Positions 1 to 64,000 of a stretch of DNA of 64,000 bases are shown one piece after another (positions within the stretch are counted from its first letter, which is position 1; the number at the start of each line of letters is the position of its first letter). Source of the DNA: Candidatus Moraniibacteriota bacterium (GTDB lineage Bacteria > Patescibacteriota > Minisyncoccia > Moranbacterales > UBA1568); the NCBI GenBank assembly GCA_016699875.1, contig CP064989.1:848525-912524 (forward strand), in the 5' to 3' direction. The notes under the pieces are model-generated. The model was not told the origin of the DNA, did not search any database, and saw only the letters and a list, made by a program, of their open reading frames with translations. A program made the position numbers and the translations under genes.

Positions 1-1
1 T

Positions 2-622
2 TCCGCTGCCGGCGAGGCATCGTCATTTAATCCCGATGAAGCGGTGAGAGTACTTGAAGATGCTGGCTGGACGCTTGGTGATGATGGTGTGCGGGAGAAG
101 GATGGTGTGCATCTGGAGTTTGATATTGCGACGCCCAATTGGGATGAGCTTGTCAAAACGGCACATATGATAGAGAATGAATGGAATGCTATTGGCGCTC
201 ACATAACGGTGACGGTGCTGGAGAATGTCTCCGATGCTCAGCGCACGATTCGATCGCGAGACTACTCCGCATTGCTTTACGGGCTTGCTACAACGTTTGA
301 GCCGGATCCGTATTCATTCTGGCATTCGAGTCAAACGGGCGAGCTTGAGCATAACTTCGCGTTGTTTTCTGATAAGCGAGCGGATGAGTTGCTTTCGAAT
401 GCCCGTGAAGAGCTTGATGCGGATGCCCGTTCCGGAATGTACCGCGAGTTTCAGGAGATTCTTGCCGCGAGAATGCCGGCGGTGTTTCTTTATTCACCGC
501 GGTACGTGTATATACAACGCAAGAGTGTGCAAGGGTTTTCCGCTCAGGCAATTAATACTCCGGCATCCCGGTTTCAGGATGTAGCACACTGGTACATGAG
601 CACAAAACGGGTGAAGAAATAA
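2..622 (+). CDS. ABC transporter substrate-binding protein, family 5 (peptide/nickel type), C-terminal fragment; 5' end lies outside the window
   Basis: The frame is open from position 2 with no stop. The C-terminal region (..SALLYGLATTFEPDPYSFWHS..AVFLYSPRYVYIQRKSVQG) resembles the end of SBP_bac_5 family proteins such as OppA/DppA. Confidence 0.55.
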   Translation, partial: SAAGEASSFNPDEAVRVLEDAGWTLGDDGVREKDGVHLEFDIATPNWDELVKTAHMIENEWNAIGAHITVTVLENVSDAQRTIRSRDYSALLYGLATTFEPDPYSFWHSSQTGELEHNFALFSDKRADELLSNAREELDADARSGMYREFQEILAARMPAVFLYSPRYVYIQRKSVQGFSAQAINTPASRFQDVAHWYMSTKRVKK

Positions 623-628
623 ATAAGA

Positions 629-1696
629 GTGTGGTTCTACGCCTTCAAAAGATACAAGAATATGACAGACAGAATGCAGAATGCCGATCCGTCGGATTTT
701 CGGAGAATGTTGATTGAATCGCCGGGACAGTTTCGTGTAGGATTTGAGTTGGGGAAGGCGGTTTTCGTATCGGGGACGTATTCCTCGATAGAGATTTCCG
801 GTATGGGTGGGTCGGCGTTACCGGGGAATCTTCTGCGTGTTTATTTGGCGGATCTTTTCCGTCGCTTTGATGGGAAGCATCCAATTGCTATTTATCAGAA
901 TCGCTTCTACGGTCTTCCTCACGAGGCATATCAAGAAGGGTGTCTGAATTTTATTTGTTCATATTCCGGCAACACCGAAGAAACCGTCGCCGCGTTCGAG
1001 GAGGCGCTGAAGCGAAATCTGCCGTCGGTGGGCATATCGGCTGGAGGTCGAATAGAAGCACTCTGTCGCGAACACCATATTCCGCACATCAAACTCCCGA
1101 TTCCGTTTGAGAATTTCCAGCCGCGCGTCGGCACAGGGTACTTCTTTGGGGCGATATTTGGAGTGTTGGCACAGCTTGGAATGGTGACGGATACCTGTGA
1201 TGAGCTTGTTGGCGAAGCTGAGGCGGTTTCCCGGGAAATGGCTCATCTCGAGGAACAAGGAGAACTTCTTGCTGAGAAGATTGTCGGGAAGACACCGGTT
1301 ATCTATGCGGATACGCGATACAAATCCGTTGCCATGATTTGGAAAATAAAAATGAACGAAAATGCCAAAACTCCTGCGTTTTGGAATTTCTTTCCCGAGC
1401 TCAATCACAACGAGATGGTGGGATTTACGAATCCTCAGGGGAAGTTTTTTCTCATCTTGCTGCTCGACAGTGAGGGAAACGCGCAGATGCGGAAGCGATT
1501 TGAAGTTACAGCGAAAATTCTTGAGAGTCGCGGCGTATCGTCGGAAACAATAGATATGGGCGAGGGAAGCGTTTTTACGAAAATGTTTCGCATGATCTTT
1601 CTTGGTGATTGGGCGTCGTACTATTTGGCACTGCGTTACGGTGTTGATCCGACGCCGGTCGATATGGTGGAGGAGCTCAAGAAATCGTTGGCATAG
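629..1696 (+). CDS. bifunctional phosphoglucose/phosphomannose isomerase (SIS-domain, archaeal-type PGI/PMI)
   Basis: A 355-aa ORF carries an SIS-type motif (SIEISGMGGSALPG, ..CSYSGNTEET..). Its C-terminal DPTPVDMVEELK end is characteristic of the bifunctional PGI/PMI family. Confidence 0.7.
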   Translation: MWFYAFKRYKNMTDRMQNADPSDFRRMLIESPGQFRVGFELGKAVFVSGTYSSIEISGMGGSALPGNLLRVYLADLFRRFDGKHPIAIYQNRFYGLPHEAYQEGCLNFICSYSGNTEETVAAFEEALKRNLPSVGISAGGRIEALCREHHIPHIKLPIPFENFQPRVGTGYFFGAIFGVLAQLGMVTDTCDELVGEAEAVSREMAHLEEQGELLAEKIVGKTPVIYADTRYKSVAMIWKIKMNENAKTPAFWNFFPELNHNEMVGFTNPQGKFFLILLLDSEGNAQMRKRFEVTAKILESRGVSSETIDMGEGSVFTKMFRMIFLGDWASYYLALRYGVDPTPVDMVEELKKSLA

Positions 1697-1821
1697 TTTT
1701 TGGAGAGAGCTTCGTGTATCCGGGATATTTTGTGTGTGGCAGGTTAGGTTATTGTGCATTGATGGTGTAGATGAGTGCGCCCCTGATCCGGGTCGGTTCT
1801 TTGGATAAAGAAAGGTAGTAA

Positions 1822-1905
<84 letters not shown>

Positions 1906-2064
1906 CACCGATAGCAATGACTTTGTTGTGCTAAAATGTTTGGAATTGCGAGTGTATGCCTGGTCGATGGCAGATACTCTTCTTCCTTCTTTGTCGCATG
2001 CTTGTGCGGCTCTCACAGTGTTTTTGCTTTTTCATTTGGTAATTGCAGTTTTTATTTTTTGCAT

Positions 2065-4347
2065 ATGACAGAATCATCATCTTTATCTCCCGCTTCGAGC
2101 GATTTTACTCCCGGGAGCTCGAGGCGTCCGCGGAATTTTCCGCGAAGGAGATCGTTTGGCGCAAATGATCAAAATAAACAGGGGATTCGTTCGGATCGAT
2201 CCGGCGAAGCGTCAGGCTCTCGAAATCATCATCGGGGAAGTTTTTCCCGCCACAATGTCAGCGGAGGTCGAACAAGTGAGTCCGGAAGGAAACCACTTGA
2301 CTTAGGATCTATCTCATCATTTTTGGCAGAGCCACTTCGCAATATCTCTTTCGAGCGGGATCGGAAATTTGTTGCCGCATCGGATATGGCAACATCGAAC
2401 CAGCTGGGAGCGCGCTTGCAAAGACCGGAGAGATCCCGAGAGAGCCAGCCGATGCCTCATTCAGGGAATCGTCGCACGGATCGCCCGAGAAAATCAATGC
2501 ATGCCAATAGATCGAGATCGGTCAACCGCTCGGCGGAAGCGTCGGATGATACCGTATCAATGTCGAAACAAACCGCACGTAAGTTTGCGGCGTCGCGACG
2601 GGAGCCAAAGCCGTTTCTCTTTGATCGGAACGAGGGCGGGACAGTGCCTCCTATCGGTAAGGGACTGCTTCGTGTTATTCCTGTTGGCGGTCAGGAGGAA
2701 GTCGGTCGAAACATGACGATATTCGAATATGAAAACGATATCGTGATTATCGACATGGGTGTGCAGTGGCCGGAGGCGGACATGCCCGGCATCGACTACA
2801 TCGTGCCGAATATCAGTTATCTCAGGGGGAAGGAAAAAAATATCCGCGGCGTAATTTTTACGCACGGGCACCTCGATCATATCGGCGCGGCGCCTATTCT
2901 TCTCAAAGAATTGAACTACCCGCCGATTATCGGTCGCGATTTGACCATTGCTCTTGTCAAACGAAAAGTGGAGGATCATGAACAGGGTTCCACTTCTCGT
3001 CTCAAGATCGTGCCAGTTCGCTCGCTGGCCGATGTGATACAGCTGGGCGTCTTTCGGGCGAAGTTCTTCGAGGTAGAACATTCTATCATGGATGCGGTGG
3101 GCGTTGTTCTCGAGACGCCGGAGGGATCGATCATTCACATGGGTGACTGGACTATTGGTCGGGACCCGATCAATCCCAAGCCGATTACGTATACGCATCT
3201 TGCCGATCTCCCCAAGCCTACAATACTGATGCTTGAAAGTCTGGGCGCGCTCAAGTCCGGAGATTCGCCGTCGGAGCGGGAAGTGCACCGGAATTTGCAG
3301 CATCTTTTGGAGAGTGCGCCGGGACGCATTATTCTCGCGACGTTTGCTTCACAAGTGCAGCGTATCGCGTATATCATCGAATATGCCGAGCGCATCGGGA
3401 AGAAAGTGGCGCTCGAGGGTTACAGCATGAAGATGAACATGGAAATCGCCAAGGAGCTCGGGTATCTCAAGGCGAAGAAGGAGACTATCATTACCGTGAA
3501 TGATATTCATAAGTATCCGGACAATCAGGTGTTGGTGATTTGCACCGGAGCACAGGGCGAACTTAATGCAGCACTTTCGAAAATTGTCACGGACAACCAC
3601 CGATTTATCAAGCTGCAGAAGAAGGACACGATTGTATTTTCGTCATCGGTGATTCCGGGAAATGAGCGGAGTATACAGCGGCTCAAGGACAATCTCTACC
3701 GAAAGTGCGACAACGTGCTTCATAGCGAGACGCTCGATGCGCAGGGTATTCATCTTGATATTCATATTGGCGGGCATTCGACGGCAAAAGGTATCGAAGA
3801 GATGCTCCGGCAGGTGCGCCCGACATTTTTCTTGCCGGTCTATGCCAATCACTACTTCCTCAAGGAGGCGGCAAAGATTGCGAGTCGAATCGGATTTCCG
3901 GAGAATCGGGTCTTCGTACTTGACAACGGAGGCATTCTCGAAGTGGCGAAAGGCGAAGCAAAAGTGTTTCCAAAGAAGGCGGATTCAAGCTATGTATTCA
4001 TTGATGGGCTCGGCGTCGGCGATATCGGACATGTGGTGTTGCGGGATCGGCAGATGCTCGCTCAGGACGGCATGATCGTTATCACAGTGGTCATCGATTC
4101 GAAGACAAAGAAAATAATAGGTTCGATACAGATTACGTCGCGCGGATTTATTCATGTAAAAGAAAATTTTGATTTGGTGAATGAGACAAAACGAAAGGTG
4201 ACAAAAATTGTGAAAGATTCTACGTCGAAAGACACGTCACTTGATTGGAATCTTGTGAAGAACAATATTCGTGATACCGTTGGACAGTTTCTCTTCATAA
4301 AGACCGAGCGCCGACCGATGGTCTTACCGGTTATTGTCGAGGCATAA
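2065..4347 (+). CDS. rnj: ribonuclease J (metallo-beta-lactamase / beta-CASP) with a long N-terminal R/S-rich low-complexity extension
   Basis: RNase J hallmarks are present: LRVIPVGGQEEVGRNMTIFEYENDIVIIDMG, the HxHxDH motif FTHGHLDHIGA, and a beta-CASP region. The table ORF begins at 1936 but its first 43 aa are Cys/Phe-rich and start only 30 nt after the tRNA. I prefer the internal ATG at 2065 (Met44). The true start may be further downstream, since the canonical RNase J core begins near aa ~240. Confidence 0.8.
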   Translation: MTESSSLSPASSDFTPGSSRRPRNFPRRRSFGANDQNKQGIRSDRSGEASGSRNHHRGSFSRHNVSGGRTSESGRKPLDLGSISSFLAEPLRNISFERDRKFVAASDMATSNQLGARLQRPERSRESQPMPHSGNRRTDRPRKSMHANRSRSVNRSAEASDDTVSMSKQTARKFAASRREPKPFLFDRNEGGTVPPIGKGLLRVIPVGGQEEVGRNMTIFEYENDIVIIDMGVQWPEADMPGIDYIVPNISYLRGKEKNIRGVIFTHGHLDHIGAAPILLKELNYPPIIGRDLTIALVKRKVEDHEQGSTSRLKIVPVRSLADVIQLGVFRAKFFEVEHSIMDAVGVVLETPEGSIIHMGDWTIGRDPINPKPITYTHLADLPKPTILMLESLGALKSGDSPSEREVHRNLQHLLESAPGRIILATFASQVQRIAYIIEYAERIGKKVALEGYSMKMNMEIAKELGYLKAKKETIITVNDIHKYPDNQVLVICTGAQGELNAALSKIVTDNHRFIKLQKKDTIVFSSSVIPGNERSIQRLKDNLYRKCDNVLHSETLDAQGIHLDIHIGGHSTAKGIEEMLRQVRPTFFLPVYANHYFLKEAAKIASRIGFPENRVFVLDNGGILEVAKGEAKVFPKKADSSYVFIDGLGVGDIGHVVLRDRQMLAQDGMIVITVVIDSKTKKIIGSIQITSRGFIHVKENFDLVNETKRKVTKIVKDSTSKDTSLDWNLVKNNIRDTVGQFLFIKTERRPMVLPVIVEA

Positions 4348-4374
4348 GCATTGAACGACAGCGTATGCAAATAG

Positions 4375-4410
4375 AGGGGGTTTCGATGTATCTGTCGAAC
4401 CCCTTTTGTT
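4375..4410 (+). terminator. putative rho-independent terminator after rnj
   Basis: A GC-rich hairpin (GAGGGGGTTTCGA .. TCGAACCCC) is followed by TTTTGTTG, about 28 nt after the rnj stop. Confidence 0.45.
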
Positions 4411-4591
4411 GTCTCAAGCAATGTTCCGAATGGGCGGTGATGTCTGTCCATATGGAATGGCGGTCTTTATGCTTCAGTAGTAGCTATGAGATTTCTCGGT
4501 TACGATCGGGATGACAGAAACAAGGGATACGTTAGGCAACTACGGAGGCTTACGTACGAATTTTCTGAAATGATATACTGGAGGCATCTCT

Positions 4592-7114
4592 TTGCAATTT
4601 TCTATGAAACAATCAGAACCCTCTTCGCCTGAGGAGCTGCTTCTCGGACTGTCATCCCATGAGGCGCATGATCGCTTGGAGCGATTTGGCGAGAATGTTC
4701 TTTCACCTCGCCGGCGTATAAACCCGGTTCTTGCATTTTTCAGGGAGTTTTCGAGTCCACTTCTCATTATTCTCCTGGCGGTTTCTTTCGTTTCCTTCTT
4801 CTTTCTCGGGCAGCGAACCAATGCGACGATTATCTTTGCTATGGTATTAATCTCGGCGGTTGTCGACTTTGCCAATACGTTCCGGTCGGAGCGTGCCGTG
4901 GAGCGACTTGCGGAGCGCGTGCGAACACTCTCTCGCGTGCGTCGCGACGGCAAAGAAAGAGAAGTTGATGCCAGAAGTCTTGTTCCGGACGATATCGTAC
5001 TCCTCTCTGCGGGGAGTCTCATTCCGGCGGATGCGGACGTACTTGAAGCTCGAGACTTTTTCGTTAATCAGTCGGCGTTTACCGGCGAATCATTTCCGGC
5101 GGAAAAGCGTCCGCTGGGCAATCGAACGCAGGCGGAACGCCTGACTGAACGGGACGACCGAGTATTTATGGGCACAAGTGTCGTGTCCGGATTTGCAACC
5201 GTTCGTGTCGCTTTGACGGGAGCACAGACGGAATATGGGAAAATTGCCTCGGGTGTTTCCCGGGAGAAAAGCGAGACTGATTTTGAACGGAATATTCGCG
5301 GATTCAGTCTCTTCGTGATGCGCCTCAACTTTGTACTGGTCGGGCTGGTGCTTTTGGTGAATACGCTTCTGGGACGAGACTTTATCGAGTCATTGACATT
5401 CTCAATTGCAATCGCTATCGGACTGACGCCTGAGCTTCTACCGGTCATGCTCTCGGTTTCACTCGCGCGCGGATCGGTACGCATGGCAAAGAAGCATGCT
5501 ATCGTTAAGAATCTTTCGTCCATACAAAATTTTGGCAGCATGACGGTGCTTTGTACCGACAAAACAGGAACGCTTACGCAAGACAAGATCACGCTCATCA
5601 AGCACATCGACGGAGATGGACATGACTCTGAAGAGGTATTCTTTTATTCGTATCTCAACAGTGCTTATCAAACAGGAGTTAAGAATCCGCTTGATCGGGC
5701 GATTGTGGAACACGGAAAGCCGGATATATCCTCCTATGAAAAAGTGGATGAAGTGCCGTTTGACTTTGTGCGGCGTCGTGAGTCTCTGGTGGTGGCGAAT
5801 CGCGGCAAGAAGATATTGACTACCAAGGGCGCTCCAGAGCACGTGCTTCCCATCGTGTCGTCTATCCGTATTGCCGGGAAAGACGTGGCGATAGATGAAG
5901 ATCGACAGAGAGCTCTTCGGGAATCGGCGGAGACTCTCTTCGGAGAAGGGTTTCGCGTTTTGGCGATTGCCACGAAGACACTCGATGCTGATGATTACAC
6001 TTACGATGCTGCTGATGAGTCGGACATGACATTTGTCGGGTTTGCCGCATTTCTCGACCCGCCAAAGAAAGATGCGATGCAAACCATTCGCGAGCTATCC
6101 GATGTTGGTGTCGCGGTAAAGATTCTTACGGGAGACAGCGATACGCTGACACGGAAAATCTGCGCGGATATCGGTATACCGGTTCTGGGAACCGTACTCG
6201 GGAAAGATATCGATCGGCTGTCTGAGTCAGAAGTGGCAAAACTCGCGCTTAAGACCACGATATTTGCCCGTGTGACGCCGGCAGAGAAAGAGCGTATTAT
6301 TCAAGCGCTTCGCACGCTCCCTGACACGGTGGTCGGCTATATGGGCGATGGCATCAATGATGTAACGGCGCTGCATGCCGCTGACATCGGTATATCGGTT
6401 GAGAATGCGGTCCCGGTTGCCAAGGATGCGGCGAATATTATTCTCCTCGAGAAGAGCTTCTCGGTGCTCAAAGACGGTATTGAGGAGGGAAGGAAGACCT
6501 TTCAAAACACACTCAAATATATTCGCATGTGGATCTCATCGAACTTTGGCAATATGTTTTCGATGATGGGCGCCTCGGCTATCTTGCCGTTTCTTCCGAT
6601 GAGTCCGCAGCAGATTCTTCTCAATAACTTTCTCTACGATTCCTCTCAGGTGGGACTGCCGATGGATCGCGTGGATCGAGAATCTATCACGCGTCCTGCG
6701 CGGTGGGACTTCAGTGGCATACGCCGATTCATGATTATCTTTGGCACGATCAGTTCAGTGTTCGATTTCCTGACATTTGGTGTGCTCTTTCTTTTCTTTG
6801 GACTCAATGAGGGTGTCTTTCAAACGGGATGGTTTTTGGAATCGCTTGCGACACAGGTGCTTGTCATATTCATTGTTCGCACGAGGCACATCCCGTTTTT
6901 CCGAAGCGTGCCGGGAGGATTTCTCATTGCCAATGCGCTTCTTGTCGTTGCAACCGGCTGGCTCATCGCGCTTTCGCCGTTTGGGCGCATATTCGGTTTC
7001 GAGCTTCTGCCGATACCGGTTTTTCTCTCAGTGGTTGGCATCACGATCGCTTATCTCCTCTCGGTTGAAATTGCCAAGCGCATCTTCGAAAAGACCGTTC
7101 GTCTGGAAGGTTGA
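4592..7114 (+). CDS. mgtA: magnesium-translocating P-type ATPase (MgtA/MgtB type)
   Basis: The ORF is 840 aa. It has the P-type ATPase phosphorylation motif CTDKTGTLTQ, the hinge motif GDGINDVTALHAADIGISV, the TGES actuator motif, and an MgtA-like C-terminal membrane region (LLNNFLYDSSQVGLPMDRVD). Confidence 0.85.
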   Translation: MQFSMKQSEPSSPEELLLGLSSHEAHDRLERFGENVLSPRRRINPVLAFFREFSSPLLIILLAVSFVSFFFLGQRTNATIIFAMVLISAVVDFANTFRSERAVERLAERVRTLSRVRRDGKEREVDARSLVPDDIVLLSAGSLIPADADVLEARDFFVNQSAFTGESFPAEKRPLGNRTQAERLTERDDRVFMGTSVVSGFATVRVALTGAQTEYGKIASGVSREKSETDFERNIRGFSLFVMRLNFVLVGLVLLVNTLLGRDFIESLTFSIAIAIGLTPELLPVMLSVSLARGSVRMAKKHAIVKNLSSIQNFGSMTVLCTDKTGTLTQDKITLIKHIDGDGHDSEEVFFYSYLNSAYQTGVKNPLDRAIVEHGKPDISSYEKVDEVPFDFVRRRESLVVANRGKKILTTKGAPEHVLPIVSSIRIAGKDVAIDEDRQRALRESAETLFGEGFRVLAIATKTLDADDYTYDAADESDMTFVGFAAFLDPPKKDAMQTIRELSDVGVAVKILTGDSDTLTRKICADIGIPVLGTVLGKDIDRLSESEVAKLALKTTIFARVTPAEKERIIQALRTLPDTVVGYMGDGINDVTALHAADIGISVENAVPVAKDAANIILLEKSFSVLKDGIEEGRKTFQNTLKYIRMWISSNFGNMFSMMGASAILPFLPMSPQQILLNNFLYDSSQVGLPMDRVDRESITRPARWDFSGIRRFMIIFGTISSVFDFLTFGVLFLFFGLNEGVFQTGWFLESLATQVLVIFIVRTRHIPFFRSVPGGFLIANALLVVATGWLIALSPFGRIFGFELLPIPVFLSVVGITIAYLLSVEIAKRIFEKTVRLEG

Positions 7115-7199
7115 ATTTGCTATCCAACCATTGACGGTGGATGATGACTATGTTACAGTGTTGCATGGGGAATCCCAATCACTTTCGAGGAGGTGTGAT

Positions 7200-7457
7200 A
7201 TGCAAGCACAATTTGTTCCTTTTGATTTTTTTGGAGACCTGTTTTTTGGAAGGATTTGGCACTTGGATCGTTGGAGGGAATTGCTGGCGGTATACCACAG
7301 CGCAACGCCTGGCAGCTTCATGAGCGCAGTCAGATCGGATGATATTGGAGAGGACGTTCCGAGTTTCACGCTTAATTCAGACAAATCTCAAGTCACTCTA
7401 GAGGAATGGGCAAAAAGTAACGGCATGTTTGATGAATTGATGTCTATTGGTGAATGA
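7200..7457 (+). CDS. hypothetical small protein (85 aa)
   Basis: An ATG is preceded by GGAGG at about 8-nt spacing, in the intergenic region after mgtA. It is the in-frame tail of table ORF 6777..7457, whose 5' part overlaps mgtA and is rejected. No family was recognised. Confidence 0.25.
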   Translation: MQAQFVPFDFFGDLFFGRIWHLDRWRELLAVYHSATPGSFMSAVRSDDIGEDVPSFTLNSDKSQVTLEEWAKSNGMFDELMSIGE

Positions 7458-7463
7458 ATGTTC

Positions 7464-7500
7464 GGACCCTGCAGGATGAATCTTGTAGGGTCTTGATTTT
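7464..7500 (+). terminator. possible hairpin terminator
   Basis: GGACCCT..AGGGTC stem followed by TTGATTTT, upstream of dus. Confidence 0.3.
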
Positions 7501-7530
7501 GCGTTTTACTGAGGAATTGCGTACACTGTC

Positions 7531-8508
7531 TTGACTATGAGGAAGAATTTTTGGCAGGAGTTGCCGAAGCCGTTCTTTGCACTTGCGCCGATGGCGGGAG
7601 TGACGGATACGGTGTTTCGGCAAATTATTGCGCGACGTGCGAAACCGGATGTGTTCTGGACAGAGTTTGTGTCGTGTGACGGAATATGTTCACGCGGGCG
7701 CGAAGCTCTCCTGCGGGATTTTATCTTTACAGAAATCGAGCGGCCGATCGTAGCGCAAGTATTTGGAGCGACGCCGAAACATTTCTACGAGACAGCGCGG
7801 CTCGTTGTTTCGCTTGGATTTGATGGCATCGATATCAATATGGGGTGCCCGGACAAAGCGGTGGTGGCGCAGGGCGCGGGCGCCGCACTCATCCGAACGC
7901 CGGAACTTGCGCGCGATATTATCAGCGCTACGAGAGAAGGTATCATGTCTGCCGGTTCCTCGATGTCTCTTTCGGTGAAGACGCGAACCGGATTCGATCG
8001 CGATGAAGTGGACACCTGGATTCCAACACTGCTCGATATGCAGCTTGACGCGCTCACGATTCACGCGCGGACCAAGAAAGAGCTGTCGGATGTGCCAGCC
8101 CGTTGGGACGATGTCGCGCGAGTGGTTTCGCTCGCGCGAGGTACGGACACGCTTGTCATCGGTAATGGTGATGTGCGCGATCTCGCCGATGCAAAGCAAA
8201 AGGCGAATGAAACGGGCGCCGATGGCGTGATGATGGGTCGCGCAATATTTGGAAATCCGTGGGCATTTGAAAAAAACGGAAAAATTCCAACCGTTCAAGA
8301 AAAAATCCGGGCGCTTGTCGAGCATACGCGCCTCTATGAGGAAACCTGGGGGAGTACCAAGAGTTTCGATCTTATGAAGAAACACTACAAAGCGTATGCG
8401 AACGGCTTTTCGAATGCGTCGGATCTTCGTGTGCAACTGATGCTCTGTCGAGACGCTGATGAAGTGGCGAGTGTTGTTGAAAGTTTTCTACACGCAACAA
8501 CCATATGA
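7531..8508 (+). CDS. dus: tRNA-dihydrouridine synthase (Dus family, TIM barrel)
   Basis: The N-terminal FALAPMAGVTDTVFRQI motif, a conserved Cys in ..NMGCPDKAV.., and the overall 325-aa length fit the DusB/DusA-like family. Confidence 0.85.
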   Translation: MTMRKNFWQELPKPFFALAPMAGVTDTVFRQIIARRAKPDVFWTEFVSCDGICSRGREALLRDFIFTEIERPIVAQVFGATPKHFYETARLVVSLGFDGIDINMGCPDKAVVAQGAGAALIRTPELARDIISATREGIMSAGSSMSLSVKTRTGFDRDEVDTWIPTLLDMQLDALTIHARTKKELSDVPARWDDVARVVSLARGTDTLVIGNGDVRDLADAKQKANETGADGVMMGRAIFGNPWAFEKNGKIPTVQEKIRALVEHTRLYEETWGSTKSFDLMKKHYKAYANGFSNASDLRVQLMLCRDADEVASVVESFLHATTI

Positions 8509-8783
8509 AAGCAACCTTTTCTGATCGGGTGCGCGCTGTGGTGGCGCGGATTCCCAGAGGCGAGACGATGACCTACAAACAGGTAGCGGAATGTGCGGGG
8601 AGTCCACGTGCTTTTCGTGCGGTCGGAAATATTCTCAACAAGAATTATGATCCGAGTATTCCATGCCACCGCGTCGTCCGAAGCGATGGAAGCACTGGCG
8701 GATACAATCGTGGTGCGGAGAAGAAGCGGGAGATATTGCAGGAGGAACGTTTCGATCTCGACAAGACAGTGCGAGAATGTTAA
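8505..8783 (+). CDS. methylated-DNA-[protein]-cysteine S-methyltransferase family protein (MGMT active-site/DNA-binding domain only, 92 aa)
   Basis: It contains the MGMT signature IPCHRVV, with the acceptor Cys in PCHR, plus an HTH-like segment YKQVAECAGSPRAFRAVGNI. Its start overlaps the dus stop (ATGA). Confidence 0.65.
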   Translation: MKATFSDRVRAVVARIPRGETMTYKQVAECAGSPRAFRAVGNILNKNYDPSIPCHRVVRSDGSTGGYNRGAEKKREILQEERFDLDKTVREC

Positions 8784-8823
8784 TGTGCGACTACTGTTCT
8801 TAACCAACTGAAAGGAGTGTTTC

Positions 8824-9129
8824 ATGAGTACCTTTTATGGTGGCTTGCTTGGGTTGGATGAAAATTCTTTGTATGATCTTGGAAGAGTGATAGGCGAAAT
8901 ATCAGAAAAAAGACCTGATATTACCCACCGAATACTTGTTGGTATTCGAGATGGGATGGTAGATGCCAAGTCCTTTTCTGGGTATGGGTTTGGTGAACTA
9001 CTAGAAGCACTGGAGCGGCATTATCGGTCTTCTTGCTCTATTAATCAAGATGTTGCTCCTTCTATCCCGTTTGTGAAGTCGAACACCCTCTCAGGTTCTG
9101 GGAGGCTTCGGTTTCAAATAATTCCTTGA
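8824..9129 (+). CDS. hypothetical protein (101 aa)
   Basis: An AAAGGAG Shine-Dalgarno precedes the ATG. No family was recognised. Confidence 0.4.
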   Translation: MSTFYGGLLGLDENSLYDLGRVIGEISEKRPDITHRILVGIRDGMVDAKSFSGYGFGELLEALERHYRSSCSINQDVAPSIPFVKSNTLSGSGRLRFQIIP

Positions 9130-9383
9130 AAGCGTTCATCTGAAAGGTTGCCAGTGCCGATATCGTCTCATAATGTCGTAATTGATGTAAGTGACAGCCT
9201 GTACAGATATGCGAAGGAGCAGGCGGGTAAGCCGTTTGATCCGAATACACCGCGCGTGACGGAAAAAGAAAGGAGAATCCTAAGAAATGGTCGGCTGTCG
9301 AAAGAATGAAAACTAAGGTGGAAATCCAATAAGAGTGTTGTCTTGGGAGTATAATTGCGCTACACTGTTCAATCAGTTGTAGC

Positions 9384-11963
9384 GTGTTTTTTATGCCGAA
9401 AAAGGCGAAAGTCGAGGCGCATTTGCCGCAGGAGTGGATTACGGTGAAGGGGGCGCGGACGCACAATTTGAAAAATATCACCGTGTCGATTCCGCGAGGA
9501 AAGATGACGGCATTTACCGGACTCTCGGGGTCGGGGAAGTCTTCGCTCGCCTTCGATACGATATTCGCCGAGGGGCAGCGGCGGTATGTCGAGTCGCTCT
9601 CGGCATATGCGCGGCAGTTCTTGAACCAAATGCAGAAGCCGGATGTCGACGAAATCGAAGGGCTCTCGCCGGCGATTTCGATCGATCAGAAATCGCGCTC
9701 ATCCAATCCGAGATCGACTGTGGCGACGATTACCGAAATCTATGACTACTTGCGCGTGCTCTACGCGCGCATCGGGCGGCCGCATTGTCTTCTCTGCGGG
9801 CGGGAAATCTCCAAACTTTCGACGGACGAAATGATCGGATTCATTTCGGAGCGAGCGGCGGCATCGAGTACGAAGGAATCGCTTCGTATTCTGGCGCCGG
9901 TGGTGCGCGGGCGGAAGGGTGAATACTATCAGCTTCTCTATGATGCGCTTGGCAAAGGGTTTTCAGAAGCTCGAATTGATGGCGAGATGAAGAGTCTGCG
10001 CGAGCGCGTCGTGCTCTCAAAACACAAGGCGCATACTATTGACCTCTTGGTCGATACAATACCTGTGTCGGAACTCTCGAGTACGATGTGGAGCGAGGAT
10101 GCGGCGATGCGTCTCCGTGAGGCGGTGGAACGATCGCTTGAGGAATCGGAAGGACTCGTCAAAGTCGTGATCGGCGAAGATGAGAAACTTCTGTCGTCGA
10201 AATACTCCTGCCCCTACGACGGGTTTTCATATCCGGAGGTTGAGCCGCGATTGTTTTCGTTCAATTCTCCCTATGGCGCGTGTCCGGAATGCAACGGACT
10301 GGGTACGAAGCATTTCTTCGGAAGCGATCCGTGCCCGGTGTGTCATGGGAGCCGCTTGCGCGAAGAGGCGCTTCAGGTAAAGGTATGCGGCAAGAACATC
10401 GTGGAATTCTCCGGCATGGTGATCGGCGAAGCGAAGGCGTTTCTCGATACGGCGGCGCTTGATGATCGCGAACGAGCTATTGCGGCGGTGGTTCTCCGGG
10501 AAATCGGCAGCCGCTTGAAGTTTCTTCTCGATGTCGGACTTGAGTATCTCTCGCTTGATCGCCGCGCCAATACGCTCTCGGGCGGCGAGTCGCAGCGCAT
10601 TCGTCTGGCGTCGCAGCTGGGAAGTCGGTTGGTGGGCGCGCTTTATGTATTGGATGAGCCGACGATCGGTCTGCACCCGCGCGACAATGATCGTCTCATC
10701 AAGACACTCGTTGAGTTGCGCAATCTCGGCAATACGATTATCGTCGTTGAGCATGATGAAGATACGATTTTCGCTTCCGACTATATTGTCGATATCGGAC
10801 CCAAAGCCGGCGTGCATGGCGGCGAAGTGGTGGTATCCGGATTTCTCGAAGAATTGCTGACGGCGAAGAAAAACGAATCGAAGTCGCTCACGCTTTCGTA
10901 TCTCCGTGGCGAGTCGATTATTCCGGTGCCGGAGCGGCGGCGTACGAAAGAGAAGGGTGCGGTAAAGATTCGTGGTGGCAGGGCATTCAATATCAAGAAT
11001 ATGGATGCGGATATTCCGCTCGGGCGCATCGTGGCGATTACTGGCGTGTCCGGATCTGGCAAGTCATCATTTCTCTATGAGATTCTCTATCAAAATCTTC
11101 GTGCGCGACTTGATCGGCGATATCGGAGTCCGAAGACGGTAAATTGCGCTTCATTCACGGGGACGGAATATCTCTCTCGCGCCGTGCTGATTGACCAGTC
11201 GCCAATCGGGCGGACACCGCGCTCCAACCCGGCGACCTATACCGGCATGTGGACGCATATTCGCGATATGTTTGCGTTGACTCCGGAAGCGCGCTTGCGC
11301 GGGTGGCGATCGGGGCGGTTCTCATTCAATGTGAAGGGCGGGCGATGTGAGACGTGTGAAGGAAACGGACAGATTGCGGTCGAGATGCACTTCTTGCCGA
11401 CCGTGTACGTGCCGTGCGATGTCTGTGGCGGGAAACGCTTTACCAAGGAAACGCTCGAAGTGACCTACAAGCACAAAAGTATCTATGATGTTCTTCGGAT
11501 GACCGTCGAAGAAGCGCGAGAATTTTTCAAGGACATTCCCGCGATTGCGGATCGCTTACAGACGCTCCTTGACGTGGGGCTTGGCTATCTCGAACTTGGA
11601 CAGTCAGCGACGACGCTCTCGGGCGGAGAGGCGCAACGCATAAAAATTGCGAGCGAACTCTATCGCCCCAATCTTCAACGAACGATGTATCTTCTCGATG
11701 AGCCGACCGTCGGGCTCCATTATGAGGATGTGCGAAAGCTTATCGAAATTCTCGACCGGCTCGTCGAAAAGGGAAACACGGTCGTAACCATTGAACACAA
11801 TATGGATATCTTGAAGAGCGCCGATTATATCCTCGATATCGGCCCCGAAGGTGGCGCAGGCGGTGGCTGCCTCGTTGGGAAAGGCACTCCCGAACAAGTC
11901 GCCAACAATCCGAAGTCACACACGGGCATATATTTGAAACGGGTGTTGAAACACGCGCGGTAA
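9384..11963 (+). CDS. uvrA: excinuclease ABC subunit A
   Basis: Two ABC ATPase modules are present (GLSGSGKSSLAFDT and GVSGSGKSSFLYE; LSGGESQR and LSGGEAQR signatures). Zinc-finger Cys clusters are present (CPYDG..CPEC, CETCEGNG..CDVCGGKR). The table start is GTG at 9384. An in-frame ATG (MPKKAK) at 9393 is an alternative. Confidence 0.9.
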   Translation: MFFMPKKAKVEAHLPQEWITVKGARTHNLKNITVSIPRGKMTAFTGLSGSGKSSLAFDTIFAEGQRRYVESLSAYARQFLNQMQKPDVDEIEGLSPAISIDQKSRSSNPRSTVATITEIYDYLRVLYARIGRPHCLLCGREISKLSTDEMIGFISERAAASSTKESLRILAPVVRGRKGEYYQLLYDALGKGFSEARIDGEMKSLRERVVLSKHKAHTIDLLVDTIPVSELSSTMWSEDAAMRLREAVERSLEESEGLVKVVIGEDEKLLSSKYSCPYDGFSYPEVEPRLFSFNSPYGACPECNGLGTKHFFGSDPCPVCHGSRLREEALQVKVCGKNIVEFSGMVIGEAKAFLDTAALDDRERAIAAVVLREIGSRLKFLLDVGLEYLSLDRRANTLSGGESQRIRLASQLGSRLVGALYVLDEPTIGLHPRDNDRLIKTLVELRNLGNTIIVVEHDEDTIFASDYIVDIGPKAGVHGGEVVVSGFLEELLTAKKNESKSLTLSYLRGESIIPVPERRRTKEKGAVKIRGGRAFNIKNMDADIPLGRIVAITGVSGSGKSSFLYEILYQNLRARLDRRYRSPKTVNCASFTGTEYLSRAVLIDQSPIGRTPRSNPATYTGMWTHIRDMFALTPEARLRGWRSGRFSFNVKGGRCETCEGNGQIAVEMHFLPTVYVPCDVCGGKRFTKETLEVTYKHKSIYDVLRMTVEEAREFFKDIPAIADRLQTLLDVGLGYLELGQSATTLSGGEAQRIKIASELYRPNLQRTMYLLDEPTVGLHYEDVRKLIEILDRLVEKGNTVVTIEHNMDILKSADYILDIGPEGGAGGGCLVGKGTPEQVANNPKSHTGIYLKRVLKHAR

Positions 11964-11989
11964 TATACCCATAGACCTTTGTTTATTCT

Positions 11990-13051
11990 GTGATTTCTCG
12001 TAGATTTCTTGGTGCTATGCAGACCAAACGGATTGTGACAATTGGCGGGGGGACGGGGAGTTTTACGTTGCTGCAGGGATTGAAGCGGCACCCGTTTCGG
12101 CTTTCGGCAATTGTTTCCATGGCGGACGACGGCGGATCGACCGGGGTGCTTCGTGATGAGCTTGGGGTATTGCCGCCGGGCGATGTGCGGCAGTGTCTCG
12201 TGGCGCTTTCGCAGTCGTCGGACAAGATGCGCGAACTCATGAACTATCGTTTCGAAGACGGGGGACTCAAGGGGCATAGTTTCGGCAACTTGTTCTTGTC
12301 GGCACTCGAGAAGATGGAGGGGAATTTTTCAGAAGGCGTCCAGCGGGCAATGGAAATACTGAATGTGTGCGGTGAAGTGATTCCCGTCACCGATGACGAT
12401 GCACATCTCGAGATGAAACTTTCCGATGGAACGATATTGCGAGGAGAAAATGAGATTAATCATGCGGAGACATTGCAGGAGTCCGGCATTGAAAAGTTCT
12501 CTTTTGCAAAGCCGGTTCGGGCGAGCACTCTTGCTTTGAAACGAATTGGCGAGGCGGATGCGATTGTGATCGGACCGGGGAATTTTTACTGCAGCCTCTT
12601 GCCCAATATGCTCATCAAGAGCTGCGCAAGAGCGATACGCGATGCGTCGGCGCGGGTGATATTTGTCGCCAACCTGACGAATAAGCGCGGGCATACGAGC
12701 GGCTGGAATATCGGGGACTTTGTGCGGGAACTGGAGAAGTATATCGGGCATGGCCGTGTGGATTTCGTTGTCTGGAATGCGCGGAAGCCCAGCGGAGAAC
12801 TCATTCGGAAATATGAAGAGCAGGAAGGAGAAGGCATGCTGGTTGACTTTGATCGGGAAGGAGATGATTCTCGCACGTACCGCGTGCTCCGCGCCGATAT
12901 CGTGTCGGATCGCGCGCCGGTTGCGCAGGGAAGCGACGCAATCGCGACGACACGCTCGTTTATTCGCCACGATCCGGATCGTCTGGCGCAGGCAATTGCT
13001 TTCTTGGTCCATTTTGATTCAAAGAAGCGCGTTATTCACGATATCGTATGA
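11990..13051 (+). CDS. YvcK/CofD-like family protein (UPF0052; gluconeogenesis factor / 2-phospho-L-lactate transferase fold)
   Basis: The N-terminal VTIGGGTGSFTLLQGLK and ..MADDGGSTG.. motifs are typical of the YvcK/CofD family. The real start may be the internal Met (MQTKRIV). Confidence 0.7.
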   Translation: MISRRFLGAMQTKRIVTIGGGTGSFTLLQGLKRHPFRLSAIVSMADDGGSTGVLRDELGVLPPGDVRQCLVALSQSSDKMRELMNYRFEDGGLKGHSFGNLFLSALEKMEGNFSEGVQRAMEILNVCGEVIPVTDDDAHLEMKLSDGTILRGENEINHAETLQESGIEKFSFAKPVRASTLALKRIGEADAIVIGPGNFYCSLLPNMLIKSCARAIRDASARVIFVANLTNKRGHTSGWNIGDFVRELEKYIGHGRVDFVVWNARKPSGELIRKYEEQEGEGMLVDFDREGDDSRTYRVLRADIVSDRAPVAQGSDAIATTRSFIRHDPDRLAQAIAFLVHFDSKKRVIHDIV

Positions 13052-14400
13052 ATATTGAAATGTTTGAAAATCAATATCGAAAACAGTTGCCCGACTCTCC
13101 GGGGGTGTATTTTTTCGTGGACGAACAGGGGCGGATACTGTATATCGGCAAGGCGACGTCGCTTCGGGATCGGGTGAAAAGTTATTTCATGCAAGACATG
13201 CTCCTGACACGCGGACCGAAAATTGTGCGGATGCTTGAACTTGCGACGGATATCAAATGGCAAGAAGCCGACTCGGCGCTCGAAGCACTGCTTCTTGAAG
13301 CAAATCTTATTCACAAGCATCGGCCGCCGTACAATACAGACGCGAAAGATGACAAGAGCTGGAATCATGTTGTGATCACGAAGGAGAAATTTCCGCGAGT
13401 GCTTATTGAACGCGGTAGAAGATTGGAAGATCGAATATCGAATGCGGAAGAGGGAAGTAAGAATAAAGAATTTGGAATGAAGATTCGGGCGATGTTCGGA
13501 CCGTTCCCGAGCGGCGGGTCGCTCAAGGAGGCGGTGAAAATTGTGCGGAAAATTTTTCCGTTTCGGGATACTTGCACGCCGTTTGATAATGCTGCAAGCA
13601 AAGAAGATGCAATCAAATCTGCTCGTCATGCTTCTCGACGAAGGAGAGATGTGAGGGGGTGTTTTAACTCGCAAATAGGATTGTGCCCCGGCGTCTGCAC
13701 GGGTGATATATCGGCGCGGGAATATGGCAAGACGATACGAAATATAATTTTGTTCTTCGAGGGGAAGAAATCGACTCTCGTGCGTATGCTGGAACGCGAA
13801 ATGAAATCCGAGGCGAGAGCGCTTCGATTTGAGCGTGCAAGCGAAATTAAGAAAACGCTCTTTGCACTTTCGCATATTCAAGATGTGGCGCTTTTGAAGA
13901 AAAGCATATTCGATATTTCTTCGTCTGAGCGTTCCGGCGAATCGGAAGGAAAACAGAGAATAGAATCGTACGATGTGGCACACTTGGGCGGAACGGATAC
14001 GGTTGGCGTGATGACAGTGGTGGAGAATGGAAAGTCCAACAATCAAGCATATCGGAAATTTATTCTTCGAGGTGAGGCGCGCGGAAATGATTTGGCGGCA
14101 CTTGAAGAAGTATTGAGGCGCCGCTTCAAACACAGCGAGTGGGGATTGCCGACACTCATTGTCGTTGATGGGTCAAACCTTCAGAGACATGTAGCCGAAG
14201 CGGTATTGCGTGATTTTTCGATTGATATCCCGATTGTTTCTGTTCTGAAAGACGAGCATCATCGGCCAAAGGGGGTGCTCGGACCAAGAAAGGAGCGAAT
14301 GGCTCATCAAGAATCCATACTCCTTGCCAATAGCGAGGCGCACCGATTTGCAATTTCTTTTCATCGGAAGCGCAGAGGACGGGCTTTCTTAAGACAGTGA
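13048..14400 (+). CDS. uvrC: excinuclease ABC subunit C (GIY-YIG + UVR + RNase H-like endonuclease domains; C-terminal HhH domain absent)
   Basis: The GIY-YIG N-terminus is PGVYFFVDEQGRILYIGKATSLRDR. A UVR-like segment is RALRFERASEIKKTL. The RNase H-like region ends in the conserved EAHRFAIsfHRKRR. The protein stops right after this motif. In E. coli UvrC the (HhH)2 domain would follow here. Confidence 0.85.
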   Translation: MNIEMFENQYRKQLPDSPGVYFFVDEQGRILYIGKATSLRDRVKSYFMQDMLLTRGPKIVRMLELATDIKWQEADSALEALLLEANLIHKHRPPYNTDAKDDKSWNHVVITKEKFPRVLIERGRRLEDRISNAEEGSKNKEFGMKIRAMFGPFPSGGSLKEAVKIVRKIFPFRDTCTPFDNAASKEDAIKSARHASRRRRDVRGCFNSQIGLCPGVCTGDISAREYGKTIRNIILFFEGKKSTLVRMLEREMKSEARALRFERASEIKKTLFALSHIQDVALLKKSIFDISSSERSGESEGKQRIESYDVAHLGGTDTVGVMTVVENGKSNNQAYRKFILRGEARGNDLAALEEVLRRRFKHSEWGLPTLIVVDGSNLQRHVAEAVLRDFSIDIPIVSVLKDEHHRPKGVLGPRKERMAHQESILLANSEAHRFAISFHRKRRGRAFLRQ

Positions 14401-14483
14401 TCTGATTTTTTGTCTGTTTCCAGCTCACCTGCTACACTGACGGTAACAGAGAATTTCTTTGTATTTTCTTACAGATTCCTATT

Positions 14484-14858
14484 ATGGGTGCAACGAAAAA
14501 AATTCTTATTATAGAGGATGAGAAACCGTTGTCTCGGGCGTTGGAATTAAAACTGACGCATGTCGGATTTGAGACGAAAACCGCCGTGAACGGCGAAGAA
14601 GGGCTGTCTCTCTTGCAGAAGGAATCGTTCGATCTTGTTCTGACGGATTTGGTTATGCCGAAGGTGGATGGGTTTGCCGTGCTTTCGGCACTGAAGGAGC
14701 GAGGCAATACGACGCCGGTGATTGTATTGACCAATTTAAGCCAAGCGGAAGATGAGTCACGAGCGAGAACTCTTGGCGCATCGGGCTTTTTGGTAAAATC
14801 GGATATCTCTGTCGCTGAAATTGTCGAACGTATAAAGTACGTGTTCGAAGAGGCATGA
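14484..14858 (+). CDS. single-domain response regulator (CheY-like receiver)
   Basis: ILIIEDE..D(L)VLTDLVMPKVDG..VIVLTN.. matches a REC domain, including the conserved Asp and Lys. There is no output domain. It lies directly upstream of pilB. Confidence 0.8.
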   Translation: MGATKKILIIEDEKPLSRALELKLTHVGFETKTAVNGEEGLSLLQKESFDLVLTDLVMPKVDGFAVLSALKERGNTTPVIVLTNLSQAEDESRARTLGASGFLVKSDISVAEIVERIKYVFEEA

Positions 14859-14911
14859 GTTTTTCTCCGGATCGGTTTTCTTGAGGGAGCAAAAATAAAA
14901 AGAGGGATTTT

Positions 14912-16570
14912 ATGGATATCAGTGCGGAGGACATCAAGAGGATTCTTCTCGAGGGGAGTTATGTGGCGCAGGACGATATTCGGAAGACAGAAATAAAAGC
15001 GGAGGCTCGGGGAATTTCTCTGACGAAGCTTCTCTTAGAGGAGGGATTGATGAGCAAGGATCTTTTGGGACAGGCGATTGCCGAATCGCTCGGTGTGTCG
15101 TATTCCGATTTGAATTCCGCATCTGTCTCACCGGAGCAGGTGAGGCGAATTCCCGAAGAGATTGCAAAGAAATATCGCGCGGTTGTTTTTTCCGAAAAAC
15201 AAGACACTGTTACCATTGCAACAGATTCTCCTCGAGAAGAGGTGATGATTTCAGAGATTGCCCCGATTTTTACTGGCAAGAAAATTGTTACAACTTATTC
15301 ACTTCCGGAGGACATCGAGTCACTTTTTATTCATTACAAGAAATCGCTCGAGACGCGCTTCTCAAAGATTCTTGAAGATAATAGCCAGGTTGCTTCGGGA
15401 TTTCTGGAGGAGATATTCGAAGATGCGGTTGAGTTTCGGGCATCGGATATTCATTTTGAGCCGAATGAGAGTAGTGTGGTTATTCGGTTTCGTATCGATG
15501 GCGTCTTGCAAAATGCCGGAACGCTTCCGAAAGAATACTACGATACGCTATTGAATCGAATCAAGGTGAAGAGCGGTTTGCGTATCGACGAGCACTTCTC
15601 GGCACAGGACGGATCGCTACGGTATGGAAAAGGCGATGGAGCGGTTGATATGCGGGTCTCGATTGTCCCGACTGTCGAGGGAGAAAAAGCAGTGTTGAGA
15701 GTGCTCTCTTCCTATATTGAGGGGCTCTCGTTGGCAGATATCGGTCTTTCTTCCGAGAATCAGGAAGTGTTGCAAACGTCTGCCAAGAAGCCGTTCGGCA
15801 TGATCTTGGTCGTGGGACCGACGGGAAGCGGGAAGACAACGACGCTGTATTCATTGCTGAAACTTCTGAATAGCCCCGATGCGAACATTACCACTATCGA
15901 AGATCCGGTCGAATACAAAGTGAGAGGAATAAATCAGATTCAAGTGAATGCGCGAACGAACTTGACATTTGCTCAGGGCTTGCGTTCGATTGTCCGTCAA
16001 GATCCCGATACGATTCTTGTGGGGGAGATACGTGATCGGGAAACAGCGGAAATCGCAGTGAATGCGGCACTCACCGGACATTTGCTTCTCTCAACCTTTC
16101 ACGCGAATGATGCAGCGACAGCACTCCCTCGGCTGGTTGATATGGGCATTGAATCGTTTCTCTTAGCCTCGACGCTTGATATCATCGTAGCGCAACGTTT
16201 GGTACGAAAGATATGTGCGGCATGCCGATCGGGAGTTTCGGCGTCTGTTCTCAGTGGAAAGCTCGGCGCGGTATCTCGGTCTGTTTTGACGACATATTTC
16301 CCTGAGGAGTCGGCCACATTTTATGAAGGAAAGGGATGCGCTCTGTGTAGCGGCACGGGATATAAAGGGCGAACGGCGCTTTTTGAATGCATACGTATCA
16401 CGCCTGCCATGCAGGATCTTATTGTGAAAAAACCGTCGACGCAAGAAATATGGAAGTTGGCAAGAGAGGAAGGTTCACTTTCCTTGTTTGAAGACGGCGT
16501 CCTTAAGGTGAAGAATGGCATTACTACTGCAGAGGAGTTGTTCCGTGTCGCTGAGCCGCCAAATGTATGA
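14912..16570 (+). CDS. pilB: type IV pilus assembly ATPase PilB (GspE family)
   Basis: Walker A is GPTGSGKTTTLYSLL. A GspE N-terminal domain is present. The tetracysteine zinc motif is CAACRS..CALCSGTGYKGR. Asp and His box regions are present. Confidence 0.85.
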   Translation: MDISAEDIKRILLEGSYVAQDDIRKTEIKAEARGISLTKLLLEEGLMSKDLLGQAIAESLGVSYSDLNSASVSPEQVRRIPEEIAKKYRAVVFSEKQDTVTIATDSPREEVMISEIAPIFTGKKIVTTYSLPEDIESLFIHYKKSLETRFSKILEDNSQVASGFLEEIFEDAVEFRASDIHFEPNESSVVIRFRIDGVLQNAGTLPKEYYDTLLNRIKVKSGLRIDEHFSAQDGSLRYGKGDGAVDMRVSIVPTVEGEKAVLRVLSSYIEGLSLADIGLSSENQEVLQTSAKKPFGMILVVGPTGSGKTTTLYSLLKLLNSPDANITTIEDPVEYKVRGINQIQVNARTNLTFAQGLRSIVRQDPDTILVGEIRDRETAEIAVNAALTGHLLLSTFHANDAATALPRLVDMGIESFLLASTLDIIVAQRLVRKICAACRSGVSASVLSGKLGAVSRSVLTTYFPEESATFYEGKGCALCSGTGYKGRTALFECIRITPAMQDLIVKKPSTQEIWKLAREEGSLSLFEDGVLKVKNGITTAEELFRVAEPPNV

Positions 16571-18021
16571 GTAATGCAACATCGGCATCTCATCGCCTAT
16601 TCGCCACGGTTGGATTGGGGAAGGAGTTGGATTATTTGGTTGAGAATTTGAGCATGCTTGTGTCGGCGGGTATGCCTGTTTCGAGCGCGCTTGATGCGAT
16701 CGCCGAAGAAACGCAGTCTCATCGAATGAAACGCGCTATTCTCTCGATGCGCACTGATATCGAGAGCGGATTGACGCTCTGGGCAGCTTTGGAAAGAAGC
16801 GGATTGTTCCGAGAACATGTAGTATCGCTTGTCCGCATCGGCGAAGAATCCGGAAGGCTGGTTGAGAATCTGAAAGTAGTATCGGTTGAAGAAGAAAAAG
16901 ATCGGCTTTTCCGTTCCAAACTTCGATCGGCAATGACGTATCCGATCTTTGTGCTCCTAGTGACAGCGGTTGTCGGTATCGGTATTGCATGGTTTATCTT
17001 GCCGAAACTCGCGTTGGTATTCTCACAGTTAAAGATTGCTCTTCCGTGGATCACCAAAGCACTGATTAGTGTGGGCGTGTTTCTGAATGCGTCCGGCTGG
17101 AAGGTGCTTCCAGCGGGGTCGATCGTGATTGCGGTACTTTTTTATTTCGCATTCTTCTTCCCGAAGACCAAGGTTATCGGACAGTACTTTCTGCTCTTCA
17201 TTCCCGGAGTAAAGCAGTTGATATCGGAGGTTGAAATGGCGCGGTTCGGATTTCTTTTGGGGACGCTTCTTTCCGCGGGAATACCGGTGGTAAAGTCTCT
17301 TGACTCTTTAGTGAGAGCGACTGATTCTGTCCCGTACAGAAAACTTTTTCTGTATCTGCGTAATTCTATTGAAGCGGGAAACTCTTTTCAAAAAAGCTTT
17401 GCTTTGTTGCGTCGCGGAGACCGTCGAATATCTCGGCCTATTCAACAACTCATCGTTGCGGCTGAACGATCCGGAAATCTTCCGGAAACATTCTTGAAGA
17501 TAGGATCGACGTACGAAGGCAAAGCGGATGCGACGACGAAAAATCTCACGGTTATTTTGGAGCCGATCCTATTGGTTCTCGTATGGCTCGGAGTGGTCGG
17601 AGTGGCGCTTGCGGTTATTCTTCCGATCTACAGTCTGGTAGGCGGACTCAACCAGAATGAAGATTCGACAGCGTCTATGCAGTCAACTACCGAACAGCCT
17701 CTCTCGGTCAATTCTTCTCCCGAATCCCCGGAAAGCGGATCGTTGGCCGAACCGCAAGCAATTCCAGAGACCGGTGCTGCATTGTCGGGAGAAACGCCCA
17801 ATGTTCTGCCAGTGATTCGCGTGCAAGAAACGAATGTTGGATACTTGAATGTTCGCGATATCCCTGCGGCGTCGGGTGCGCTGGTGGGGAAGGTGGTTCC
17901 GGGCGATACGCTCTCGTATACGGAAGAACGGGATGGCTGGTTCTCGGTTGTCTTGCCGAATGGAGAGTCCGGCTGGGTGTCCGGAGATTATGTGGAAAGA
18001 GTAACTGAACAATCGCCATGA
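16567..18021 (+). CDS. pilC: type IV pilus inner-membrane platform protein PilC (GspF family) fused to a C-terminal bacterial SH3 (SH3b) domain
   Basis: Two GspF-type repeats with three TM segments are present (..SGNLPETFLKIGSTYEG..). After an S/P/E-rich linker comes an SH3b-like module: VGYLNVRDIPAASGALVGKVVPGDTLSYTEERDGWFSVVLPNGESGWVSGDYVERV. Its start overlaps the pilB stop by 4 nt. Confidence 0.8.
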   Translation: MSNATSASHRLFATVGLGKELDYLVENLSMLVSAGMPVSSALDAIAEETQSHRMKRAILSMRTDIESGLTLWAALERSGLFREHVVSLVRIGEESGRLVENLKVVSVEEEKDRLFRSKLRSAMTYPIFVLLVTAVVGIGIAWFILPKLALVFSQLKIALPWITKALISVGVFLNASGWKVLPAGSIVIAVLFYFAFFFPKTKVIGQYFLLFIPGVKQLISEVEMARFGFLLGTLLSAGIPVVKSLDSLVRATDSVPYRKLFLYLRNSIEAGNSFQKSFALLRRGDRRISRPIQQLIVAAERSGNLPETFLKIGSTYEGKADATTKNLTVILEPILLVLVWLGVVGVALAVILPIYSLVGGLNQNEDSTASMQSTTEQPLSVNSSPESPESGSLAEPQAIPETGAALSGETPNVLPVIRVQETNVGYLNVRDIPAASGALVGKVVPGDTLSYTEERDGWFSVVLPNGESGWVSGDYVERVTEQSP

Positions 18022-18458
18022 GATCGTCGGCCCATGCTTTCACTCTGCTTGAAGTCATGCTCTCACTTGCGGCTATGGCGGCGATTGCGGGTATTTCCGT
18101 GCCGATCTATCAATCGTTTCAAGTAAGAAATGATTTGGATATTGCGGCAACGACTATAGCGGAGAGTTATCGTCGTGCTACGGTGCTCGCGCAGGCATCG
18201 GACGGCGATGCTAGTTGGGGAGTGCGCATTCAATCGGGAGGCGTCACCCTTTTTAAGGGGGCGAGCTATGCGGCTCGGGACGCTTCGTTCGATGAGTTTT
18301 TTCCCGTTCCGACAGGCATTGTTCCGTCAGGGATGTCCGAGGCAATTTTCGCGAAGTTTACCGGCATGCCAATGGCGACCGGCACCGTAACACTCACCTC
18401 TTCCGCCAATGAAACACGAACCATCACAATCAATACCAAGGGCATGGTTGATTACTGA
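18018..18458 (+). CDS. prepilin-type minor pilin (GspH/FimT-like)
   Basis: The class III signal is MRSSAHA|FTLLEVMLSLAAMAAIAG, with conserved Glu5 and Ala at position -1. It overlaps the pilC stop. Confidence 0.6.
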   Translation: MRSSAHAFTLLEVMLSLAAMAAIAGISVPIYQSFQVRNDLDIAATTIAESYRRATVLAQASDGDASWGVRIQSGGVTLFKGASYAARDASFDEFFPVPTGIVPSGMSEAIFAKFTGMPMATGTVTLTSSANETRTITINTKGMVDY

Positions 18459-19038
18459 GAAATTCCGCGGATTTTCGCTTGTGGAAGTGCTTCTTTCGGG
18501 CGCAGTTTTCTCGCTCCTGGTGACAGCCTTGGTGGGGGTGTATCTCTATGGCGAAGAGTCGACCGCTCTCGCGGGGAATCGAGCGCGAGCAGTCTTTTTT
18601 GCGGAAGAAGGGCTTGAAGCGGTGCGGAATATTCGTGATGCGAACTTTACTAATCTTTCTAATGGCACATACGGACTTGCAGTATCCGGAGGACAATGGA
18701 ATTTCTCTGGCTCTTCCGATACAAACGGTATTTTCACGCGAGAAGTTGTCATTAGTTCGGCGGGTATGAACCGGAAGGATGTCGAAGTAACGGTTTCTTG
18801 GCAGCAAAATGCCAGTCGGATCGGTCAGGTATCTCTTACCTCGCGTTTTACCCATTGGCAGGAGGGTTCTGCTGCCTCGTCTTCGTGTACGGAATTTGTT
18901 ATTCCGCTTGGCTATAGCCAGGGAACGTGTCGGCAGAATACGGTTCAGTGCGGTCACAATGGCGAGACACATGAGGCAGGCGGAGATGTTCTTTGCATAG
19001 GAGGACCGTCGGCGGATACCTGCTGCGCGCTTCCGTGA
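18409..19038 (+). CDS. prepilin-type minor pilin (PilV/GspI-like) with Cys-rich C-terminus
   Basis: The ..EKFRG|FSLVEVLLSGAVFSLLV prepilin motif is present. The table ATG at 18409 gives a 21-aa leader. A TTG 12 codons downstream would give a typical short basic leader. The C-terminus has 7 Cys. Confidence 0.55.
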   Translation: MKHEPSQSIPRAWLITEKFRGFSLVEVLLSGAVFSLLVTALVGVYLYGEESTALAGNRARAVFFAEEGLEAVRNIRDANFTNLSNGTYGLAVSGGQWNFSGSSDTNGIFTREVVISSAGMNRKDVEVTVSWQQNASRIGQVSLTSRFTHWQEGSAASSSCTEFVIPLGYSQGTCRQNTVQCGHNGETHEAGGDVLCIGGPSADTCCALP

Positions 19039-19043
19039 ATCCT

Positions 19044-19559
19044 ATGAAACAAAATGAATATAGACAATCCGGGTTTACACTGATCGAGCTGCTTCTCTAT
19101 GTTGGGATCGCTTCGTTATTGCTTTTTGCTGCATCGATCATCTTGTCAATATTGCTCGAATCGCGCATCAAGAATCAGACAATAGCTGAAGTTGAGGGGC
19201 AGGGCGCGGCAGTGTTACACATTCTTGGGCAATCGGTCCGAAATGCGAGTGGCATAAATTCGCCATCTCCCGGTTCAAGTGCTTCAATGCTCTCGCTTGC
19301 TGTTGATAATTCGGGAAATAATCCGACGGTGTTTAATATTGAGTTAGGCGCGCTTCGTGTGAAAGAGGGTTCATCCGGAGCGATCAATCTCACAAATAGT
19401 CGCGTTGTCGTGTCAAACTTATCGGTAGCTAATCTTTCTCGTTCGGGTACGCTGGGAACGGTTCGGATTGAGTTTACTGTGGCGGCAAAAAACACTTCCG
19501 GACGCAATGCCTATTCTTTTTCGAAAACATTTGCAACTTCGGCTACGCTGCGACAATAG
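19044..19559 (+). CDS. prepilin-type minor pilin (PilW/GspJ-like)
   Basis: Internal Met MKQNEYRQSG|FTLIELLLYVGIASLLLFAA carries the canonical G-FTLIE motif. The table ORF begins at TTG 18993. Confidence 0.55.
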   Translation: MKQNEYRQSGFTLIELLLYVGIASLLLFAASIILSILLESRIKNQTIAEVEGQGAAVLHILGQSVRNASGINSPSPGSSASMLSLAVDNSGNNPTVFNIELGALRVKEGSSGAINLTNSRVVVSNLSVANLSRSGTLGTVRIEFTVAAKNTSGRNAYSFSKTFATSATLRQ

Positions 19560-19605
19560 TCAACGCTGGTCGGTTTGGGACTCAAACAGTATTTTCGTTG
19601 ATGCT

Positions 19606-20007
19606 ATGTTGAATCGCAAGAAACAATCCGGGTATATCACGCTTCTCAGTATCTTGGTTGTCGGAGCGGTCGGGGTCTCGATATCCGTATCGCTCCTCTT
19701 GCTTGGGCTGGGGAATTCACGGACCGGACTCTCTCTGCAGCAAATGTACCAAGCGAAAGCGCTCGCGGATGCTTGTGCGGAAGAGGCTCTTATTGAGGTG
19801 CAGAGCTCTGTTTCGTTTGCCGGGAGCGGCTCTTTGGCAATCGGACGGGGAACCTGTTCGTACTCGGTAACGAATCAGGGCGGGCAAAATAGGACGGTGA
19901 CAGCTGTGGGCACAATCGGCACAATTGTTCGGAAAACAGAAGTTATTTTGAGTAAGATTACTCCAAATATCGCTGTGATATCTTGGCAAGAGGTAAGGGA
20001 TTTGTAA
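19606..20007 (+). CDS. PilX-like pilus-associated protein / atypical minor pilin
   Basis: MLNRKKQSGYITLLSILVVGAVGVSISVSLLLLGL is a hydrophobic PilX-like N-terminal segment lacking Glu5. It is Met47 of table ORF 19468..20007. Confidence 0.45.
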   Translation: MLNRKKQSGYITLLSILVVGAVGVSISVSLLLLGLGNSRTGLSLQQMYQAKALADACAEEALIEVQSSVSFAGSGSLAIGRGTCSYSVTNQGGQNRTVTAVGTIGTIVRKTEVILSKITPNIAVISWQEVRDL

Positions 20008-20053
20008 CAAAGTATGGTATACTCGCAACATCAAGTGTTATTTTTCTGCCGCT

Positions 20054-20518
20054 ATGCGTGACATTCGAAGAGGGTGTATTCAAAATGAGAGGCAGCGAGG
20101 ATTTACCTTGCTTGAAATACTTTTGGTTGTAGCGGCAATCGGCATTCTTGCCGGCATCGTTATTCTCGCAATAAATCCGACCAAGCAGCTCGGGGACACT
20201 CGGAATGCCCAGCGCCGTTCCGATGTGAATACGATTCTGAATGCGGTTTATCAATATGCCATCGACAACAATGGCACTCTGCCAGCATCTATCACTACCA
20301 CCGCAACGCCTGTTTGCAAGACGGGCGGAACCTGTACAAGTCTTATCGATTTGAGCGCGCTTACGACGAATGAGAAATACCTCGTTTCTCTGCCATACGA
20401 TCCGATCGGTTCGACGACGAATAGCACCGGGTACAATATTAGCAAGTCTGCGAATGGGCGAGTGACAGTTTCAGCTCCAAGTGCCGAACAGAGCGTGACG
20501 ATCAGTGTCACGAGATGA
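20054..20518 (+). CDS. type IV pilin (major pilin candidate, paralog 1)
   Basis: ..QRG|FTLLEILLVVAAIGILAGIVILAINPTKQLGDTRNAQRRSDVNTILNAVYQY.. is a canonical type IVa pilin N-terminal helix. The C-terminal domain is Cys-containing and Thr/Ser-rich. Confidence 0.75.
   Translation: MRDIRRGCIQNERQRGFTLLEILLVVAAIGILAGIVILAINPTKQLGDTRNAQRRSDVNTILNAVYQYAIDNNGTLPASITTTATPVCKTGGTCTSLIDLSALTTNEKYLVSLPYDPIGSTTNSTGYNISKSANGRVTVSAPSAEQSVTISVTR
20105..20284 (+). repeat. direct repeat copy 1 (conserved pilin N-terminal coding block, ~180 nt)
   Basis: Near-identical nucleotide stretch (..attctcgcaataaatccgaccaagcagctcgg..actcggaatgcccagcg..) shared with 20697..20876, roughly 85-90% identity by eye. Confidence 0.7.
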
Positions 20519-20678
20519 CGTATGTCATGGCAGCGAAAGTGGGTGTTTGGGTTTCCTTTCCCTAAGAGAAGTGCGTGAAGAGTTTCATTGAGGATGGCGA
20601 ATATTTATCTGGTGACGGCTGGATTTCTGAGAAGGCAGAAATGACAAGAAAAGAAATACGTCGCATACATGATACATT

Positions 20679-21137
20679 ATGAAAAACACAAAGGCGTTTA
20701 CGCTTATAGAGATCTTGCTGGTTGTTGCGGCGATTGCTATTCTTGCTGGCATTGTTATTCTCGCAATAAATCCGACCAAGCAGCTCGGCGATACTCGGAA
20801 TGCCCAGCGTCATGCTGATGTGACGACGATTCTCAATGCTGTCTATCAGTATGCGCTTGATAATAATGGTACTTTGCCGACGATTCCTTCGAGTTCGACC
20901 TGTGACAACACCGCTTCCCACCAGATTTGCAAAGCAGGTTCTACAGGGACATGTTCGACCGGCGTTGATATTTCTGTCATTACGGACAACCAGAAATATG
21001 TGACGAGCATACCGATTGATCCGTCGGTTTCTTCGGCGGACGGAACAGGATACTATATTGTTCGAAGTTCGAACAATCGGGTGACGGTCTGTGCGCCGAA
21101 TGCCGAACAGGGGGTTGCGATTAGTGTGACTCGGTAG
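20679..21137 (+). CDS. type IV pilin (major pilin candidate, paralog 2)
   Basis: MKNTKA|FTLIEILLVVAAIAILAGIVILAINPTKQLGDTRNAQRHADVTTILNAVYQY.. has an N-terminal helix near-identical to paralog 1. The C-terminal domain is divergent with 5 Cys. Confidence 0.75.
   Translation: MKNTKAFTLIEILLVVAAIAILAGIVILAINPTKQLGDTRNAQRHADVTTILNAVYQYALDNNGTLPTIPSSSTCDNTASHQICKAGSTGTCSTGVDISVITDNQKYVTSIPIDPSVSSADGTGYYIVRSSNNRVTVCAPNAEQGVAISVTR
20697..20876 (+). repeat. direct repeat copy 2 (conserved pilin N-terminal coding block)
   Basis: See copy 1. The repeat separation is about 590 nt. Confidence 0.7.
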
Positions 21138-21154
21138 AATTTCAGAGAAATCGT

Positions 21155-21736
21155 ATGAATATACGAAGCCAGCTGTTCGCAAGTTATCTTGCGCTCGTTC
21201 TCTTGGGTGCCGGGACGTGGCTCTTTCTTATTGTAGAAGTGAAGACTCTCGCTCGTACGCACGAGGAATATGAGAGGATGGAATTGAACTCGTTTTCGGA
21301 TACGACGCTCTCCAAGCATGTCGGCGAGTCACAGATATTTGACGAATCGCTGAAACGAGTGCTTGATATCGTTGCGGTAAGCGTTGTGACATGGTCGATA
21401 CTGTCAGTCGTCGTCATCTGGAGAGTGTCGTCTCGGTTTACGAAGCCGATTCTTGAGTTGAAACTGGGAATGCAAAGGGTTTCCCAGGGAGAATCTTCAG
21501 TGCGTACCACCATATCGTCACGTGATGAATTCGGAGAACTTTCGGAAGCATTTAATCGCATGGCGGAGGAACTCGAGGGAGATAGGGAAAACATAGAGAA
21601 GAAAGTGGCAAGTCGGACAGCGGAACTTGAACGGATGAACCGGATCATGATGGATCGCGAGTCTAAGATGATCGAATTGAAAGAGAAGATACGGGAACTT
21701 GAGCAACACTATGGGAATATACGCGGCAACGATTGA
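21155..21736 (+). CDS. membrane HAMP-domain protein (2 TM + HAMP + coiled coil, no recognisable output domain)
   Basis: TM1 is LALVLLGAGTWLFLIV and TM2 is IVAVSVVTWSILSVVVIW. A HAMP-like segment follows (RFTKPILELKLGMQRV..RDEFGELSEAFNRMAEELE). The C-terminus is a charged coiled coil. Confidence 0.6.
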   Translation: MNIRSQLFASYLALVLLGAGTWLFLIVEVKTLARTHEEYERMELNSFSDTTLSKHVGESQIFDESLKRVLDIVAVSVVTWSILSVVVIWRVSSRFTKPILELKLGMQRVSQGESSVRTTISSRDEFGELSEAFNRMAEELEGDRENIEKKVASRTAELERMNRIMMDRESKMIELKEKIRELEQHYGNIRGND

Positions 21737-22397
21737 GGGCATTGCGACAAGAGCGTTGAATACGACGGAAGTGACATTTGGCATATCGGAACCGTTCAAA
21801 TTTACGGCCGGGCAGTATGTTACTGTGACGTTGCCAACACTCTATCATCTCGCAGAACGGGAACAGTATCGAGAATTCTCTCTTATTTCTCCGCCAGAAG
21901 ACGCATCTCGGCTTTCCATCGTGTTTCGAAACTCCGGAAGTCATTTTAAGCAGGAAATTTTACGAGGAAGAGATATTGGTCGGAATATAAAAGTCTCTCT
22001 TGAAGGGCCAAAGGGGGTGTTTACGTTGTCTCAGGATCTGAGTATGCCAATCGTTTTTCTTGCCGGAGGCATCGGCATCGCGCCCTTTCTTAGCATGATG
22101 CGGCATCTCTCAAACTTGAAAATTTCGGCTGACATCACACTTTTTTACTGTAATCGCAATCGCGAAAGTGCCACGTATCTGGATGAAATTATGAGCTATG
22201 AATTTGTTCGTTGCATCCCTGTGTTCGGCGACTTGTCTCTCACATTGATTGAGTCTCATGCGAAAGAGTATTCGAAGGACGGATTATGGTATGTATCGGG
22301 TCCTCGGGGGATGGTGAGGACAGCTCGTGAGATTCTCACGGCGCTTTCCGTTGAAGACAGATATATAAGATCAGAAGAATTTTCCGGGTATGAGTGA
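21699..22397 (+). CDS. FAD/NAD(P)-binding oxidoreductase, ferredoxin-NADP reductase-like fold
   Basis: An RxYS-type FAD motif (YREFSLIS) and an NAD-binding GGIGIAPF motif are present. The protein is ~230 aa. An internal Met at 21711 is the likely start. Confidence 0.6.
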   Translation: MSNTMGIYAATIEGIATRALNTTEVTFGISEPFKFTAGQYVTVTLPTLYHLAEREQYREFSLISPPEDASRLSIVFRNSGSHFKQEILRGRDIGRNIKVSLEGPKGVFTLSQDLSMPIVFLAGGIGIAPFLSMMRHLSNLKISADITLFYCNRNRESATYLDEIMSYEFVRCIPVFGDLSLTLIESHAKEYSKDGLWYVSGPRGMVRTAREILTALSVEDRYIRSEEFSGYE

Positions 22398-24018
22398 TGA
22401 TTTCCAACTGGCGCAAGAAAACAAGCTTCCAATTGAAGATTGCAGAGCGTTACTGACGGCGGTGAGTCAGGCAGCGCTTGTTTCCGTGACGGATTCTCGC
22501 GGCTCTATAATTTATGCAAACGACACTTTTGTAAAAGTCTCGAAGTATTCCTACGAAGAGCTTATCGGACAGAATCACCGGATCTTGAAATCAGGCGATC
22601 AACCGGATGTGATGTTTGAAGAACTGTGGAGAACGATTTCTTCCGGAAAAGTATGGCGAGGAGAGATTAAGAACAGGGCGAAGGACGGATCATACTATTG
22701 GGTTGATACTTCAATCGCTCCGATACTCGATGCTTCCGGGGTTCCGGAGCGGTATATTGCCGTTCGTTTTCTCATTACGGAGAAGAAGAATTCTGAGGAG
22801 GGAATCATGCAACAGAACGAGGAACTGGAAAAGACTAAGCGCATCATGCTCAACGTGCTCGAAGACGTGCAGGAGGAACGAAGTCGTGCGGAATCGCTTG
22901 CTTCCGATTTGGAGAAATTCAAGGTCGCACTCGACGGGACATCCGATCATGTTGTTATCACCGATCCGAATGGTGTTGCCTTATATGCAAATGCCGGATT
23001 GAAACGGATCACGGGGTTTAGTCCGAAGGAAGTTCTCGGGAAAAAGGTAGGGACGAAAGAGTTGTGGGGCGGGAATATGAATCAGGAATTTTATGAGAAT
23101 CTTTGGCGTGTTATCAAGATTGAAAAAAAACCTTTTGTCGGAGAAATTACTAACACGCGAAAAGATGGGACGCCATACCAGGCACTTTCAAGCATTTCAC
23201 CTATTGTGAACAAGCATGGCACTTTGGAATTTTTTGTCGGTATAGAGCGCGATATCACCAAGGAGAAAGAAATCGATAATGCAAAGACGGAATTTGTGTC
23301 GCTGGCGTCGCACCAACTTCGAACGCCGCTTTCCGCTATCAACTGGTATACGGAAATGCTCTTGTCGGAGGATGCGGGATCGATATCGGATATACAGCGA
23401 GAGTACCTTGAGGAGGTAAGTCACGGAAGTCGGCGTATGGTGGAATTGGTGAATGCTCTGCTCAATGTCTCGAGGATAGAGTTGGGCACATTTGCCATTC
23501 AGCCGGAGCCGACGGATGTTGTAGAGCTGGCGCGTGATGTGCTCAATGAGCTCAAACCGAAGATCTCGGAGAAACAGCTGCATATAAAGGAACAATTTGC
23601 AGAAGATCTTCCAAAAATGCTGATCGATCCGAAACTCACTAGAATTGTCTTTCAGAATCTTCTGACAAATGCGGTGAAATACACGCCGGAACAGGGGAAT
23701 GTCTCGATGTCGATTGCTATGAGTCAAGAAAAGACAAAATTCAGTATTTCTGTTTCAGACACGGGATATGGAATTCCCAAAGAAGATCAGTCTCGCATAT
23801 TTACCAAGTTGTTCCGGGCGTCGAATATCCGAGAGAAGGAAACGGATGGAACGGGATTGGGTCTTTATATCGTCAAGTCCATCATTGAACATTCTGGCGG
23901 AACGGTGACATTTGAGTCGGAAGAGGAAAAGGGAACGACGTTTACGATCGAACTTCCCGTTTCAGGTATGCGTTCGCAGGAGGGAAGTAAGCAAATCGAA
24001 TGGAAAGAAGAGCTTTGA
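22390..24018 (+). CDS. PAS/PAC-domain sensor histidine kinase
   Basis: Two PAS-like regions are present (..IIYANDTFVKVSKYSYEELIGQNHRIL.. and ..VALYANAGLKRITGFSPKEVLGKKV..). The H-box is SHQLRTPLSAINWYTE. The N box and G boxes are present (DTGYGIPKED, GTGLGLYIVKSIIEHSGG). Confidence 0.85.
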   Translation: MSDDFQLAQENKLPIEDCRALLTAVSQAALVSVTDSRGSIIYANDTFVKVSKYSYEELIGQNHRILKSGDQPDVMFEELWRTISSGKVWRGEIKNRAKDGSYYWVDTSIAPILDASGVPERYIAVRFLITEKKNSEEGIMQQNEELEKTKRIMLNVLEDVQEERSRAESLASDLEKFKVALDGTSDHVVITDPNGVALYANAGLKRITGFSPKEVLGKKVGTKELWGGNMNQEFYENLWRVIKIEKKPFVGEITNTRKDGTPYQALSSISPIVNKHGTLEFFVGIERDITKEKEIDNAKTEFVSLASHQLRTPLSAINWYTEMLLSEDAGSISDIQREYLEEVSHGSRRMVELVNALLNVSRIELGTFAIQPEPTDVVELARDVLNELKPKISEKQLHIKEQFAEDLPKMLIDPKLTRIVFQNLLTNAVKYTPEQGNVSMSIAMSQEKTKFSISVSDTGYGIPKEDQSRIFTKLFRASNIREKETDGTGLGLYIVKSIIEHSGGTVTFESEEEKGTTFTIELPVSGMRSQEGSKQIEWKEEL

Positions 24019-24043
24019 GGGATAATATTTAGATAATACGGTT

Positions 24044-24424
24044 ATGGATTCGATGAAGAAAAAAATTTTGATTGTTGAGGATGACACCTCGCTGCGGAAT
24101 GCGCTTTCGGAGAAACTTTCTTATGAGGGATTCTCCGCGTTTGAAGCGGAGAATGGCATTGTCGGTTTTGAAGTTGCGCTTCGAGAACGTCCGGATCTTA
24201 TCTTGCTCGATGTGATTATGCCGAAAATGGACGGTCTTACGATGCTCTCAAAGTTGAGAGAAGACTCGTGGGGAAAGAATGCGCAAGTTATCATGCTGAC
24301 CAATGTGAGCGACGGTGAAAGCGTATTGAAGTCCTTGAATCAGGCGGCATTTGACTATCTCATAAAATCGGACTGGAAGCTGGAAGACATTGTGCGAAAG
24401 ATCCGTGACCGACTTGAGAAATAG
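24044..24424 (+). CDS. single-domain response regulator (CheY-like receiver)
   Basis: KILIVEDD..DLILLDVIMPKMDG..VIMLTN.. is a REC domain. It lies immediately downstream of the histidine kinase. Confidence 0.8.
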   Translation: MDSMKKKILIVEDDTSLRNALSEKLSYEGFSAFEAENGIVGFEVALRERPDLILLDVIMPKMDGLTMLSKLREDSWGKNAQVIMLTNVSDGESVLKSLNQAAFDYLIKSDWKLEDIVRKIRDRLEK

Positions 24425-24436
24425 GGAGGGCAACCT

Positions 24437-25753
24437 GTGTGTCGGCTTGAAGGATGCCAACTTTTCGGCTATACTGCGCGCATGGATACTGAAATCTTCC
24501 GTATTGAAGGAGGGACGAAGCTCTCGGGCGAAATCGAGGTGCGCGGATCAAAAAACGCCGCAGCGCCTATCATTGCTGCGACGCTTCTCACAAAAGAACC
24601 ATGCATTATCCGTAATGTCCCTCGCATCGAGGATGTGTTTCGGTTACTTGAGATACTCGAAAGTATGGGATCGAAGATTGATTGGATCGGCGATCGAACG
24701 GTGCGTATCGAAAACGCCGATATCCATCCAGATCGAATGAATGTCGAGCTGGTAAAGAAGATTCGGTTTTCGATTCTTCTCTTAGGTTCGCTTTCAGCGC
24801 GTTTTGATTCGTTTTCACTGGCACATCCGGGCGGGTGCGCGATAGGTTCAAGGCCGGTTGATGCGCACTTTGATGCGCTGCGGAAACTTGGCGTTGAATC
24901 TCATTCCAAAGAGAAGTTTTATGTTGTTTCCGCTGCCGATCGTCATCCTGCGAGTGTTGTCATGAAAGAATTCTTCTCGGTGACAGCAACCGAAATCGCG
25001 CTTATGCTTGCGGCATCGCTTCCTGGAACGACGACGCTTAAAATTTCCGCCGCAGAGCCCCACGTTGAAGATCTCGGACGTTTTCTTATCTCCATGGGGG
25101 CGAATATTGAGGGATTGGGGACGCACACTATTTCTGTTGAGGGTGGCGCACTTTGTGGAACGGAACATACGATTATTCCCGATCCGATTGAAGCGGCGAC
25201 ATTTCTGGTGCTGGGTGCGGCAACGAAAAGCGATATTACTGTTTGTCACGCGCGACGAGACCATCTCGATATTGTACTTGAGAAGTTGCGGGAATTCGGT
25301 GTGGGATTCGAGTATTCCGACGATACTGTCCGCATTATTCCAACGAATGCTCTTCGGAGTCCGGGCAAAGTAAAGACGGAAATATATCCCGGTATTCCAA
25401 CGGATACGCAGTCACTTTTCGGTGTTCTTTCGTCGCTTGCCGATGGCGAGACGCTGATTCATGATCATATTTATGAAAGTCGATTTAACTATCTTGCGGA
25501 GCTTGAGAAGATGCGGGTAATGTCCGTCATTTTGAATCCGCATCAGGCGGTGATTCATGGTCCGGCTCATTTGCGCGGTACGACAATCAAGAGTTTCGAT
25601 CTTCGAGCCGGAGCGGCGCTTATTATTGCGGCGCTTGCTGCCGAAGGCACGACGACAATCGAAGATATTTACCAGGTCGATCGCGGCTACGAGCGAATTG
25701 AAGAGCGGTTGCAGAAAATCGGAGCGAAGATAGAACGGGTGAATAAGGAATGA
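24437..25753 (+). CDS. murA: UDP-N-acetylglucosamine 1-carboxyvinyltransferase
   Basis: MDTEIFRIEGGTKLSGEIEVRGSKNAA.. aligns with the MurA N-terminus. The active-site Cys lies in LAHPGGCAIGSRPVD. The GTG at 24437 has a GGGAGGG SD 6 nt upstream. An in-frame ATG at 24482 gives the canonical MDTEIF start. Confidence 0.9.
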   Translation: MCRLEGCQLFGYTARMDTEIFRIEGGTKLSGEIEVRGSKNAAAPIIAATLLTKEPCIIRNVPRIEDVFRLLEILESMGSKIDWIGDRTVRIENADIHPDRMNVELVKKIRFSILLLGSLSARFDSFSLAHPGGCAIGSRPVDAHFDALRKLGVESHSKEKFYVVSAADRHPASVVMKEFFSVTATEIALMLAASLPGTTTLKISAAEPHVEDLGRFLISMGANIEGLGTHTISVEGGALCGTEHTIIPDPIEAATFLVLGAATKSDITVCHARRDHLDIVLEKLREFGVGFEYSDDTVRIIPTNALRSPGKVKTEIYPGIPTDTQSLFGVLSSLADGETLIHDHIYESRFNYLAELEKMRVMSVILNPHQAVIHGPAHLRGTTIKSFDLRAGAALIIAALAAEGTTTIEDIYQVDRGYERIEERLQKIGAKIERVNKE

Positions 25754-25779
25754 TGGGCGGGAAGAGCACCGAATTCAAA

Positions 25780-25866
25780 ATTTCAAGTTCCAAATAAATT
25801 TCAAATTCCAAACAGGAGTTCCTGGTTCTCTCTTCGATGTTTTGGTGTTTATTTGGAACTTGGAAT
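25780..25866. repeat. large imperfect inverted repeat in murA-mreB spacer
   Basis: The left arm is ttcaagttccaaataaa and the right arm is tttatttggaacttgga, about 50 nt apart. Further ttccaaa/tttggaa sub-repeats are present. Coordinates are approximate. Confidence 0.4.
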
Positions 25867-25888
25867 TTGATTTTTGGAATTTTTACAC

Positions 25889-26896
25889 ATGTTTGTCAAA
25901 AAGATCGGTATTGATTTGGGGACGGCGAATACGCTGGTCTTTGTTCCCGGGCGGGGGATCGTAGTGAACGAGCCCTCGGTAGTTGCCGTATCTATCGGTG
26001 AGAACAAGGTGCTTGCCGTCGGCAATGAAGCCAAGGAGATGCTTGGTCGGACACCTGACACTATCGTTGCGTCGCAACCGCTTCGGGATGGCGCCATTGC
26101 CGACTATCGTATCACCGAGGCGATGCTTCGATATTTTATCGGGCTTGTGTCCGGGCGACTGCGCTTTTTCCGTCCGGAAGTCGTGCTCTCTATTCCGGCG
26201 GGCGTGACCTCGACAGAGCGCCGTGCCGTAGTGGATGCGGCGATCAAAGCGGGCGCTAAGTCCGCCTATGTCGTCAAGGAACCGATACTCGCGGCGATCG
26301 GAGCGGGCATCCCGATTCACACGGCGCAGGGGAATATGATTATCAATATCGGCGGCGGCACGTCTGAAATCGCGATTATCTCGCTTGGAGGAATTGTTGC
26401 GGCGCACTCGGCGCGCGTCGGCGGAAATCGTATTGATCAGGCGATATCGGACTATATCAAGCGCAAGTACAGTATGGCGATCGGCGAGCGCACTGCGGAG
26501 GAGGTAAAGAAGACGATCGGATCGGCGATTGCCTTAGTCAAAGAAGAATACTTTGATCTGCGCGGGCGCGATCTCATGGGTGGACTCCCGAAGACGCTCA
26601 CGGTGTCATCGAATGAAATCACCGAGGCGATACAGGACGAGCTTCGTGAAATTATAAACGTCATCAAACATGTGCTCCAGGAAACGCCACCCGAACTCGC
26701 CGCGGATATCATGGACAAGGGCATGATACTCTCGGGCGGCACGGCCCAACTCAAAAATCTGGATCAGCTGATAGCGCGCACGATCGGCGTGCCCTGTTTC
26801 GTTGCTGATGATGCGGCGTTTTGTGTTGCCAAGGGAACCGGCATCGTGCTTGAAAATCTCGACATCTACAAGCGAAGCATCATGATTGGTAAGTAG
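25889..26896 (+). CDS. mreB: rod shape-determining protein MreB (actin homolog)
   Basis: MFVKKIGIDLGTANTLVFVPGRGIVVNEPSVVAV.. and the ..IGGGTSEIAIISLGGIV.. and ..LSGGTAQLKNLDQLI.. motifs are present. ATG 25889 is chosen over the table TTG at 25874. Confidence 0.9.
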   Translation: MFVKKIGIDLGTANTLVFVPGRGIVVNEPSVVAVSIGENKVLAVGNEAKEMLGRTPDTIVASQPLRDGAIADYRITEAMLRYFIGLVSGRLRFFRPEVVLSIPAGVTSTERRAVVDAAIKAGAKSAYVVKEPILAAIGAGIPIHTAQGNMIINIGGGTSEIAIISLGGIVAAHSARVGGNRIDQAISDYIKRKYSMAIGERTAEEVKKTIGSAIALVKEEYFDLRGRDLMGGLPKTLTVSSNEITEAIQDELREIINVIKHVLQETPPELAADIMDKGMILSGGTAQLKNLDQLIARTIGVPCFVADDAAFCVAKGTGIVLENLDIYKRSIMIGK

Positions 26897-26926
26897 ATTG
26901 AGAACATTCAAATATCGAAGTACTGA

Positions 26927-28093
26927 ATGTTTTTATCTTCCGTTTTTATGATTATCGGCATTGATGCGTCGCGGGCGTTTCTTGCGAAGCGAACAGGGAT
27001 AGAAGAGTATTCATACCAACTGATCAAACATTTGCGCCATGAACTTGCAGGAGAGCGGGTTGTTTTGTATGTGAGGGCAACCAACAACAGGCAACAAACG
27101 ACAAGCAGTAAACAATCAATAACAGATGGGATTGATTTTGAATTGCCAGAAAAATGGGCGGTGCGAGAACTGTGGGCGCCAAGGTTCTGGACGCAAGGGA
27201 GATTGGCGATCGAGATGCTGTTTCATTCGGTGGATGTGCTTTTCGTACCGGCGCATACGGTGCCATGGATACATCCGAAACGAACAGTCGTCGTGGTTCA
27301 CGGACTCGAGTACGAATTCTGTCCCGAGACCTACTCGCTGTGGGAGCGGATCTATATGCGGTGGTCGATCAGAAATTCTTGCCGGTGGGCATCCTCGATT
27401 ATTGCCGTTTCTGAAAATACGAAGCGAGATTTGATGAGTCGGTATAGCATGCCGGAGGAGAAGATGCGAGTGGTGTATGAGGGAGTGTCTTACCTACAAT
27501 TTCCAACTGACAACGAGCAATCGGATTCAAGACCCTCTGTTTCAAGGTTTCCGATTTCCAATCCGTACTTTCTCTTCATTGGACGGATTGAGGCAAGGAA
27601 AAACGTGAGGAGAATCATCGCGGCATTTGATCGCTTCAAGAAAAAGCACGGGACAAATCACCAGCTTGTTTTGGCGGGAAAGCCGGGATTTGGATATGAG
27701 GTTATCAGCGATCAGTTGAAGACGCTACCTTGTCGGGAGGACGTGGTTGAGGCTGGTTATGTCAGCGAAGAGGAGAAATGGCGGCTTTTGCGGAATGCGA
27801 ATGGGTTTCTCTTTCCGACATTGTATGAAGGGTTCGGTCTCCCGGTTCTTGAAGCGCAATCGGCCGGTGTGCCGGTCGTAACATCGAATGTCTCGTCGCT
27901 GCCGGAAGTGTCCGGTTCGGATTCAGCTATTCTCGTTGATCCTCTGAATGTCGAGGAGATTGCTCAGGGAATAGAAAAAATCGCCTTGGATCAAGGCTTT
28001 CGCAGTGGTATAATCGAACGAGGCTTTCAAAATGCCGCTCGGTTCAGCTGGGAAGCGTGCGCAAGAGAGATTGCGGAGCTGTTGAAACTATGA
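26927..28093 (+). CDS. glycosyltransferase family 4 (GT-B, group 1)
   Basis: The C-terminal ..LFPTLYEGFGLPVLEAQSAGVPVVTSN.. is the EX7E-type GT4 motif. Confidence 0.8.
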   Translation: MFLSSVFMIIGIDASRAFLAKRTGIEEYSYQLIKHLRHELAGERVVLYVRATNNRQQTTSSKQSITDGIDFELPEKWAVRELWAPRFWTQGRLAIEMLFHSVDVLFVPAHTVPWIHPKRTVVVVHGLEYEFCPETYSLWERIYMRWSIRNSCRWASSIIAVSENTKRDLMSRYSMPEEKMRVVYEGVSYLQFPTDNEQSDSRPSVSRFPISNPYFLFIGRIEARKNVRRIIAAFDRFKKKHGTNHQLVLAGKPGFGYEVISDQLKTLPCREDVVEAGYVSEEEKWRLLRNANGFLFPTLYEGFGLPVLEAQSAGVPVVTSNVSSLPEVSGSDSAILVDPLNVEEIAQGIEKIALDQGFRSGIIERGFQNAARFSWEACAREIAELLKL

Positions 28094-28161
28094 GGCTCTA
28101 TAACTGAACTGTTGGAGGGTTTCATAGCTTTTTGGGGACTCAAGGGTAAAAAAGGGAAATG

Positions 28162-28192
28162 AAAAACCCGTTGATGTGATCTCGGGGTTTTT
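28162..28192. terminator. bidirectional hairpin terminator between convergent genes
   Basis: AAAAACCCG..loop..CGGGGTTTTT, flanked by A-tract and T-tract. Confidence 0.4.
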
Positions 28193-28215
28193 GGTTAGTG
28201 ACTGGTTTCGTGGGA

Positions 28216-28464
28216 TTAATCAATCACTCGCATCGCCCAGAGTTCATCGTCCGTGTATTCCTCTGAAGCAAATTGATCTCGAGCAAGTTGGTTAACGGGT
28301 TGAATATCCCATTCCTCTGGAACTTCATCGCCAACAGCTATACCTGGGCAGTTTGGATCTGTGATGAAAATAAATTTCCCATTGACTTCCCTGGCGTAGC
28401 CACCGCCCTGTGTTACGTAAACAGGGTACTTTCGATCTTCAAGGTCATTCAATTTTTTTTCCAC
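28216..28464 (-). CDS. hypothetical protein (82 aa, acidic)
   Basis: ORF only. No family recognised. Confidence 0.35.
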   Translation of the reverse strand: MEKKLNDLEDRKYPVYVTQGGGYAREVNGKFIFITDPNCPGIAVGDEVPEEWDIQPVNQLARDQFASEEYTDDELWAMRVID

Positions 28465-28757
28465 GGGAACTCTCCTAGTTTTTCTTGATTGTGGTCTATC
28501 ATTTTCCAGAACTTGATGTCCTGCACGATACCCAGTAAAAGAACTGTGACTGCTCCTCCTATGCCTATGGTAAATATGATGCCAAGGATAACCTCTTTAA
28601 TTGTTATTCGGACAGCGAGTATTTCTTTGGATGCCACTGCAATAAGCACCACTATCAAGACAACTACCACTAATGTGTGACAAATGTAACGTAGCGTCCA
28701 TCGTTTTTTCATGGGGTCTCTCCTAATTGGTAAGGTATCGTCTGTGATTCCAGACAC
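28449..28757 (-). CDS. hypothetical small membrane protein (2 predicted TM)
   Basis: Hydrophobic segments are LVVVVLIVVLIAVA and ILGIIFTIGIGGAVTVLLLGIV. Internal Met MKKRW (start codon near 28712) is an alternative start. Confidence 0.4.
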   Translation of the reverse strand: MSGITDDTLPIRRDPMKKRWTLRYICHTLVVVVLIVVLIAVASKEILAVRITIKEVILGIIFTIGIGGAVTVLLLGIVQDIKFWKMIDHNQEKLGEFPWKKN

Positions 28758-28768
28758 AAAATTCTAGC

Positions 28769-29926
28769 ATGTATATGGAAAAAAGTCAAGTACCACAGAA
28801 TATGACGGAAGAACTTGGGAAGGTGGCTTTGGTGCACGATTTTCTCTTGTATCGCGGTGGGGCGGAGCGGGTACTTCGGGTGCTTTCGAATATGTTTCCG
28901 GAGGCGCCGATTTATACGCTCCTCTATGACCCGGAAGGGATGCGAGGAATGTTTGCGGATCGGGAGGTGCGCACATCGTTTCTGGGGAAGTGGCCGAAGT
29001 TTTTACAGCGTCGGCATCGGTGGCTCTTGCCGTTTTATGGAGCGGCGACGGAGGCGATCGACCTTCGGGATTTCGATCTGGTCATTTCGTCATCGGGTGC
29101 GTGGAGTAAGGGGATTGTGACGCGGCTTCGCACGAAACATGTGGCGTATCTTCACTCGCCGATGCGCTTTGTATGGGATGAGAATGAGCGGTACCTTCGC
29201 GAGAGCGGCGGGTTTCATTTTTGCAAACGCGCGTTGCTCTCATATTTGCGGCTCTGGGATTTCGAAGCGGCGGCGCGGCCGGATGTGCTCGTCGCCAATT
29301 CCAGCTATACGCAGGCTCGCATCGAGAAATACTATCGCCGTCCGTCGGAAGTGATCTATCCGTCGGTCCGCCGATTGCCAGCAACAGAGCAGGGCGCACG
29401 CGATATCAGAGACAGACCATTTGTGACGGTTTCGCGACTTTCAAAATACAAGCATACTGAGGCTATTGTGAAGGCATTTATACAGCTCAAGCTTCCGCTT
29501 ACGGTAGTTGGAACAGGAAGGGAGTTGGAATGCTTGCAGCGTATAGCTCCTCCGAATGTGTATTTTCTTGGCGATATATCGGATGGTGAATTGGGTACGG
29601 TGCTTGGGAAGGCGCGGGCATTTGTATTTGCGGGGGAGGAAGACTTTGGATTGGCGCTTGCCGAGGCGCAGATGGCGGGGCTTCCGGCCATCACGCTTGC
29701 TTCCGGTGGTGCCGGGGAAATTGTGAGAGAAGATATTTCCGGAGTGTTCTTCTCAGTGCCCAATGCGGAGAGTATCGTTGCGGCGGTGCAGCGCTATATT
29801 GAGCAGGAAGATTCTTTCGATCGGGAAAAAATACGGAATGACACCGAGAGGTTTTCAGAGGAGCTGTTTCGAGAGGCAATGAAGAGGAGTATCCTGAAAT
29901 GCGTACACGAAAAGAAACAGGGCTGA
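28769..29926 (+). CDS. glycosyltransferase family 4
   Basis: ..FAGEEDFGLALAEAQMAGLPAITLASGGAGEIV.. is a GT4 C-terminal motif. Confidence 0.8.
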   Translation: MYMEKSQVPQNMTEELGKVALVHDFLLYRGGAERVLRVLSNMFPEAPIYTLLYDPEGMRGMFADREVRTSFLGKWPKFLQRRHRWLLPFYGAATEAIDLRDFDLVISSSGAWSKGIVTRLRTKHVAYLHSPMRFVWDENERYLRESGGFHFCKRALLSYLRLWDFEAAARPDVLVANSSYTQARIEKYYRRPSEVIYPSVRRLPATEQGARDIRDRPFVTVSRLSKYKHTEAIVKAFIQLKLPLTVVGTGRELECLQRIAPPNVYFLGDISDGELGTVLGKARAFVFAGEEDFGLALAEAQMAGLPAITLASGGAGEIVREDISGVFFSVPNAESIVAAVQRYIEQEDSFDREKIRNDTERFSEELFREAMKRSILKCVHEKKQG

Positions 29927-29969
29927 TTCGAAAATGCTTGCCGTATCCTTCATGTGATTCCATTCACCT

Positions 29970-30875
29970 ATGATTCTCGGGCATGAAGCAATTCGGGATC
30001 GACTCCGACGAGCGGTCGAAAAACGATGTGCCGCGCAGACATATCTTTTTGTCGGGCCGGAGAGTGTCGGGAAGCTGTCGGTTGCTCTTGATTTTGCAAG
30101 GCGGCTTTCGGGGGACGATTCGCTGTCCGATTGTTCGGTTATCCGGTCGGAGCGGGTTGAAGAAAAAGGAAAAGTAAAAGAAATGCCCATAAGCGTTAAG
30201 ATGATCCGTGAGGCGACGCGCGCGCTTGGACTCTCCGGACGCAACGGAACAAGAACGATACTTATCGTGGATGATGCGCACAAAATGTCTGAGGGGGCGC
30301 AGAATGCATTTCTTAAGACGCTCGAAGAGCCGCTTCCCGGAGTGACGATTATTCTGGTGACGCATAATGAAGGGGGCGTTCTCTCGACGATTCTCTCCAG
30401 GTGCGAGCGGGTATCGTTTTCTTTGGTTTCGAGGGATGTGATCGACACGGGGTTTCCGGATGTTCCCGAAGCGATTCGTCGACTCGGTCGTCCGGGACTC
30501 TGTATTTCTGTGAGGGAGCATCCCGATGAATTTGCGGAGTCTTTTCGTAGATTGGATAGGCTTCAGTCGTTTCATCTGCTTTCAATCAGCGATCGCGCCA
30601 TGCTTGCGGATGCGTGCGTGAATGATATCTCAGCGGCGGAGCGATTGTTCTCCTGGTGGATGAGCTTCTTGACTCAAGAGTTGTCGGCCGATGTTTCCAC
30701 GGCAAGTCGTCGGCGAGAGATACTCAAACTCCTCCATGCTATCGCGGCAACGCTTCGTGATGTGAGACGATTTCCCGGAAGTGTGCGACTGACCGTGGAG
30801 CAGCTCTTTTTCTTTCGGGAAAGTTCCTCGACGCTCTTCTCGAGGAATATGACAAAGAGCGGACTCGCAAAGTGA
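29970..30875 (+). CDS. holB: DNA polymerase III subunit delta' (clamp-loader AAA+ protein)
   Basis: ..AQTYLFVGPESVGK.. is a degenerate Walker A typical of delta'. ..ILIVDDAHKMSEGAQNAFLKTLEEP.. matches the SRC/sensor region of clamp-loader subunits. Confidence 0.7.
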   Translation: MILGHEAIRDRLRRAVEKRCAAQTYLFVGPESVGKLSVALDFARRLSGDDSLSDCSVIRSERVEEKGKVKEMPISVKMIREATRALGLSGRNGTRTILIVDDAHKMSEGAQNAFLKTLEEPLPGVTIILVTHNEGGVLSTILSRCERVSFSLVSRDVIDTGFPDVPEAIRRLGRPGLCISVREHPDEFAESFRRLDRLQSFHLLSISDRAMLADACVNDISAAERLFSWWMSFLTQELSADVSTASRRREILKLLHAIAATLRDVRRFPGSVRLTVEQLFFFRESSSTLFSRNMTKSGLAK

Positions 30876-30918
30876 CCAAAGTTGTTTTATTCTTTCCATA
30901 CGTACGGCGAATTTTCGT

Positions 30919-31905
30919 ATGAAGTTTTTCCGAACAAAGAAATCGCGAGGAGACTCATCAACGCTTTTGCGTCCGAAGCGAAGCCGATTATTTCGCGCCG
31001 CTCTTCGGAAGCAGCAGAGAACTATCTCTCAAGAGAATGTGCGACGGTGGTCGTTGTGGGCGGTGGGATACGTGCTTCTCTGGGGAGCATTTTTTGGACT
31101 TGTTATTTTCGCGTTGTTTTTCTCTTCATTGCTCCGGATCGACCAGGAAGATATCGATCCGCTGAAATATGTCTCGATGGATGAAGTGAATGCGGTAATC
31201 CGCGACGAACTCTCCGGGAAAGTATTCGGCATATTTCCGAAAGATACGATACCGGTTGCTTTTCTGCGACGGCATATATTGGAACGAAAGATTCTTGAAG
31301 TCTTTCCGGTGCTTCGAAGTGTAACGGTTTCTTTTGCTTTTCCAGAAATGATTATCTTAAAAAGCGAGGAGCGAGTTCCCACGCTGATGTTTTGTTCGGG
31401 CGGTCCGTGCTTCTTGGTTGATGAACGAGGTGTCGCCTTTGAAGGAGTGCCGAATCCGAGTGCTGCGAGCGAGCCGAAAGTGCTCTCTGTTATAGACATG
31501 TCTGCCAAACCGGTTTCGCAGCAAGACCCGTTGTTTTCAGAAGATTTCCTGAAAGTGTTTCCTGTTATACGACAGCGACTTCTTGACGAGCTTGGCGTGG
31601 AGGTATCGAATATTGCCGAAACACCGTCTCGTCTCTCGGACGAGTTGTGGTTTCGGAGCGTAGACGGATGGAAATTGCGTATGAGTGCGACTGTGCCGGT
31701 GGAAAAGTCAATGCTCGCGCTCCGGCTTCTTTTTGCAAAAACGCTCTCCGAAGGCGATCTAAAAAATCTCGATTACATCGATCTTCGAACGGAGAACCGG
31801 ATTTTCTATGCTATGAAGGGCGATGAACAAAAAGAACACGAAACGACTTCAGATGATGAGTCAGAGAATGAATCAAGCGATGCTTCACAAGAGAAGGGAA
31901 AGTAA
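30919..31905 (+). CDS. FtsQ/DivIB-like cell division protein (cytoplasmic tail + 1 TM + POTRA-like domain), acidic C-terminal tail
   Basis: A basic N-terminus is followed by a TM (WSLWAVGYVLLWGAFFGLVIFALFF). A POTRA-like segment (IDPLKYVSMDEVNAVIRDEL..VTVSFAFPEMIILKSEERVP..FLVDERGVAF) follows. It ends in a DDESENESSD tail. Confidence 0.55.
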   Translation: MKFFRTKKSRGDSSTLLRPKRSRLFRAALRKQQRTISQENVRRWSLWAVGYVLLWGAFFGLVIFALFFSSLLRIDQEDIDPLKYVSMDEVNAVIRDELSGKVFGIFPKDTIPVAFLRRHILERKILEVFPVLRSVTVSFAFPEMIILKSEERVPTLMFCSGGPCFLVDERGVAFEGVPNPSAASEPKVLSVIDMSAKPVSQQDPLFSEDFLKVFPVIRQRLLDELGVEVSNIAETPSRLSDELWFRSVDGWKLRMSATVPVEKSMLALRLLFAKTLSEGDLKNLDYIDLRTENRIFYAMKGDEQKEHETTSDDESENESSDASQEKGK

Positions 31906-31911
31906 TGATTT

Positions 31912-33879
31912 CTATCGCTCTTGCCCGGGAACGCGGTCCACGTAGAAGATGAATATGGAGTCGCCAGCACGGCCGACCAGCGAGTGCTGTGGAATCCACA
32001 AGTAGTTTATGGATCCTGCTGGTTGCGGTTTGTAAATGCTCTCTTGGTAGAATCCTGCGGAAACGGCATACCAGCCGGGTTCCGGTACGCTGTCGCTGTG
32101 CCAGGATTTGTATTTATTGCCGAGGAAATATTCCGGACTTGATCCGCCGAAGTAGTCGACGCGGATTGTCTGTATCGGCAACGACGTTGGAAAGCTCTTC
32201 CCATCGGTGAGAGCGCGGCATTGGGCTGAGTCGGTTTGGCTGTTGTTGACGCAAAGATTGTAGGTGTCGACCCAGGTTTGCAACCGCTTCGCATCCTGCC
32301 CCCAATCGTAGTTGGAGTCGGTGACATACTTATACCCCTCGGTGTGTCCGCCCATGGCCGTATTGAAATAGGACAGATAGCCCGGATAGGAGAATACCGG
32401 TATGAGGAGTATCCAGCAAGTGAAGAGAAAGATGAATCCTCGCATGATGCTCCAGGTAGTGTGATTGCCGTGGTGGCGCTTCCAATAGTCGAACACGGCT
32501 TTGGTTCCGAGGACGTAGAGGAAAGGAAGGATTGGGAAGAGATGTCTGAAGCCGATATTGAGATTTCCGGTAATACTGAGATAACTGTAGAGCGCAACAA
32601 ATCCGAGCATGGTGTACTGCGCAATATGCGATTGGAATGAGTGTGCGAATATGCCGCTCCATGTTCGCCCGTCTTTTCTGTTCGCATGCGCAACCTTTGT
32701 GATGCGTCGGAGTCCGTAGAGGAGTCCGAAACCGAGTATGGCAAGGAATGGCAACGTAGATTTCATGAGAAAGACAATGGGAAAATAGAGCGAAGTCGCT
32801 TGATTGGAAACCGTGCCAAGAAAGTAATAGGTATTGCCACCGGAGACGCGCGCAAACACCATGAAGACGCCGAGGAAATACTGCGCGAGCGGCTTCATAA
32901 GGGGGATTTCGCTCATTCCAACGATAGTGGATTCGGCGAATCGTCCAATAGCGCGGTCATTGGGGAATTGCGCCCGTGCAATTTCCTGTACGGTTTCTGC
33001 AGACATATTCCAGGTATTTGGCACATAGAGTGCCCAGATGGCGATGAAGCATATTGCGACTGATCCTGCGAATTTGAAGATGAGAGAGAAAAAGAATTTC
33101 CACTTCCACATGCGACGATCTGCTCCTTCAAGAGTGTCCGGAGCGGGTTTTGAGAGCGCATAAAGAAGAACAATGAGTCCGAAGAGCGGGAACAGCGTGA
33201 CGGCTGAGAACTTGGCAAGGTTGGCGAGTCCGAGGAAAACTCCCGAGAGAATTGTGTTTTTCGCAGATGGGTCTTTAAGGAATCTAACGAAAAAATAAAC
33301 GGAAAAGAAAACGAATGCCGCGATGCCGATATCGGTTGTGACGAGATGATCGTGTCCGAGGACATTGGGATCGGCGGCGTAGAGCAAGAGCGCGAAGAGT
33401 CCGGCGACGGTGCCGGCAAGTTCGCGTGTCCATCGAAAGATAGCGAATCCAAGGAAGAGTGCGATGAGAATAATAGGAAGTCTTGCAAAGAATGTCACCC
33501 GGTTTGGATCATTGCCCATGCTGAAAAGGAATTGGTCGCCAAATGTCCACTGTGCGAATCCCCATGATTGCGCCGGTCCTTCCGGATGATTGCTTGGGTC
33601 TACACTCTCATCGCCTCGCGTCCAGAGTGTGCTTGGGACGGGAAATGCCGGCAATGGAGAGATGAGAAGCATGGCGAGTCCGGAGAGGTCTTTGATGAGA
33701 GGAGGATGCTCGGGGTTGATGCGCATATCAAGATAGCGCACGTAGCTGTAGGAAGCGGGGATATGCGCCTTCTCATCCATTGTGGTGGAGTCATCCCAGG
33801 CGAGACGGAGTGATACAGCTGCAAGCGTGACCAGTATCCCAGCAACAAACCATGCGGCGTATTTTTTCAAGAATTCCAT
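31912..33879 (-). CDS. GT-C fold membrane glycosyltransferase, family 39/83-like (PMT/ArnT-like, polyprenyl-phosphate-sugar dependent)
   Basis: The protein is 655 aa with about 11 TM. The N-terminal first-loop region (..DEKAHIPASYSYVRYLDMRINPEHPPLIKDLSG..) resembles the DE-motif loop of PMT_2/ArnT-type enzymes. A large C-terminal extracytoplasmic domain is present. Confidence 0.7.
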   Translation of the reverse strand: MEFLKKYAAWFVAGILVTLAAVSLRLAWDDSTTMDEKAHIPASYSYVRYLDMRINPEHPPLIKDLSGLAMLLISPLPAFPVPSTLWTRGDESVDPSNHPEGPAQSWGFAQWTFGDQFLFSMGNDPNRVTFFARLPIILIALFLGFAIFRWTRELAGTVAGLFALLLYAADPNVLGHDHLVTTDIGIAAFVFFSVYFFVRFLKDPSAKNTILSGVFLGLANLAKFSAVTLFPLFGLIVLLYALSKPAPDTLEGADRRMWKWKFFFSLIFKFAGSVAICFIAIWALYVPNTWNMSAETVQEIARAQFPNDRAIGRFAESTIVGMSEIPLMKPLAQYFLGVFMVFARVSGGNTYYFLGTVSNQATSLYFPIVFLMKSTLPFLAILGFGLLYGLRRITKVAHANRKDGRTWSGIFAHSFQSHIAQYTMLGFVALYSYLSITGNLNIGFRHLFPILPFLYVLGTKAVFDYWKRHHGNHTTWSIMRGFIFLFTCWILLIPVFSYPGYLSYFNTAMGGHTEGYKYVTDSNYDWGQDAKRLQTWVDTYNLCVNNSQTDSAQCRALTDGKSFPTSLPIQTIRVDYFGGSSPEYFLGNKYKSWHSDSVPEPGWYAVSAGFYQESIYKPQPAGSINYLWIPQHSLVGRAGDSIFIFYVDRVPGQER

Positions 33880-33940
33880 ATGAGTAACGGGTAAAGATGT
33901 ATTAAAAACCCAAACACTACACTGAGGTGTGGCATTCGTC

Positions 33941-35626
33941 CTATTGTATCATGATCACTTGGAAATTTTTTTGCGAGGTATATTGGAAGGGAATAGTGGT
34001 AACGGTGGATTTCTTCGGAAGAGTGAGGCGAACCTTTTCGGCGATAGCATCATCCCATTTTTGCGGAATGATAACGGCAGGCGTTTGAATGATCGTGTCC
34101 GGCTTCAGAAATTCGACCGGAGCCCTCTTGGCATCGTGAGTGAGAAAGAGAAATGGCTGGGCGGTAATCGGGAGACCGTTATCAATCATGGTGCCGCCCG
34201 CATTGGCGAGGATATACGCATGTGTATCGGTCGGCAGGGTGTTTATGAAGTATGCCATGGAGGTGAAATCTTCGTTAAAGGCACTTCGGGCATTTTGGTT
34301 GTTGGCGAAAAAGAGAAAGTATTTGCTGACATTCCAGAGGGGAATGCAGGCGAGGACGGTTCCGACAAAGAGTATCATGCCGATTTGTGCGCCCAACTTC
34401 CGTTTTCTGAGCCACTCGCCAAACCACAACAATGGAATGCTCGCGATGAGAAAGACGACCGGCTGAGTGCCGATAGCACGAAGGGCGTGGGGGAGCCCTT
34501 CTGCGGTCAAGAATTCCGGAATGAGCATGGTGAAAAACCATCCGAGAAGAAAGAGGGAAATCATGAGCTCTCGATTTCGTTCGGTATACTTCCATCGTTT
34601 CCGAATGAGAAGCGTGATACGCATGAGAAGGAAAACAAACCCGGCAAGAAACAATATGCCGCTCACGAGGTCAAGAAGCGGATAAGGCGGATAGTTGTGT
34701 CGCCAATTCATATCGCCTACAAAGGTATACTTGATCAGAGAAAGGCTGAGCGTTTTGGCGAGCGTGAGAGCGAAGTGTCCGTGATTGACCGCGGGCGAGA
34801 AAATGGAAATCGATGCCGATCGCGATGAAACATATTCCGGATGCTTGACGAATTCATAGACGAGCGGCAGGGCAGTAATGAGCATGCCGCCAGTGAAGAT
34901 GAGCGCCTGTCTCCAGTAGTGTTTTAAAAACTCTCGATAGGAAGCCATGCATCCGATCGTCACGATGAGGAGAATGAGCGGTGCGACGCGGAAGGCAATA
35001 TACGTATGGAATCCGAGTCCAAAGATGATGCCAGAGATGAGAAATGAGAGGAGACTCTTGGTGCGAAGACCGCGGAAGAAGAAAAAGAACGAAAACGAGA
35101 GAATGAACGGCACCATGATGGCGCGGAAGCCGATCCTTGAAAAGTTAATCGCCCAATAGGAAAAAGTGAGAAGAAAAGCGGAAAAGAGCGCGACGCTACG
35201 TTTGTGCCAGAGTTCTTTGGCGAGCAAATAGATACCGAGCACGGTTGCCGTGCCGAATATCGCCGACCAGAGTTTGAGCGCTGGGATAGTGGCGCCAAAG
35301 AGGAGGAGTGCGAGTGCTTGGAGATTAATGAAGAGTCCTTCTCGCCCGCTGTTGTTGGGGTAGAAAAGCTGATAATCACCGGTTTCATTGGCATGAATGG
35401 CATCGACGCCATTCATCGCTTCGTCGGGATAGAGTCCGGCGGGGAGATGCTCGATATTCCAGAATCGCAAAAAGAACGCGGCTGCCAAAAGCACGACAAG
35501 AACGGAAATGGTTATCAGTTTTTCCGCCGTAAAAAAATGCCCGAAGAAATGCCGTCGCATAATAAATGGAAGTGTTTTGTTTTCGTCTTGACGATTCAAT
35601 TGGAGAAGCGTCGTCGATACGTTCAA
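33941..35626 (-). CDS. GT-C fold membrane glycosyltransferase family 39/83 (ArnT/PMT-like)
   Basis: ..LYPDEAMNGVDAIHANETGDY..FYPNNSGREGLF.. is the conserved first periplasmic loop with DE motif of the ArnT/PMT_2 family. It has multiple TM. Internal Met (MRRHFFGHFF, start near 35560) is a likely alternative start. Confidence 0.75.
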   Translation of the reverse strand: MNVSTTLLQLNRQDENKTLPFIMRRHFFGHFFTAEKLITISVLVVLLAAAFFLRFWNIEHLPAGLYPDEAMNGVDAIHANETGDYQLFYPNNSGREGLFINLQALALLLFGATIPALKLWSAIFGTATVLGIYLLAKELWHKRSVALFSAFLLTFSYWAINFSRIGFRAIMVPFILSFSFFFFFRGLRTKSLLSFLISGIIFGLGFHTYIAFRVAPLILLIVTIGCMASYREFLKHYWRQALIFTGGMLITALPLVYEFVKHPEYVSSRSASISIFSPAVNHGHFALTLAKTLSLSLIKYTFVGDMNWRHNYPPYPLLDLVSGILFLAGFVFLLMRITLLIRKRWKYTERNRELMISLFLLGWFFTMLIPEFLTAEGLPHALRAIGTQPVVFLIASIPLLWFGEWLRKRKLGAQIGMILFVGTVLACIPLWNVSKYFLFFANNQNARSAFNEDFTSMAYFINTLPTDTHAYILANAGGTMIDNGLPITAQPFLFLTHDAKRAPVEFLKPDTIIQTPAVIIPQKWDDAIAEKVRLTLPKKSTVTTIPFQYTSQKNFQVIMIQ

Positions 35627-35630
35627 ATGA

Positions 35631-35639
35631 TGGTATAAT
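35631..35639 (+). promoter_or_regulatory. candidate extended -10 element (TGnTATAAT) upstream of the 1100-aa gene
   Basis: tggtataat lies about 35 nt upstream of ATG 35673. No clear -35 element. Confidence 0.25.
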
Positions 35640-35672
35640 TATACCACGAATTATTTTTTCTTTGCGTTCGAT

Positions 35673-38600
35673 ATGAAAGCCGAAGTTGTTTCTTTGGATT
35701 CTTCTGAGGCAACTCTCTCTCCCGGAGAGAGAGTGTTTAATCTTCTGCCGGAAACTGTTCAGGGTAAACTTTCCGGTCGCTATAATAGGGAAGAAATAGC
35801 GAGGCGAGTACTTCGGGAGCTTGGAGAAGGAAAACGAGATGACAGATCTCTACATAATGGAGTTGTGTCAGCTATTTACCTTGACAAAGATATTCCATCT
35901 TCAATCAAGAAGGGTCTTTTGAGACATCTGGGCAGTATCGTTCCAGCGCAGGAAAATGAGACTTTGAAATTCTTTAAAAAGGTGAATAAAAACTTGGAAA
36001 ACCAACAAGTGCGTAAAGGAGACGTGCGGCAGCAGAATTCAACTTCAGCGGATACGCACAGGCATGACGATGACGCTATTGATCGGGAGGTTCGAGCGGT
36101 TGGCGCGGATATGCACCCCGATCATAGTGAAAAACTTGAACAAAAAAAGTATATTGCAAGAGAAAGAGCTTCCAAAAAGTCAAAGCAAGCAAAAGTGGCA
36201 AGTGTTCCAGGGGAATCCCATGACAGCAGAAAACCTTCAAACCTCGAAGGGAATGTTCAGGGTGACGCATCTGTATCCGAAGATCTTCCTGATGACCAAA
36301 AAGTAAGTCCGCCAAACGAGGGGTATTTCGGCTCGCTTGATTACATAGAAGCAATAGATGATCAAAGTCTGGATGCTTCAGTCGCGCAGCAAGAGGGAAT
36401 TGATTGGGAGGGTGTCAAGAAGGATTTTGATGAAGAAGGGAAAAGGATACAGGAGGAACGTGCGCGTTCAGTGAAGTTCAATCGATTGGATGTACAGGAA
36501 ACGTTCGACCAAGGAATGGAGCAATTGAAAAATCGTGACAAACTTGCTGAACGTTTTCGTGATGTTAAAAGCTTCGATGAGCTCTTAGTGCTTCTCAATG
36601 ATCCGGAGTTTCCCGGAATTCAGGGCTCGAAGCAGTTCTACTCCGGTGATGACTTGAAAAGAATAATTGCCATAGCTCGAGAAACTGGAGCGACGAAATT
36701 TGTCACACGCTCTCATGGATTTCTTGATATGGCGGAGCGGCTCTTGCGCGAGGAGAAAGAAGGAAAGATTGGCGCATTGAAAGAGGATAATATTGTGGAA
36801 GGTTTTGGTGTTGTGAACCGTACAGCTCCCGGTGTTTTTGAAAGAGTTCCGGATGCGCTGAATGAATTGCATATTGAGAAAGAGAATGATCTTTCTCGCG
36901 CAGTCGAATCTTTGGAAGAGCTTCAGGAGAGGGTGGATCGATTGAAAAATGATGCAGATGCTGCAAGAAATCTCTTGTTCTCTTGTCGACGGAAGAATGG
37001 TGATCGATGGAAGGAGGTGAAAAAGTTTTTTGCTTTTCCAAAGGAAAAGGAAGCTCCAAAACCAGTGATTGAAGAATGGGAAATGTTGGAGGTGGCTTGG
37101 AAATATAGACTTACCCTCTACAAGGATGCTCGGGTGGAGTTGGCAAAGCGCCAGGTTGCAGAAGGTGGTTTGCAAGGGAGGGATGTCGGTGCTGTTATGG
37201 CGGAGACGATTCGGGAGTTGGATTTTCGCGGAAGAGTGGAAAACTACAATGCGTGGAAAGATGCGGCGTGGAGTGGCAAGAAGGATTCATGGCTTCTTCG
37301 GGCAGTCGGTCGGGCGAAAGATTGGGGCGAATCGTATCGAAAGCTTGACTGGAAGAAGCGCGCGGCGATTTCCGCGCTGGTGATAGGCGCGGGCGCGACC
37401 GGCGTTGCCGTAGGATCAGTCGGATTGATTGGATTGGGTGCGGCAAGTGGCGTGGCGGTCCGATTGCTGGGGTCATACGCCGCCGGGCGCGGACTTTATG
37501 AATACCTGGAGGGTCGTGCCAACAAAGATACGGTGAAGTTTCAGGAGGCAGCACTTTCTCATGTCGAGCAATCCGGCGATATTGGTTTCCTCGATCATCG
37601 TACGCGGGATTATGCCGATCGAATACGGAAGGATTTCGAACAGATGACGAGGAAGAATCGGAAACGGGTGTGGGCGGGCGTAGCTGCCGGAGCATTACTT
37701 TTTGCGGGCGGGACGGCGCTCTCGCTCGCGCATGCGGCAAGTGCGGCGGAGCGGGTAGTGGACGGTGGAAGTGGCAAACAAGTTGTACAAGATGCTCTTA
37801 CAGCGAGAGGTGCTGAGATTCCGGAGATATCAAAAAATGTTCCTGTTGTTCCGAGTGTTGTCGAAGCGAGCGTACCTGCATCGGATACGAGTGGGCTTAT
37901 GCCGGATTCGGTTGGATCGGGGGTGGTTGACCATGGGATATCGGTTGAGGCTGCCGGGGACATTGGGAAAAGTTTTGAGAATATGGAAATAGCTGCCGTT
38001 CCAAAGGGCGGGAGTTTCGAGAAGGTTCTCATTGAGAAGCTTACGGGAGTCGGGATTCCTAAAGAAGAAGCAGGGAAGCTGGCGCATCGGGCGATGCTTG
38101 ACTTGGCGGAGAAATCAGGAAAGTCGTTTGAGATATTTAATCATATCCAACCAGGTGCGGAGATTCAGTATGAGATAGGTCCGGACAAATCCCTCTCTGT
38201 GTTTGGTGTGACCAGGGAAGCTGGCGGTCGGGTGATTCAGCGGATGGCGGGTTCTGCCCTGGAGGGAAGCCATGCTTCGCCGGATGTGCAAGTCCTCGAA
38301 GAGGTTCTGTCTCCGCCTTTGCAGCCGACTGATGCGGTCTCTGTTCCCTCTGTTCAGACGCCTCCTTTGAGCTCGTTTCCAAAGATGCCCGAAGTAAACC
38401 TGGAGTCTCCACCGGATATTTTTGATCGCGTGCTTCCGGAAGTGCCACAAATTCCTCCTCTTGAAGACACACTGAGCGGGAATGTTCCTCTTGATACTTC
38501 AGTATCTGCACATCCTCTTGAATCTATTTCGACAAACATCCCTGCCCCGGCGCATGATTTCGAGTCGCTTGACCTTTCTGTTCCCGGCGGGGAATATCTG

Positions 38601-38975
38601 AAGAATATCGGTTCGGTAGTAAAGGAAAGGCTGACATTCCTTCCGCTTTCCGAAACACAGAAAGATCTTATAGAGAACATCTTTAGTGCGAGAATTCCGA
38701 CGGCGGGCACTGAGCCGACAACGAGTTCCGTGTTGTTTGTAAGAGATGCTCTTGGAAAAGCTCTTTTCTCGTCGGGTGATGTGGAACGCTGGATGCAAGC
38801 TGATATCGAACAAGTGCGAGAGAGGGTGAATAAGGCAATCTATGCCGGCATTGTTCGTATTGGTGGCGAGTCGCTACGCATTGGAAAAATGGTCGCGGAG
38901 GGTGAGACGGTAGAGGGTTGGCTGACAAAAATGGCGCGACATATCCTTACACATCCGATTGAACCTGCGAAATAA
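35673..38975 (+). CDS. large hypothetical membrane protein (1100 aa): acidic or disordered N-terminal half, two Gly/Ala-rich TM segments, P/S-rich C-terminal region
   Basis: It is a long uninterrupted ORF. TM-like glycine-zipper segments are AISALVIGAGATGVAVGSVGLIGLGAASGVAV and VWAGVAAGALLFAGGTALSLAHAA. No enzymatic motif was recognised. Confidence 0.6.
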   Translation: MKAEVVSLDSSEATLSPGERVFNLLPETVQGKLSGRYNREEIARRVLRELGEGKRDDRSLHNGVVSAIYLDKDIPSSIKKGLLRHLGSIVPAQENETLKFFKKVNKNLENQQVRKGDVRQQNSTSADTHRHDDDAIDREVRAVGADMHPDHSEKLEQKKYIARERASKKSKQAKVASVPGESHDSRKPSNLEGNVQGDASVSEDLPDDQKVSPPNEGYFGSLDYIEAIDDQSLDASVAQQEGIDWEGVKKDFDEEGKRIQEERARSVKFNRLDVQETFDQGMEQLKNRDKLAERFRDVKSFDELLVLLNDPEFPGIQGSKQFYSGDDLKRIIAIARETGATKFVTRSHGFLDMAERLLREEKEGKIGALKEDNIVEGFGVVNRTAPGVFERVPDALNELHIEKENDLSRAVESLEELQERVDRLKNDADAARNLLFSCRRKNGDRWKEVKKFFAFPKEKEAPKPVIEEWEMLEVAWKYRLTLYKDARVELAKRQVAEGGLQGRDVGAVMAETIRELDFRGRVENYNAWKDAAWSGKKDSWLLRAVGRAKDWGESYRKLDWKKRAAISALVIGAGATGVAVGSVGLIGLGAASGVAVRLLGSYAAGRGLYEYLEGRANKDTVKFQEAALSHVEQSGDIGFLDHRTRDYADRIRKDFEQMTRKNRKRVWAGVAAGALLFAGGTALSLAHAASAAERVVDGGSGKQVVQDALTARGAEIPEISKNVPVVPSVVEASVPASDTSGLMPDSVGSGVVDHGISVEAAGDIGKSFENMEIAAVPKGGSFEKVLIEKLTGVGIPKEEAGKLAHRAMLDLAEKSGKSFEIFNHIQPGAEIQYEIGPDKSLSVFGVTREAGGRVIQRMAGSALEGSHASPDVQVLEEVLSPPLQPTDAVSVPSVQTPPLSSFPKMPEVNLESPPDIFDRVLPEVPQIPPLEDTLSGNVPLDTSVSAHPLESISTNIPAPAHDFESLDLSVPGGEYLKNIGSVVKERLTFLPLSETQKDLIENIFSARIPTAGTEPTTSSVLFVRDALGKALFSSGDVERWMQADIEQVRERVNKAIYAGIVRIGGESLRIGKMVAEGETVEGWLTKMARHILTHPIEPAK

Positions 38976-39007
38976 TCCGATTTTTCTCATTCTTAAAACC
39001 TTCTTCT

Positions 39008-39346
39008 ATGTCGCTCTCTATCGAACAGGTCAAGGCCGATCTCATAAAAGAATTCGGATTGGAAACGCTGCCGGATGCAAAACAGCAGGAGCTTTTGGAT
39101 ATGATGACGGAAACGGTCATGAAGCAAATATTTCTCGCGCTTGGGGAAAAGATGGGGGATGACGGCGCGGACGAATTCGAGGCGCTGATGAAAGCGGGTG
39201 ATCAGGAGAAGGTAGAGGCATTTATCAAGCGCTTTGTGCCGGATCCGGATGCCTTTGTGAAGGGAATTGTTGCGGAGTTTCGTGATGCGATGAAGAACGG
39301 AGGAATCCCGGCCGGTCCTGAGAATATGGAGAAGTCCGGTGAGTAG
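39008..39346 (+). CDS. hypothetical acidic protein (112 aa)
   Basis: ORF with an ATG start. No family recognised. Confidence 0.4.
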   Translation: MSLSIEQVKADLIKEFGLETLPDAKQQELLDMMTETVMKQIFLALGEKMGDDGADEFEALMKAGDQEKVEAFIKRFVPDPDAFVKGIVAEFRDAMKNGGIPAGPENMEKSGE

Positions 39347-39916
39347 ATGTGTTTGTGTAGTAGTTTTTCTTTAGAGAGAAATTTTATGCTACGGGAAGAT
39401 AGAATGGAACATATGGGACAGCCGAAAGCAGGGAATGTTTTTGATTATGCCGGGTCTCTGGATGACGAGAGTGACTTTGAAGCTTTGAAGAGGGAAAATG
39501 AGGCTGAGCGCGGTGAGAAATTGCAAATGAAAAGGAATTCGGAAATGAAAACTCTTCAAGAAGATTTCGATCGAGATTCCGAAAAGATACAACGGGAGCG
39601 TGCTCTCGTGCGGAGAACTTCAGAGAGAAAGGTTCTCCAAGAGAAAGTTGAGAGGTTGAAAATGGAATATCATGAGAGTATGAAGCGGCGGAATGAGTAT
39701 GCCGAGGCGGAGAGAAATCGCGGGTTTATGAAAAGAATGTGGGAGAAACTTTTTGTGCCTCGAAATGCCTCATCTCCGGATCGTTTGAATGTTATTGCGC
39801 TTGATACACGTGTTCGACAGAGTCTTGCTATGTATCGAGCTGCCAAGAAAGAACTTGAAGATGTTGAACGGTTGATCTCAGCGGAGAAACCAGAGCCACA
39901 AATGAAAGGGAGCTAA
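39347..39916 (+). CDS. hypothetical coiled-coil protein
   Basis: K/E/R-rich heptad-like sequence. It abuts the previous gene. Internal Met (MLREDRMEH) is the likely start. Confidence 0.4.
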   Translation: MCLCSSFSLERNFMLREDRMEHMGQPKAGNVFDYAGSLDDESDFEALKRENEAERGEKLQMKRNSEMKTLQEDFDRDSEKIQRERALVRRTSERKVLQEKVERLKMEYHESMKRRNEYAEAERNRGFMKRMWEKLFVPRNASSPDRLNVIALDTRVRQSLAMYRAAKKELEDVERLISAEKPEPQMKGS

Positions 39917-39939
39917 TTTTTTAGATTGACGATATATTT

Positions 39940-40401
39940 ATGCCTGAAGAAAAGAGTATCATCGGCGTGCCGGAAGATGTGGCGGAGAAGTTGAAATCGG
40001 ATGATTCGGAGAGTGTTCGAGATATATTGGATGTTCCGGGGAGACGATCGGAGTTGTGGGTGGACGGGAAGATGGAAAAGCATGCCGACGCTCACGAAAG
40101 CGCCTCGCAGTATGAGAAGAAATTGGGCGAAGTACAGGCGGCACCATCCACATCGACATCGGCCTCAATGTTGAAGGATGATGCGGTAAAATTCGATGCC
40201 GATGCAATTCGTCATATGGAGGATGCGGTAGCGCGAGTGCAGAAGCTTCTTGAGCTGGCCCGTATCAAAGGAGTGGCACATGCGGTGTCGGTAGCGGAGC
40301 ATATCGATGCGTATACCTTGGATCTTACACATGATCGTATGGCAGATGAACTTGCGGATGAACTTCGCAAGCAGGGGATGCTTGATGATGCAACAGAGTA
40401 G
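39940..40401 (+). CDS. hypothetical acidic protein (153 aa)
   Basis: ORF only. Confidence 0.4.
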   Translation: MPEEKSIIGVPEDVAEKLKSDDSESVRDILDVPGRRSELWVDGKMEKHADAHESASQYEKKLGEVQAAPSTSTSASMLKDDAVKFDADAIRHMEDAVARVQKLLELARIKGVAHAVSVAEHIDAYTLDLTHDRMADELADELRKQGMLDDATE

Positions 40402-40429
40402 TTGATGATGAGCGGCATGTCATTTCACT

Positions 40430-42931
40430 ATGGAGACGACTTTTGATTTCAATCTGATTCTTATCCCACTTCTTTTTGTGGTCGGAGCGCTTGCTGCGCT
40501 TTCGGGAATCTTGCTGTTGATTCGGATGATTCTGTTTTTCAGATCACGGATCAATCGATCGCTTAATATGGACCTGGAAACGATTCAGGTGTCGAAGCCG
40601 GCTGAGCGAAAAGGGGAATCGTCGCGCCCGGATGAATGGAAGGAGGAAATTGGTGCAATGGAACAGCTTTTGGTGTCGCTCCAATCCTTCCGCGGGATGA
40701 AACACGGTTTTGATGTGTTCTCCGGTATGAAGCGGTTTTTCTATGGTCCGCCAGCCATTGTGTTTGAGGTGGCGAATCCGGAGAGAGATGAGGAGATGAC
40801 TTTTTTTCTTTCCATGCCGAGAAAGTTTCGTGAGAGTATCGAGAAACAGGTACACAGCTTTTTCCCAAACGCATTCGTTGAAAAGGTGAAGGACTACACT
40901 ATTTTCTCGCCGAAAGGATTCTCGTCCGTTTCAATACTTTCGCTTTCGAAAAGTCCGGCACTTCCCATACGGACGTATGAGTCACTCGATGTGGATCCGC
41001 TCAATGAGATTTCAAACTCTTTGAGTAAGCTCTCCAAAGAGGGTGAAGGCGCAGCGATGCAAATCATTCTCTCGCCGGCGGGCACCTCATGGCGTTCGGA
41101 GGGGCGGCGTATCGCACATGAAATGCAGCAGGGGAAGCGTTTGGCGGATGTGTATCACGAATCGCCGTTTTTGCACTTTCTCGGATCGGCATTCGCCTCT
41201 CTTTTTCATGCGGCGGTTCATGCGAACAAGCCTGCTGAACCGTTGAATGACAAGTCGCTTGTCCAGTTGACTCCGGAAGAGCAGGAGCTGGTGAAGTCAA
41301 TCGAGCGCAAGGTATCGAAGGCGGCGTTTCATGCCAATGTCCGATTGCTTGCCTCAGCTGCTTCTCAGGAGCGGGCAGATCAGATTCTCGCAACGATGGA
41401 GAATGCGTTTGCGCAGTTTGAATATCCGGACGCAAATCTTTTCCGGACGCGCCGTTTGCGGGATCGGTCGGCGAAGCCGGTGATTTTCGACTACATTTTC
41501 CGAGCATTTCGCCCGGAAACATCGTTTCTCTTGGGCGTTGAAGAGGTGGCGAGTCTTTTTCATTTTCCCATATCGACAACTGAGACGCCGAATATAAAAT
41601 GGCAGAAAGCCGGTTCCGCGCCGCCGCCGCCGAATATTCCGAAAGACGGCATCCTCTTGGGACACAATGATTATCGCGGCGTGAAGACGGATATCCGTTT
41701 AGCTGTTGCCGATCGTCGGCGACATCTCTACTGTATCGGACAAACCGGTGTTGGAAAGTCGGTATTCTTGCAGGAGATGGCGAAGCAAGACGTGCGTGAG
41801 GGACGGGGACTGTGCTTTATTGATCCGCATGGCGACGCAGTGCAAGATATCTTAGCGGCAGTGCCTCGGGAACGCGCCGAAGATGTCGTCTATTTCGATC
41901 CTGCTGATACGGAGCGCCCGTTCGGACTTAATATGCTTGAGTTCTCTCGGCCGGAAGAAAAGACTTTCGTCGTAAACGAGATGATCAATATTTTCGGGAA
42001 ACTTTACGACTTGAAACAGACGGGCGGACCGATGTTTGAGCAGTATATGCGAAATGCCATGCTTCTCATCATGGAAGACCCGACGACAGGTTCGACGCTC
42101 ATGGAGATATCGAAGGTGCTTGCTGACCCGGATTTCCGTCGGATGAAGCTCGACCGATGCAAGAATCCGGTAGTGTATGACTTCTGGGTGAAGGAGGCAG
42201 AAAAAGCAGGCGGTGAAGCGTCGCTTGCGAATATGGTGCCCTACATCACGTCGAAGCTCACGCCTTTCGTGGCAAATGACATGATGCGCCCGATTATCGC
42301 GCAACAGAAGAGTACTCTTGATTTCCGCACGCTCATGGATGAGAAGAAGATCATCTTACTCAATCTCTCAAAGGGAAAACTCGGGGAAATTAACAGTCAC
42401 TTGCTCGGCATGGTCGTGGTGGGGAAGATCTTAATGGCAGCGCTCTCGCGGGCGGATATCCCCGAAGCGGACCGAAAAGATTTCTCGCTCTACATCGATG
42501 AGTTTCAGAATGTAACTACGGACTCTATCGCGCAAATCCTCTCCGAGGCGCGAAAATACGGGCTCAATCTCATTATTGCGCACCAATTTATCGGACAGCT
42601 CTCGGAGGATATCTCGAAAGCGGTCTTTGGTAACGTGGGCTCAATGGTTTCATTTCGAGTTGGTCCCGAAGATGCGGAATTTCTTGAGAAGCAATTCGCA
42701 CCGATCTTCTCAGCTCGCGATCTGGTGAATGTTGACAATTACCGTGCTTTCGTCCGTCTTCTCATCAATAATCAGTCTACGAAACCGTTCAATCTCTCAG
42801 TCTATCCGCCAACATCCGGCGATGAGGAGCTTGCCGGGCATCTCAAGGAACTCTCGCGTCTTCGCTTTGGCCGCGACGCCGATATCGTCAATCACGAGAT
42901 AATGGAGCGGACGAAGCTGGCAGCTGCGTAG
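40430..42931 (+). CDS. type IV coupling protein-like ATPase (VirD4/TraD/TraG family) fused to an N-terminal TM + uncharacterised domain (833 aa)
   Basis: N-terminal TM is ILIPLLFVVGALAALSGILLLIRMILFF. Walker A GQTGVGKS is followed about 25 aa later by FIDPHGD (compare F-plasmid TraD GATGTGKS..IVDPNGD). Walker B-like YIDEFQN and a ..ARKYGLNLIIAHQ.. motif are present. The N-terminal ~430 aa are homologous to gene 58071..59369. The C-terminal ATPase is homologous to 59417..61501. Confidence 0.7.
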   Translation: METTFDFNLILIPLLFVVGALAALSGILLLIRMILFFRSRINRSLNMDLETIQVSKPAERKGESSRPDEWKEEIGAMEQLLVSLQSFRGMKHGFDVFSGMKRFFYGPPAIVFEVANPERDEEMTFFLSMPRKFRESIEKQVHSFFPNAFVEKVKDYTIFSPKGFSSVSILSLSKSPALPIRTYESLDVDPLNEISNSLSKLSKEGEGAAMQIILSPAGTSWRSEGRRIAHEMQQGKRLADVYHESPFLHFLGSAFASLFHAAVHANKPAEPLNDKSLVQLTPEEQELVKSIERKVSKAAFHANVRLLASAASQERADQILATMENAFAQFEYPDANLFRTRRLRDRSAKPVIFDYIFRAFRPETSFLLGVEEVASLFHFPISTTETPNIKWQKAGSAPPPPNIPKDGILLGHNDYRGVKTDIRLAVADRRRHLYCIGQTGVGKSVFLQEMAKQDVREGRGLCFIDPHGDAVQDILAAVPRERAEDVVYFDPADTERPFGLNMLEFSRPEEKTFVVNEMINIFGKLYDLKQTGGPMFEQYMRNAMLLIMEDPTTGSTLMEISKVLADPDFRRMKLDRCKNPVVYDFWVKEAEKAGGEASLANMVPYITSKLTPFVANDMMRPIIAQQKSTLDFRTLMDEKKIILLNLSKGKLGEINSHLLGMVVVGKILMAALSRADIPEADRKDFSLYIDEFQNVTTDSIAQILSEARKYGLNLIIAHQFIGQLSEDISKAVFGNVGSMVSFRVGPEDAEFLEKQFAPIFSARDLVNVDNYRAFVRLLINNQSTKPFNLSVYPPTSGDEELAGHLKELSRLRFGRDADIVNHEIMERTKLAAA

Positions 42932-43011
42932 CCATTGACACATTATACGACTTCATGGTATACATATCAGTAGCACTTTTTGAACCAAGAATTTAGAGAG
43001 GATAATGCATC

Positions 43012-43335
43012 ATGAACAATGCATTGGTAGTGTTGGTGGTTGCAGTGTCATGGGCGGTTCTTTTCTTTGCAGAGCAAGAAGCGATGCAAGTGTGGTCATG
43101 GATGATCATTGCGTCTGCTATTTTTGCGATGACTTCCCTCGGCTTTGTCTTTCTGGGATTCTTCGCTCGCCGAGGAAGGAGATACCCGTTCTTTATTGCG
43201 GCGGCCATCCCTCTGTTCCTTTCAGTTGCCCTCATGTTTGTCGGGCATGAGGAACACGAAGATCTTCTTGGTAAGATACGCGCTGAGAGGAGAATTCAAG
43301 AGAAAATATACATGATCCAACTTGGACGGATGTGA
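43012..43335 (+). CDS. hypothetical small membrane protein (3 hydrophobic segments)
   Basis: VVLVVAVSWAVLFFA, WMIIASAIFAMTSLGFVFLGFF and FFIAAAIPLFLSVALMFVG. Confidence 0.4.
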   Translation: MNNALVVLVVAVSWAVLFFAEQEAMQVWSWMIIASAIFAMTSLGFVFLGFFARRGRRYPFFIAAAIPLFLSVALMFVGHEEHEDLLGKIRAERRIQEKIYMIQLGRM

Positions 43336-43383
43336 ATATCGCATTTTGGAAACAGAGCATGACTTTTGTTGCTCTCAGGCTGG

Positions 43384-44865
43384 TCATTTTGACGAGCCTT
43401 TTTTCTTTGGGAGAAATGAGGTGAAACCAGCGAGATCTTCTCGGGTGAGGACACCAAGAAAGAAGAGTGTGGCAAGATAGCCGATGCCGAGGAAAGTGGC
43501 GGGAATGAGAAATGCGATGGAATGAGCGGGAAAGAGTTGAACAGCAAATAAGAGGAGTGCTCCTGCCAGGAGAATGCGCGCACCGTGTGAAATGCGGAAA
43601 GGTGTTCGGATGTATCTTTGCATGAGAGCGAGTGTTATCAGGGTGACAAGTATGGAGCTGAGAGTGGTTGACCAGGCGGATCCGACGATGCCGAAGTGCG
43701 GAACAAGGAATAGGTTGAGTGTTGCGTTCAATATGGTGCCGGAAATAGCCATCCACATAGCGAGGCGGGCATGTCCGAGTCCCATAAGTCCGGAAGAAAC
43801 TACATAAAAAACCGTGAGAAATGAAAGCCCGCCAATCAAGATACGGAAAGCGTCTACGGCTCCGGTGTACTGCGTTCCGAAGAAGAGTGTGAGTGTCGGC
43901 TTGGCATAGGCAAAGAGCAGGATGAAGAGCGGGAGGAGTATGATGCCGGCATAGCGGAGCGACTGTGACATGAGGCGAGAAACTTTCTCCGGATCGCCGT
44001 CGCTCTTGAGTTTGGCGAGTGCTGGCAGAAGCACGATGGAGAGCGCGTAGAAGAGATAGTACGGGAGACGTCCTACGGTGAGAGCGGCATTGTAGAAACC
44101 GGTTTGTACATCGTCATGAAGAATTGCTTTGACGAGGTAGAGATCGATGGAAATGAATATTTCATAGAAAAGCAGGAAGAGCGTGATAGGCCAGGCGGAT
44201 GACAGAAGGAGCTTCCAGGAAAACGACGACTCAGTTGTGGCATCTGCTGATCCTCTGAATGGGGCGGAAGATCGCCGATCGAGAAAGAGTCCGAGGAGAA
44301 ATGTACAAAGGGGAACGAGTATATATCCGGCAATAGCGCCATAGATGCCGAAGGCGAATACCATGGAGGCGATGAGTGTGATGCGCAAGACAGCCCTCGT
44401 CATTTTGAGGGCGGCTTGGGTTCGGAAACGGTGAATGCCAGTGAAGTAGTAAAAGTAGAAGGACGAAGCGGCGAAAGTGGGAATAATGAGAGACGAGAGG
44501 GCGAAGAGCGGTGTGAGTGACGGATCTCCCAAGAGGTATGCGATGAATGGTGAGGCGAAGAAGAATGTGATAGTGACACCTCCGATGAGGAAAAATTGGA
44601 GGCGCGCGCCGGCATGCTTTATGGTGCCAACCATGCGAGGCGACTTCTCGAAGTATTCGCTGAGGTATCGCGACATGGCCGTTGGGACGCCATTTCCGAT
44701 GAGGATGATGACGGTGGTGGTGAGGGTGACGACGAGTGCGTAGCGTCCGTAGTCGGCGGGTCCCAAGACGCGCCCAGCGACCGCGTGAATCACATAGCCG
44801 GAAATATTGAAGAGCACTTCGGCAAGCGTGAGCCAGATGAGTGATCGTGAAAGGGATATTGACAT
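43384..44865 (-). CDS. polysaccharide biosynthesis protein / Wzx-type oligosaccharide flippase (MOP superfamily)
   Basis: The protein is 493 aa with about 12-14 TM. The N-terminus (..LAEVLFNISGYVIHAVAGRVLGPADYGRYALVVTL..) is typical of the Polysacc_synt/Wzx family. Confidence 0.75.
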   Translation of the reverse strand: MSISLSRSLIWLTLAEVLFNISGYVIHAVAGRVLGPADYGRYALVVTLTTTVIILIGNGVPTAMSRYLSEYFEKSPRMVGTIKHAGARLQFFLIGGVTITFFFASPFIAYLLGDPSLTPLFALSSLIIPTFAASSFYFYYFTGIHRFRTQAALKMTRAVLRITLIASMVFAFGIYGAIAGYILVPLCTFLLGLFLDRRSSAPFRGSADATTESSFSWKLLLSSAWPITLFLLFYEIFISIDLYLVKAILHDDVQTGFYNAALTVGRLPYYLFYALSIVLLPALAKLKSDGDPEKVSRLMSQSLRYAGIILLPLFILLFAYAKPTLTLFFGTQYTGAVDAFRILIGGLSFLTVFYVVSSGLMGLGHARLAMWMAISGTILNATLNLFLVPHFGIVGSAWSTTLSSILVTLITLALMQRYIRTPFRISHGARILLAGALLLFAVQLFPAHSIAFLIPATFLGIGYLATLFFLGVLTREDLAGFTSFLPKKKGSSK

Positions 44866-45091
44866 AATAGAGGCGTTGTTGTAGTCTGGGAGCAGTTTTT
44901 TTGAGGTCCCTAATCTTCAATGGGAGATACGGAAGTGAAATCGCTACCTGTTTTTCTGCTCCTCTTGGTTATTGCCCTGATTGTCTTGCCGGCAGAAACC
45001 CTCGTTTTTCTAAGCGTGTTCCTTGATGTGATTTCTATTGTCGTGGGGATTATTTTGGTCGGCTCTTGTTTCTATGTAGCTCTTGCCGTCT

Positions 45092-45757
45092 TTATGGTCT
45101 CTCAGATGGTTGACAGCTTAGATATCGAGGAGATTGGAGAATAGCGAGAGAAATATCTGAGAAGACTGAACTTTTTTCGCGACTGGCATCAATTTCCATA
45201 AGATGCCAGTCCGATTTTTTTTGTTCGATGAGAGTGAATTTTTTGTGGAGGTATTCCAAGCCTTGTTCGGGGACGCGGCTGCGACGGAGAACTTCTTCGG
45301 GGGTGATGCGGAGATAGAAAGCGATATCGGGGTGAGGAACGAGTGTGGCAAGCGATGAGAAATATTTCTGCGGCGACGGCATTTTGTCGAGGCCGAGGTA
45401 TTCGAGGTTTATAATGGAGTCATAGAAGTATCGGTCCGAGAGAATAAACTCGATGCCACTTTGTTCGAGTTTTTTCAGAAAGAATCGGAAGCGGACGATA
45501 TCGATGAGGAGGAATATTTTCCGGAGCAAGAGAGAAAAAAACGAGACTTGCGTGACGGCGGATTCTTTTCCTGGCACGAAAGATTTTTCGCCTTTGAGGA
45601 GTCTGCTGATCTTGTTTGCCAGAGAAAACTCAATCGCATGAAACGTGGCAACTCGCCGCCCGTCAGCTTCGAGGCGCTCTTTGAGAAGAACGAGTTGCGT
45701 TGATTTTCCGGAGCCGTCTATGCCGGTAAAAGTAATGAGTTTCATGGTCGCGATCAA
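45092..45757 (-). CDS. tmk: thymidylate kinase-like P-loop kinase
   Basis: MKLITFTGIDGSGKSTQ is the dTMP kinase P-loop at the N-terminus. It is ~215 aa. The start is probably the MKLITF Met (codon near 45745). Confidence 0.65.
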   Translation of the reverse strand: MIATMKLITFTGIDGSGKSTQLVLLKERLEADGRRVATFHAIEFSLANKISRLLKGEKSFVPGKESAVTQVSFFSLLLRKIFLLIDIVRFRFFLKKLEQSGIEFILSDRYFYDSIINLEYLGLDKMPSPQKYFSSLATLVPHPDIAFYLRITPEEVLRRSRVPEQGLEYLHKKFTLIEQKKSDWHLMEIDASREKSSVFSDISLAILQSPRYLSCQPSERP

Positions 45758-45784
45758 ATGCTACAGGAATTTCTCTTGATGAAT

Positions 45785-47323
45785 TTAATACATAATAATC
45801 GAAACGGGCATCATGCGGGCAACCGGTTTTCCGACGCCATTTTCGCGAACACCCGCCATAATTTCGTCGATGTTTTTGTAGTGCGATGAATCCTGTTCGA
45901 TTACTTTCTTTGACCGACCATTGTAGAGCGTCACGCCGCGGCTTGCCAGTTTAGTATCGAGTGCGGATCGGTCATCGGGAATAATTGTTTCCGTTTTTTT
46001 GGCAACCTTCCCGGCACCGTGATTGCAGGAGAAAAAGCTGGACTCATTCGCGTCCGTGCCGACAACCAAATAGGCCTCCGTCGACATAGAAGAGGGGATG
46101 AAAGCCGGTTCGCCCGTCTCGTGAAATGTCGGATGGTCCGCCATGCGCGCGGGACCATACGCACGGCTCGTGCCATTTCGGTGCACCCACACATCTTTGC
46201 CAAAGTGCTCCTCTCGGGAAACGAGAATATGCGGCATATCGTAGAGAAGATCGAACTCCGGATCGCGACCGGTTTTTTCCTTGATGGTCTTTGATATTGT
46301 GTGCGCGATAACGGCGCGATTCGCATGAGCAAAGTTGGAGCAAGCATTTCGCGCTGCCATGTAGAGATCCGCCTCATCCCCGGTAAATTCTATAAGCGGC
46401 TCCTTCTTGCCGAAGTCCGATTCGCGGATTTTTCGAGCGATTGAGTTTATCGTGTTTCGATGCGGCGTCTTCCAGAGAGAGCGACCAATATTCATCATGA
46501 CAGCTGTTGACTTGTGCTCGCGTTTCTTTGCTGTGTACATGTACATGGTGTATTGTCCGAGGATTCCGGAGCCGCAGTGCACCATGAAGAGATAGTCACC
46601 GTTTTTGATATTGAATTTTTTCGCGAGCGCTTCATCCTCGATGCCGGTCACTTTCATAAGGTCGAGGAAATGGTTGCCGGCAGCGCCCAAAATACCGGAG
46701 CGGAATTGCGCTAAGAAGAGAAAGAACGGCGGGATAATATCGTAGATATCCTTTCGCGACAGCTCCTTTGAGAAGAAATTCCCCCGATCGAGAGAATTCA
46801 GCGCTTCATTTTCTGTTTCAATGCCGAAGTGATCAATGAGCGGCTGAATGCCGGCGCGGCAAATGTCCGCAATGAGTGGGAAGGGAAGATAGGTGCCAAG
46901 ATATGCTTTAGTCGGGATGCGCGGCACAAGCGCCTCGAAGACGCGGCGAATGTCCTCCGGCGAGAAATTTGATTCATTGAGGTTGGTACGGACGAGTCGC
47001 ATACCACAGGCGGGATCAGAATCATTGAGCTGCGGGAGAATTGCATTCTCCGAGGCAACAGTCGTACCGGTCGCATTCTTCCGCCCCGGCTTCGAATGTA
47101 CATCCGCCATCGCCGCAATGTGATGAAACAGCCCGTCATTTGAGGCGACGCTTTCGAGCTGATGCATCGTCTCCTCATTCGGCATGAGCTTTTCGGATAC
47201 ATGAAACACGACCGGCACGTTCATCTTGTCCGTCTTCATTTTACGTTTGTGGGGGGAAATTTCTTTGGTTGATTCACTTGACATATACTCTAATTTATGC
47301 AATGATGCTTTCGTCGCCGACAA
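45785..47323 (-). CDS. rtcB: RNA-splicing ligase RtcB
   Basis: Conserved metal and GMP-site motifs are present: ..AAMADVHSKPG.., ..SDPACGMRLV.., ..VHRNGTSRA.., ..FIPSSMSTEAYLVVG.. and ..SCNHGAGKV... The start is likely an internal Met (MKTDKMNVPV). Confidence 0.85.
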   Translation of the reverse strand: MSATKASLHKLEYMSSESTKEISPHKRKMKTDKMNVPVVFHVSEKLMPNEETMHQLESVASNDGLFHHIAAMADVHSKPGRKNATGTTVASENAILPQLNDSDPACGMRLVRTNLNESNFSPEDIRRVFEALVPRIPTKAYLGTYLPFPLIADICRAGIQPLIDHFGIETENEALNSLDRGNFFSKELSRKDIYDIIPPFFLFLAQFRSGILGAAGNHFLDLMKVTGIEDEALAKKFNIKNGDYLFMVHCGSGILGQYTMYMYTAKKREHKSTAVMMNIGRSLWKTPHRNTINSIARKIRESDFGKKEPLIEFTGDEADLYMAARNACSNFAHANRAVIAHTISKTIKEKTGRDPEFDLLYDMPHILVSREEHFGKDVWVHRNGTSRAYGPARMADHPTFHETGEPAFIPSSMSTEAYLVVGTDANESSFFSCNHGAGKVAKKTETIIPDDRSALDTKLASRGVTLYNGRSKKVIEQDSSHYKNIDEIMAGVRENGVGKPVARMMPVSIIMY

Positions 47324-47371
47324 CGATCGGTTTTTCTGTTAATTTCACAAACAAGTTCTGGAGAAACAGCC

Positions 47372-47815
47372 ATGAGACCTTTCTTCTGTTTTGATAGCAA
47401 CAAGGAAATATTTATTATGGGTTTCAGAGAGGAGGATGCTTGTAAAAAGGCTGTTATGCTTGTCAGAGAAGGTGCGCAAGAGGTATTTTGCCGACTTTAT
47501 CCTACGCGTGACAAGCGTCTTAAGACTACTTGGGAAAATTCACTTTGGGACAACCCTGACGACGATAGTCCATTCAGATTATTTAGATTCAAACATAATT
47601 TTTCTGAAGAAGGAGTTTCTCAAGCGTGGGCACTGTTTTGGCTTTCCCGAGAGAACTATTTTCTTTTAATCAGTTTTCAAAGGAGTTTGGGGAGAGGTTT
47701 TGTTCCCGGATATCGTTTCAAGTTTCGCCTTACAAAATGTGGGCGGATAGTCCTAAGGCGGAGGAAGGGGAAGATGGACTGTCAGAAAGAAATAAGAAAG
47801 CTTTTAGCCTCTTAG
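47372..47815 (+). CDS. hypothetical protein
   Basis: ORF only. Its 3' end overlaps the convergent GT4 gene by a few nt. Confidence 0.3.
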   Translation: MRPFFCFDSNKEIFIMGFREEDACKKAVMLVREGAQEVFCRLYPTRDKRLKTTWENSLWDNPDDDSPFRLFRFKHNFSEEGVSQAWALFWLSRENYFLLISFQRSLGRGFVPGYRFKFRLTKCGRIVLRRRKGKMDCQKEIRKLLAS

Positions 47816-49083
47816 TCACTACTAAGCTCACAGTACAACTTTTCATACTCCTTCGCCGTCTCTTTGAGATCAAATGATCTCTCCACAAACGCCCTCGCAT
47901 TCGTGCCAAGGGCGTTTCTTTTTGCCTCATTGGCGCGAAGCGACTCGATGGCGCTCCAGAGAGCGTCGCCATTGTCACGGGGAATGGTAGCAGAAATTTG
48001 CGGGTTTGAGAACTCTTCGAATATCGGAAGGTCGGAGAGAATCACCGGTCTTCCGCAGGCATAGGCTTCGAGGATAACGAGTGGCACATCGAACTTTCCG
48101 TGCATATTGCTGACCGGAAAGGTAACAATGTCGGCAATATTGTAGAGTGCGGCGACATCGGAGACCGTATCGCTGAAGCGCACCTGGTCAAGTATTCCCG
48201 CTTTCCGGAATTTCTCTGTGATTTCCTCTTTCTTCTTTTGGTCGGCATCGTTTTTGATACGGAGCGCGAAGAGGAATTTCATGTCTTCGCCACCCATGCG
48301 ATCCGCCAGCTGACGGATGGGGTCCAGATTTTGCTGACTCAAGGGAATGTCTTCGCAAACTCTACTTGCTAGAGCCTCCCGTTGGCTGGTGGTGTCTGGA
48401 TTCCCGCCTTCGCGGGAATGACGACTTGGACTACGTGATACGTGTTTGACGAGCATGTCGGCGATCATATCAGTCGCACCGAGGCGAGCATATTCGCCGG
48501 CATAGGAAATGACAAAGTCAGCCGGAGAGATGTTGAGTTTTTTGAGGGTTTCGGGATCTTTTGGTCGCGGAGAGAATCGTTCGAGGTCGATTCCCGGGTA
48601 TATGCGCTCAACATTCTCAAGGCCAACTGATTGCAGTTTCTGCTTCGAGTACTCGGTATAGGTGATGAGGCGGTCAGCAAAAAACATACGCTTCCAATCT
48701 GACTCATTCCATCGCTCTTCACGGAGTGTTGCGATAGTCTGAATCGTCTTGGGATGCGTGCCGATGAGGTGTTTTGACAGGAAAGAGTTGAAAGGTGTCG
48801 GCGTGAAGAGGAAATGTACCATATCAAACGTTCGCCCTTTGGTTCCAAGAAACGCAGCGAGGCGCGCCTTGGCTTCGAAGTTGAATCGACCGCTTCGGAA
48901 TATCGGGTGTTGGACGCAGTTTGTGCCCAATTCCTCGAGTGTTTCGTTGGCGGTGAGCAGGTGAAATTCGAGCTGTGGATCCCGGATGCTCTTTGCCAAG
49001 AAATACGCGAAGTTTTTCGACGCTTCATCCCATGGCGGCACGAGCGGCCGAGTAGCAAGGAGGATTTTGATGGGAGTTGACAT
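47812..49083 (-). CDS. glycosyltransferase family 4 carrying an in-frame palindromic insertion
   Basis: The C-terminal GT4 motif is ..VPLVILEAYACGRPVILSDLP... An internal low-complexity segment (..SRSPSRHSREGGNPDTTSQREALASR..) is encoded by a hairpin-forming repeat-like sequence. Confidence 0.7.
   Translation of the reverse strand: MSTPIKILLATRPLVPPWDEASKNFAYFLAKSIRDPQLEFHLLTANETLEELGTNCVQHPIFRSGRFNFEAKARLAAFLGTKGRTFDMVHFLFTPTPFNSFLSKHLIGTHPKTIQTIATLREERWNESDWKRMFFADRLITYTEYSKQKLQSVGLENVERIYPGIDLERFSPRPKDPETLKKLNISPADFVISYAGEYARLGATDMIADMLVKHVSRSPSRHSREGGNPDTTSQREALASRVCEDIPLSQQNLDPIRQLADRMGGEDMKFLFALRIKNDADQKKKEEITEKFRKAGILDQVRFSDTVSDVAALYNIADIVTFPVSNMHGKFDVPLVILEAYACGRPVILSDLPIFEEFSNPQISATIPRDNGDALWSAIESLRANEAKRNALGTNARAFVERSFDLKETAKEYEKLYCELSSD
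48396..48422. repeat. short palindromic REP-like element inside the GT4 coding region
   Basis: ggattcccgc-cttc-gcgggaatg(acg) is a perfect 9-bp stem. On the plus strand it reads DSRLRGND-like, resembling widespread small interspersed palindromes. Coordinates are approximate. Confidence 0.4.
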
Positions 49084-49110
49084 AATTCGTTTGTTTGGAT
49101 AAGATGTTCT

Positions 49111-49398
49111 ATGCTTGACAATTCACGATTTAATTCAAAAAGAGAGGAATTTTCAATGTTAATGAAATTCGTCCTGAATAGTAGTCATGAAGCACTTTTT
49201 GTTCAACATTTCTCTGCCAGCGCGGCTGTTCCCAGGGTTGGGGACATTGTTGGAAATTTCCCGCTAGGAAGTAGGAATGAATATTTGGTGATACGGGTCA
49301 AATGGGTTCTTGATGACTCTATCGAAGCAAGAGAGAACAATGCCCTTATTAAGAATATGCGGGACGTGGAAATAACTCTCGTTTCGTATATCCCTTAA
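49111..49398 (+). CDS. hypothetical protein (95 aa)
   Basis: ORF only. Confidence 0.3.
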   Translation: MLDNSRFNSKREEFSMLMKFVLNSSHEALFVQHFSASAAVPRVGDIVGNFPLGSRNEYLVIRVKWVLDDSIEARENNALIKNMRDVEITLVSYIP

Positions 49399-49494
49399 CT
49401 TCGAGATCAACTCGAAAAAACATGTTTGTCTACTGGGCGGTGAAGCAAATGTGGATCCGCCTTTATTGTTCCTTATTCTTCATTTCCTCTCTTA

Positions 49495-50342
49495 GAACCT
49501 GTTTACAATCTTTTCAACAACAATCGAGCAAAACTTAAAACCATCATCTGTAAGCTCGAATCCAGTGTCCGTTCGCAATTCTTCCAGAGCCTTCGGCATT
49601 TCTCCAGCCAGGAGAAGCTTCTCTCGACCACCCAGCGCTGAGGAAGAACGGCAAACGTATGCAATTCGTTTCGTTTAGCTACTCCCACTTCCGCACCGAT
49701 ACATGCTTTGATCGCTTTGGCGAAGTTTTCTCCGGTATAACTACCATCAGTCAAGAGTTTCTCCACCCGTGAAAGGTGTTTTTTGTTTGCCTTGACGGCT
49801 TGGATAGCTCCATTTCGATCAGTGACGTTAGCAGTGGTTACCGTGAACGCATGCGGCAATCCGTTGGTGTCAACGAGAATATGTCGCTTGATACCGGAAA
49901 CTTTTTTCCTGCATCATAACCTTTTTCTCGAGCCGTATCTGTATTCTTGACACTTTGAGCATCAACGATGCAGAAACTGGTTTTGCATTGTTTGCCATTT
50001 TTCATACGTTCTTGTTCGACCAATTTTTTTTAAGACTTGCTCAAGCATACTCTCTGTCTGTTTGTTTTTTCGTTCCTTCCAGACAAGGAAGTGTCGATAG
50101 ACACTCTGCCATTTTGGATAATCCTTGGGAAGTGCCCTCCATTGGCAACCCGTGACCAGAATGTAGAGCAGAGCGTTGAATACGTCATAGGAATCAAGTG
50201 TCTTTGGTTTGGTTCTCTTCCTGGTTGATTCGAGAAATGGTCTGATGTGTTCGAATTGTTCTCGGGTTATGTCGCTTGGATACATGGTTCTTTTGGTTTG
50301 AGGATTATGTCCTCAGTGTACCAGAAGATTGTAAACAGGTTC
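49495..50342 (-). mobile_element. IS5-family insertion sequence (ISL2/IS1031-like, ~848 bp) with 18-bp terminal inverted repeats and TTA target-site duplication
   Basis: The left end gaacctgtttacaatctt (49495..49512) is the exact reverse complement of the right end aagattgtaaacaggttc (50325..50342). Flanking TTA is found on both sides. An internal DDE transposase (GCQWRALPKDYPKWQSVYRHF, IVDAQSVKNTDTAREKGYDAGKK, WVVERSFSWLEKCRRLWKNCE) is encoded in three frames. Confidence 0.75.
49503..50285 (-). pseudogene. IS5-family DDE transposase, interrupted by two frameshifts located at poly-A runs
   Basis: It spans three table ORFs (49962..50285, 49838..50023 and 49503..49859, all minus). Junction 1 is at ttaaaaaaaattgg and junction 2 at ggaaaaaagttt. 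Each needs a +1 shift to restore the conserved protein (..LEQVLKK|LVEQER.. and ..GYDAGKK|VSGIKRHILVDTNGL..). Confidence 0.75.
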
Positions 50343-50710
50343 TTATAAATCTCTTTCTTCTTACTCAATTCTTTACTTTCTCTGTTTGACTCGTTTTCCG
50401 TCCAGACGCGTATGGTAATGGGCTGCTTGTTTGGGTTCTTGGCGAGGATGGTTTGTCCGCCGGTGCCGCTCAGGGTGAATGAGGCGGATTCGGTGATAGT
50501 GTCGCCTTCCTGTACTTCGTAGAAGAATGTTCGTGTGGGACCGAAATTTGAAACAGTGAAACTCGCATCGGTTTCTTGCTGCGAAGCAAATGAGAGTGAC
50601 CACCAATCGGAATGCGATGGGTCGGCAAGGAAGCTCTCGCGAAAGGCGAGCACGGAAAAGGCGAGGGCAATGGAGATGGCGATAGAGAGAATAAGCGTCT
50701 TTTCTTTCAT
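50267..50710 (-). CDS. hypothetical secreted protein whose 3' end runs into the IS element (C-terminus likely replaced by the insertion)
   Basis: A signal peptide MKEKTLILSIAISIALAFSVLA is present. The last ~25 codons and the stop lie inside the IS right end. Confidence 0.4.
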   Translation of the reverse strand: MKEKTLILSIAISIALAFSVLAFRESFLADPSHSDWWSLSFASQQETDASFTVSNFGPTRTFFYEVQEGDTITESASFTLSGTGGQTILAKNPNKQPITIRVWTENESNRESKELSKKKEIYKNLFTIFWYTEDIILKPKEPCIQAT

Positions 50711-50771
50711 AGGAATTTCCTGGTCGTATGTGTACTGGATTGGGCAAAAAGGGAAATGACGAAAATATGCG

Positions 50772-52772
50772 TTAGTTGAGATTCGATCTCTTGTATACGG
50801 CGATGTCGTTGGAGAGATAGAGGAGAGACATATCTTTGGCTTTGGTGAACTGAATGCTGTCCATGTGCGGGTTGACGACAACGGTATCGACGCCGGTTCC
50901 TGCGAAGCAATCTTGTCCCTTGGGCGTGTTGGGGGCGGAGATCATGAGGAGGGTGCACTGCTCTCGCGCTTTGGTTTCATCGGTATAGCGGCGGAAGAGT
51001 CCGCGCGAGAGCGGATATGAATAGTCTCTCATGAAGAAGAGTTTCATCCACGAATCAGCGACAATGTAGTTGTGATCCTTGAGTACCCATTCGTCCGCAC
51101 TGGTGTTTTTGGCGAGCCAGGAGGAAGCAGCAAAGGTTTGAACCGCTTCGCTCACGTTGCTTTTTGCGGATATGGTGCCGGCATTGTCGAAGAATCCACC
51201 GACGAAGACGGCGACGAGGAAAATGGCGAATGTCCATCGAAGCAAGCGATGTTCGCCAGATGGATGATGCTCGACGGTCTTTTTTTCGCTTTTTCCTTGC
51301 ATAAAGAGCGAAACAAAAGCGAATCCGGCAAGGAGAGCGGCTGGAAACGTGTTGTAGGTGCCGATGCGGTTCGACGGGATATCGATGAACAGAATGTTTG
51401 GGAAAAGTGTCATTACGATGAGACCGGCACTCCATGCGAGCATGACCAGTCCTCCGAGGCGTTTTCGTCTCGATGAAAAGAGAAGAAGGATGATGCCGAT
51501 CATTTCGAGTCCGAAGCGGGATCCGCCGATACTTTGGGTGAGCTGGTCGAAGGTGAGTCCTTCGCGAGTTGCTTTTGACGGTGTGCCGACGGCGGTGTCA
51601 ATCGCGCTCACGTGCAGATATGTCGGCGTATACACAAAAGCGGTGATAACAACGAGCGAAGCAATGACGACTGCGGGGAATGGCGCGCGAAAAAGCAGTA
51701 TCCACTCTCGAAGTTCGGAGAATCGTCTCTGCTTGGATTTTTCCGAAAGAAACAGAGACAGAAGGAGAAATATGGAAATAAAGAGGACTACAAAGAGGAA
51801 GATGAAGGTGGAAAGGTGATGTGTAAAAGCGAGTGTGCCGGAAAAGAGAGCAGCCAGACCGAGGAGGGACGAATTCTTTTCTTGAAAGGCTCGGAAGAAA
51901 CAAAGTATCGCTATCGGGATGAGGAAGTTGCCAAACATGTTCCCGACGACGCCGCCGCTTACATACTTTGCCTCCGGCGAGGAGAGTGCCCAGAGAGGGC
52001 CTATGCACAAGAGGACAGTGATCATGCCCCAGCGAGCGAGGTGTTTTGATGGAAATACGTCTTCGAAAAGGCGATAGCTCAGCATGACGACTGCGAGAAC
52101 TGTGAGGATATTGACGAGCAAGAGGAGCAGTGACGGGAAGGCAGAGATAAAATCGAGGCGAGCGACGAGAGCGGTCGCTGCGAAGGGCAAATGCTCGCCG
52201 ATGATGAAGTCATCGATTGGTTCCGGATCAGTCAGCGTGTCTCCAGCACTTTCGGTTCCTTCGAAGGCGATGTCGATTTTTTCATAGGTGGGAATACTGC
52301 CGGTTTCGGCCATCTTCTTCGCCCAGAACATATGGTGTCCGAGATCGGTCGATGTGGGGAGGATGGTGCCCCAGAGATAGATGGATTTTATGAGTATGGT
52401 GAGGATAACCAATCCAAGGAAGAGCCACCCTTCCTTCTTTGGAAATCGTATCTCCGATGCGGTGGGATCGGGATGCTGCGCGGCAAGTTTCTTATGCCTC
52501 CTTTGTACAAGAACGATGAGTGGAATGAGTGCAAAAATACTTTCGACGCCAATGATTGAGAGGGCAGTGAGAGGGACATGGAGACGAGACAGGATGAGCA
52601 TGCAAAAGTCGAGCACCGAGAGGCTGAGCGCGAACGAGAACAGGATGTATTCGAAAAGAGAGGTTGGAGGCAAATGCTTTCGGAAGAAAGCAGACAAAAG
52701 GAATGCGCCGGGCACAAAAAAGAGACCGAGAAGAGCGAGGAGAAATCCGCATTGATCAAGAAGTGTGTTCAT
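50772..52772 (-). CDS. polytopic membrane protein (666 aa, ~13 TM + C-terminal extracytoplasmic domain); candidate GT-C-type glycosyltransferase/oligosaccharyltransferase
   Basis: Hydrophobicity pattern only. No catalytic motif was confidently recognised. It is co-directional and overlapping with the downstream GT4 gene. Confidence 0.5.
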   Translation of the reverse strand: MNTLLDQCGFLLALLGLFFVPGAFLLSAFFRKHLPPTSLFEYILFSFALSLSVLDFCMLILSRLHVPLTALSIIGVESIFALIPLIVLVQRRHKKLAAQHPDPTASEIRFPKKEGWLFLGLVILTILIKSIYLWGTILPTSTDLGHHMFWAKKMAETGSIPTYEKIDIAFEGTESAGDTLTDPEPIDDFIIGEHLPFAATALVARLDFISAFPSLLLLLVNILTVLAVVMLSYRLFEDVFPSKHLARWGMITVLLCIGPLWALSSPEAKYVSGGVVGNMFGNFLIPIAILCFFRAFQEKNSSLLGLAALFSGTLAFTHHLSTFIFLFVVLFISIFLLLSLFLSEKSKQRRFSELREWILLFRAPFPAVVIASLVVITAFVYTPTYLHVSAIDTAVGTPSKATREGLTFDQLTQSIGGSRFGLEMIGIILLLFSSRRKRLGGLVMLAWSAGLIVMTLFPNILFIDIPSNRIGTYNTFPAALLAGFAFVSLFMQGKSEKKTVEHHPSGEHRLLRWTFAIFLVAVFVGGFFDNAGTISAKSNVSEAVQTFAASSWLAKNTSADEWVLKDHNYIVADSWMKLFFMRDYSYPLSRGLFRRYTDETKAREQCTLLMISAPNTPKGQDCFAGTGVDTVVVNPHMDSIQFTKAKDMSLLYLSNDIAVYKRSNLN

Positions 52773-53878
52773 AGATGCAGTTCGCGTTCGCCGGTCGTCT
52801 GCGCGACCACTGCTTTGATGATGCCGGCGTAGCAGGCTGAGATAGTTTTCCAGTTGAAATGCTCGGCTGTGTATCTTCGGGCTCGTTCGCCGAAAGTTTT
52901 TCGTAATTCTTTGTCAGAGAGGAATCGTTCTGCTTTCTTCTTCCAATCTTCGATATCTTCCGATTCGGCGAGTACCCCATTCTTATCATCGGTGAAGGCG
53001 TCTTTGAGTCCTTCGAGACGAGAAACGATGACGGGAATGCCGCATGATGCTGCTTCGATCGGCGTGATGCCAAACCCCTCCACATCGCCGGGGATGCGGA
53101 TGTTCGGCTGAACAAAAATATCGCAAGTATTCATAAGGATATCTCGCGCGCGATCACTCACATAGCCCAGCAGCTTCACGCGCTCGAAGGTTTTGGTTTC
53201 TTCGATAGCGCGACGGATATTGTCTCGATCCGGTCCGTCTCCGGCGACCACGTAGATGGTTTCTCGGGGGAGTAGGGGGAGGACATTGCGAATAAACCAG
53301 GTAACGCCTTTGCGACGGGCGAGACGTCCGGCAGTCAGGAGTACTGTTTGATTTTTGTGTATATCGCCGATAACTCCTTCGAGATCTCTGCGCGTGAACT
53401 CGGGGTGATAGTGTGCTTCCGGATCAATGCCGTTCGGTACGAATTCAAATTTGCCATCCGCGATGCCGTGGCGTATTCCGAGAGCAATAGTTTCATTGCC
53501 AACGGCGATGAGTTTGTCGAGCTTGGGAATGAAGATGCGGACCCAAAGCGCCTGATAAATAAAAAGCGGATAGGTAATGTCCAGTCCGTGAATGACGGAA
53601 ATGACCGCTTTCTTTGGAAAGAGGATCTTGACCGCCCAACCGACAATAGAGAGTACGCCGTCACCGAGGAGAATGGCGTCATAATTTCGTGCGGAGAGAA
53701 TTGCTCGACAGAGTGCGTATGGCAAGAAAATCGGCAGGAATTTTTTGCCGAATCGGTTTGCTATCGTGGTGACTTCGGCGTGTTTCTGAAGCCAAAGTGC
53801 CAGGGCGGCGTTTTGGTTCTCGATGCCGCCGACGATCGGCGGGTAGGCACGAGAGATAAAGAGAATGCGAAACGGCAT
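52769..53878 (-). CDS. glycosyltransferase family 4
   Basis: The N-terminus is ..ILFISRAYPPIVGGIENQN... The C-terminus is ..GDVEGFGITPIEAASCGIPVIVSRLEGL... Confidence 0.8.
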   Translation of the reverse strand: MPFRILFISRAYPPIVGGIENQNAALALWLQKHAEVTTIANRFGKKFLPIFLPYALCRAILSARNYDAILLGDGVLSIVGWAVKILFPKKAVISVIHGLDITYPLFIYQALWVRIFIPKLDKLIAVGNETIALGIRHGIADGKFEFVPNGIDPEAHYHPEFTRRDLEGVIGDIHKNQTVLLTAGRLARRKGVTWFIRNVLPLLPRETIYVVAGDGPDRDNIRRAIEETKTFERVKLLGYVSDRARDILMNTCDIFVQPNIRIPGDVEGFGITPIEAASCGIPVIVSRLEGLKDAFTDDKNGVLAESEDIEDWKKKAERFLSDKELRKTFGERARRYTAEHFNWKTISACYAGIIKAVVAQTTGERELHL

Positions 53879-54056
53879 AAGAAATCGGTAGCGAGCAAGC
53901 CAATGAAGGGTTAGGATTTGTCTTTGCGAGGAGTGTCAAGTTCGAAATTACAGGTTCAAAATAAACTCCATTTTTCGACACAATATGAGGTCTCTCTGTT
54001 TGTTTTGCTCCGCGTTGCTTCTGCGGGGCTTATGGGTTTGGATCTGAATCTTTTTG

Positions 54057-55025
54057 TTATTTTTCAGTTTCTTCTCTTTTTGCAGAGAGGTTTTTCTTTG
54101 TCAGGTAGAGCTGTTCTTCGATGAGTCTTCGATTGGACTTGACCATATCGGCAAGGAGAGCGAAGACAACAAATTGGAGACCGATGATGAAAAAGAGCGC
54201 GGAGAAAAAGAGATAGTTCCGATACGGAGAGATCTTAAAATCTTGTACGTAGAAACCGAAAAATATGAAGAAGAGGAGAACGGCGATGCCGATTAGAATG
54301 AATCCGGGAATGCCAAAGAACTTCATCGGGCGGACATCGCGAACGGCTTTGACGATGATGCGCGAGCTTTGCCGGATATAATTCACGATACTCTTCGTCA
54401 TTTTGGATTTCCGCTCGGCAAAATAGGTGACGGAAACGGGAATCCAGACGATCTTGAGTCCCTTGCCAATGGCATCAATGATAACCTCCTGTGTGTAGGT
54501 GAAATTTTCGAGGAGGTTGAGACGGAGTAGTGACTCGCGGCTGTAGGTCCGGAAGCCGCATGTGAGATCCTGTATGGGTGTTTTGAGGAAGCCGGAAATG
54601 AGGCGTGCGGCAAGTCGGTTGAGGCGGTCTTTGATGAGGGGAATGTTTTTTGCGGCATGCTCTCCGAATCGATCGGCGCTTACGATGTCGGCTGTTCCGG
54701 CAAGTACGGGTGCAAGAATCGTGCCGATGTCGTTCGGATCAAACTGCCCGTCGGCATCGATATTCACCATAACGTCGGCATTGGCTTCAAGTGCGGCTTC
54801 AACCGAGGTGCGGAAGGCTTTCCCGAGTCCGCGATTCCGCTGATGCACGATGACGCGATTGGCGCCAGCCTCTTGAGCGATTTCGCTGGTGTGATCGGTT
54901 GATCCGTCATCCACCACGTGCACGACGATTTCGTCGATACCTTTGAGTGTTCGAGGTATTCTCCGTATGGTTTCCCCGATTTTCTCCGCCTCATTGTACG
55001 CGGGAATGTTTACGATAAGTTTCAT
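54057..55025 (-). CDS. GT2 polyprenyl-phosphate glycosyltransferase (DPM1/ArnC/GtrB-like) with C-terminal TM anchor
   Basis: GT-A motifs are present: ..VNIPAYNEAEKI.., ..VVDDGSTD.., DAD (..MVNIDADGQFDP..) and ..NRGLGKAF... Two C-terminal TM helices follow, as in GtrB/ArnC. Confidence 0.8.
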   Translation of the reverse strand: MKLIVNIPAYNEAEKIGETIRRIPRTLKGIDEIVVHVVDDGSTDHTSEIAQEAGANRVIVHQRNRGLGKAFRTSVEAALEANADVMVNIDADGQFDPNDIGTILAPVLAGTADIVSADRFGEHAAKNIPLIKDRLNRLAARLISGFLKTPIQDLTCGFRTYSRESLLRLNLLENFTYTQEVIIDAIGKGLKIVWIPVSVTYFAERKSKMTKSIVNYIRQSSRIIVKAVRDVRPMKFFGIPGFILIGIAVLLFFIFFGFYVQDFKISPYRNYLFFSALFFIIGLQFVVFALLADMVKSNRRLIEEQLYLTKKNLSAKREETEK

Positions 55026-55086
55026 AAAGAGAGATTGAGAGGACTTAGAATCGAGAAGATCAAAGAGGGGAGAAAGGGAGATATCA

Positions 55087-55317
55087 TCACTGCTTTTCTA
55101 CGAGTTTGCTGAACTCGAAGCAGGCAACTTTGCAACGGGCATTCCCGGATCCGTTCTTTGCGATATCCTGCTGGCACTCGAGCGCTGCACCAAAACAGCG
55201 ATTGCGGCTCTCTCGGACATATGACCAGTCTATTTGATAGTGGAAAAAATTCAACAGAAAACTTCCGACGACTGCGGCGCCGACAACCCAAATGGCGAGT
55301 CGAAGGAGGTGGAACAT
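55087..55317 (-). CDS. hypothetical small membrane-anchored Cys-containing protein (76 aa)
   Basis: N-terminal hydrophobic segment LLRLAIWVVGAAVVGSFLL and 4 Cys. It is preferred over the overlapping table ORF 55022..55291 in another frame. Confidence 0.3.
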   Translation of the reverse strand: MFHLLRLAIWVVGAAVVGSFLLNFFHYQIDWSYVRESRNRCFGAALECQQDIAKNGSGNARCKVACFEFSKLVEKQ

Positions 55318-55341
55318 ATGCGTAATACTCTGTGCTGATTG

Positions 55342-56634
55342 TTATCGCCCGATGCCTTTGTAAATGATGCCCGATGTTCGGAAGAGATTCTTGTCAAAGG
55401 CATTCTTGCCGTCGATAAAGACTTTGATTCCGTGCTTCTTGAGAAGTGCCGGCGTGATAGCCTCTTTGAATTCGGTGTGGTCGGTCGCCAGGATGAGCGC
55501 GGTGGATTTTTTGAGGATGGCATCGAGGGATTTCAGGCTTGATCGATCAAGAATGTGCGGGTCGAAGGTCTCGACTTCTGCGGAGTGCTTCTTGAGATGC
55601 TCGATGATACGGACGGACGGCGATTCGCGTACGTCGTCGATATTTGCCTTGTAGGCGATGCCAAGCACGCCGACGGTTGTTCCGTTGAGAGGGAGCTTTA
55701 CGGCATTCAAGGCATCCTGTAAGAGTTCGACGGTATAGCCCGGCATGTCGTTGTTGATTTCCCGTGCAAGTCGCAGAAACTTGTGATCGAACCCGGCTTT
55801 CTTGGCGCGCTCGATCAAATAATATGGATCGACGGGGATACAGTGTCCGCCCACGCCGCAGGAAGGGAAATGCGCAAGGAACGAGAAAGGCTTGGTGGCG
55901 GCGCCGCGGATGACGTCGGCGACATCAATACCGAGTCGGTCAAAAGATCGGGCGAGTTCATTTACGAAGGCGATATTGATATCGCGAAAAGAATTCTCGA
56001 CGACTTTGACCGCTTCCGCTTCGCGGATGGATTTCATCGGGCGGATCTCGCCATCGACGATGGATCGATAGAACTCGAGTGCACGCTTCAATCCGGTTGC
56101 ATCGAGTGAACCGACGACGCGGGGGATGTTGGTGACATTCCACACGGCATCTCCCGGATTGATGCGCTCGGGGCAGTGAGCGAGAAACACGTCTTTTCCG
56201 ATAGCGTGTCCGGCTTGCTTGAAGATGGGGACAACTATTTCTTCGGAAACACCCGGATTGACGGTTGATTCAAGGACGACGAGCGCGCCTTTTTTGAGAT
56301 GATCGGCGATGGTTTTCATGGCGCCGATAACCGGAGTGAGATCCGGAGTGTAGAGTTCGTCTACCGGTGTCGGGACGCACACAAGAATGATGTCTGCCTG
56401 TTCGAGTGTATGCGGATCGGAAGAAGCCGGGAACGGATATTGCGGGAGATGCTCTTCGAGATATTGGTCTTCGATCGGACTTTTCCCTTGGCTGATGAGA
56501 GAATTCTTTTTTTCATCGAGATCAAATCCGATGACTTCGTATCCTCGTTCTTTGGCTCGAACGGCAAGCGGCAATCCGACATATCCCAATCCGACAATGC
56601 CAACGGCGATATTTTTTTTCTCGACTTCTTTCAT
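55342..56634 (-). CDS. nucleotide-sugar dehydrogenase (UDP-glucose / UDP-N-acetylmannosamine 6-dehydrogenase family)
   Basis: Rossmann motif GIVGLGYVGLPLA. The catalytic Cys lies in ..GVGGHCIPVDPYYL... The C-terminal UDP-binding domain has ..VLGIAYKANIDDVRESP... Confidence 0.85.
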   Translation of the reverse strand: MKEVEKKNIAVGIVGLGYVGLPLAVRAKERGYEVIGFDLDEKKNSLISQGKSPIEDQYLEEHLPQYPFPASSDPHTLEQADIILVCVPTPVDELYTPDLTPVIGAMKTIADHLKKGALVVLESTVNPGVSEEIVVPIFKQAGHAIGKDVFLAHCPERINPGDAVWNVTNIPRVVGSLDATGLKRALEFYRSIVDGEIRPMKSIREAEAVKVVENSFRDINIAFVNELARSFDRLGIDVADVIRGAATKPFSFLAHFPSCGVGGHCIPVDPYYLIERAKKAGFDHKFLRLAREINNDMPGYTVELLQDALNAVKLPLNGTTVGVLGIAYKANIDDVRESPSVRIIEHLKKHSAEVETFDPHILDRSSLKSLDAILKKSTALILATDHTEFKEAITPALLKKHGIKVFIDGKNAFDKNLFRTSGIIYKGIGR

Positions 56635-56793
56635 AATGGCGCATGAGCAGATTATTCTTCCTGTCCCTCACCACTCATTGTACGAAAAAAGAGCGGAGAC
56701 GTCGAGATGAATGCCGGGGAACTTGCGGGGGAGGTGTTTTCCGGTGCTTCTTAGTGGCATTCTCTCTTCGGGAAGAGAGAGCGGTTATCGGTC

Positions 56794-56823
56794 TTGACAA
56801 AACATTGTATTGTGCGCTAATAT
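56794..56823 (+). promoter_or_regulatory. sigma70-type promoter candidate (TTGACA - 18 nt - TAATAT) for the HTH regulator gene
   Basis: cTTGACAaaacattgtattgtgcgcTAATATt lies about 35 nt upstream of ATG 56859, in a divergent intergenic region. Confidence 0.4.
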
Positions 56824-56858
56824 TATTTCACTCAATTTTATCCGAAGAATGCATCATT

Positions 56859-58013
56859 ATGACAGCCCGAGACACGAGAGCGGAGGGGAAAATTGCTCAA
56901 AAATCGCTCCAGAGCCGAAAGCAGGTGTTTGCTAAGAAAACAGAGAAATCCTCTCGCAAAGAGGTGATTTCCCGAGGGTTCTATGGAACGGCATTTCACC
57001 GTTTCCTTCATTCCATATCGCCGCGGGCGGTTGCGATTGTTTCGGCTCGCTATGGAGCTGGCGGAAAAGAACCGATGACGCTCGAAGAGATCGGGAAAAC
57101 CTATGGCATTACGCGCGAGCGGATTCGTCAAATTATTTCGGTGCTTCTTGGAAATGTTCGCGCGCGTCGGTACCCGGCATCGCTCGAGGAGGTGTCAAAG
57201 CGCATGGAATCGACGCTCAGTGGCAAAAGTGGTATTATGGAGAGGGAAGAGTTCTTCGACACGATAGCCGGAACGGATGCGAGGGAGCGTGGAGCAGTGC
57301 GGTTTTTTCTTGCGGTGCTATCAGAGCGCTTCCGATCGCTTGAGAGCGCGTCTATGGTTCCCGCTCTGGCGCTTGTTTCTTTTGAATTGGAATTGTGGAT
57401 TGCAGTAAACACGGCGGCGAAATCGGTGCTGGTGGAGAACGGTGCATCGCTTCCCGAAGCGGAGTTTCTGAAGCGAGTCAGTAAGGATTCTTCACTAAAG
57501 GGAATTTCTCAGAAAACAATATTGGATTTTCTTGCTGTATCGGAAGGCTGTCGCAAGAACCCATTTGGTCAGTGGGGACTTCCCGAATGGAGCGATATCT
57601 GCCCGCGAGGAACTCGCGAGCGCGCGTACTTGGTGGTACATGCTGAAGGAAAACCACTTCACTTCCGCGAGATAGCGGCAAAGATTGACCTGTCCGGACT
57701 GCAGAAACCGGGAAAGGTGACGCATCCGCAAACGGTGCACAATGAACTGATCAAAGATAAGCGATTTGTCTTGGTGGGTCGAGGCACATACGCACTCGTC
57801 GAGTGGGGGTTTCGTCGCGGAACCGTTCGCGAAGTGGCGGAGGAGATTCTTCGGGAGCGAGGCGTACCGATGAAACGTGAAGAATTGGTAGCTGAAGTGC
57901 TCAAAGTTCGCGATGTGAAGGCGTCGACGGTGGTAATCAACTTGAATGCATTTTTCGTTCGTACGCCGGAAGGCGCATATTGTCTCAAGGAATCGAAGAG
58001 GAGAGCTAAATAA
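56859..58013 (+). CDS. putative regulator: sigma-70 region 4-like HTH plus C-terminal HARE-HTH-like winged helix
   Basis: ..MTLEEIGKTYGITRERIRQII.. is a sigma70_r4-type HTH. The C-terminal ..FVLVGRGTYALVEWGF.. resembles the HARE-HTH / RpoE-delta-like motif. Internal Met73 was chosen over the table start 56643, whose N-terminus overlaps the divergent gene. Confidence 0.5.
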   Translation: MTARDTRAEGKIAQKSLQSRKQVFAKKTEKSSRKEVISRGFYGTAFHRFLHSISPRAVAIVSARYGAGGKEPMTLEEIGKTYGITRERIRQIISVLLGNVRARRYPASLEEVSKRMESTLSGKSGIMEREEFFDTIAGTDARERGAVRFFLAVLSERFRSLESASMVPALALVSFELELWIAVNTAAKSVLVENGASLPEAEFLKRVSKDSSLKGISQKTILDFLAVSEGCRKNPFGQWGLPEWSDICPRGTRERAYLVVHAEGKPLHFREIAAKIDLSGLQKPGKVTHPQTVHNELIKDKRFVLVGRGTYALVEWGFRRGTVREVAEEILRERGVPMKREELVAEVLKVRDVKASTVVINLNAFFVRTPEGAYCLKESKRRAK

Positions 58014-58070
58014 GAGGGATCTATTGATTCGATTGCGGAATGTCGTTAGGGATTTTCAACGAACTATCCC

Positions 58071-59369
58071 ATGGGCACTATTATACTGCAGAGTTTTTCG
58101 GATATGTCGGAGGCGTTCCTGTCTATTTGGAACGTCATGGGAGAGGTATGGTTTCTGGTGCTTCCGCCATCTCTCTATTTTATCTTCAAGTTTCTCTGGA
58201 TGGACCACATCCAGAATCAATACATAGAGAGTACAAAGACAGTGCTTCTCGAGATTATTCCGCCTCGCGATATCGAAAAGAGTCCCAAGGTGATGGAGAC
58301 GATATTCGATGGTATCGCGGGCGTTGATAAGGGTCCGACGGTCGTTGAGACGTATGTGCAAGGGTATCTCCCGCCGCTTATCAGTCTGGAGATAGTGGGT
58401 GACGGCGTCGATGGTACGCATCTCTACGTGCGGACACCGGTCGTATTTCGCAATCTCATTGAAGCGTATTTCTACGCTCAGTATCCGAATGTTGAAATAA
58501 TGGAGGTGTCTGATTATGTTGATCGGATTCCGAAAGGCGCGCCGAATCGCGATTGGGATCTCTTTGGAGCTGATATCGAATTCACTAAGCCGGATCCCTA
58601 TCCAATCAAAACTTACCACTACTACGAGGAGGATGTTTCGGGGAAAATGATCGATCCGCTCGCGGGGCTGTTTGAAAGTTTTGGTAAGTTGCCGCCGGGG
58701 CAGAAGCTCTGGTTTCAGATGATTATCACACCGCTCAAACCAGACTACTACAATACCGGAAAGGCGCTTCTTGATGAAATTATCGGACGCGCTACCAAGG
58801 TGAAACCGACATCTGTGCTGGGCGATCTCACATCCGGCATCGGAGAAATCGCGACGGCGGTGCCGAAGGCATTCTTTGGTCCGGTGGAATTTGCATCTTC
58901 GAGTGACAAACCGGAGAAAAAAGATTTTCTCGAATACCAGTTGACACCGGTTGAGAAGGAGGTAGTAAAGGCACTTGAAGCGAATATCGGGCGCAATGTG
59001 TTCGGATCCCGCCTTCGCATGATTTATATCGGCAAAAAGAAGGGATTTGACAAATCTTTTGTCTCGGCATTTTTTGGCGGGCTTAAGCAATTCAATGACT
59101 TCAACTTAAACGGATTCAAACCGAACGACGCGTCGAAGACTTACGCGAACTATTTGATGACCGATATTCGTATGCGTTATCGGCAGCGCAAGCTCCTCCG
59201 TCGGTATAAATTCCGCGATCCGGATTCCCCGGTTCCGATGCTGGCGCTGAGTACGGCGGAACTGGCGACGATTTTTCATATTCCTGACATGAACGTTGTG
59301 GCGCCGTCTTTGCCTCGTATTTCGGCGAAGCGGGGTTCTGCTCCGCAGAATTTGCCGATACAATTGTGA
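58071..59369 (+). CDS. membrane protein homologous to the N-terminal (non-ATPase) half of the 40430 T4CP-like protein
   Basis: N-terminal TM VWFLVLPPSLYFIFKFLWM. It shares conserved blocks with 40430..42931: PPLISLEIVG../PPAIVFEVAN.., YPIKTYHYYE..WFQMIITP / LPIRTYESLD..MQIILSP, and LSTAELATIFHIPD..SAPQNLP / LGVEEVASLFHFPI..SAPPPPNIP. Confidence 0.6.
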   Translation: MGTIILQSFSDMSEAFLSIWNVMGEVWFLVLPPSLYFIFKFLWMDHIQNQYIESTKTVLLEIIPPRDIEKSPKVMETIFDGIAGVDKGPTVVETYVQGYLPPLISLEIVGDGVDGTHLYVRTPVVFRNLIEAYFYAQYPNVEIMEVSDYVDRIPKGAPNRDWDLFGADIEFTKPDPYPIKTYHYYEEDVSGKMIDPLAGLFESFGKLPPGQKLWFQMIITPLKPDYYNTGKALLDEIIGRATKVKPTSVLGDLTSGIGEIATAVPKAFFGPVEFASSSDKPEKKDFLEYQLTPVEKEVVKALEANIGRNVFGSRLRMIYIGKKKGFDKSFVSAFFGGLKQFNDFNLNGFKPNDASKTYANYLMTDIRMRYRQRKLLRRYKFRDPDSPVPMLALSTAELATIFHIPDMNVVAPSLPRISAKRGSAPQNLPIQL

Positions 59370-59416
59370 TAATGTCGGTTTTTCTCGGGTGTCCCTCGAC
59401 TTTTTGATGTTCTCCT

Positions 59417-61501
59417 ATGTCTGACAATATTACCTATTTCGCCAAGACGAACTTCCGGAACGAAGATCGGGTTTTCGGTATCAAAGCCGATGATCGTCGT
59501 CGGCATATGTATGTCATTGGGAAAACGGGCATGGGGAAGACTAATATGCTCGAGAATCTGGTTATTCAAGATATTCAACACGGACACGGCGTCGCTTTCA
59601 TTGATCCGCATGGCGATACGGCGGAGAAGCTGATTCGCGCTATTCCGCCGTCGCGCGTCAATGACGTCATTTACTTCAATCCGTCAGATCAGGATTTCCC
59701 GGTAGCATTCAATGTGATGGAACATGTGTCGGCGGAGTACCGGCACCTGGTTGCTTCCGGCTTGGTCGGCGTTTTCAAGAAGATTTGGGCGGACTCTTGG
59801 GGACCGCGCCTCGAGTATATCTTGCGCAATGCGATTTTGGCGCTTCTGGAATATCCGGGGAGCACGCTTTTGGGTGTGATGCGCATCCTGGTTGACAAGG
59901 AGTATCGCAAACGTGTCGTCGACAAGGTGACGGATCCGGTCGTGAAGTCATTTTGGGTTGATGAATATACCAAGTGGAATGACCGCGTGTTGCAGGAAGT
60001 GATTGCACCGATCCAAAACAAAGTCGGGCAATTCCTCTCGAGTTCGCTCATCCGAAATATTGTCGGGCAGACCGTCTCGTCATTCGATGTTCGCGATATC
60101 ATGGACCGTCGGAAGATTCTTATCATGAATCTTTCGAAGGGGCGTATCGGGGAAGACAATAGTGCTCTTATCGGCGCAATGATGATTACCAAGATACAGC
60201 TTGCGGCGATGGGGCGTGTGGACATTCCGGAAGATGATCGCCAGGACTTCTATCTTTATGTTGATGAGTTTCAGAATTTCGCAACGGAGTCATTTGGTAA
60301 TATTCTTTCCGAGGCGCGGAAATATCGGCTGAATTTGATTCTTGCAAACCAGTATATTTTGCAAATCGAAGAATCGGTTCGAGATGCGATCTTTGGCAAT
60401 ACGGGAACGATTATCAGTTTTCGTGTTGGAGCGACTGATGCGGAATTCCTTGAAAAAGAGTTCTCCCCGATTTTCTTGGCAACGGATATTGTAAACTTGG
60501 AAAAGTACCATATCTATCTCAAGCTCATGATTGACGGCATCTCCGGGGATGCTTTCAGTGCGACGACGCTTCCTCCGATCGATCTGCCGGAGAGTGATGA
60601 AAATGCTGAGAAGGTGGTTCGTATTTCTCGGGAGCGGTACGCGGCCAAGAAGCAAGATGTCGAAGATAAAATTCGCCGGTGGACTGGTATCTTGACTGAA
60701 GAGGAGCGGCAGAATTTTGAAGAGCGAATGCGAATGCGCGCCGAAACGACTCTTGCTAAAAAGGCTCCCGTTGAAATCGATGGCTCTCTGTCGACGCCGC
60801 CTTCCTCATCGGTGCGCCAGCAGGAATTCTTCAGGAGCTCTTCTCATGACAACCGATCTACTCCTGATCGAATATCTCGTCATGAATCCCCCTCGCGCAT
60901 ACCAACCGGTCATCCTTATCGGAATTCCGCTCTTCCAAATGAACTGACGATTTCCTCGGATTCGCCGTCTCTAACGGGAACGACGAGCGCTTCCATGCAA
61001 TCAGCTGATCGATTGCGACGAGACCCATCTGAGCATTCGGGAAATGAGATATCATCTCCCAGTTCTCGACCTCTGTACAAATCCGTATGTGCAGTATGTG
61101 GTGTCGAGATTGACGTTCCGTTCAAGCCCGATGGGAAGCGTCCGACATTTTGTCGAGAGCACTTCAAAAGTTTTCAGAAGACGATTGCTCGTACGAGAAC
61201 AGGCGTGGACATGCAGTCCTCCCAAGCATCGCCCGAGAAACGTTCGGAGCATGTGCGGGACGATCATTCCGAGGAAAATCCAGCGTACTCCCGCAGAGAA
61301 GATGCGCCATCGGAAGTGTCGCGCGAACGCCATTCGTTTGCTCCAAAGGCGTATGTCTCGATGGAGACGCCGCTTTCTTTGGGGCAGATGCAATATATCG
61401 CTCCAAAACCTTTTAAGCGTAGCAAGGAGAAAATCGATTTGGGAGAAGTTCGCAGGATTCTTTCGTCCGAACGAACCGCTGATGGCCATTCAGATTCTTA
61501 G
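59417..61501 (+). CDS. type IV coupling protein-like ATPase (VirD4/TraD/TraG family) with S/R-rich C-terminal tail containing a zinc-ribbon-like motif
   Basis: Walker A GKTGMGKT, then FIDPHGD. Walker B-like YVDEFQN. ..ARKYRLNLILANQ.. is present. Beyond about aa 480 the sequence is low-complexity S/P/R-rich. It contains CAVCGVEIDVPFKPDGKRPTFCREHF, a C-x2-C..C-x2-H pattern. Confidence 0.7.
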   Translation: MSDNITYFAKTNFRNEDRVFGIKADDRRRHMYVIGKTGMGKTNMLENLVIQDIQHGHGVAFIDPHGDTAEKLIRAIPPSRVNDVIYFNPSDQDFPVAFNVMEHVSAEYRHLVASGLVGVFKKIWADSWGPRLEYILRNAILALLEYPGSTLLGVMRILVDKEYRKRVVDKVTDPVVKSFWVDEYTKWNDRVLQEVIAPIQNKVGQFLSSSLIRNIVGQTVSSFDVRDIMDRRKILIMNLSKGRIGEDNSALIGAMMITKIQLAAMGRVDIPEDDRQDFYLYVDEFQNFATESFGNILSEARKYRLNLILANQYILQIEESVRDAIFGNTGTIISFRVGATDAEFLEKEFSPIFLATDIVNLEKYHIYLKLMIDGISGDAFSATTLPPIDLPESDENAEKVVRISRERYAAKKQDVEDKIRRWTGILTEEERQNFEERMRMRAETTLAKKAPVEIDGSLSTPPSSSVRQQEFFRSSSHDNRSTPDRISRHESPSRIPTGHPYRNSALPNELTISSDSPSLTGTTSASMQSADRLRRDPSEHSGNEISSPSSRPLYKSVCAVCGVEIDVPFKPDGKRPTFCREHFKSFQKTIARTRTGVDMQSSQASPEKRSEHVRDDHSEENPAYSRREDAPSEVSRERHSFAPKAYVSMETPLSLGQMQYIAPKPFKRSKEKIDLGEVRRILSSERTADGHSDS

Positions 61502-61938
61502 TAAGAACTCTCTAGAGAGAGCCCCTCTTCTATTGGCAAGTCTTCAGGTGGTGATTCGCGAGTATGGTTTTTCGTTGTTTTGTTATTCCGGCTGGAGTAA
61601 TGGGAATGTCGCAGGGTTGAGTTTATCTCAAGAGTAAATTTTGGAGCCGAAAAAGACCAAGACTCGAGTCATGAAGGATTTTTGAGAAGAGAGCTCTCTA
61701 ATGAAATTTTTCAGGTATTTTCGCTCTCGAATTCTTTTGCTATACTAAAGTGCGCTTTCGGGTTTCTTTTGTCTCTCAAGTTTTAGCAGGACTTTTATGA
61801 CGCCGTTCAAAAAACGCTATCGACGTATCTACGCTGCATGGGTGGTGATCTCGATTCTTGCGGTTATATCGATGATATTCTTCCTTATTGCCCCTATCTT
61901 TACGTATCGATAAGTCGTTTGCCTTGAGCCGGTGCGAT

Positions 61939-62346
61939 ATGAAAGGACTGGTGTTTACTCTTCTGTCTGCTTTGGCCGTACTGATTGGTATCGGTGGGAG
62001 TTGTGTGATGGGATATCGGGCCTATAAAGAATCTGAACGAAATCGGGGAATCGCCGAGGAGATCCGTGATTTGCAAGATGAAGCGCGTCGCATTGATCAG
62101 GAAAATCGAAAACTGAATGATCGAATCGAGTATCTTCAGTCGGACACATTCCGCGAACGAGAGGCAAAGCGTGTTCTTGAATATCAGAAGGCGGGGGAGA
62201 AGGTTGTCTTTATACGAGACCGGGTCAGTGCATCAGGGAGCATACCGGACACATCATCACAGAGCGAATCATTCGTGCTTGGCGCATCAAAAGACGCTGA
62301 ACCGAATCCTCTCAAGTGGTGGCGAGAGTTTTTCGGGAAAAGTTAA
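61939..62346 (+). CDS. FtsB/DivIC-like septum formation initiator (TM + coiled coil)
   Basis: MKGLVFTLLSALAVLIGIGGS is a TM segment. It is followed by the coiled coil ..EEIRDLQDEARRIDQENRKLNDRIEYLQSD... Confidence 0.45.
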   Translation: MKGLVFTLLSALAVLIGIGGSCVMGYRAYKESERNRGIAEEIRDLQDEARRIDQENRKLNDRIEYLQSDTFREREAKRVLEYQKAGEKVVFIRDRVSASGSIPDTSSQSESFVLGASKDAEPNPLKWWREFFGKS

Positions 62347-62381
62347 CCGTTTGGAATATATTGCCGCTTATCAAATTGGGT

Positions 62382-63467
62382 ATGTCTCAACCAGTAGCGC
62401 TATCCGGAGATCAGCCGGAATCAAAGAAGAAGCGAGGGGTAATTCGCGTGCGAACGGCGATTTTTGGGTTTCTGATAGGAGGTATTCTTACGTTGCTCAT
62501 AGTGTCTCTTCTGGTAGCCTTTGCTCCGGATGCGTCGGTCGGCATTGCTTTGCGCCGCATATTTCCGTTTCCAGTCGCGATTGCTGACGGCGCTTTTATC
62601 TCTTACGGAGAACTTGATAAAGATCGAGAGTCGGTTCGTCGCTTCTATGAATCTCAGTCGGATGACTTGGCAGAGAAAGGGCTTCGTGTGGACTTTAGTA
62701 CTCCGGATGGAAAGAGTCGTTTGCTGCTTCGGGAGAAAGATATTTTGAATAAACTTGTCGAGGATCGGATCATTCTTTTCTTGGCGCAGAGCAAAGGTAT
62801 TCGTTTTTCTAATGACGATGTGACAGCAAGGGTTGAGGATGCGATTCGTGAACAGGGCGGAAGTCGGGAGAACCTCGAGAGTCGACTCTTGCATTTTTAC
62901 GGATGGAATCTCGAAGAATTTAAAGAGAAAATTGTTGTGCCGTCGCTTTACCGAGATGCGCTCGAGGCGTCATTCTTGAAAGAACGCGATGTTTCGGCAG
63001 CGAAATCGAATATTGAAAAAGCTGATTCGGAACTGAAGAATGGGGTGCAGTTTGACAGGGTGGCGGAAGAATTGTCAGAAGGTGATTCCAAGAAGAACGG
63101 CGGTGATCTTGGTTGGGTAGATATCGATTCGTTAGTTCCGGAACTTCAGGAGGTGGCGCGAACTCAAGAGATCGGCGCGGTAAGCTCGATACTTGAAAGT
63201 ACGCTTGGATTTCATATCGTAACTGTTGCGGACAGGAAGACGGAATCCGGAAAAGAGATGGTTCGGATGCGGCAGATATTTACTCGAAAGCCCTCGTTTC
63301 CGGAGTGGCTTGCTGACAAAAAGCGCGAAGCGGTTGTCTTTGTTCTTCCTCGTCGATATCTCTGGGATTCGAAAAGTGGCAGTGTCGCTTTTCGGGACGA
63401 GTCAATGCGTACTTTTGAAAAGAATGCGCTTCAACAATCCGAAGGCGACCCGTCACTTGTCTTTTAA
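62382..63467 (+). CDS. PpiC-type peptidyl-prolyl cis-trans isomerase (parvulin; SurA/PrsA-like), N-terminally membrane-anchored
   Basis: N-terminal TM AIFGFLIGGILTLLIVSLLVAF. The parvulin domain is ..DSKKNGGDLGWVDIDSLVPELQEV..STLGFHIVTVADRK... The start was chosen at Met23 of table ORF 62316..63467. Confidence 0.65.
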   Translation: MSQPVALSGDQPESKKKRGVIRVRTAIFGFLIGGILTLLIVSLLVAFAPDASVGIALRRIFPFPVAIADGAFISYGELDKDRESVRRFYESQSDDLAEKGLRVDFSTPDGKSRLLLREKDILNKLVEDRIILFLAQSKGIRFSNDDVTARVEDAIREQGGSRENLESRLLHFYGWNLEEFKEKIVVPSLYRDALEASFLKERDVSAAKSNIEKADSELKNGVQFDRVAEELSEGDSKKNGGDLGWVDIDSLVPELQEVARTQEIGAVSSILESTLGFHIVTVADRKTESGKEMVRMRQIFTRKPSFPEWLADKKREAVVFVLPRRYLWDSKSGSVAFRDESMRTFEKNALQQSEGDPSLVF

Positions 63468-63511
63468 GGCTGAATCGATTTTTCTCAGGTGTAATTTCGT
63501 ATATCCTTCGT

Positions 63512-64000
63512 ATGGAAACAACGGATACAACTGTTCCGGTGACGGAACGATCGGATGTGTCTCCCCGGAAGACATGTCATCATGGGGGCGCATCGTTTCT
63601 TCTGGCAAGTTTTCTCTTCGGTGTTTTTGGCGGTATTCTCGGCTGGTGGGTCGGACCACGCCTCGCGAGTGACTTGAAACTTCCCATTTCTCCTGCCTTA
63701 TTGGAGATGACAAAAAACGCAAAAGATTCAGGCGGACAAGGGGCATCGTCTTCATTGCCGGCGTCAGTGTCGTCGGAAGAGTCGCTTCTGGTCTCTCTGG
63801 TAGAGAAAAGCACTCCGGGTGTTGTAAGCGTTGTTATTTCAAAAGATGTTCCCAAATACAGGAGCTTTTTTGATGACCCGAATTTTCCCTCGTTTTTCTT
63901 TGGTCGTCCGTTTGGGAATAATTCAAATTCCGATTCAGGGGAGACTGAAAAACAGACGGTTGGCGAAGGATCGGGTTTCTTCGTATCTTCGGATGGAACT
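63512..64000 (+). CDS. HtrA/DegP-like trypsin-family serine protease (S1C), N-terminal fragment continuing beyond the window
   Basis: The reading frame is open to the window end. It encodes a TM/signal segment (ASFLLASFLFGVFGGILGWWVG) and ..QTVGEGSGFFVSSDGT.., the start of the S1C catalytic domain. The start coordinate is approximate. Confidence 0.5.
   Translation, partial: METTDTTVPVTERSDVSPRKTCHHGGASFLLASFLFGVFGGILGWWVGPRLASDLKLPISPALLEMTKNAKDSGGQGASSSLPASVSSEESLLVSLVEKSTPGVVSVVISKDVPKYRSFFDDPNFPSFFFGRPFGNNSNSDSGETEKQTVGEGSGFFVSSDGT

Follow-up and report, generated by a model that had tools for sequence, protein, structure and literature searches.

The insertion sequence at this locus raises the question of whether a transposase gene that is read in three pieces, joined at two runs of adenines, has decayed by mutation or is expressed by recoding. 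The locus lies in a 64,000-nucleotide stretch (the window) of contig CP064989.1, which comes from a Candidatus Moraniibacteriota MAG of 1,088,644 bp with the locus tags IPK84_. The element, its ends and the gene into which it was inserted are located as follows:

49495..50342, minus strand: complete IS5-family insertion sequence of 848 bp, recognised by its terminal inverted repeats (TIRs), a match to NF033580, Pfam domains and full-length relatives
49495..49512, unstranded: TIR at the end carrying the transposase stop, GAACCTGTTTACAATCTT, a perfect match to the other end
50325..50342, unstranded: TIR at the end carrying the transposase start, the perfect 18-bp partner of 49495-49512
49492..49494, unstranded: TTA flank, putative copy of the target-site duplication (TSD); relatives have TTA or TAA flanks throughout
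50343..50345, unstranded: TTA flank, putative TSD copy, the point where homology to the empty allele L029 stops
50267..50710, minus strand: gene of the signal-peptide protein QQS15564.1 (147 aa), overlapping the end of the insertion sequence

The element is a member of the IS5 family, of the ordinary 848-bp kind. Its completeness and its perfect 18-bp TIRs, both claimed in a preliminary description of this DNA, were borne out: full-length relatives of 849 bp, from more than 20 short-read contigs, have the same ends, and the 18-mer GAACCTGTTTACAATCTT has exactly two matches in the window against 0.08 expected by chance, a count reached in none of 100 shuffles. The perfect inverted repeat is in fact 19 nt long (49494-49512 and 50325-50343) and consists of the 18-bp TIR plus one flank base. 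When its frames are corrected, the rebuilt transposase of 260 aa scores 242.4 bits against the NCBIfam model NF033580 (transpos_IS5_3, cutoff 110), its residues 2-257 aligning to the whole model (positions 1-258 of 258), and contains the Pfam domains DDE_Tnp_1 (PF01609, 5e-29) and DUF4096 (PF13340, 1e-19). The DDE triad, D108, D180 and E221, is invariant in an alignment of 18 sequences and is here split between the second and third segments of the reading frame. TTA is indeed found on both flanks, though as evidence for a duplication this is weaker than had been claimed: the related copies all lie in TTA or TAA, the target always being T-W-A, so that equal flanks would be expected in roughly half of all cases even if no simple insertion had taken place.

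The element was inserted into a TTA that lies at the 3' end of a gene for a small secreted protein. The final 24 residues and the stop codon of QQS15564.1 are encoded by the insertion sequence, and the uninterrupted allele, for which a search had been proposed, was found in a related strain (P0134, in L029/L030), where the product has 124 aa and ends in KEIYKR and a stop codon. The earlier view that the insertion replaces the 3' end of this gene is thus upheld. No further Pfam domain of a transposase or an integrase appears among the window's 49 ORFs of at least 110 aa, in agreement with the description of the element as the only mobile one in the 64 kb, and its neighbours (glycosyltransferases, a flippase and a UDP-glucose dehydrogenase) place it inside the glycosylation island, as had been stated.

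The transposase is encoded on the minus strand in three pieces, with joints at an A8 run (50024-50031, site 1) and an A6 run (49902-49907, site 2), which appear on the plus strand as T8 and T6 at the same positions. Its parts are the following:

50025..50285, minus strand: orfA, the DUF4096 DNA-binding part, 87 codons to Lys-Lys
50024..50031, minus strand: site 1, A8 run in TTA AAA AAA A followed by TTG in the new frame, candidate +1 recoding site from orfA to orfB, conserved in relatives
49901..50023, minus strand: first segment of orfB (LVEQ...IVDAQ...GYDAGKK) in the +1 frame, with the first catalytic Asp
49901..49907, minus strand: site 2, A6+G in GGA AAA AAG, forming an A_AAA_AAG heptamer, one base short compared with relatives
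49503..49901, minus strand: second segment of orfB (VSGIKRH...LLLKRL and stop) in the frame of orfA, with the second Asp and the Glu

The first and third pieces share one frame and the second is in the +1 frame; hence site 1 needs a +1 shift and site 2 a -1 shift. Continuity is obtained at site 1 if A8 is read as A7 (one A fewer) and at site 2 if A6 is read as A7 (one more). The preliminary description had rightly located the frame breaks at two poly-A runs, but its treatment of the A8 joint as damage does not hold, and the shifts, which it took to be +1 at both sites, are opposite in sign. It had further proposed that reads with A9 and A7 would indicate an intact transposase; these lengths are wrong, and a single ORF would need A7 at both sites. 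If it is left unshifted, orfA runs to a stop at 49962-49964 and gives a product of 107 aa, and the relatives P0124 and P0127 are 107-aa products carrying the same frame-0 tail. The first segment of orfB, as sequenced, continues to a stop at 49838.

Site 1 is shared with every short-read relative compared. The A8 run together with the +1 relation of orfA and orfB was found in short-read relatives at 96, 86, 81 and 68% nucleotide identity. It is present in 14 identical full-length loci of the L019 type (849 bp each) and five truncated ones, from more than 20 short-read samples, in the lineages L025 (86%), L022/L023/L028 (81%) and L027 (68%), and also in the locus L010. Both frames are under purifying selection among the A8 lineages: at dS values reaching up to saturation, dN/dS amounts to 0.06-0.17 in orfA and to about 0.06 in orfB. 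A metagenome scan for run lengths with the pattern GAGCAAGTCTTAAAAAAN{0,4}TTGGTCG returned three loci only, two with A8 and one A7 pseudogene, and a database of 5.8 billion clusters contained no fused protein at 73-100% identity besides the MAG's own annotated products. The same organization occurs on plasmids of cultured bacteria, 34 of the top 40 plasmid matches aligning as two pieces. The Moraxella and Bacillus coding sequences (796 and 790 nt, both 3n+1) are each annotated as a single CDS, with the frame joint at CTTAAAAAAAATTGGTC and CATAAAAAAATTGGTC, respectively, and the arrangement of AAA_AAA_A with orfB in +1 is seen across three bacterial phyla. Judged by this conservation, the A8 joint is very likely a programmed site for +1 recoding from orfA to orfB in this IS5 subgroup, contrary to the earlier statement that there was no obvious single programmed frameshift.

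It would also be conceivable that both breaks are real slipped-strand mutations, that the A8 run is damage and that the copy is a dead pseudogene. Both joints do lie in homopolymers, the window copy has no PGAP protein, and fused relatives with A7 exist (P0002/L031 and L026). However, the short-read assemblies of four related lineages show no state other than A8 with both orfA and orfB intact, which persists there under purifying selection, and the same +1 joint forms part of a single annotated CDS on the plasmids mentioned above. Decay at both sites is therefore regarded as very unlikely, and for site 1 the comparison largely refutes it. A neighbour-joining tree shows A8 as a polyphyletic state, which, together with the A7 fused relatives, leaves room for a 'hidden A7 master copy' model of the A8 elements as a possible alternative to recoding.

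Under the preferred interpretation of site 1 as a recoding site, the DDE transposase would be encoded in two overlapping frames, orfA supplying the DNA-binding part and orfB, in +1, the catalytic part, and full-length transposase would arise only when one A is lost, in a minority of expression events. The site is most likely bridged by transcriptional slippage or by +1 ribosomal slippage: RNA polymerase may slip to give an A7 (or A10) transcript, as in IS1447, or tRNA-Lys may slip by +1 on the run. The rarity of the shift would keep transposition low, as conservation and precedent suggest. IS1447, an IS3-family element of Clostridium thermocellum whose OrfAB likewise needs a +1 shift at an A run, is probably the best experimental model for the working of site 1. 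There, experiments traced the shift to RNA polymerase slippage that removes one A from the transcript, seven A's being sufficient, and cDNA cloning showed one A lost in 9 and one A gained in 8 of 52 clones (PMC6211511). Unlike the window element, IS1447 belongs to another IS family and has an A9 run preceded by a stem-loop. At site 1 no stimulatory RNA structure was detected, the minimum free energy of 151 nt around the run being no better than that of shuffled sequences (z = -0.48); such structure is found in some recoding systems and is not obligatory. An A run at the overlap of orfA and orfB and a conserved ORF layout are shared with insertion sequences of Deinococcus radiodurans and Nostoc (Baranov et al. 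2005), whose conserved A8/A9 runs were attributed to transcriptional slippage, the run length varying from 8 to 10 among the Nostoc copies (PMC1088944).

The nearest named relative appears to be ISCaa8 of Amoebophilus asiaticus, which was assigned to the IS1031 group of the IS5 family and has two ORFs in +1 relation (PMC3196728); this grouping rests on homology to one copy labelled ISCaa8, a Spiroplasma copy annotated 'IS5 family transposase ISCaa8' with 58.8% identity to the window transposase. ISCaa8 and the elements of Spiroplasma, Moraxella osloensis and Bacillus mycoides plasmids, which are ISCaa8-like or annotated by PGAP as 'IS5 family transposase', resemble the window element in their length (about 850-890 bp), their transposase of about 260 aa with DUF4096 and DDE_Tnp_1, and their two ORFs, which are related by +1 and meet at the conserved Lys-Lys tract, AAA AAA A followed by TTG. 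Amino acid identity to the Spiroplasma, Moraxella osloensis and Bacillus mycoides elements is 59-63%. The window element differs from these in its CPR/Patescibacteria host and in a second frame break that is foreign to the family. In a relative from Levilactobacillus brevis the shift also falls at this Lys-Lys tract, but it is -1 rather than +1. The IS427-group IS5 elements of Paracoccus (IS1248, ISPpa2 and others) and the Lactobacillus relatives are also similar, with 830-865 bp, two overlapping ORFs, a conserved frameshift motif and one natural single-ORF variant (PMC3281130); unlike the 3-bp flanks seen here, the Paracoccus elements mostly have 2-bp duplications. Membership of the IS427 group, considered for its size and two-ORF layout, was set aside, the sole plasmid match bearing an IS name being ISCaa8, of the IS1031 group and with a +1 relation.

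Site 2 is of a different nature. The relatives read GGCAAAAAAGTT, GGAAAAAAGATT, GGAAAGAAAGTG or GGAAAGAAAGTC at this point and are in frame in all cases, the annotated proteins of sister copies in the same genome read GKKVSG, and the A6+G break is conserved in none of the relatives compared. The possibility that site 2 is a hot spot of the family was rejected; the three-piece plasmid copies carry their extra break elsewhere. From these comparisons, the A6 joint alone is taken to be anomalous in this copy, and A8/A7 appears to be the element's native state. The break would correspond to a base missing from the A-rich codons for Gly-Lys-Lys in the conserved motif GYDAGKK and would lie outside the design of the element. 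In exact look-ups, the window copy's own ORFs (orfA of 107 aa, the middle pieces of 55 and 61 aa and the C-terminal ORF of 118 aa) were absent from the record, and the hypothetical 167-aa A8/A7 product had no match on record.

A reading in which both joints are functional, with a +1 shift at AAA_AAA_A followed by a -1 shift at A_AAA_AAG, would make the gene a two-step attenuator like that of ISCaa9, an IS5-family element of A. asiaticus with three ORFs and a -1 site AAAAAAG (PMC3196728). As in ISCaa9, the transposase of the window copy would then depend on two recoding steps, of which one is -1 at AAAAAAG. The A6+G lies in the exact X_XXY_YYZ register of the orfB frame, so that a -1 slip leads to ...GKKVSGIKRH, and PGAP annotated a single CDS across the same joint in the sister copy QQS15457.1. 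A_AAA_AAG was reported to rank with the most shift-prone heptamers of E. coli, though it shifts at about 0.3% without a stimulator (PMC4066793); multiplied by the site-1 step, this would leave a negligible yield. Folding of 83 nt at site 2 gave no significant downstream structure (z = -1.39) and no convincing stem at a spacing of 5-9 nt. Moreover, the arrangement of ISCaa9 is common to all its 15 copies, whereas here the second break is carried by fewer than half of the copies and is absent from the relatives. Double recoding is accordingly considered highly improbable.

Five copies of the element are known in the genome, with the states (site 1, site 2) of (A8,A7) twice, (A7,A7), (A7,A6) and, for the window copy, (A8,A6), where the run lengths of the four sisters (QQS15457.1, QQS15609.1, QQS15647.1 and QQS16096.1) were deduced from annotated protein sequences and not from DNA. 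There is no amino acid difference among the five beyond the run states, and each deviation is the loss of one A. By the same deduction, three of the four sisters are in frame at site 2, the exception being QQS15457.1 with A6. A scan for the left-end 20-mer in a genome-contig collection, which did not include the source genome, found only L020, a bare TIR match, and L021, a TIR with a 30-aa remnant, both in unrelated MAGs. An independent Illumina contig, assembled from SRR11674035, matches at 100% identity over 3,929 bp and reproduces the junction of insertion sequence and gene; none of the expected clean IS ORFs was found in the Illumina-only assembly of that run. SRR11674035 holds Illumina data of the Fredericia WWTP, paired with the ONT run SRR11673978 (PMC11809585). 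[quoted passage not shown] It is known that homopolymer indels in R9.4.1 consensus sequences lead to frameshifts (PMC9262707). Given this origin, a homopolymer error at site 2 is rated above a true deletion: site 2 is probably an uncorrected nanopore error, while a real one-base deletion retains a substantial chance. The under-call would have been missed by Illumina polishing because the element is a multi-copy repeat. If the deletion is real, the copy would be a near-dead pseudogene that may still be movable in trans.

The 20 other long homopolymers of the window (runs of 7 or more A/T, or of 6 or more G/C) lie inside open frames; one of them, an A8 at 28453-28460, coincides with an ambiguous overlap between two small ORFs whose frames differ. 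No homopolymer-linked breaks in large genes, which would be a sign of general assembly error, were found in the window. It may be asked whether neither break is real, the gene being one uninterrupted A7/A7 ORF that was misassembled at both sites. The inferred nanopore origin and the sister QQS15609.1, annotated as an uninterrupted protein of 260 aa, would fit this, but at site 1 only an over-call could account for a nanopore error, and A8 is found in all Illumina-assembled relatives and, as inferred from the proteins, in two sister copies. There is thus very little to commend this explanation for the gene as a whole.

A more serious alternative to sequencing error is that the site-2 deletion is genuine here and in QQS15457.1, as is A7 at site 1 of two sisters, and that the runs are hypermutable switches, A7 at site 1 turning copies up and A6 at site 2 turning them off. 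All four combinations of states are present among five otherwise identical copies, homopolymers are hot spots of replication slippage (PMC3711429), and the Illumina-only assembly of SRR11674035 lacks clean IS ORFs, as might occur if the copies differ. On the other hand, each deviation is a loss of one base, as R9.4.1 consensus errors predict, the deviations are confined to the window's one multi-copy repeat, where short-read polishing works worst, and no such variation is seen in the short-read relatives. This explanation is held to be possible, though tentatively. In a CPR bacterium poor in repair, variation at A7/A8 tracts could be genuine; it is rather unlikely that these differences in tract length are real and act as DNA-level switches on top of RNA-level slippage. 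If it were so, A7 at site 1 would give constitutive and A8 attenuated transposase, A7 at site 2 would be 'on' and A6 nearly 'off', leaking through A_AAA_AAG, and the copies would flip among hot, throttled and silent states.

The element is not a novel feature, and no new question is opened by it. Its main value is as a warning for annotation: a second homopolymer break in a multi-copy repeat of a nanopore MAG should receive no biological reading before a flank-anchored check of the reads. A frame change at the Lys-Lys A-tract should not be counted as decay, as it would be the normal gene structure in this IS5 subgroup. The element adds a member from the Patescibacteria to the known group of +1-recoded IS5 elements, in which the same putative recoding site is found from CPR bacteria to Moraxella, Bacillus and Spiroplasma.

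The element is 848 bp long and is bounded by a perfect 19-nt inverted repeat (49494-49512 / 50325-50343). The 18-mer end occurs at two sites in the 64 kb, both of them IS ends, against a chance expectation of 0.08 matches, and two matches were reached in 0 of 100 shuffles. The transposase was read in pieces from three minus-strand frames, and the features are as follows:

49495-49512 and 50325-50342, 18-bp IS ends GAACCTGTTTACAATCTT, perfect inverted repeat
49492-49494 and 50343-50345, TTA flanking sequence
Minus strand, transposase piece 1, MYPSD...LEQVLKK, in the frame common to piece 3
Minus strand, transposase piece 2, LVEQERMKNG...IVDAQ...GYDAGKK, in the +1 frame
Minus strand, transposase piece 3, VSGIKRHILVD...LLLKRL and stop, in the frame common to piece 1

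The 260-residue joined transposase covers the whole NCBIfam model NF033580 (IS5 family transposase) with 242 bits, the cutoff being 110, and also matches Pfam DUF4096 and DDE_Tnp_1. The preliminary description of the region as an IS element is correct. An exact 20-nt IS end is also present in a Gastranaerophilales MAG (L020 1767-1786, end only) and, together with a 30-aa C-terminal transposase remnant, in a Methylococcaceae MAG (L021 7311-7435). These matches point either to old insertions of related elements that have since decayed in other phyla or to contamination during binning.

The source, a Candidatus Moraniibacteriota MAG, consists of one 1,088,644-bp contig (locus tags IPK84_), and the neighbouring proteins were identified by exact match as QQS15562.1, QQS15564.1 and QQS15565.1. 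An Illumina-only contig matches window 54261-50333 at 100% identity and ends 10 nt within the IS; it comes from run SRR11674035, the Illumina counterpart of ONT run SRR11673978 for a sample from the Fredericia treatment plant (PMC11809585). Since this contig crosses into the IS at 100% identity, the insertion junction is real in short reads. The IS had been said to replace the 3' end of the neighbouring secreted-protein gene, and indeed the final 24 residues and the stop of the window allele QQS15564.1 (147 aa) derive from the IS. The search for an uninterrupted allele was also successful: a related strain (L029/L030), with 96.7% identity over window 54710-50343 and without the IS, carries a 124-aa allele with the C-terminus ...KEIYKR. 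The window and L029 have the gene order secreted protein, short variable stretch, GT4 gene in common, the last of these being located as follows:

47812-49083, minus strand, GT4 gene

The similarity to L029 ends exactly at the IS edge (window 49084-49494 and 50343; L029 4369-4880), beyond which 0.4-0.5 kb is unrelated between the strains and identity in the GT4 gene is just 80%. As the IS lies on this border of conserved and replaced segments, it could be the trace of recombination or segment replacement instead of a simple insertion. The reported TTA duplication is present on both sides but is weak proof of simple insertion, because every related copy is flanked by TTA or TAA. The 849-bp relatives (L002-L019) show identical left flanks with differing right flanks across short-read contigs; therefore, these contigs are in part chimeras formed across the repeat, and the two sides of their apparent insertion sites cannot be matched.

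The GT4 gene contains a perfect 8-bp hairpin at 48398-48420, ATTCCCGC-cttc-GCGGGAAT, translated in frame as ...HSREGGNP... within a roughly 110-aa linker between two glycosyltransferase domains. It occurs once only in the window, is kept in the related strain protein P0132, and resembles a small palindromic repeat that has been taken up by the coding region. Pfam domains of 49 window ORFs of at least 110 aa included no further transposase or integrase. Two paralogous TrwB/TraG-like coupling-protein ATPases (40430-42931 and 59417-61501), the first of which adjoins large proteins without Pfam matches (35673-38975), are the sole additional signs of mobile-element or secretion machinery.

Joining of the transposase pieces requires a +1 shift (one A fewer) at an A8 run (T8 on the plus strand, 50024-50031; site 1) and a -1 shift (one A more) at A6 followed by G (49901-49907; site 2). 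Of the two +1 shifts described earlier, the one at site 1 holds and the one at site 2 has the opposite sign. The view that the gene is broken twice was half right: as written, the frame is broken at site 2, while site 1, where a programmed frameshift had been dismissed, appears to be the programmed +1 site of the family and is conserved in relatives.

At 90% protein identity, the rebuilt transposase clusters only with the annotated products of the MAG and with split short-read products, namely a 107-aa orfA (DNA-binding part) ending ...LKKIGRTRTYEKWQTMQNQFLHR and an orfB (catalytic part) of 167-171 aa. Site 1 is A8 in 14/14 full-length 849-bp loci, which are identical, and in 5/5 truncated ones, these being drawn from >20 samples with several different flanks; it is also A8 in the 86% lineage L025 and the 81% lineage L022/L023. 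A metagenome scan tolerating A6-A10 at site 1 gave two further A8 elements, one only 68% identical, and one A7 pseudogene. Apart from those of the MAG itself, no fused protein at 73%-100% identity was found in the protein database. Among the A8 lineages, with synonymous divergence from 0.15 to saturation, dN/dS was 0.06-0.17 for orfA and about 0.06 for orfB, and therefore selection has maintained the +1 frame. The closest relative with a fused gene (P0002, 74% nucleotide identity) has the same sequence but A7, and the A8 state is polyphyletic in a neighbour-joining tree, so the tract has switched between A7 and A8 more than once. Judged from these comparisons, site 1 is very probably design, not damage.

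In L025 (70-865), orfA is highly divergent and orfB is identical to the L019 type, the changeover coinciding with the A8 run; L025 is thus a true recombinant or else a chimera of the de Bruijn graph. A fused A7 relative on a 63% GC metagenome contig (L026) has TAG at 5310-5312 and 5490-5492 in place of family-conserved Tyr residues (in GYDAGKK and DGGY) and is probably a decaying copy, though both stops are on Tyr codons.

A tblastn search of plasmids returned 1,830 records, with a two-piece alignment in 34 of the 40 top records, and the joint was inspected in four plasmid records. Moraxella osloensis has an annotated single CDS of 796 nt (3n+1) with the joint CTTAAAAAAAATTGGTC, Bacillus mycoides a CDS of 790 nt with the joint CATAAAAAAATTGGTC, and in Spiroplasma a copy labelled 'IS5 family transposase ISCaa8' shows A8 with orfB in the +1 frame. 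ISCaa8 is an 893-bp element of the IS5 family, IS1031 group, with two ORFs (+1) (PMC3196728). Thus, site 1 is a known, annotated recoding site. The Lys-Lys before the joint is invariant across the family, and the MAG product QQS15647.1/QQS16096.1 reads ...KKIVEQ..., as expected from a +1 join on A8. Unlike the window element with its +1 shift, a Levilactobacillus brevis relative (L038, around 452) has a -1 shift at the Lys-Lys tract (TTAAAAAAATTGTC, A7); in the Lactobacillaceae branch the recoding site is kept and the shift direction has changed.

In a +1 step at A8, tRNA-Lys could re-pair perfectly one base downstream, and the run would also be long enough for RNA polymerase slippage. Unshifted expression would give OrfA (107 aa), A9 transcripts would give a short variant, and the full OrfAB transposase would be a minority product. 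The OrfAB of IS1447 likewise requires a +1 shift at an A run, where seven A's are enough and slippage was seen in cDNA clones (9/52 with one A lost, 8/52 with one A gained; PMC6211511). For the window element, the sequence fits a transcriptional and a translational route alike. Conserved A8/A9 runs at IS orfA/orfB overlaps have been assigned to transcriptional slippage (PMC1088944). No RNA structure was found near the run at site 1 (z = -0.48).

At site 2, relatives read GGCAAAAAAGTT, GGAAAAAAGATT, GGAAAGAAAGTG or GGAAAGAAAGTC, all in frame, and the window reads GG-AAAAAAGTT; extra breaks in other degraded family members lie elsewhere. Among the four other copies in the MAG, three encode GKKVSG and one (QQS15457.1) GKKFSG, the sequence expected where a -1 step joins the frames across the same A6 state. 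The lost base yields an A_AAA_AAG heptamer in register. In the absence of a stimulator, the shift rate of heptamers of this kind is only about 0.3% (PMC4066793), and no convincing structure was found downstream of site 2. The break splits the DDE triad, and as written the copy is predicted to make OrfA and a truncated 148-aa OrfA-B', with essentially no transposase. It appears to be an anomaly of this copy, not family design.

The A counts at sites 1 and 2 are (A8,A7) in two of the five known copies and (A7,A7), (A7,A6) and (A8,A6) in one each; in amino acids the copies are otherwise the same. The window state was taken from DNA and the four sister states were deduced from proteins. All departures from the native A8/A7 are losses of one base, as uncorrected nanopore under-calls would give. 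Multi-copy repeats are hard to polish with short reads, which align best with copies that are already correct. Over 3.9 kb of unique sequence, the Illumina contig shows no difference from the window, and the 20 other long homopolymers in the window (A/T at least 7, G/C at least 6) lie within open frames, with one A8 run at a small-ORF overlap. Consensus sequences from R9.4.1 are known for gene-breaking homopolymer indels (PMC9262707), and the published pipeline, by which we infer the MAG was produced, used CANU on R9.4.1 reads, Racon, two Medaka rounds and one Racon with Illumina (PMC8012365). Therefore, an uncorrected under-call at site 2 is judged somewhat more probable than a true one-base deletion. 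At the A8 run 28453-28460 (minus strand), two small ORFs share 16 nt (28449-28464), one of 102 aa (membrane-like) and one of 82 aa; they could represent a pair of overlapping genes or a single gene whose frame changes at the homopolymer.

The break at site 2 is trivial, whether it is an artefact or reflects decay of this one copy. With this element, the known group of +1-recoded IS5 elements gains a new member from the Patescibacteria.
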